From: an uncultured archaeon
GTDB taxonomy: Archaea > Asgardarchaeota > Lokiarchaeia > Sigyniarchaeales > SOKP01
Reading direction: 5' to 3'
DNA: 20,599 bases
NCBI GenBank assembly: GCA_964583985.1
Contig: CAZOYD010000062.1
Coordinates: 1-20,599 of the forward strand
Shown here: in pieces, positions 1 through 20,599 of the stretch
Layout: each line of letters opens with the position of its first letter
Position numbering within the stretch: the stretch's first letter is position 1
Position numbers and translations under genes: made by a program
The notes under the pieces: generated by a model
Told to the model about the DNA's origin: nothing
Databases searched by the model: none
The model's input: only the letters and a program-made list of their open reading frames with translations

Positions 1-188
1 CCGAATATCTTTTCTTTTAATCCAAGCAAGGCATCTAGGATTAGCCTCCTAGGATTATATCGCCCATTAGTAATTTGAGCAACAGGACAAGCACCACTAC
101 ACGTAGCACATTGATAACAATAAGCTAGTGTACTGCCAATATCAGATTGGATGATCTGGTTCCTAAAATCAAAATCGATGGTTGCCAT
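1..188 (-). CDS. hdrC: Heterodisulfide reductase subunit C-like 4Fe-4S protein, 5' part (runs off the window edge)
   Basis: Not in the ORF track. Manual translation from ATG at 188 gives MATIDFDFRNQIIQSDIGSTLAYCYQCATCSGACPVAQITNGRYNPRRLILDALLGLKEKIF. CYQCxTCSGxCP followed by NPRR is the HdrC N-terminal signature. Confidence 0.85.
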   Translation of the reverse strand, partial: MATIDFDFRNQIIQSDIGSTLAYCYQCATCSGACPVAQITNGRYNPRRLILDALLGLKEKIF

Positions 189-317
189 TTTAAACAATAT
201 AGTTTTTCTAGAGTTATATATTTATAACTTTCATTAAATTTTAAAATTAATTCTTTTAAAATTTGCATTTGTGAAAAATTGAATTAAAAAAATTAAGGAA
301 ACTGAGATTTCAGTTTT

Positions 318-674
318 TTACATCTTTGAGATTATTTCTTTTAGTACTGGTTCCCCGGCTGCACCGACCATAATACCGTTACGAACAACTGGTTCATTTT
401 GAACTTCGATAGTTTGTTCCAAAAGGCGACCATCTTTAAAAAAGAGTAAAGTAGGAATAGCTGTTATCCCAAATTTGTTTCCAAGAGGACGGTTTTGATC
501 CAGGTCTACTTTCAATAGTTTAATAAAACCTTCTTTTTCTAACTTTTCGAGGATCGGAGATAACCATTTGCAAGGTCCGCACCAATTCGTATACACATCG
601 ATAATAACCTTTCCTTGTTTCATATTGTCCGAAATCACAAGTCCAAATTCTTTTAATTCTTCAATGCTCAACAT
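318..674 (-). CDS. trxA: Thioredoxin
   Basis: WCGPC active site and cis-Pro motif AIPTLLFFKDG; short insertion before the last strand; 118 aa. Confidence 0.93.
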   Translation of the reverse strand: MLSIEELKEFGLVISDNMKQGKVIIDVYTNWCGPCKWLSPILEKLEKEGFIKLLKVDLDQNRPLGNKFGITAIPTLLFFKDGRLLEQTIEVQNEPVVRNGIMVGAAGEPVLKEIISKM

Positions 675-937
675 TTAATCTACCATAAAAATTTATGTGA
701 TAAGTGAATTATTGAAGAAAATAATATTCTTTTCCTTATATTAGTTTCAGTTATGAAAATCAAGAGAAATGTAGTAGGTTTTGGCATTTTCATAAGTAAT
801 GTGATGATGATCCAAAAATTCACTACTTTTTTGTTTTAAATCATACTGAACATCCATTAATTGAATTAAAAACTTTATTATACCTCTAATATTCTTCAAA
901 TATAATTTAATTTAATGCTAATCTAGTTGTATAAATA

Positions 938-1441
938 ATGAACTATTCAAGGAATGAATTAGTGCAATCCGAAGCTACAATGAATCAAATGAGGAATGCT
1001 ATTTACCACCTGCAACGATTTATGAAAAAGAATGATTTAACTGAGATTAAAGAAAGATTCAAAAGAATGGGTAAAAATATTGCCCATACTTATGTGAAAT
1101 ATTGGAAACCAGTTAACAAATTTGATCTCAGCAATATTAGTGATGGTCTAGCAACAATATATAAAAATATCCTTAATAGCACGGTTACAATTGAAATTGA
1201 TTCATATAACAAAACTATTACGGTTAAAGATAATGATTGTGCTTTGTGTAAGTATCAATTTGAAGATATTAACGTAGCAGGTTGTGAGATAACTACTAAT
1301 ATGATAGCTGAATTCGTGAACCTTATTAATGCTCAATTTGGCGTTCCCTTCGCTTTAGAACCTTCCAATATTAAAGAATCACGTGCTTTGGGAAATAAAG
1401 CTTGTATTCACGTTTATAAGTATATTGAAGGAGGTAAATAA
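938..1441 (+). CDS. V4R/Bet3 (TRAPP)-fold protein, Bet3-like, 167 aa
   Basis: Helix RFKRMGKNIA resembles the Bet3-family L-x-x-M-G-x-N-I-G helix. V4R-type cysteine pattern DCALC...GCE...SRALGNKAC. Size matches a single Bet3 domain. Confidence 0.7.
   Translation: MNYSRNELVQSEATMNQMRNAIYHLQRFMKKNDLTEIKERFKRMGKNIAHTYVKYWKPVNKFDLSNISDGLATIYKNILNSTVTIEIDSYNKTITVKDNDCALCKYQFEDINVAGCEITTNMIAEFVNLINAQFGVPFALEPSNIKESRALGNKACIHVYKYIEGGK
1430..1435 (+). promoter_or_regulatory. Shine-Dalgarno site coupling the two Bet3/V4R-fold genes
   Basis: GGAGGT inside the 3' end of 938..1441, 8 nt before ATG 1444; the junction reads TAATAATG. Confidence 0.75.
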
Positions 1442-1443
1442 TA

Positions 1444-2919
1444 ATGGGAACAGTTCAATGGCTATTAAAAAAAATAACAAAAATATTTGGAAGGACTACT
1501 AATTCATTGTTCTATACACTTCTCTATCGAGAGATATTGAAAGAGATTAATGAAATAACAGAGAATGAAGAAGATACTCTCCTCCTTTTGAGAGAAATTG
1601 GAAGAAGAGCTTCATTTGAATCTTGCAATCGACATCCCACTGTGTTCAAATTTATGCCTGGAAATCCTCAAAAAGTACTTGAATATTTTGAATTATTATG
1701 GGTTGTGGTTTTTGGAAAAGAGCTTGCTGAAGGGGATTTAACATATGAAGAAGTGATAAATAAAGATGCAAAATATAATAATTACATACTTAAAATTAAG
1801 ACGTGTCCTATCTGTGCTGGCTATGGTCAAGATGAAGAAGATACCTTTAATTTTAGAAAGATAAAGAACCCTAATACAGAAGGTTTAGCATGTGGTTTAA
1901 CAGGAATGTTAGAAAGCGTAGCAAATTACATTCTCAATATAAAAAAAAGCGAATACCGTATATCAATATATGAACAAAAATGCATGGCTAAAGAAGAAGA
2001 ATGCCTCCAATTTTCTTGTAAAATTTATGATGTATCTGAATGGGAAAAGATCTCCTCTAAAAGTATCCAAGATCAACTAAAATCTGGTGTATTTTTTGAG
2101 GAATCGAGTGTCGAAGAACCAGTAATTGATACAAAAATGGATTTTATTGATAAGCTCCAAGATGTCATATCATTGGATAAAATTGAAGAATTACTAGACG
2201 AACCACTAGAAGGCATTAAACAAAAAGTTGCTGAATTAATAAGAGATAAATTAAACATGGAACCTAATCATTTTTTTGAATACTTTCGAAATTATGAAGA
2301 TGATCTTATTAGAATCATTGGATTCCTCATGGTTCATCTTTTAAATGAATATGGTGGGTTAATTGAGAAAATATTAGAAAATGAAACATTTTCGAAAATT
2401 GTGGGTTATTTCTTCAAACAACTAAAAGAATTTACTATGCTTTTTATTCCCATAGACGTGATTAATGATTATCATCAATTAATGGTCAGTTTCTTGGAGG
2501 GTTTAGCACCACCTGAAATGGTAGAAAATATAAAAAAATTTAATGGAAAGGATGATATTAATTTCTTTTATGAAGGTGCTCAAATGGCGCTTGAGAACCT
2601 TGGTATAAATTTTACTGAATTAAAAGAGAATGTGTGGGAAGAATTAAGAAGGGAGAAAAAGGATGAATTAATATCTTCGGATCCCTCAATGAGAGACAAA
2701 ACCGAAGAGCAACTTCCAAAAATCATCCGAATTGTACAAGAAATTTTAATGCTAATCGGTGATATTTTTACTTTACCATTGAGAGTATTAATTTCAGAAA
2801 GCCATTACGGATTAAAAACAGCCATAAATTCAGTTATTTCTGAAGAAGAGGGTTTATATGGTAAAATCAAAGCTAGACTTGATGTTATATTTGATTATAT
2901 TCAAGAGATCCGTAAATAA
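1444..2919 (+). CDS. Bet3/Trs31-like (TRAPP/V4R-fold) N-terminal domain fused to a ~290-aa helical C-terminal region
   Basis: Residues ~19-195 carry NSLFYTLLYREIL..ENEED..LREIGRR, W-x3-FGKE, CPIC, LACGLTGMLESV and EQKCMAKEEECLQF, which match Bet3-family helices plus V4R cysteines. The C-terminal part is acidic, helical and amphipathic. Confidence 0.72.
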   Translation: MGTVQWLLKKITKIFGRTTNSLFYTLLYREILKEINEITENEEDTLLLLREIGRRASFESCNRHPTVFKFMPGNPQKVLEYFELLWVVVFGKELAEGDLTYEEVINKDAKYNNYILKIKTCPICAGYGQDEEDTFNFRKIKNPNTEGLACGLTGMLESVANYILNIKKSEYRISIYEQKCMAKEEECLQFSCKIYDVSEWEKISSKSIQDQLKSGVFFEESSVEEPVIDTKMDFIDKLQDVISLDKIEELLDEPLEGIKQKVAELIRDKLNMEPNHFFEYFRNYEDDLIRIIGFLMVHLLNEYGGLIEKILENETFSKIVGYFFKQLKEFTMLFIPIDVINDYHQLMVSFLEGLAPPEMVENIKKFNGKDDINFFYEGAQMALENLGINFTELKENVWEELRREKKDELISSDPSMRDKTEEQLPKIIRIVQEILMLIGDIFTLPLRVLISESHYGLKTAINSVISEEEGLYGKIKARLDVIFDYIQEIRK

Positions 2920-2940
2920 AATAAAAAAAATAAAAATTTT
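2920..2940 (-). terminator. Probable oligo-T terminator between convergent genes
   Basis: A-tracts on + (T-tracts on -) immediately after the stop of the 7TM gene; the convergent gap is 21 nt. Confidence 0.4.
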
Positions 2941-3639
2941 TTAAGTTTTTAATCCTAGATACATCCAAAGAGCAAACGTCATCATAACTCCTCGAACAAA
3001 ACCTATCGCTATACCCGGAGGTACTATTGAATCTAATGCACCACAAACAACAAATATAGTAAAACCTAATCCTAAGTATATGAATTTTTTTCTCAAATCT
3101 CCAGTTGCTTGTTTGGCTTTTATAAAAAAACCAATACCAAGTAAAATTAATGTAGCAACAAGAAACACTGCCACCATTAAAAATGTTGGATGAGACCTGA
3201 CAAAACTAGCGTCAATTAAATCCTCACCAGGATTAATAAGTGTCCATGTGAAAGATTCGCTTGTTTGGAACCATAAAAAATATTCAAATACTAATCCTAA
3301 TGCTATAAATATTCCTACGAGTACCCATTTTTTTTTTGGAAACATTAAGGATCCACCAAGATACATTGCTACAATTAAAGCAGGAGCAACCCAGAAATAA
3401 CTCAAGAGGGAATATAAATAAATTGGTGTAATATTTGTGTGGAAAAAAACCACCATGATAAAATCTATAAAAGGTCCCAACCATAAGAAACCAACAAAAA
3501 ACATTGTCAAACCGGCCCAAGCTAACAGTTTCGCTCCTAGCTTATTCGCACGATAAAATGATAACAATCCGAAGATAGTTGCAGATAAAATTATTCCTGA
3601 TGCTGTAAGACCATCTAACAATCCTAATACATCTACCAT
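2941..3639 (-). CDS. Stand-alone seven-transmembrane protein (HisKA_7TM-like sensor-type fold possible)
   Basis: Seven hydrophobic segments in 232 aa, basic cytoplasmic loops (RANK, PKKKW, DLRKK), a longer loop between TM4 and TM5, and no soluble output domain. Confidence 0.75.
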   Translation of the reverse strand: MVDVLGLLDGLTASGIILSATIFGLLSFYRANKLGAKLLAWAGLTMFFVGFLWLGPFIDFIMVVFFHTNITPIYLYSLLSYFWVAPALIVAMYLGGSLMFPKKKWVLVGIFIALGLVFEYFLWFQTSESFTWTLINPGEDLIDASFVRSHPTFLMVAVFLVATLILLGIGFFIKAKQATGDLRKKFIYLGLGFTIFVVCGALDSIVPPGIAIGFVRGVMMTFALWMYLGLKT

Positions 3640-3887
3640 TTTGATATCATATCCTTTTTTTAGTTAATAGTTAAATTTTATTTATTATTATATTGTGAAT
3701 TTTGTATTTATATTTATAATAATATCTTTATTGATTCCATTTTTTTTCTCAACAATAAGATTCTTTCATTCAAAATCATCCTTTAATATGCAAAAAAAGA
3801 TAATTATTATAACAAAATGATATAAATATTATTAAGATATAATTTAACAAATTCTATAAAAACATTCTAAATTTTAGAGGTTGTATT

Positions 3888-6476
3888 ATGAGAAATTTAA
3901 CAAAAAAAGCAGTAATAAAATTATCAGTATTTATTCCTTTTACTGTTATCTTAATGACGGTCTTTTCGATACCTTTTATGGGGTTACCCTCATTAGGTGG
4001 GCTTTTATTTCCCGGAAATGGATTATGGAAAGTTCCAGGAGATCTTCCAGTCGCAGAAAGGTTAGATATTCAAGGGTTGAGAGGTGAAGTAACAGTTATA
4101 CGTGATGAATGGGGCATCCCTCATATTTATGCTTCATACGAAGAAGATCTTTTTTTTGCTCAAGGTTATTGTCATGCTCAGGATAGACTTTTCCAAATGG
4201 ATATGACTCGGCGCCAAGTACGAGGAATGTTGTCAGAAATATTAGGGGAAGATTTATTAGCTACAGATGAGTTAATGCTTGCTATAGGGATGGAAGATTG
4301 GGCAATTAAAACTGATGATTTGTTTAGAAAAATGTATAGTAATGGGACATTTCAATACTTTAGTTCTTTTGAAAGGTATGTTGATGGAATAAACTACTAC
4401 ATTGGAACTCATCAAGATGTCCTTCCATTAGAATATCATTTATTGGGTTTAAAACCTACTGAATGGAGTACCATTGATACGTTATGTTTAGTGCAAGAAA
4501 TGGCGAGGCAGATGTCTTGGAATTATCATGATTTGGATAGATACTCTGCTCTTTTAGCATTGAATACTATTAATCTTACTTATTATAATGAATTATATGG
4601 ACTTACCCTACCGTACCAAATTCCTATTGTCCCTGATTACGGAGCATTCCCAGAAAGTCCAATGAAAGCTGGATTTAAATTAAATCCTAGTCTCGTTTTA
4701 AATGCAGAAATTCAGAACCTCCTAACTAATGTTCAAAAAATAGATTCGGAGAAAATTTTGATGGAGAACCAAAAGGATCAAATAATTGGGTCAAATAATT
4801 GGGTTATTAATGGTTCTTTAAGCAATACAGGTGCACCAATTTTATGCAACGATATGCACCTTGGTTGGATGATGCCTGGAGTATGGTATGAACAAGATTT
4901 AAAGGCAGAAGATACTGGATTTCATGTATATGGATTTATAATACCTGGTATGCCTGGTGTTGCAGTAGGTCATAATGAAAGAGTCGGTTGGGGATTTACC
5001 AATACAGGATATGATGTTATAGATTGGTACTATTATAATACTGACGGACCAAATCAATACATTTACAATGGCACTTCAATACCTTATACCGAAAAAACCT
5101 ATGACATTAATGTTAAAGGAAAGGAACCTGTAGAATTTACTGTTAGACATACAGTCCATGGTCCTGTGCTCAGCGATTTGTCCAAAAGATTGCCAGAATC
5201 CTTAGGAGAAATAGTCATAGCACCAAAATGGATTACTAATGATTACTTCTTCAATATACTTGCGGGTAATGGATTCGATCGAGCATCAAATAGAGCTGAA
5301 TTTGACGAAGCTTCAAAATACTGGACATTGCTTGCACAAAATATAATATATGCTGATATTGATGGAAATATTGCAATTCGACCAACAGGAAAAGTTCCAA
5401 TTCGTGATGATTCTAAAATTCCCTTAGGACATCTTGGTAACGGAACTATCCCTTACAACGGTTCAAATGGGGAAGGTGAATGGATTGGTTACATACCCTT
5501 CGAAGACTTGCCTAATTCTTTAAACCCAGAACAGAAATATTTAGCATCTGCTAATCAAATCGTAGCAGGACCTGATTACACTAGTTATTTCTTGCAAAAT
5601 GAATATGCGGATGGATATAGAGCTAGAAGGATAAATGAACTACTAAGGAATGCAGCTGATGGGTCTATAAGTGTCGAAACCATGAAATTAATCCAAAATG
5701 ATGTAAATTCAACTGCTGCAAGAGCTTTTATTCCGGAATTAATTGATGTGATTCACGATTATTATGGTCCTACTCCCCCCACAAAAATAAATAATGTTCT
5801 CTTAGAATTAGAAAGTTGGCAATTTATAATGGATAAAAATGACGCGGTACCGACTATTTATCGCAAGTGGAGAGATTTTTTCCAAGATTTTACATTTAAT
5901 GACGAAAAGGAAGCATATAACTTTAGCACACAAACAAGAATCGTTGTCTTAGAATATTTAATGAAGGAAGAAAAATCTTCTCATTGGTTTAATGACGTTT
6001 CCACACCAATAAACGAAACTCGAGACGATATTATGATGATAGCATTAAATGCCACAATCGACTGGTTAGAAAAGTTTTATCATTCTGAAGACCCATCGAC
6101 TTGGAGGTGGGGTGACCTACATCAGTCATATTTTACATCTCTTACCCAATTAGATCCACTGAGTAAAGGACCTTATGAAACTAATGGAGAAGCATACACT
6201 ATCAATCCTGCTGGAGTAAATATAGATAATGGAGTTGGAATAGCTAGAGGTGGGTCATCTGAGCGTTTAATTATAGACTTTAGCAATCTCAATAATTCTT
6301 TAAGCGTAATTCCCTCAGGACAACGAGGTCTTTCAAATTCAAAACATTATTCCGATCAGCTAGAGCAACTATTCTTACAAGGAAAATACCATTATCAGTA
6401 TTATACGAATACATTGTCCAACTTTCCATCTTCTTCAATTGAATCTCAATTATTTTTCTTTCCAATAGGAGGTTAA
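3888..6476 (+). CDS. Penicillin acylase / acyl-homoserine-lactone acylase family Ntn hydrolase (peptidase S45), N-terminally membrane anchored
   Basis: Motifs RDEWGIPHIYA, AQGYCHAQDRLFQMD, catalytic GSNNW, NDMHL, HGPV, SANQ and PSGQ. N-terminal hydrophobic segment. GAGGT SD at 3877-3881. Confidence 0.95.
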   Translation: MRNLTKKAVIKLSVFIPFTVILMTVFSIPFMGLPSLGGLLFPGNGLWKVPGDLPVAERLDIQGLRGEVTVIRDEWGIPHIYASYEEDLFFAQGYCHAQDRLFQMDMTRRQVRGMLSEILGEDLLATDELMLAIGMEDWAIKTDDLFRKMYSNGTFQYFSSFERYVDGINYYIGTHQDVLPLEYHLLGLKPTEWSTIDTLCLVQEMARQMSWNYHDLDRYSALLALNTINLTYYNELYGLTLPYQIPIVPDYGAFPESPMKAGFKLNPSLVLNAEIQNLLTNVQKIDSEKILMENQKDQIIGSNNWVINGSLSNTGAPILCNDMHLGWMMPGVWYEQDLKAEDTGFHVYGFIIPGMPGVAVGHNERVGWGFTNTGYDVIDWYYYNTDGPNQYIYNGTSIPYTEKTYDINVKGKEPVEFTVRHTVHGPVLSDLSKRLPESLGEIVIAPKWITNDYFFNILAGNGFDRASNRAEFDEASKYWTLLAQNIIYADIDGNIAIRPTGKVPIRDDSKIPLGHLGNGTIPYNGSNGEGEWIGYIPFEDLPNSLNPEQKYLASANQIVAGPDYTSYFLQNEYADGYRARRINELLRNAADGSISVETMKLIQNDVNSTAARAFIPELIDVIHDYYGPTPPTKINNVLLELESWQFIMDKNDAVPTIYRKWRDFFQDFTFNDEKEAYNFSTQTRIVVLEYLMKEEKSSHWFNDVSTPINETRDDIMMIALNATIDWLEKFYHSEDPSTWRWGDLHQSYFTSLTQLDPLSKGPYETNGEAYTINPAGVNIDNGVGIARGGSSERLIIDFSNLNNSLSVIPSGQRGLSNSKHYSDQLEQLFLQGKYHYQYYTNTLSNFPSSSIESQLFFFPIGG

Positions 6477-6480
6477 AGAA

Positions 6481-6891
6481 ATGGAAATAGAAAAGAGAAC
6501 TTTTTTTATAAGTTTAATCATGGTATTATGTCTAACTATGCTATTAACATTAGTTCCAGTTTGGCAATTAGTTATTATACCCGGTATTATAGCAGGAATA
6601 CTTAACAAATCATTAAAAAATGGAATTTTAAGTGGTTTTATTGGAGTTTCACTTTCATGGGGAATTTATGTTTTATTTGGAGTCATTACAAGAAACGCGT
6701 ACGTGTTTCTTGATCAAGTTGGAGCACTAATTTTTGGAGAAGGATTTGGATGGTTAATTTTAATACTCGTTATGTTTTTAGCCGTTATTTTTGGGGTTAT
6801 GGGAGCTGGAATTGGTAATGGTTTTATGAGTCTAATTCACGCATATTATGAGAAGCATCCTTATCGAGAATCAAAAACAAAACCAGTGTAA
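6481..6891 (+). CDS. Small Gly-rich multi-pass membrane protein, coupled to the acylase
   Basis: About 4 hydrophobic helices with GxxxG motifs; 4-nt gap after the acylase stop; GGAGGT at 6468-6473. Confidence 0.8.
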   Translation: MEIEKRTFFISLIMVLCLTMLLTLVPVWQLVIIPGIIAGILNKSLKNGILSGFIGVSLSWGIYVLFGVITRNAYVFLDQVGALIFGEGFGWLILILVMFLAVIFGVMGAGIGNGFMSLIHAYYEKHPYRESKTKPV

Positions 6892-6909
6892 CAATATAAA
6901 AAACCTGCA

Positions 6910-6919
6910 ATTTTTTTTT
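6910..6919 (+). terminator. Oligo-T terminator after the acylase operon
   Basis: Run of 10 T about 20 nt after the stop at 6891, typical of archaeal intrinsic terminators. Confidence 0.45.
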
Positions 6920-7031
6920 CATTTATTTTGATGTATTTCTAAATTACTGATTCTTAAATCATCTAAATATTAATTAAAAAGATCTAAAATAATCGAGATA
7001 TGAAAATGAGTATAATAAATTAATATGTTCC

Positions 7032-7403
7032 TTAATCTAATAAGGCAGATATTCTATTGGAAACACTCTGGATGTTTAGAAAAACCATTCCGAGACTGCT
7101 TTGCGCACCACACAAAGTACATAAAATGGCATTTTCTCCCGCTTTAGATAAAATGATAATTCCATTTACACCTTCAATCAAAATTCGTTTTAGTTCCCCA
7201 CGATTTAATTCCTCTACTGCACGTTCTGATACACTCTGTATAGCGGCTGACATTGCAGACACGATCCCATCATTAACATTTCTACTTAGGACTGAACAAA
7301 TTGGTAATCCTTGAATACTAACTATAGCAGAACCTTCTATATCCGAGTTAACAGCAGATAATTTTCTTAACAAATCTGTCAATTCGCTGATGTTTTCAGA
7401 CAC
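7032..7403 (-). CDS. Roadblock/LC7 (MglB/LAMTOR-like) domain protein
   Basis: IEGSAIVSIQGLPI..VSAMSAA..ERAVEELNRGELKRILIEG..AIL..LGMVF pattern; GTG start with AGGTGG SD (7413-7418, minus strand). Confidence 0.93.
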   Translation of the reverse strand: MSENISELTDLLRKLSAVNSDIEGSAIVSIQGLPICSVLSRNVNDGIVSAMSAAIQSVSERAVEELNRGELKRILIEGVNGIIILSKAGENAILCTLCGAQSSLGMVFLNIQSVSNRISALLD

Positions 7404-7629
7404 TTTTGACTTCCACCTTGTTTTTTATAATGAGATAAGTAATTTTTGTAAATTAAAACTTACAATCAATACATTTTAAATGAGTAATCGAACATTAAGT
7501 TATATAATCTATTAAACTTAACTTTATTTATTTATTAATGTTTTTTTTATATATTTTTAACTATATCTAATAAATTTGATATTGCTTTTTTAAAAAATAT
7601 TTTTATCAATTTTTACATTTATTACTTAA

Positions 7630-8610
7630 ATGACCGAGAAAAAAAATTTGCCAGAAAATTCTGACAAACAAAAAAGCAAAGAAACACTTGAAAAAGAAGA
7701 AGAAGAGAAACAACATAAGATCGAATCCTTAAGAAAAGCTGGAAGTATAGCTAAAGAAACGAAAAAGTTTATTAGACCAAAAATTCAGATAGGCGCTAAA
7801 GTATTAGAATTAATTGAATCCACTGAATCTAAGATAATTGAATTAGGGGGAAATTGGGCATTCCCTACCAATGTTAGCATAAATAATTACGCTGCGCACT
7901 ATACATCTCCTATAAAAGATGATAATTTAATTATTCAAGATGGAGATATTGCCAAAATAGATCTTGGTGTGCACATTGATGGTTATATCGTAGATACTGC
8001 TTTTTCAATAAGCTTTAATGATGATGAACGACTTGAAAGTATCATTCAAGCGACTGAAGTAGCAGTAGAAGCGGCTAAAAATATGGCAAAACCAGAAGTT
8101 AATACTAAAGATATAGGGAGAAAAATTGAGAGTATTGTAAAAGGGTTTCATTATAACCCGATAAAGGAATTAGGCGGTCATCAAATTGAACAATGGATAG
8201 TACATGGCAAAAAACAACTTCCTGAATTGGGGTCACAAGGGGGAGATGTCATGGAAGAAGGAGATGTATTTGCAGTTGAGATTTTTGCCAGTACTGGCGA
8301 GGGATCTATCCATAACACTAAAAATTCTTATATCTATGAATTAAATCCTTATATTGGAAGAGTACCATTAAGAAGAAAGACATCAAAACAAATTCTAGCC
8401 CATATTAATAAAAATTATAAAACATTACCATTTGCTGAAAGGTGGTTCGCTAAAGATTTTAGAATAGGTGTAGCTTTTGGGCTCCAAGAACTTATTCAAC
8501 AAGGAAAACTAAGAGTTCATTATGTATTGGCTGAACAAAAGGGAGCTTATGTTGCCCAAAGTGAAGAAACTATAATTATTACAGAAGATGGGTTCGAACA
8601 GTTAACTTGA
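7630..8610 (+). CDS. map: Methionine aminopeptidase type II
   Basis: AFPTNVS, AAHYT, KIDLGVHIDGYIVDTAF, GH, AVEIF, TLPFAERW (type II insertion) and AQxEET; metal ligands D, D, H, E, E are present. Confidence 0.96.
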   Translation: MTEKKNLPENSDKQKSKETLEKEEEEKQHKIESLRKAGSIAKETKKFIRPKIQIGAKVLELIESTESKIIELGGNWAFPTNVSINNYAAHYTSPIKDDNLIIQDGDIAKIDLGVHIDGYIVDTAFSISFNDDERLESIIQATEVAVEAAKNMAKPEVNTKDIGRKIESIVKGFHYNPIKELGGHQIEQWIVHGKKQLPELGSQGGDVMEEGDVFAVEIFASTGEGSIHNTKNSYIYELNPYIGRVPLRRKTSKQILAHINKNYKTLPFAERWFAKDFRIGVAFGLQELIQQGKLRVHYVLAEQKGAYVAQSEETIIITEDGFEQLT

Positions 8611-8631
8611 AAGCTAAAAATCTTCCTAATC

Positions 8632-9741
8632 ATGAAAAAATTAAAAATTTGCCTGATAAGTCTCACAATTTCTCCTGATAGTGAAGATGGAGCAGCAAAA
8701 TTTATAAAAGGAGTATATAAATACCTAAAAAACCAAGGGCATGATGTCAAAGTAATTACAGGAAAATGGAACTTTGATTTAAATGATCCAGACATTATAC
8801 AAGTGAAGCTTATAAGGAGAAGTTATTTCTGGCTTCCACAATTTATGCTTAAAGTCAGAAAAATTCTGAAAAAATCAAATTTTGATATAATTCATTTAAA
8901 TGGACCAAAAGCTTTAACGCCCTTTTTATTTTCAAATCAGAAGAGATTTTTAGCTACAATCCACGATTTAGGACCTATTGAAACGAAATTTTCCATAATA
9001 CCTATCGAAAAAATATTAATAAAACTTCTAATAAAAAGGGCGTTAATTTTAACCACTTGTTCTGATTTTGTTAAATATCAAATTAAACAAGTCTTTCCGA
9101 AAACTGACATCAATAAAATTTTCAATTTATATTCTGCAATAGAATCAAAATTCATCCCGTATCATTCAGAATCGATGATTTTAAAGAGAAAAATGGGATT
9201 AAAAGAACCCATTCTACTATATATAGGTCGCATTGCTGCCTATAAAGGCGTTCCGGATATAATTAAAGCATATCAACTCGCTAAACCTCAAGTCAAAAAT
9301 CTTGAACTGGTTATAGGAGGAACCCCGGATTTTTCAATGAAAAGTACTTATCAAGATTGGATAAAAAAATATCCCGATATCAAGTTTACCGGTTTCGTTA
9401 GCCCAGACGAAATACCTATTTATTATTCAATGGCAGACATTTTCATCACTTATTCCTATGCTTCTGAGGGATTTGGATTAACTCCTATAGAAGCGATTGC
9501 ATGTGGTACGCCTGTAATTTGTTCATCCCTTAAAGTTTTTAAAGAAGTTTTAGGTGATAATGCAATATTCGTTCCTCCCAGGAGACCAGATATCTTGGCT
9601 AAAGAAATTATTAACCTAATTCAAGATGATAACAAAAGGCAAAAATTAATAGAAAGATCTAGTTCTTATATTAAAAAATTTTCATGGGACTCGGTTGGAC
9701 AAAAATTAGAAGACGTATATCATAAATTTTTGAGTCTATAG
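8632..9741 (+). CDS. Glycosyltransferase family 4 (GT-B)
   Basis: GHDVKVIT, TIHD, YIGRIAAYKG and EGFGLTPIEAIACGTPVI (EX7E motif). Confidence 0.93.
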   Translation: MKKLKICLISLTISPDSEDGAAKFIKGVYKYLKNQGHDVKVITGKWNFDLNDPDIIQVKLIRRSYFWLPQFMLKVRKILKKSNFDIIHLNGPKALTPFLFSNQKRFLATIHDLGPIETKFSIIPIEKILIKLLIKRALILTTCSDFVKYQIKQVFPKTDINKIFNLYSAIESKFIPYHSESMILKRKMGLKEPILLYIGRIAAYKGVPDIIKAYQLAKPQVKNLELVIGGTPDFSMKSTYQDWIKKYPDIKFTGFVSPDEIPIYYSMADIFITYSYASEGFGLTPIEAIACGTPVICSSLKVFKEVLGDNAIFVPPRRPDILAKEIINLIQDDNKRQKLIERSSSYIKKFSWDSVGQKLEDVYHKFLSL

Positions 9742-9854
9742 AGTAAGTTTAATCATGGATTTATATTGTTCATTACAGGATTAACGCAGATATCATTATT
9801 ATCGAATAAAAATTTAACCCGATTAAGACTAAAAACAATCTGTCGTGTGCTCAA

Positions 9855-10961
9855 TCATTGTTTTTTTAGTTTTTCCTTGACGTAATTAAAACAGATATCA
9901 ATTGGGTTTTCAAATTGACTGATTTTTTCTCGATAGGATAAATTAAACCTACTCGACGTTGGTCCATTTTTAAGAATTTCAATTGATCTTTTAATAATTT
10001 CTTCACTTTCTTTTATATGTTCCAGAGAAAATCCATTCTTTATCAAAAACAAATCTTGCGGTGGTGTTTCTCCTGGGAAAAACTCCAAACTTGGAATATT
10101 TAATAAACTAGATTCTCTAATAATTGTTCCACCACCACTAATAACCAGGGCTGCATAAAAACATAAATCAGTTATGTGGGGTAAATATCTGGTAATTATT
10201 ACATTTTTTTTATCCGCATAGTCTTTTAATTGTGATTTTAACCATTGTTCCTGCATCTCGGATCTTACTAAAATGAAATATTTATAATCAGAAAATTCTT
10301 CATAAATCGAAGGGAAAAACTTTGCTAGCAATGTTTCTTCAGGTTTCATTTGATTAACTAAATAACTCGCAGTTGAAGGTTCAGTCCTTAACAGAATATA
10401 TCGTCCTTTCTCAATATCATATTCTTGGAGATTTTTTAAATTTGGTCTATAAGTCGATAACCATGCAATTTCATCAAGGGCATTCATCCGGATGATTTTT
10501 TCGGGATCCGCACAAAGTCGTTCGTATTGTTCTTGTGGAATACATTTTGGAGTAATAATTTTGTCTATAAACGGAAATAATAATTTAGAGACATGATAAC
10601 TTCTGGGCTCGTCACTAAATCCAATAGAACGTATTTGAAGCCCGAAAGATATCCTTACGCCTTCTACAGACCCGAAAGTTACAAAGAAATCCGGATTAAA
10701 TTCTGTCACATAAGGTAATAGATCTTGCACTCTCTCAGAATACGCTTCCAATTTTCCTACTAAGGAATCACCCCCATGTCTACCAACTTTTATATATTTA
10801 AATCCTGTATCATCCATTATTTGAAAAGTTGAGTCAAAATCCCTTGCTGTAATCATCAAAGTGGCTTTTTCATCTTCAAATTTTTTAAAAAGGGATTTAA
10901 ACATTATCCCCGCTTTGGGTTCTTCTATATCAATCCAGATTTTTTTGCCACTTAGACTCAT
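9855..10961 (-). CDS. DUF354-like GT-B fold protein (putative glycosyltransferase), 368 aa
   Basis: Family-like N-terminus KKIWIDI..ITARD..VGRHGG and ISGGGTIIRESSLLNIPS. Start reassigned to ATG 10961 (MSLSGKKIWIDIE) because the track's longer ORF overlaps the opposite gene. Confidence 0.8.
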   Translation of the reverse strand: MSLSGKKIWIDIEEPKAGIMFKSLFKKFEDEKATLMITARDFDSTFQIMDDTGFKYIKVGRHGGDSLVGKLEAYSERVQDLLPYVTEFNPDFFVTFGSVEGVRISFGLQIRSIGFSDEPRSYHVSKLLFPFIDKIITPKCIPQEQYERLCADPEKIIRMNALDEIAWLSTYRPNLKNLQEYDIEKGRYILLRTEPSTASYLVNQMKPEETLLAKFFPSIYEEFSDYKYFILVRSEMQEQWLKSQLKDYADKKNVIITRYLPHITDLCFYAALVISGGGTIIRESSLLNIPSLEFFPGETPPQDLFLIKNGFSLEHIKESEEIIKRSIEILKNGPTSSRFNLSYREKISQFENPIDICFNYVKEKLKKQ

Positions 10962-11061
10962 TAAAATATCACATTTATTTTTTTTTTTATTTTTTGAAAA
11001 ATCTACTTGAATTGTAAATAAAGCGAAACTTTTAAGATTTTTAGGATGTTTTACTTTACTT

Positions 11062-11649
11062 ATGTCAAGTAAAGAATTAAATTTTAGCTTACAAAAAAAT
11101 GTGATTTTAAATAAACAACCTGTTTTTGGCCCTACTTCTCGTTTTGCAGGCAAGGAAAAAGACCTTCCGGATACAATCATTGGAGATGGTTCCATAATCT
11201 GTTCTCTCTCAGTGATATATGCTGGAACAACTCTTGGAAAACAAGTTTTTGTCGCTGATGGAGCATCAGTTCGTGAAAATGTTCAGATCGGTGACAATAC
11301 AATAATTGGGAGAAACGTGACAATCGAACTCAACACAAAAATTGGAAAAAGAACAAAGATCCAGACATCTGCTCATATAACTGGAGACTGCATTATAGGT
11401 GATGATGTCTTTATCGGACCAGAAGCTTGTACAATGAATGATATGTATATGGGAGCAAAGGATATCACAATGACAGGACCAATATTTGAGGACGGTTGTT
11501 TAGTTGGAGGGAATGCCACAATACTTCCAGGAGTTAGAATTGGTAAAAATGCGGTTGTTGGAGCGGGTTCTGTAGTCACTAAAGATGTGCCTCCTAATGA
11601 AATTTGGGTGGGGAATCCTGCTAAATTCATTAAAATGCGGGATTGGTAA
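11062..11649 (+). CDS. Hexapeptide-repeat (left-handed beta-helix) sugar N/O-acetyltransferase, WbpD/WxcM-like
   Basis: Repeated IGxxxx hexapeptides; VFIGP..MND; [35 protein letters not shown]. Confidence 0.9.
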
Positions 11650-11720
11650 CTAAGATATACCGTATTTAGTATCAAATTTTTATTATTTTCTTAATCTTCC
11701 TATATTTACCACATTTGAAT

Positions 11721-12014
11721 TTAATTTTTACACTGACATGGATTAGAACTGCACTTTTTACATTTACCTGGATATTTGAAAGTTAAAGCTTCTTCTAAAT
11801 CAATTTCCATTAAATTTGCAATTGAAGTTGCCCAAGCTATTACATCTGCCAATTCTTCTGATATTTTATCAGAATCGATCAATTGTTTATTCAATAATGT
11901 AGCTAGTTCACCTATTTCCTCTACAAGCCATATAAATGTGTTATTAATTCCTCTTTCTGAATCTTTTTTAAAATACAGATTTCGAATTAGATCCTGAAAC
12001 TCAGAAATTTTCAT
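11721..12014 (-). CDS. MazG-like nucleotide pyrophosphohydrolase with C-terminal Cys cluster
   Basis: WLVEEIGELA..EELADVIAW..ANL..IDLEEA..KY followed by CKKCSSNPCQC. Confidence 0.9.
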   Translation of the reverse strand: MKISEFQDLIRNLYFKKDSERGINNTFIWLVEEIGELATLLNKQLIDSDKISEELADVIAWATSIANLMEIDLEEALTFKYPGKCKKCSSNPCQCKN

Positions 12015-12056
12015 GATGAGGATAAAGTTGGATGATACATATCAATGAGATGGCTC

Positions 12057-12266
12057 TCATGCTCCAGGAGTGAAAAACCAATTAAATACCCCTAAATGAG
12101 CGAGAAAAACGACAACTATCAACGCTAATGATATTATTAGAGTACTAATAGGGCTTACTTTAAGACCTATTGAACTATCTTCAAAAAATCGCATTAATCC
12201 TGCACCACCTGAGGGCATTGGTGCTGTACCACTTCTTCTTTTTTTCCGTCTCGATTGACTTGACAT
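12057..12266 (-). CDS. secG: Preprotein translocase subunit Sec61beta (archaeal SecG)
   Basis: Basic N-terminus, GAGLMRFFED..GLKVSP motif, single C-terminal TM helix ending in H; 69 aa. Confidence 0.92.
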   Translation of the reverse strand: MSSQSRRKKRRSGTAPMPSGGAGLMRFFEDSSIGLKVSPISTLIISLALIVVVFLAHLGVFNWFFTPGA

Positions 12267-12413
12267 GATTTAGTCTGGAATAATTTCTATTAAATTAAAA
12301 TAAAATTACACATATAATAAGTTTTATTTTGAATTGTGATGGAAAATATGATAAATTTTTATTATTAATTTTAATTATCTTCAGATAATTTAAGTAAGAA
12401 ATGGTTTATAGTA
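12267..12413. promoter_or_regulatory. Putative bidirectional promoter region between Sec61beta and the ribophorin I-like gene
   Basis: 147-bp very AT-rich gap between divergent starts. TATA-like TTATTATA with A-rich upstream flank on the minus strand (12313-12320) and TTTTATTA on the plus strand (about 12357-12364). Confidence 0.4.
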
Positions 12414-14252
12414 ATGTCGAATAAAAAGAAACTTTCAGTTGTATTTGGTGGATTAATAGTAATCTTGATTATAATTTCATTTATTGGATTTCCTCAAGGA
12501 TCTTCAAATTTGAATCAAGAAGAGGACGCAAATTTGAACTTATCTGCAAGTTTTGAAGGATTTGAAAATATCAAGATAACTGATATAAAGCATAATGTGA
12601 ACATAAGCGGATATGGACTTGTTAATATAGAAGATAGATTCATGGTATTAAATCAAAATTCCAATCCAATTACATCAATTTTCGTGGGAATTCGTACTGA
12701 AGATTCTGATAATTTGATCTATCTACTAGCAATGGGAATAACTAATAATGATCTTGCTACCGAACGAAATTCAATGATTTATAATAAATATGAATTAATT
12801 ACAATCTATTTCGATTCTCCACTTCTTCCTCAGCAAACAAGACTTATAAGAATGAAATATACCTTAAAAGATCAATTATCATACATAAATACGGGAAATC
12901 AACAAATCAATTTTTCTGGAAATGTATTTCCATACTTACCTTACGTAGCTGAAGGTGATATTAAAGCTTCCTTTAGATTAGCAGAAAGCGCAACTGAATC
13001 ATCCCATGATAGCGTATTTGGAATGGGGTCTATTGTTGGAAATGTTATATTGTATGATTTAGCACAAAGTCTTGAGATAGATCATTTGGATCCTTTCTTG
13101 ATGAATTTAGAACCAGACCAATTAATTAATATAGTTTTTCAAGATTCTTCATCGACTAATATGGAATTAGAATCAGTGAATCGCGAAATAGTAATTTCGC
13201 CTTGGGGAATAGTCAAGGTTAAAGAGGACCATGTCATAAAAAATGTAGGTGTCATTAGTCTCTATAGTATACCCTTTCAAGTACCAGATAATGCAATTAA
13301 TATACATGTTGGAGACAGTCTTGGTGAATTATTAGGAACGACTGTTGAAAATATTGGCAATAAAAAAGAAGTCACGATCAACCTTCTATATAATAGAGCT
13401 TTATTAGATCCTAATAATAAATTAAGGTATACAATTGAATATAATTTACCTTTTGATGATTATTTTTCAATGAATTGGTTCCAAGAATCAATTCAACTAA
13501 ACTTGATTACAACAACTCATGAATACTTTATCAAAAATCAAATTATTAAGGTTTTCATTCAAGGGTGTAGCACTATTGATTACATCTCAAGTCCTCCTGA
13601 TGGCATTGATCAAACGAGTGGTTCCAAAATAATCATGTATACTTCGGAAGATATTAGTCCTTATGAAGGTAAGGTGATACTCTTCACATTTACTCTTAAC
13701 TATTTTGACCTAATGATTAGACCAATAATCTTTATTTTACTCATAGCCTCAATACTATCAATATTCGTTGTTCTAGTAAAAACTAAGAAGAGAGAAGGAG
13801 ATACAGCATTAATTAGCGCACAATCTATCCCTATCAACGAGATCAGAGAATTTTGTTCATTATATGAAGAAAAAAATGCTTTAATTCTTGAAATTAGAAA
13901 AGCGGAAGAAGAAGCTAGAAGGAAAAAACTGGCTAAAAAATCATACAATAATATTGTCACTAAGAATAATGCAAAAATCGAGCAAATTAAACAAGAAATT
14001 ATTCCATTCTCTAAACTATTGACAGAAAATAGTGCGATTTTTGGAAGTATTATCAATAAACTAGATGTGCTTGATGCTGAACGAGTTAGTGTAGATGATA
14101 GTATCAATCTTCTCGATCAACGTTATAAGAGAGGAAAGTTACCTTCTCGCACAGCATATCAAAAACTTTCTGATGATTTCTTACGTAGAAAAAAGAAAAT
14201 TGATCGTACAATAGATAAATACATCCAACAATTAAGAAGCTACTTATTATAG
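12414..14252 (+). CDS. Ribophorin I (Ost1/RPN1)-like oligosaccharyltransferase accessory subunit
   Basis: N-terminal signal/anchor; two beta-rich repeats (VNISGYGLVNIED and REIVISPWGIVKVKED, compare RPN1 R-x-I-E-V-S-H-W-G-x-I-x-V-E-E); YTIEYNLP; one TM helix near residues 435-455; basic helical C-terminal tail. Confidence 0.8.
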   Translation: MSNKKKLSVVFGGLIVILIIISFIGFPQGSSNLNQEEDANLNLSASFEGFENIKITDIKHNVNISGYGLVNIEDRFMVLNQNSNPITSIFVGIRTEDSDNLIYLLAMGITNNDLATERNSMIYNKYELITIYFDSPLLPQQTRLIRMKYTLKDQLSYINTGNQQINFSGNVFPYLPYVAEGDIKASFRLAESATESSHDSVFGMGSIVGNVILYDLAQSLEIDHLDPFLMNLEPDQLINIVFQDSSSTNMELESVNREIVISPWGIVKVKEDHVIKNVGVISLYSIPFQVPDNAINIHVGDSLGELLGTTVENIGNKKEVTINLLYNRALLDPNNKLRYTIEYNLPFDDYFSMNWFQESIQLNLITTTHEYFIKNQIIKVFIQGCSTIDYISSPPDGIDQTSGSKIIMYTSEDISPYEGKVILFTFTLNYFDLMIRPIIFILLIASILSIFVVLVKTKKREGDTALISAQSIPINEIREFCSLYEEKNALILEIRKAEEEARRKKLAKKSYNNIVTKNNAKIEQIKQEIIPFSKLLTENSAIFGSIINKLDVLDAERVSVDDSINLLDQRYKRGKLPSRTAYQKLSDDFLRRKKKIDRTIDKYIQQLRSYLL

Positions 14253-14285
14253 TATCTTTTTATTGAATTAAAAGGATCATATATT

Positions 14286-14912
14286 ATGAAACCATGGTTA
14301 TTTGATATTTTAGCGTGTCCGATTGATAAACATTTTCCCTTAAAATTATATATTTTTTCTTATGAAACTACTGAGGATGAATTTCTTGAGTTTTTAGATG
14401 TATTTGAAAATAGAAAATTGGATACGATCAAGAAAGAGGAACTCATTTATTATGTTAAGCAGGATGGAAACATATTCATCAAAGATGGCATATCAATAAA
14501 AGAAATTCCATTTTCTGAATATTTATCTCTTATTAAAGCAAGCATCAAGGAATTAGAAAATCTGATTGATAAAACAGGAATCAAACCAATAATAAAATGT
14601 CAGGAAATCCTTACTACATATGTAATGGAGAAAATTAGTAATTTGAGTGAAGGTAACTTAAGTTTAAATGTAATTGATGAAATATTACCCGAACTCTATC
14701 TTCTGAATAAGTATAAGCTCGATAGTGAAATTGAATCAGGCTTACTTTTTTGCGAGGAATGCATGCGTTGGTTTCCCATATTAGAAAGCATACCACAAAT
14801 GCTACCTGATGAATATAGAAATGAAGAAAATGATCTGCAATTCCTTAAAAACCATAAAAATTTATTTGATCCCGAATTTTTTAAACAAAATTTACGTCCT
14901 TATAATCTTTAA
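14286..14912 (+). CDS. trm112: Trm112 methyltransferase activator, long form with central insertion
   Basis: N-terminal MKPWLFDILACPIDKHFPLKL and C-terminal EIESGLLFCEECMRWFPILESIPQMLPDEYR form the split Zn-knuckle of Trm112. Confidence 0.88.
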   Translation: MKPWLFDILACPIDKHFPLKLYIFSYETTEDEFLEFLDVFENRKLDTIKKEELIYYVKQDGNIFIKDGISIKEIPFSEYLSLIKASIKELENLIDKTGIKPIIKCQEILTTYVMEKISNLSEGNLSLNVIDEILPELYLLNKYKLDSEIESGLLFCEECMRWFPILESIPQMLPDEYRNEENDLQFLKNHKNLFDPEFFKQNLRPYNL

Positions 14913-14932
14913 ATAAGTAAGCAACATATAAT

Positions 14933-15034
14933 AGCCCGGTGGTGTAGTGGCCAAGCATCTGGGGCCTTGAACCCCGTGACCACGGTTCGAAAACTGATGA
15001 ATAATTTCATCAGTCGAATATCCGTGCCGGGCTA
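14933..15034 (+). tRNA. tRNA-Gln(UUG) with a 29-nt intron at position 59/60 (intron 14992-15020); CCA not encoded
   Basis: Acceptor stem AGCCCGG/CCGGGCT (A1-U72, typical of archaeal tRNA-Gln); D stem GTGT/GCAT; anticodon stem TGGGG/CCCCG with loop CCTTGAA (TTG at 14967-14969); T stem CACGG/CCGTG. Removing the intron restores the T loop TTCGAAT. T-tract follows at 15035. Confidence 0.93.
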
Positions 15035-15156
15035 TTTTGATTTCTTTTCTCGTCAAATTATTTAGCATAGTTGATCGATAAAAATAAAATATTATATTTT
15101 AGCAATTATTTTATTTTTTAGCCTTGTTGACAGCTTAAATATTAAAGGGATATAAA

Positions 15157-16503
15157 ATGATACTGACTGAACTAAATTGGGATTTTTCTGAAATTATTTT
15201 ACTAATTATTATATTCATTATAGGAATAGTATTTACGTACTTTATAATACCCCCAATTATAAAATTGATGAAAAAGAAGAATTATATTGGATATGATATA
15301 CATAAAAATAGTAGACCTCAAGTAGCGGAATCAGGAGGTATAAGTATTGTAATAGGTTATTCTGTTATTTCTATTTTGTTAATTTTAGCTTTCCCTCTAT
15401 TTTCAAATGAAATATTTGTATTACTTATATCCGTAATTTTATCTGGCATCATTGGTTTTTTGGATGATCGAATTAAACTCAAATCTAGATATAAGATTTT
15501 TTTAGTGTTATTTATTGGAATGATAATTTTCATAGCGAATTTCTTTGGTTTCATTACTATCGAATCTCCTACTATCCCATTTTTAGGAAAATTAAGGTTA
15601 AATATAATTTATCCATTATTAGCACCATTAATTGTAGCTGTTTTTGGAAATACGGTTAATATGTTAGAAGGATATAACGGAGAAGGTTCAGGCACATGCC
15701 TTATTGCATTAATATCCTTACTTATTTGTGGCTTAATATGGAATTCTGCAGAAGCTATATTATTCACCACTATAGGAATTGCTGTTTTAATACCTTTTTT
15801 TTATTATAATAAATATCCTGCAAAAATTTTTCCAGGAGATGTAGGAACTTTAAGTATGGGTACAATTCTAGCGGGAGTTGCATTATTTGGATCCTTAGAA
15901 GCCGCAGTATTTTGTGCGCTCTTAATTCATGTATTCAATAGTTTTTATGTGTTATACTCCGTGAAAGGATTTTTCGAGAGTTCAGAAATACAAGAAGATA
16001 TGAATGATATCCTTCTTTTAGAGGATGATAGAATAAAAGCGTCAAGCAATAAAGAAGCAGCGTTGACTTTACCAAGGCTGATTCTGGCTCGAGGACCGCT
16101 AAAAGAGCCAGATTTGGTAAAAAATTTTTTTGCAATTTCAATTATTTGTGGCTTTTTTGCAATTTTTACCACTTTAATGATGGCAATTACGGTCAATAAA
16201 ATAAGCATTATTTTTTTAGGATTCCTCGCACCTTATCTAATCATATTTTCATTCATTCTTCTTATTTTCTTTCCGAGAATTAGAGGGATAATCTCTATCA
16301 TGATAATTGTAATGATTGGAGGTTATCTTTTATTATATTTCATTAATTTAGTGATAATGCCAGTTCATTTTGCCAATTTAATCTTATTTGGAATTGTAAT
16401 ACCTACTAATATTATAATATCTCTAATACTTGTAATTCCGTGCTTAGGATTATGGTATTATATCTCCATCCGTTATTTCCAAAAAGAATCAAGAAAAATG
16501 TAA
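15157..16503 (+). CDS. aglH: UDP-GlcNAc:dolichyl-phosphate GlcNAc-1-phosphate transferase (GPT/Alg7/AglH type) with extra C-terminal TM helices
   Basis: GYDIHK, AESGG, GFLDD, NTVNMLEGYNG (GPT-type rather than the MraY/WecA DGLDG), YPAKIFPGDVGT and TLPRLILARGPLKE. Confidence 0.8.
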   Translation: MILTELNWDFSEIILLIIIFIIGIVFTYFIIPPIIKLMKKKNYIGYDIHKNSRPQVAESGGISIVIGYSVISILLILAFPLFSNEIFVLLISVILSGIIGFLDDRIKLKSRYKIFLVLFIGMIIFIANFFGFITIESPTIPFLGKLRLNIIYPLLAPLIVAVFGNTVNMLEGYNGEGSGTCLIALISLLICGLIWNSAEAILFTTIGIAVLIPFFYYNKYPAKIFPGDVGTLSMGTILAGVALFGSLEAAVFCALLIHVFNSFYVLYSVKGFFESSEIQEDMNDILLLEDDRIKASSNKEAALTLPRLILARGPLKEPDLVKNFFAISIICGFFAIFTTLMMAITVNKISIIFLGFLAPYLIIFSFILLIFFPRIRGIISIMIIVMIGGYLLLYFINLVIMPVHFANLILFGIVIPTNIIISLILVIPCLGLWYYISIRYFQKESRKM

Positions 16504-16583
16504 GAATAAATTCAAATTTTGTATTAGTATTAATAATTTTATTAAAAAATTACATTATATTAACAATTACCCGGAGCTGTAAA

Positions 16584-19124
16584 TTGAAAAAACCAACACG
16601 ATTTTCATTATTGATTATCTTTATACTAGGGTCTTTAATTTTTTTTTACCTAACATTATTTATAATACTTAAATCTCAATTCCTTACACTAATTCTAGAT
16701 TGGGTTTTTTGGGTAACAATGATATTGTACGTGTTAACTATTGAAGAAATACTCCATTGGGCGAAGGATGGAAAAAGAAGTGATTTAAGTGATATTGTAG
16801 TCATATTCTTCTTCTTTTTTGTGATTTTCTTTTTTTCTAAGGATATCTTGACTTCAATAATGGGTGCATTTTCTATCTATTTATGGTTTGGAATATATGA
16901 ACTCAAAGATTATCCCGTTTTGAATAAAATCTTAATTATCTCATTAGTAACTTATAACATTATATTTATTGCAGGGATTATATCTTCCTATCTCTCTAAT
17001 CCCTTTTTCCTAAATACTACGTTTGCTTTTTCATTTTGGATTATTTTAGGGTTAGGTTTCATATTATTTGGACGAAAATACATCATAGTATGGCGATTTA
17101 TGTCACCTGAATACTTAACGCTTTTTTTATATATTATAGCATGGCTAGCGGTAGCATTTATCGACCAGTACACCCCATTTAAATTCATACAATATGGTCT
17201 TTTAAATTTAAACGATTTCAACCTGCCAAAATTCATTTTCAACATATATTTTATTTTAATACTGGTGAATTGGATAGTATATTTTGTTTCGGGACCAATA
17301 CTTGATAAAATGCTTGGAATTAAGAGAGTTAATGATGGACCCTTAATTTCTTTGGTGAACGATGTAAAAGAGAGAATGGAAATAAAAGGTAAAGTAAAAG
17401 TAGGCTTTGGCAAGTATCCCATCTTAAATGCCATGGCTTATGGTTCAATCTTTGATAAAAGAATTGCTCTTATTGCTGAAGATTATAATGACATTCCTGA
17501 AGATGAAATGAAAGGGATTGTCGCGCATGAATTAGCACATACAAAAGGTAAACACACTCTCATACTTACTGTAATTACATCACTCGATCTTGTAATACGG
17601 ATGATAATAGGCATTCCAGCAACGATATATGACTATACTTTTGGACACCCAACCATTCCCCTATTAGCATTTATTTTAATAAATATGGGAATATACATCA
17701 TCCTTTATATTTTTGTGAGATTGTTGGAAGGGAAAGCTGATAATAAAGCCAAGAAAAAAGGCTATACAAGAGAATTAGCTAAAGCTCTTTACAATCTTGA
17801 AAGTTTTTATGCTACGGGAAGAGAAATTGGACTAAACACGATGCTGTTATGTGATGAAAAAATAAATAAAGATAATCAACTAATGAATTATATGGAAACT
17901 GCTCAATATTTGCATAATTCCATGATAAGACCATCCAGAACCTCACTTCTCGGGAACATAATAAATTCTCACCCTCCCAGTTATTTTCGGTTAGCCGCGT
18001 TATTAGACGATAAATTAAAACCAATAAATGAGGCGCTTTTGCCCTATGTTTGCTTGATGGAAAAAAAAAGGAAAAAATATGCAAAAAAATTTAGAAAAGC
18101 TGATGATGAGTTTAAAAAATTAGCCAACCAGAAATTTAAGGAATTATTCGATATAAGTAGCGTGTCAACTTATTTGAGTGAATTACAACGTAAATCTTTA
18201 TTCCAATATGAAATTGGGAAGGATTATCTTTTCGAAAATAAGATTTCAGATGAATTTATTATAGGACGATTAGAAGATGTAGAAATTACCGATGAAATTT
18301 GTGATCCTGACAGATATATCATTATAGAACGAGGAAATAATCTTAGAAGATTACTAGAATCCTCCCAATTTACTAAAAAAAGAATCATTTTTAATGGAAT
18401 TTACTTTATGGATAAATTTACTCCTCTCAAATTAAATGAACTAAAAATATATGAAGATAAAAAAAATGGGAGAATCAATTTTCTCGATAAAGACAATAAT
18501 TTAATTTCTAAAGAGATAAATAAGCTTAAATTACCCTTTTCAGTCGATATTATAAAGAATTTTGAAAATTCTGATGTATTTTTTAAAGAAAGAGGAGTAT
18601 TGAAAATATATAAATGTATTGCAGTCAAACCAGCTTTGAAATTGGATGAATTTAAACTAGAGTTTCAAAATGATGATTCTTCTCATAAAAATGAGTTTAA
18701 ACTCACTGAATTAATAATCAAGCCAAAAATCGTAAACCTAATTATCAGCAAAACTAAAAACTTTAGATCCTCAGAATTGAAAATCTTGAAATGGCTCAAG
18801 AAAAATGAAATAAGAACTCTCATATCGTTGAAAAAACCCGTAAATAATATAGAAATAGGATATATCGTTGATCTAAATCTAGCAGATATAAATGATGAAT
18901 CCACACAGAGTAAAAAAGAAAATGAAAACGATGAATTCATTATAATAAGAAATATTTTCAAAAAAGAAGTGAAAATTCCCTACAAAACAATTGATTATTT
19001 ATCGTTTGATTATAATACTGGAACGATATCAAAAAAATCAGAAACTAGCTTAATCAATAAATTCGGTTATATAATTATGAAGAAATTGAAACCAGATAAA
19101 ATATTTTACCTTAATAAAGTTTAA
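16584..19124 (+). CDS. M48 (HtpX/Ste24-family) zinc metalloprotease with N-terminal multi-TM region and large C-terminal soluble region
   Basis: NAMAYG, HELAH (17526-17540), EGKAD and SHPP (17967-17978). Start reassigned to TTG 16584, preceded by GGAG (16573-16576); the track's start overlaps the upstream gene. Confidence 0.88.
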   Translation: MKKPTRFSLLIIFILGSLIFFYLTLFIILKSQFLTLILDWVFWVTMILYVLTIEEILHWAKDGKRSDLSDIVVIFFFFFVIFFFSKDILTSIMGAFSIYLWFGIYELKDYPVLNKILIISLVTYNIIFIAGIISSYLSNPFFLNTTFAFSFWIILGLGFILFGRKYIIVWRFMSPEYLTLFLYIIAWLAVAFIDQYTPFKFIQYGLLNLNDFNLPKFIFNIYFILILVNWIVYFVSGPILDKMLGIKRVNDGPLISLVNDVKERMEIKGKVKVGFGKYPILNAMAYGSIFDKRIALIAEDYNDIPEDEMKGIVAHELAHTKGKHTLILTVITSLDLVIRMIIGIPATIYDYTFGHPTIPLLAFILINMGIYIILYIFVRLLEGKADNKAKKKGYTRELAKALYNLESFYATGREIGLNTMLLCDEKINKDNQLMNYMETAQYLHNSMIRPSRTSLLGNIINSHPPSYFRLAALLDDKLKPINEALLPYVCLMEKKRKKYAKKFRKADDEFKKLANQKFKELFDISSVSTYLSELQRKSLFQYEIGKDYLFENKISDEFIIGRLEDVEITDEICDPDRYIIIERGNNLRRLLESSQFTKKRIIFNGIYFMDKFTPLKLNELKIYEDKKNGRINFLDKDNNLISKEINKLKLPFSVDIIKNFENSDVFFKERGVLKIYKCIAVKPALKLDEFKLEFQNDDSSHKNEFKLTELIIKPKIVNLIISKTKNFRSSELKILKWLKKNEIRTLISLKKPVNNIEIGYIVDLNLADINDESTQSKKENENDEFIIIRNIFKKEVKIPYKTIDYLSFDYNTGTISKKSETSLINKFGYIIMKKLKPDKIFYLNKV

Positions 19125-19152
19125 TTAAAATGGGCTTTTTTATGTGTTTAAT

Positions 19153-20088
19153 ATGGCTAATAAAATCAGAAGTGTTTTAACTCTACTGAGGATAAGACAA
19201 TATTATAAAAACATCTTAATCTTTGTCAGTATTTTTTTTAGTAAGAGATTATTCGAATTTTCTCTTTATCCCCCTCTCATTTTTGGTTTTATTTTGCTCT
19301 GCTGCACATCATCATTTAACTATATAATAAATGATATCATAGATATTGAAGATGATAAGAAACATCTTGAAAAATTGAAAAAAAAACCACTTGCTTCAGG
19401 AGATTTATCAGTTTATTTTGCTATTGTTTTGCTATTAGTTTTAATCATCATTATTATCTTTTCACTCCTCTTTATAATCCCAAAATGGGATTTTGCTCTC
19501 ATGATCGTACTTATAGTAATCACGGGAATGGCCTATAATCATTTTCTTAAAAATTACGCTTTTCTAGACATTCTCATTTTATCAACGGGTTATTTATGGA
19601 GAGCATTAGCTGGGTGCATAATCATAAGAGAATTCATATCTGCTTGGCTTTTCCTTGTTATATTTGAGATTGCAATGTTTTTAAGTATCGCAAAACGTAA
19701 AGGAGATCTACAATTTCTCGGGAAGGATAAAGCGATCGAACATAAAAAGGTATATGATCAATATACTATTAAATTATTGGATCAATTTCATGTGATGATT
19801 GCCGGCTCTTTATTCATGACCTATTCCTTATATCTTATATTGAAGTTTAATTTATTTGAACAGGAAAGCATCAATTTATGGGAATACATTGCAATAATTA
19901 CCATACCGATTCTATTTTATATCATTATGAGGTATACTTATTTAACATCAGCGAAACCAGAAATTGCTCGTCGTCCGGAACGTGCTTTTCTTGATAAAAG
20001 TATTTTGATTGCAGGATTAATCTTCTTGGGCACCCTTTTTATAACATTTTATTTTGAGCAAATAATCTCTTTCTTCACCAATCTATGA
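19153..20088 (+). CDS. UbiA-family polyprenyl-phosphate phosphoribosyltransferase-like (DPPR synthase type) membrane protein
   Basis: RIRQYYKNILIF, SSFNYIINDIIDIEDDKKH..PLASG, LKNYAFLDI, ISAW and KRKGD match the decaprenyl-phosphate phosphoribosyltransferase subfamily. ATG 19153 is preferred over GTG 19144. Confidence 0.8.
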   Translation: MANKIRSVLTLLRIRQYYKNILIFVSIFFSKRLFEFSLYPPLIFGFILLCCTSSFNYIINDIIDIEDDKKHLEKLKKKPLASGDLSVYFAIVLLLVLIIIIIFSLLFIIPKWDFALMIVLIVITGMAYNHFLKNYAFLDILILSTGYLWRALAGCIIIREFISAWLFLVIFEIAMFLSIAKRKGDLQFLGKDKAIEHKKVYDQYTIKLLDQFHVMIAGSLFMTYSLYLILKFNLFEQESINLWEYIAIITIPILFYIIMRYTYLTSAKPEIARRPERAFLDKSILIAGLIFLGTLFITFYFEQIISFFTNL

Positions 20089-20331
20089 TTAAGATTAAAT
20101 CAATACCTCATCTTTTTCAATATCTCTAATTCTTAGAAAAATTATCCATATAAAATCGAGTTATCAAATTAAAAGTATTTAAGTAATGAAAACTTAAATG
20201 AATATATCTTCTGTATTGATTTCCCAAATTTATAAAATAAAAATAATAAATTTTATAAGTTTACGAATTTAAGAAGATATTTAACAACAAATCTAAAAAA
20301 ATTTAAAAACAAATTATAAAGTGAATAAAAT

Positions 20332-20599
20332 ATGGAAATGGAAAAAAAAAATATAGCAATTACAGTTCTTATTATCGCATTAGTGGCATCTGGTGTGGGC
20401 AATATCATTCTCGCCCTTAACATGTCTACACCAGCTCCCTTAAGAGAAAATGCTTACATTAGAGCAACCAGTTCTGGTCCACATACATTAGAAATTGTAG
20501 ATGCATGGGATAGTGCTTCCAATGATGTGCTCGAACAAGTGGTTGAAACTCTCTTCTTTTATGATTTAAATGATGTAGAATTACCCATGGTTATGGGAC
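20332..20599 (+). CDS. ABC transporter solute-binding protein family 5 (OppA/DppA-like), 5' part
   Basis: Not in the track (open at the window edge). Translation MEMEKKNIAITVLIIALVASGVGNIILAL...SGPHTLEIVDAWDSASNDVLEQVVETLFFYD shows a signal anchor and the family-5 N-terminal motif. Confidence 0.85.
   Translation, partial: MEMEKKNIAITVLIIALVASGVGNIILALNMSTPAPLRENAYIRATSSGPHTLEIVDAWDSASNDVLEQVVETLFFYDLNDVELPMVMG

Follow-up and report, generated by a model that had tools for sequence, protein, structure and literature searches.

Lokiarchaeia keep, throughout the class, two diverged Bet3-like paralogs in one coupled operon, whereas the published Asgard cases are single homodimerizing proteins. 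We lean somewhat towards the reading that this conserved operon encodes a pair of Asgard TRAPPC3/Bet3-like paralogs, A and B, that would heterodimerize and act as a membrane-associated module. The operon was examined in a 20,599-nucleotide stretch of DNA from an uncultured archaeon (the window; contig CAZOYD010000062.1), in which its two open reading frames lie on the forward strand at 938..1441 and 1444..2919, the same strand as all features given below. Gene 1 encodes subunit A (167 aa), a TRAPPC3/Bet3-like zinc-site protein as judged from its reading frame, AF2 model and profiles, and gene 2 encodes subunit B-C (491 aa), which is laid out as an amphipathic helix, a Bet3-like domain, a linker and a helical C-domain. 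Eukaryotic Bet3 heterodimerizes with Trs31 or Trs33, and the core of TRAPP, a complex that tethers vesicles, is built from such heterodimers; the step from a homodimeric prokaryotic V4R protein to a heterodimerizing set of paralogs belongs to the origin of membrane traffic.

The junction between the two genes (1430..1446) is spelled GGAGGT-N3-TAA-TA-ATG, with GGAGGT at 1430-1435 within the end of gene 1, the gene 1 TAA stop at 1439-1441, a 2-nt spacer and the gene 2 ATG at 1444. The coupled two-gene arrangement described in the original prediction can therefore be read directly from the DNA, and since A and B are translationally coupled, they are probably made in similar amounts. Of the 159 Lokiarchaeia genomes searched, 147 had A and 148 had B, and the roughly 240 genomes examined from elsewhere in the phylum yielded weak matches at most. 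All 287 homologs of gene 2, at 66-92% identity, came from Lokiarchaeia-type MAGs, and B has only 52 representatives in 1.84 billion proteins, those with a source name being Loki/Helarchaeota. Both genes were present at 49 loci across the class and adjoin at every one of them; the gap is at most 21 nt at 48 loci and most often 2 nt, and the genes overlap at 9 loci. The gene pairing on which the prediction hinged is thus kept class-wide. In families f5-f7, B is a lone protein of 190-195 aa encoded immediately after A, so that the conserved core consists of two single-domain Bet3-like proteins. A search for longer forms of gene 1 (388-2000 aa) returned no natural A-B fusion, which is weak evidence against a heterodimer.

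The gene neighborhoods contained no longin, roadblock or GTPase gene as a conserved neighbor, which counts against the reading that we lean towards. A Robl_LC7 gene lies 4 kb from the operon in this window only. A parallel to the A-B arrangement was seen in Thor-type genomes, where a TRAPPC3-V4R gene pair was found in 20 of 20 loci; the V4R neighbor of Thor TRAPPC3 scores 44.9 bits to Pfam V4R and is a bona fide V4R protein. A 320-aa protein encoded upstream in Thor, whose start was guessed by eye to be roadblock-like, was not supported as such by Pfam or PDB profile searches.

The AF2 model of subunit A (pLDDT 82) matches Thor-TRAPPC3 (7yh3_C) with a Z score of 15.1, mouse Bet3 (1wc8) with 13.9 and TPC6 (2bjn) with 13.8, and V4R sensors with 10.1 or less. 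Its profile matches Thor-TRAPPC3 in both HMM search (E 4.3e-9) and hhalign (97.5%, E 7.7e-12). The A profile also aligns to residues 8-58 of mouse Bet3 (helices alpha1-alpha2), and the same stretch contains the likeness between RMGKNIA of gene 1 and MG-NIG of Bet3 that had been noticed by eye, but at E 0.03 this alignment is marginal. A predicted zinc site is encoded by four Cys codons (C101, C104, C116 and C156; 1238..1405); these Cys align with the CxxC...C...C of Thor-TRAPPC3, and the pattern is present in 55 of 55 family homologs and in 27-30 of 30 class-wide. The strongest class-wide motifs of both proteins fall in helix alpha1, being NQxRN in A and YRE in B. The A motif reads NQMRN here (residues 16-20; 983..997). 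N-Q-x-R-N occurs in all 28 A proteins adjoined by a B gene and is missing from two extra A-like paralogs with no B neighbor. Helix alpha1 is part of the dimer interface in Bet3-family and Thor-TRAPPC3 dimers (PMC10933270), and we infer that NQMRN of A sits in such an interface. Gene 1 probably belongs to the ortholog family of the published MK-D1 protein.

The N-domain of gene 2 (residues 19-205; 1498..2058) is predicted to be a second Bet3/TRAPPC3-like domain, with a pLDDT of about 80-90 over residues 16-205 of the AF2 model. Its closest structures are Bet3 (Z 13.5-14.8) and TPC6 (13.1). The match to human Bet3 (1sz7) has a Z score of 14.8 and an rmsd of 2.6 Å over 157 of 159 residues, that to Thor-TRAPPC3 has a Z score of 14.6, and V4R sensors reach 10.0 or less. 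By hhalign, the B N-domain matches Thor-TRAPPC3 (93.9%, E 1.5e-7) and the B profile matches the Thor V4R neighbor (88%, E 3e-6); a PDB HMM search with the N-domain profile gave no match. The predicted zinc site of B comprises C121, C124, C150 and C180 (1804..1983), and its four-Cys pattern is found in 48-49 of 49 homologs of its own family and in just 13-16 of 26 class-wide, family f3 having lost the zinc-site Cys. V4R-type zinc cysteines had been proposed for both proteins, and the family counts for A and B agree with this. A Trs31/TRAPPC5-specific likeness of gene 2, also proposed, was not borne out, because the N-domain is nearest Bet3, and the Z scores of 13-15 with Bet3 and TPC6 compare with 10.7-10.9 for 7e8s_G and 3cue_B, which we take from their residue ranges to be Trs31 chains. 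We therefore rejected the Trs31/TRAPPC5 identity of gene 2, and since both proteins look Bet3-like, the assignment of the pair as Bet3-Trs31 is unsupported.

Family profiles did not detect the pair. Neither A nor B matched Pfam TRAPP (PF04051) at E <=1, a genome-wide PF04051 scan did not pick up the locus, and none of 49 gene 2 homologs matched. Pfam V4R (PF02830) likewise gave no match for A or B and matched 1 of 49 gene 2 homologs at E 0.13, and a V4R scan of the genome returned five other V4R-like loci and not the A-B locus. Scanning A and B against Pfam and NCBIfam and searching the PDB with each single sequence yielded nothing relevant, and both proteins thus stay under the thresholds of the TRAPP and V4R profiles against which the original prediction was to be checked. 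The predicted models of A and B superpose on solved subunits over the Bet3 fold, namely two N-terminal helices and a two-layer alpha/beta core, in line with the Bet3/V4R-type domain claimed for each protein. Every TRAPP chain ranks above every V4R, H-NOX and BcsD chain for these models, the V4R sensors PoxR, MopR and DmpR giving Z scores of 9.4-10.1 and MJ1460 giving 7.9-9.8.

A and B match each other by hhalign (78%, E 1.8e-5), as expected from the earlier claim that they are diverged paralogs. With the shallow profiles A1 and A2 (Neff 1.7-2.3) the A-B probability was 1%, and the link emerged once divergent genome-derived orthologs had been added (A3, A4). Against three V4R paralogs of their own genome, the hhalign probability of A and B was 5% or less. 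The profile comparisons support the view that A and B are very diverged paralogs within the Bet3/TRAPPC3-V4R superfamily. Predicted structures and profiles together also support a position nearer TRAPP-type proteins than ordinary V4R proteins, and neither protein appears to nest among the latter. It is reasonable to regard A and B as V4R-to-TRAPP intermediates, a status already proposed for Thor-TRAPPC3 and the MK-D1 protein (PMC10933270).

Gene 2 has further parts on both sides of its Bet3-like domain. Residues 3-17 (1450..1494) make up a cationic amphipathic N-terminal helix with a hydrophobic moment of 0.64, compared with 0.52 at the 95th percentile of other 15-mers, and a net charge of +4 that is positive in 26 of 26 orthologs; AF2 draws this segment as a helix with low pLDDT. 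The helix is probably a membrane anchor. Downstream of the Bet3-like domain, a low-confidence linker (residues 206-254; 2059..2205) has a pLDDT of 34-53, below 50 at residues 228-254, and differs in length among orthologs. It leads into the all-helical C-domain (residues 255-491; 2206..2916), whose helices have a pLDDT of 50-80 and hence represent a low-confidence model. In the source order, B is fused to the C-domain. Other orders of Lokiarchaeia have B as a lone protein (190 aa) and the C-domain as a module of its own, joined to HAD_2 hydrolases. That sister orders carry the C-domain on a HAD phosphatase points to a third partner, which would be exchangeable.

The C-domain was also considered as a degenerate second Bet3/Trs33-like module, and this was rejected because it is all-helical, reaches at most 2.4% by hhalign against the Bet3-like domains and occurs separately fused to HAD hydrolases. 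Its top PDB match is ARL2BP/BART, which is weak (E 0.11 and 0.02 with profiles A2 and A7). The match to this ARL2-binding protein (BART; 2K0S, 3DOE, 2K9A) covers about 65-105 residues of the C-domain with E values below significance, and the matched region includes an NE-Y/G...EK...LAP/FxEM pattern. We treat the apparent likeness of the C-domain to ARL2BP as a lead, not as a relationship. An ESM Atlas search with the C-domain gave no usable match.

In the heterodimer reading that we lean towards, A and B would each adopt the Bet3 fold (two-layer, alpha/beta) with a zinc clamp of four Cys, and their N-terminal helices would bring them together in the way that Bet3 pairs with Trs31 or Trs33. B would contribute its cationic amphipathic helix as the probable membrane anchor and, in the source order, would bear the helical C-domain as a C-terminal adaptor. 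The most likely role of such a complex would be that of a membrane-associated scaffold or hydrophobic-ligand-binding module. Because A and B occur together class-wide and are both Bet3-like, an archaeal Bet3-type heterodimer is a concrete but unproven idea, for which the coupling of the operon and the conserved alpha1 motifs of both proteins give indirect support. A bolder version, which we consider improbable, holds that an obligate A-B heterodimer sits on the membrane via the N-helix while a BART-like C-domain binds a small GTPase of Arf/Arl type. It would thereby be a TRAPP-like module in minimal, pre-eukaryotic form that connects Bet3-fold scaffolds with GTPase signaling. In that case, the Thor TRAPPC3-V4R pair would be a sister version of this module, and heterodimeric Bet3-type cores would be older than eukaryotes.

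Genes for subunits of the same complex typically show the tight coupling and strict co-occurrence seen here throughout the class, the NQxRN motif is confined to A proteins with a B neighbor, and the eukaryotic members of the family heterodimerize. These observations argue against co-expressed A and B that are each homodimeric and act side by side or sequentially, for example by handing on a hydrophobic ligand. This alternative, which seems to us rather unlikely, draws on the homodimers formed by Thor-TRAPPC3, the nearest relative with a solved structure, in two crystal forms (PDB 7YH2, 7YH3), on those predicted by AF2 for the MK-D1 and Heimdall proteins, and on those of V4R sensor domains such as PoxR (PMC10933270). 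A far more doubtful suggestion is that gene 2 lacks a genuine Bet3/V4R domain, its likeness being a chance pattern picked out by eye. Such a pattern would accord with the missing Pfam, NCBIfam and PDB sequence matches for gene 2 or its profile and with the 1% probability in the first shallow A-B profile comparison, but it is largely refuted by the superposition of the well-modeled B N-domain on human Bet3 and by the matches of diverse profiles to Thor-TRAPPC3 and the Thor V4R neighbor.

A weightier alternative, though one that we would not put at an even chance, is that A and B form a V4R-type module that binds or senses small molecules or lipids, in any oligomeric state and with a metabolic or regulatory role and none in GTPase function or traffic, such that their TRAPP likeness would reflect ancestry only. 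Their zinc clamp pattern is as in V4R proteins and Thor-TRAPPC3, Tran et al. argued for a ligand-binding role (PMC10933270), and IMG calls a 98%-identical homolog a 'predicted hydrocarbon binding protein'. The C-domain of B is also found with a HAD phosphatase, the operon is without a GTPase or longin gene, and, as no more than a lead, ESM-Atlas features put the B N-domain nearest V4R clusters (score 0.89). Against this, the models of A and B favor TRAPP subunits over V4R sensors by 3-5 Z units, and the A and B profiles are far from the ordinary V4R proteins of their own genome. This counterevidence is compatible with ligand binding as such, because mouse Bet3 binds palmitate (PMC10933270).

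The new points here are the second paralog B, its fusion to the C-domain, its N-helix and the Thor TRAPPC3-V4R pairing; a literature search found no mention of B. If A and B do heterodimerize, paralog pairing in the Bet3 family began in archaea, and if they do not, the pair remains an unannotated module conserved class-wide. The Thor pair is comparable to A-B and adjoins the very protein that was crystallized. Both pairs provide defined partners for work on heterodimerization, and the N-helix and C-domain provide defined parts for work on membranes and GTPases.

Asgard TRAPPC3-like proteins that stand between V4R and TRAPP have already been published, with zinc in Thor-TRAPPC3 demonstrated by crystallography (Tran et al. 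2024; PMC10933270). A and B resemble Thor-TRAPPC3 and MKD1-TRAPPC3 in predicted fold, in the four-Cys zinc clamp pattern and in profile homology, and those Asgard proteins are, like A and B, structurally nearer Bet3 than V4R sensors. They were treated as single homodimerizing genes, whereas here two diverged paralogs share one coupled operon. At 31.9 bits, Thor-TRAPPC3 also clears the threshold of Pfam TRAPP, which A and B do not reach, and B has an extra amphipathic N-helix and, in the source order, a 240-aa helical domain. V4R proteins (PF02830: PoxR/MopR/DmpR, MJ1460) have the superfamily fold and the Cys4 zinc-site pattern in common with A and B, but the Z scores of A and B are at most 10.1 against V4R structures and 13-15 against TRAPP proteins. 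Eukaryotic TRAPP likewise uses two paralogous Bet3-fold subunits, in Bet3-Trs31 (TRAPPC3-C5) and Bet3-Trs33 (TRAPPC3-C6), and its Bet3 and TPC6 are the best structural matches of the predicted A and B models (Z 13-15), with a sequence identity of only about 10-14%. The A-B operon differs from TRAPP in being without longin partners (Bet5/Trs23 type) and in that neither protein is specifically Trs31-like. A and B also keep their zinc-site Cys, unlike mouse TRAPPC3, which has a hydrogen bond where the zinc site would be (PMC10933270).

The original prediction described two translationally coupled genes with a GGAGGT signal, and both the open reading frames and the junction sequence bear this out. 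Gene 1 (938-1441, forward strand) encodes a 167-aa protein, subunit A, and gene 2 (1444-2919, same strand) encodes a 491-aa protein, B-C, composed of a Bet3-like part (B) and a helical C-terminal part (the C-domain). GGAGGT sits at 1430-1435, still within the end of gene 1; after it come the TAA stop codon (1439-1441), a 2-nt spacer and gene 2's ATG. Since the upstream neighbour, a thioredoxin gene (318-674, reverse strand), is divergent and the downstream neighbour, a membrane-protein gene, is convergent, the two genes form a bicistronic unit on their own. The thioredoxin gene is found again at 21 of the 30 loci from this family of genomes and not at the pair's loci in other families. G+C content is ~30%, and the names attached to homologues include Lokiarchaeota archaeon and Promethearchaeota archaeon. 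Gene-neighbourhood comparison yielded no longin, roadblock or GTPase gene as a conserved neighbour of the pair. A Roadblock/LC7 domain gene (7032-7403, reverse strand; Pfam, 55.5 bits) is located ~4 kb downstream; in other families, the 10-kb loci scanned showed no such gene near the pair. The window also contains an 862-aa ORF (3888-6476, forward strand), which by eye resembles an N-terminal-nucleophile hydrolase of the penicillin-amidase type, with a membrane segment at its N terminus, and a glycosylation-type gene run (8632-16503) with Pfam matches to GT4 glycosyltransferase, DUF354, Trm112-like protein and Glycos_transf_4 (GPT/Alg7-type).

Searches of Pfam, NCBIfam and, with the single sequence, PDB returned nothing relevant for gene 1. 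A profile of 55 gene 1 homologues matched the crystallised Thorarchaeota protein (PDB 7YH2/7YH3, 'TRAPPC3 from Thorarchaeota'; hereafter Thor-TRAPPC3) at E 1e-5, and a more diverse profile (A4) matched it at E 4e-9. V4R proteins were absent from the PDB matches of A4. The next matches were mammalian Bet3, covering helices alpha1-alpha2; the R-M-G-x-N-I motif, from which a Bet3 likeness had been proposed, does fall within this aligned stretch, but at an E value of just 0.03-0.2. The AlphaFold2 model of A (pLDDT 82) shows Bet3 topology. When the best 1000 Foldseek chains were re-aligned to it, all 24 top entries were TRAPP-family, with Z scores of 15.1 for Thor-TRAPPC3, 12.7-13.9 for Bet3 and 13.0-13.8 for TPC6, followed by a step down to MopR, PoxR, MJ1460, BcsD and H-NOX (10.1 or less). 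The cysteines C101, C104, C116 and C156, kept in 55/55 homologues, align in sequence with the zinc ligands of Thor-TRAPPC3, in which zinc was demonstrated by Tran et al. (PMC10933270), and are thus putative zinc ligands.

Gene 2 was unrecognised by every library searched (Pfam, NCBIfam, PDB sequence searches). In its model a helix of low confidence at the N terminus (residues 2-14) precedes a confidently predicted alpha/beta domain (about 19-205, pLDDT 80-90); a linker of low confidence (pLDDT below 50 at residues 228-254) then leads to an all-helical C-domain (255-491, pLDDT 50-80). The predicted N-domain superposes best on human Bet3 (1sz7; Z 14.8, rmsd 2.6 A over 157/159 residues), then on Thor-TRAPPC3 (14.6), TPC6 (13.1), chains that we presume to be Trs31 by our own assignment (10.7-10.9) and V4R sensors (10.0 or less). 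By this ranking B is Bet3-like without specific likeness to Trs31, and the Trs31-type character originally proposed for gene 2 was not upheld. The N-terminal helix is cationic and amphipathic, with a hydrophobic moment of 0.64, above the 95th percentile (0.52) of other 15-mers, and a net charge of +4; the charge is positive in 26/26 orthologues.

Profiles built from divergent orthologues across the class, A3 for the B N-domain and A4 for A, were compared by hhalign with profiles of Thor TRAPPC3 (A6) and of the V4R protein encoded beside it (A5). Thor TRAPPC3 was matched by both A (97.5%, E 8e-12) and B (93.9%, E 1.5e-7). B also matched the Thor V4R protein (88%, E 3e-6) and A (78%, E 1.8e-5); A against Thor V4R (17%) was not significant, and neither protein matched significantly any of three V4R-like proteins encoded in their own genome (at most 5%). 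Thor TRAPPC3, for its part, scores above Pfam's TRAPP threshold (31.9 bits). Together these comparisons make A and B ancient paralogues within the TRAPPC3-like branch, nearer to TRAPP-type proteins than to ordinary V4R proteins. By ESM-Atlas features B is nearest V4R clusters (0.89), which we treat as a lead only.

Among 399 genomes of the phylum, 159 from the window's own class, A is present in 147/159 and B in 148/159 genomes of the class; outside it the profiles gave only weak matches to Thor-type TRAPPC3. A search of 1.84 billion representatives with the B profile found 52 proteins, the named ones from Loki/Helarchaeota. The gene pairing is conserved: A and B lie on one strand in all 49 loci with both genes, 48 of them with a gap of 21 nt or less (most commonly 2 nt; nine overlap). 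An N-Q-x-R-N motif in helix alpha1 of A is found in 28/28 proteins with a B neighbour and is absent from two extra A-like paralogues without one. Family f5 holds extra A-like paralogues without adjoining B or this motif at L049:383-862 (-), L051:4199-4702 (+) and L050:2308-3126 (+). The best-conserved motif of B, Y-R-E, likewise lies in alpha1, and the N-terminal helices form the dimer interface in the Bet3/TRAPPC3 family (PMC10933270).

We consider it somewhat better than an even chance that A and B are Bet3-like zinc proteins forming a 1:1 heterodimer, which the N-terminal helix of B would tether to a membrane and for which the C-domain would recruit a further partner. The analysis itself establishes the predicted folds, the homology, the coupled junction, the conserved pairing and the domain shuffling; heterodimer formation, membrane attachment and function are inferences. 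One main rival, that A and B form separate homodimers, draws on the homodimeric state of Thor-TRAPPC3 in crystals. In Thor-type genomes the TRAPPC3-V4R pair occurs in 20/20 loci and the V4R neighbour in 59/61 genomes; a natural partner may exist for the crystallised homodimer. The three-gene clusters, likewise seen in all 20 loci (L044:444-2546, G311; L046:731-2824, G365; L069-L088), encode, in order, a ~320-aa protein, a TRAPPC3-like protein of the crystallised family and a V4R protein (PF02830, 44.9 bits); the first has a C-terminal winged-helix with weak HTH_47/DUF742 matches and an N-domain without recognised family. The other main rival, a purely V4R-style ligand-binding role, would apply whatever the oligomeric state.

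In families f1-f4, which share the window's order, B is fused to the C-domain; in f5-f7, B stands alone (190-195 aa) directly after A, and the C-domain is joined to a HAD_2 hydrolase (E 4e-33), as at L043:5161-6738 (-), L052:1-1218 (+) and L092:625-2091 (+). The HAD_2 fusion gene lies just upstream of A/B in two genomes, and another copy lies elsewhere. Domain shuffling has linked the C-domain to a phosphatase in one set of families and to a Bet3-like protein in the other. In the window's genome gene 2 is the sole carrier of the C-domain. Profile comparison found no relationship between the C-domain and Bet3-like domains, and its sole recurrent match, ARL2BP/BART (E 0.02-0.1), was below significance.

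V4R was linked to Bet3 by Podar et al. 2008 (PMC2253512). Tran et al. 2024 (PMC10933270) reported the homodimeric, zinc-bearing Thor-TRAPPC3 structure, closest to TRAPPC3, together with an MK-D1 'TRAPPC3' and a PoxR-like protein, both predicted homodimers; gene 1 is probably a member of that MK-D1 'TRAPPC3' family. The literature searched yielded no account of B as a second paralogue, of its conserved operon with A, of the fusions that give B-C and HAD-C or of the Thor TRAPPC3-V4R gene pair. Family f3 takes in a 6.04-Mb single-contig genome, and its subunit A mostly retains the cysteines. Zinc cysteines had been expected in both proteins of the pair, which holds for A and for B of the window's family, where all four are retained, but not for B of f3. 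In the latter (L038:4982-5599 (-), L039:4583-5191 (+), L040:4329-4946 (+) and other f3 loci) CPxC is replaced by D/N-P-M/L-x-F/Y and all four cysteines are gone, a loss that recalls that of the zinc site in mouse TRAPPC3 (PMC10933270).
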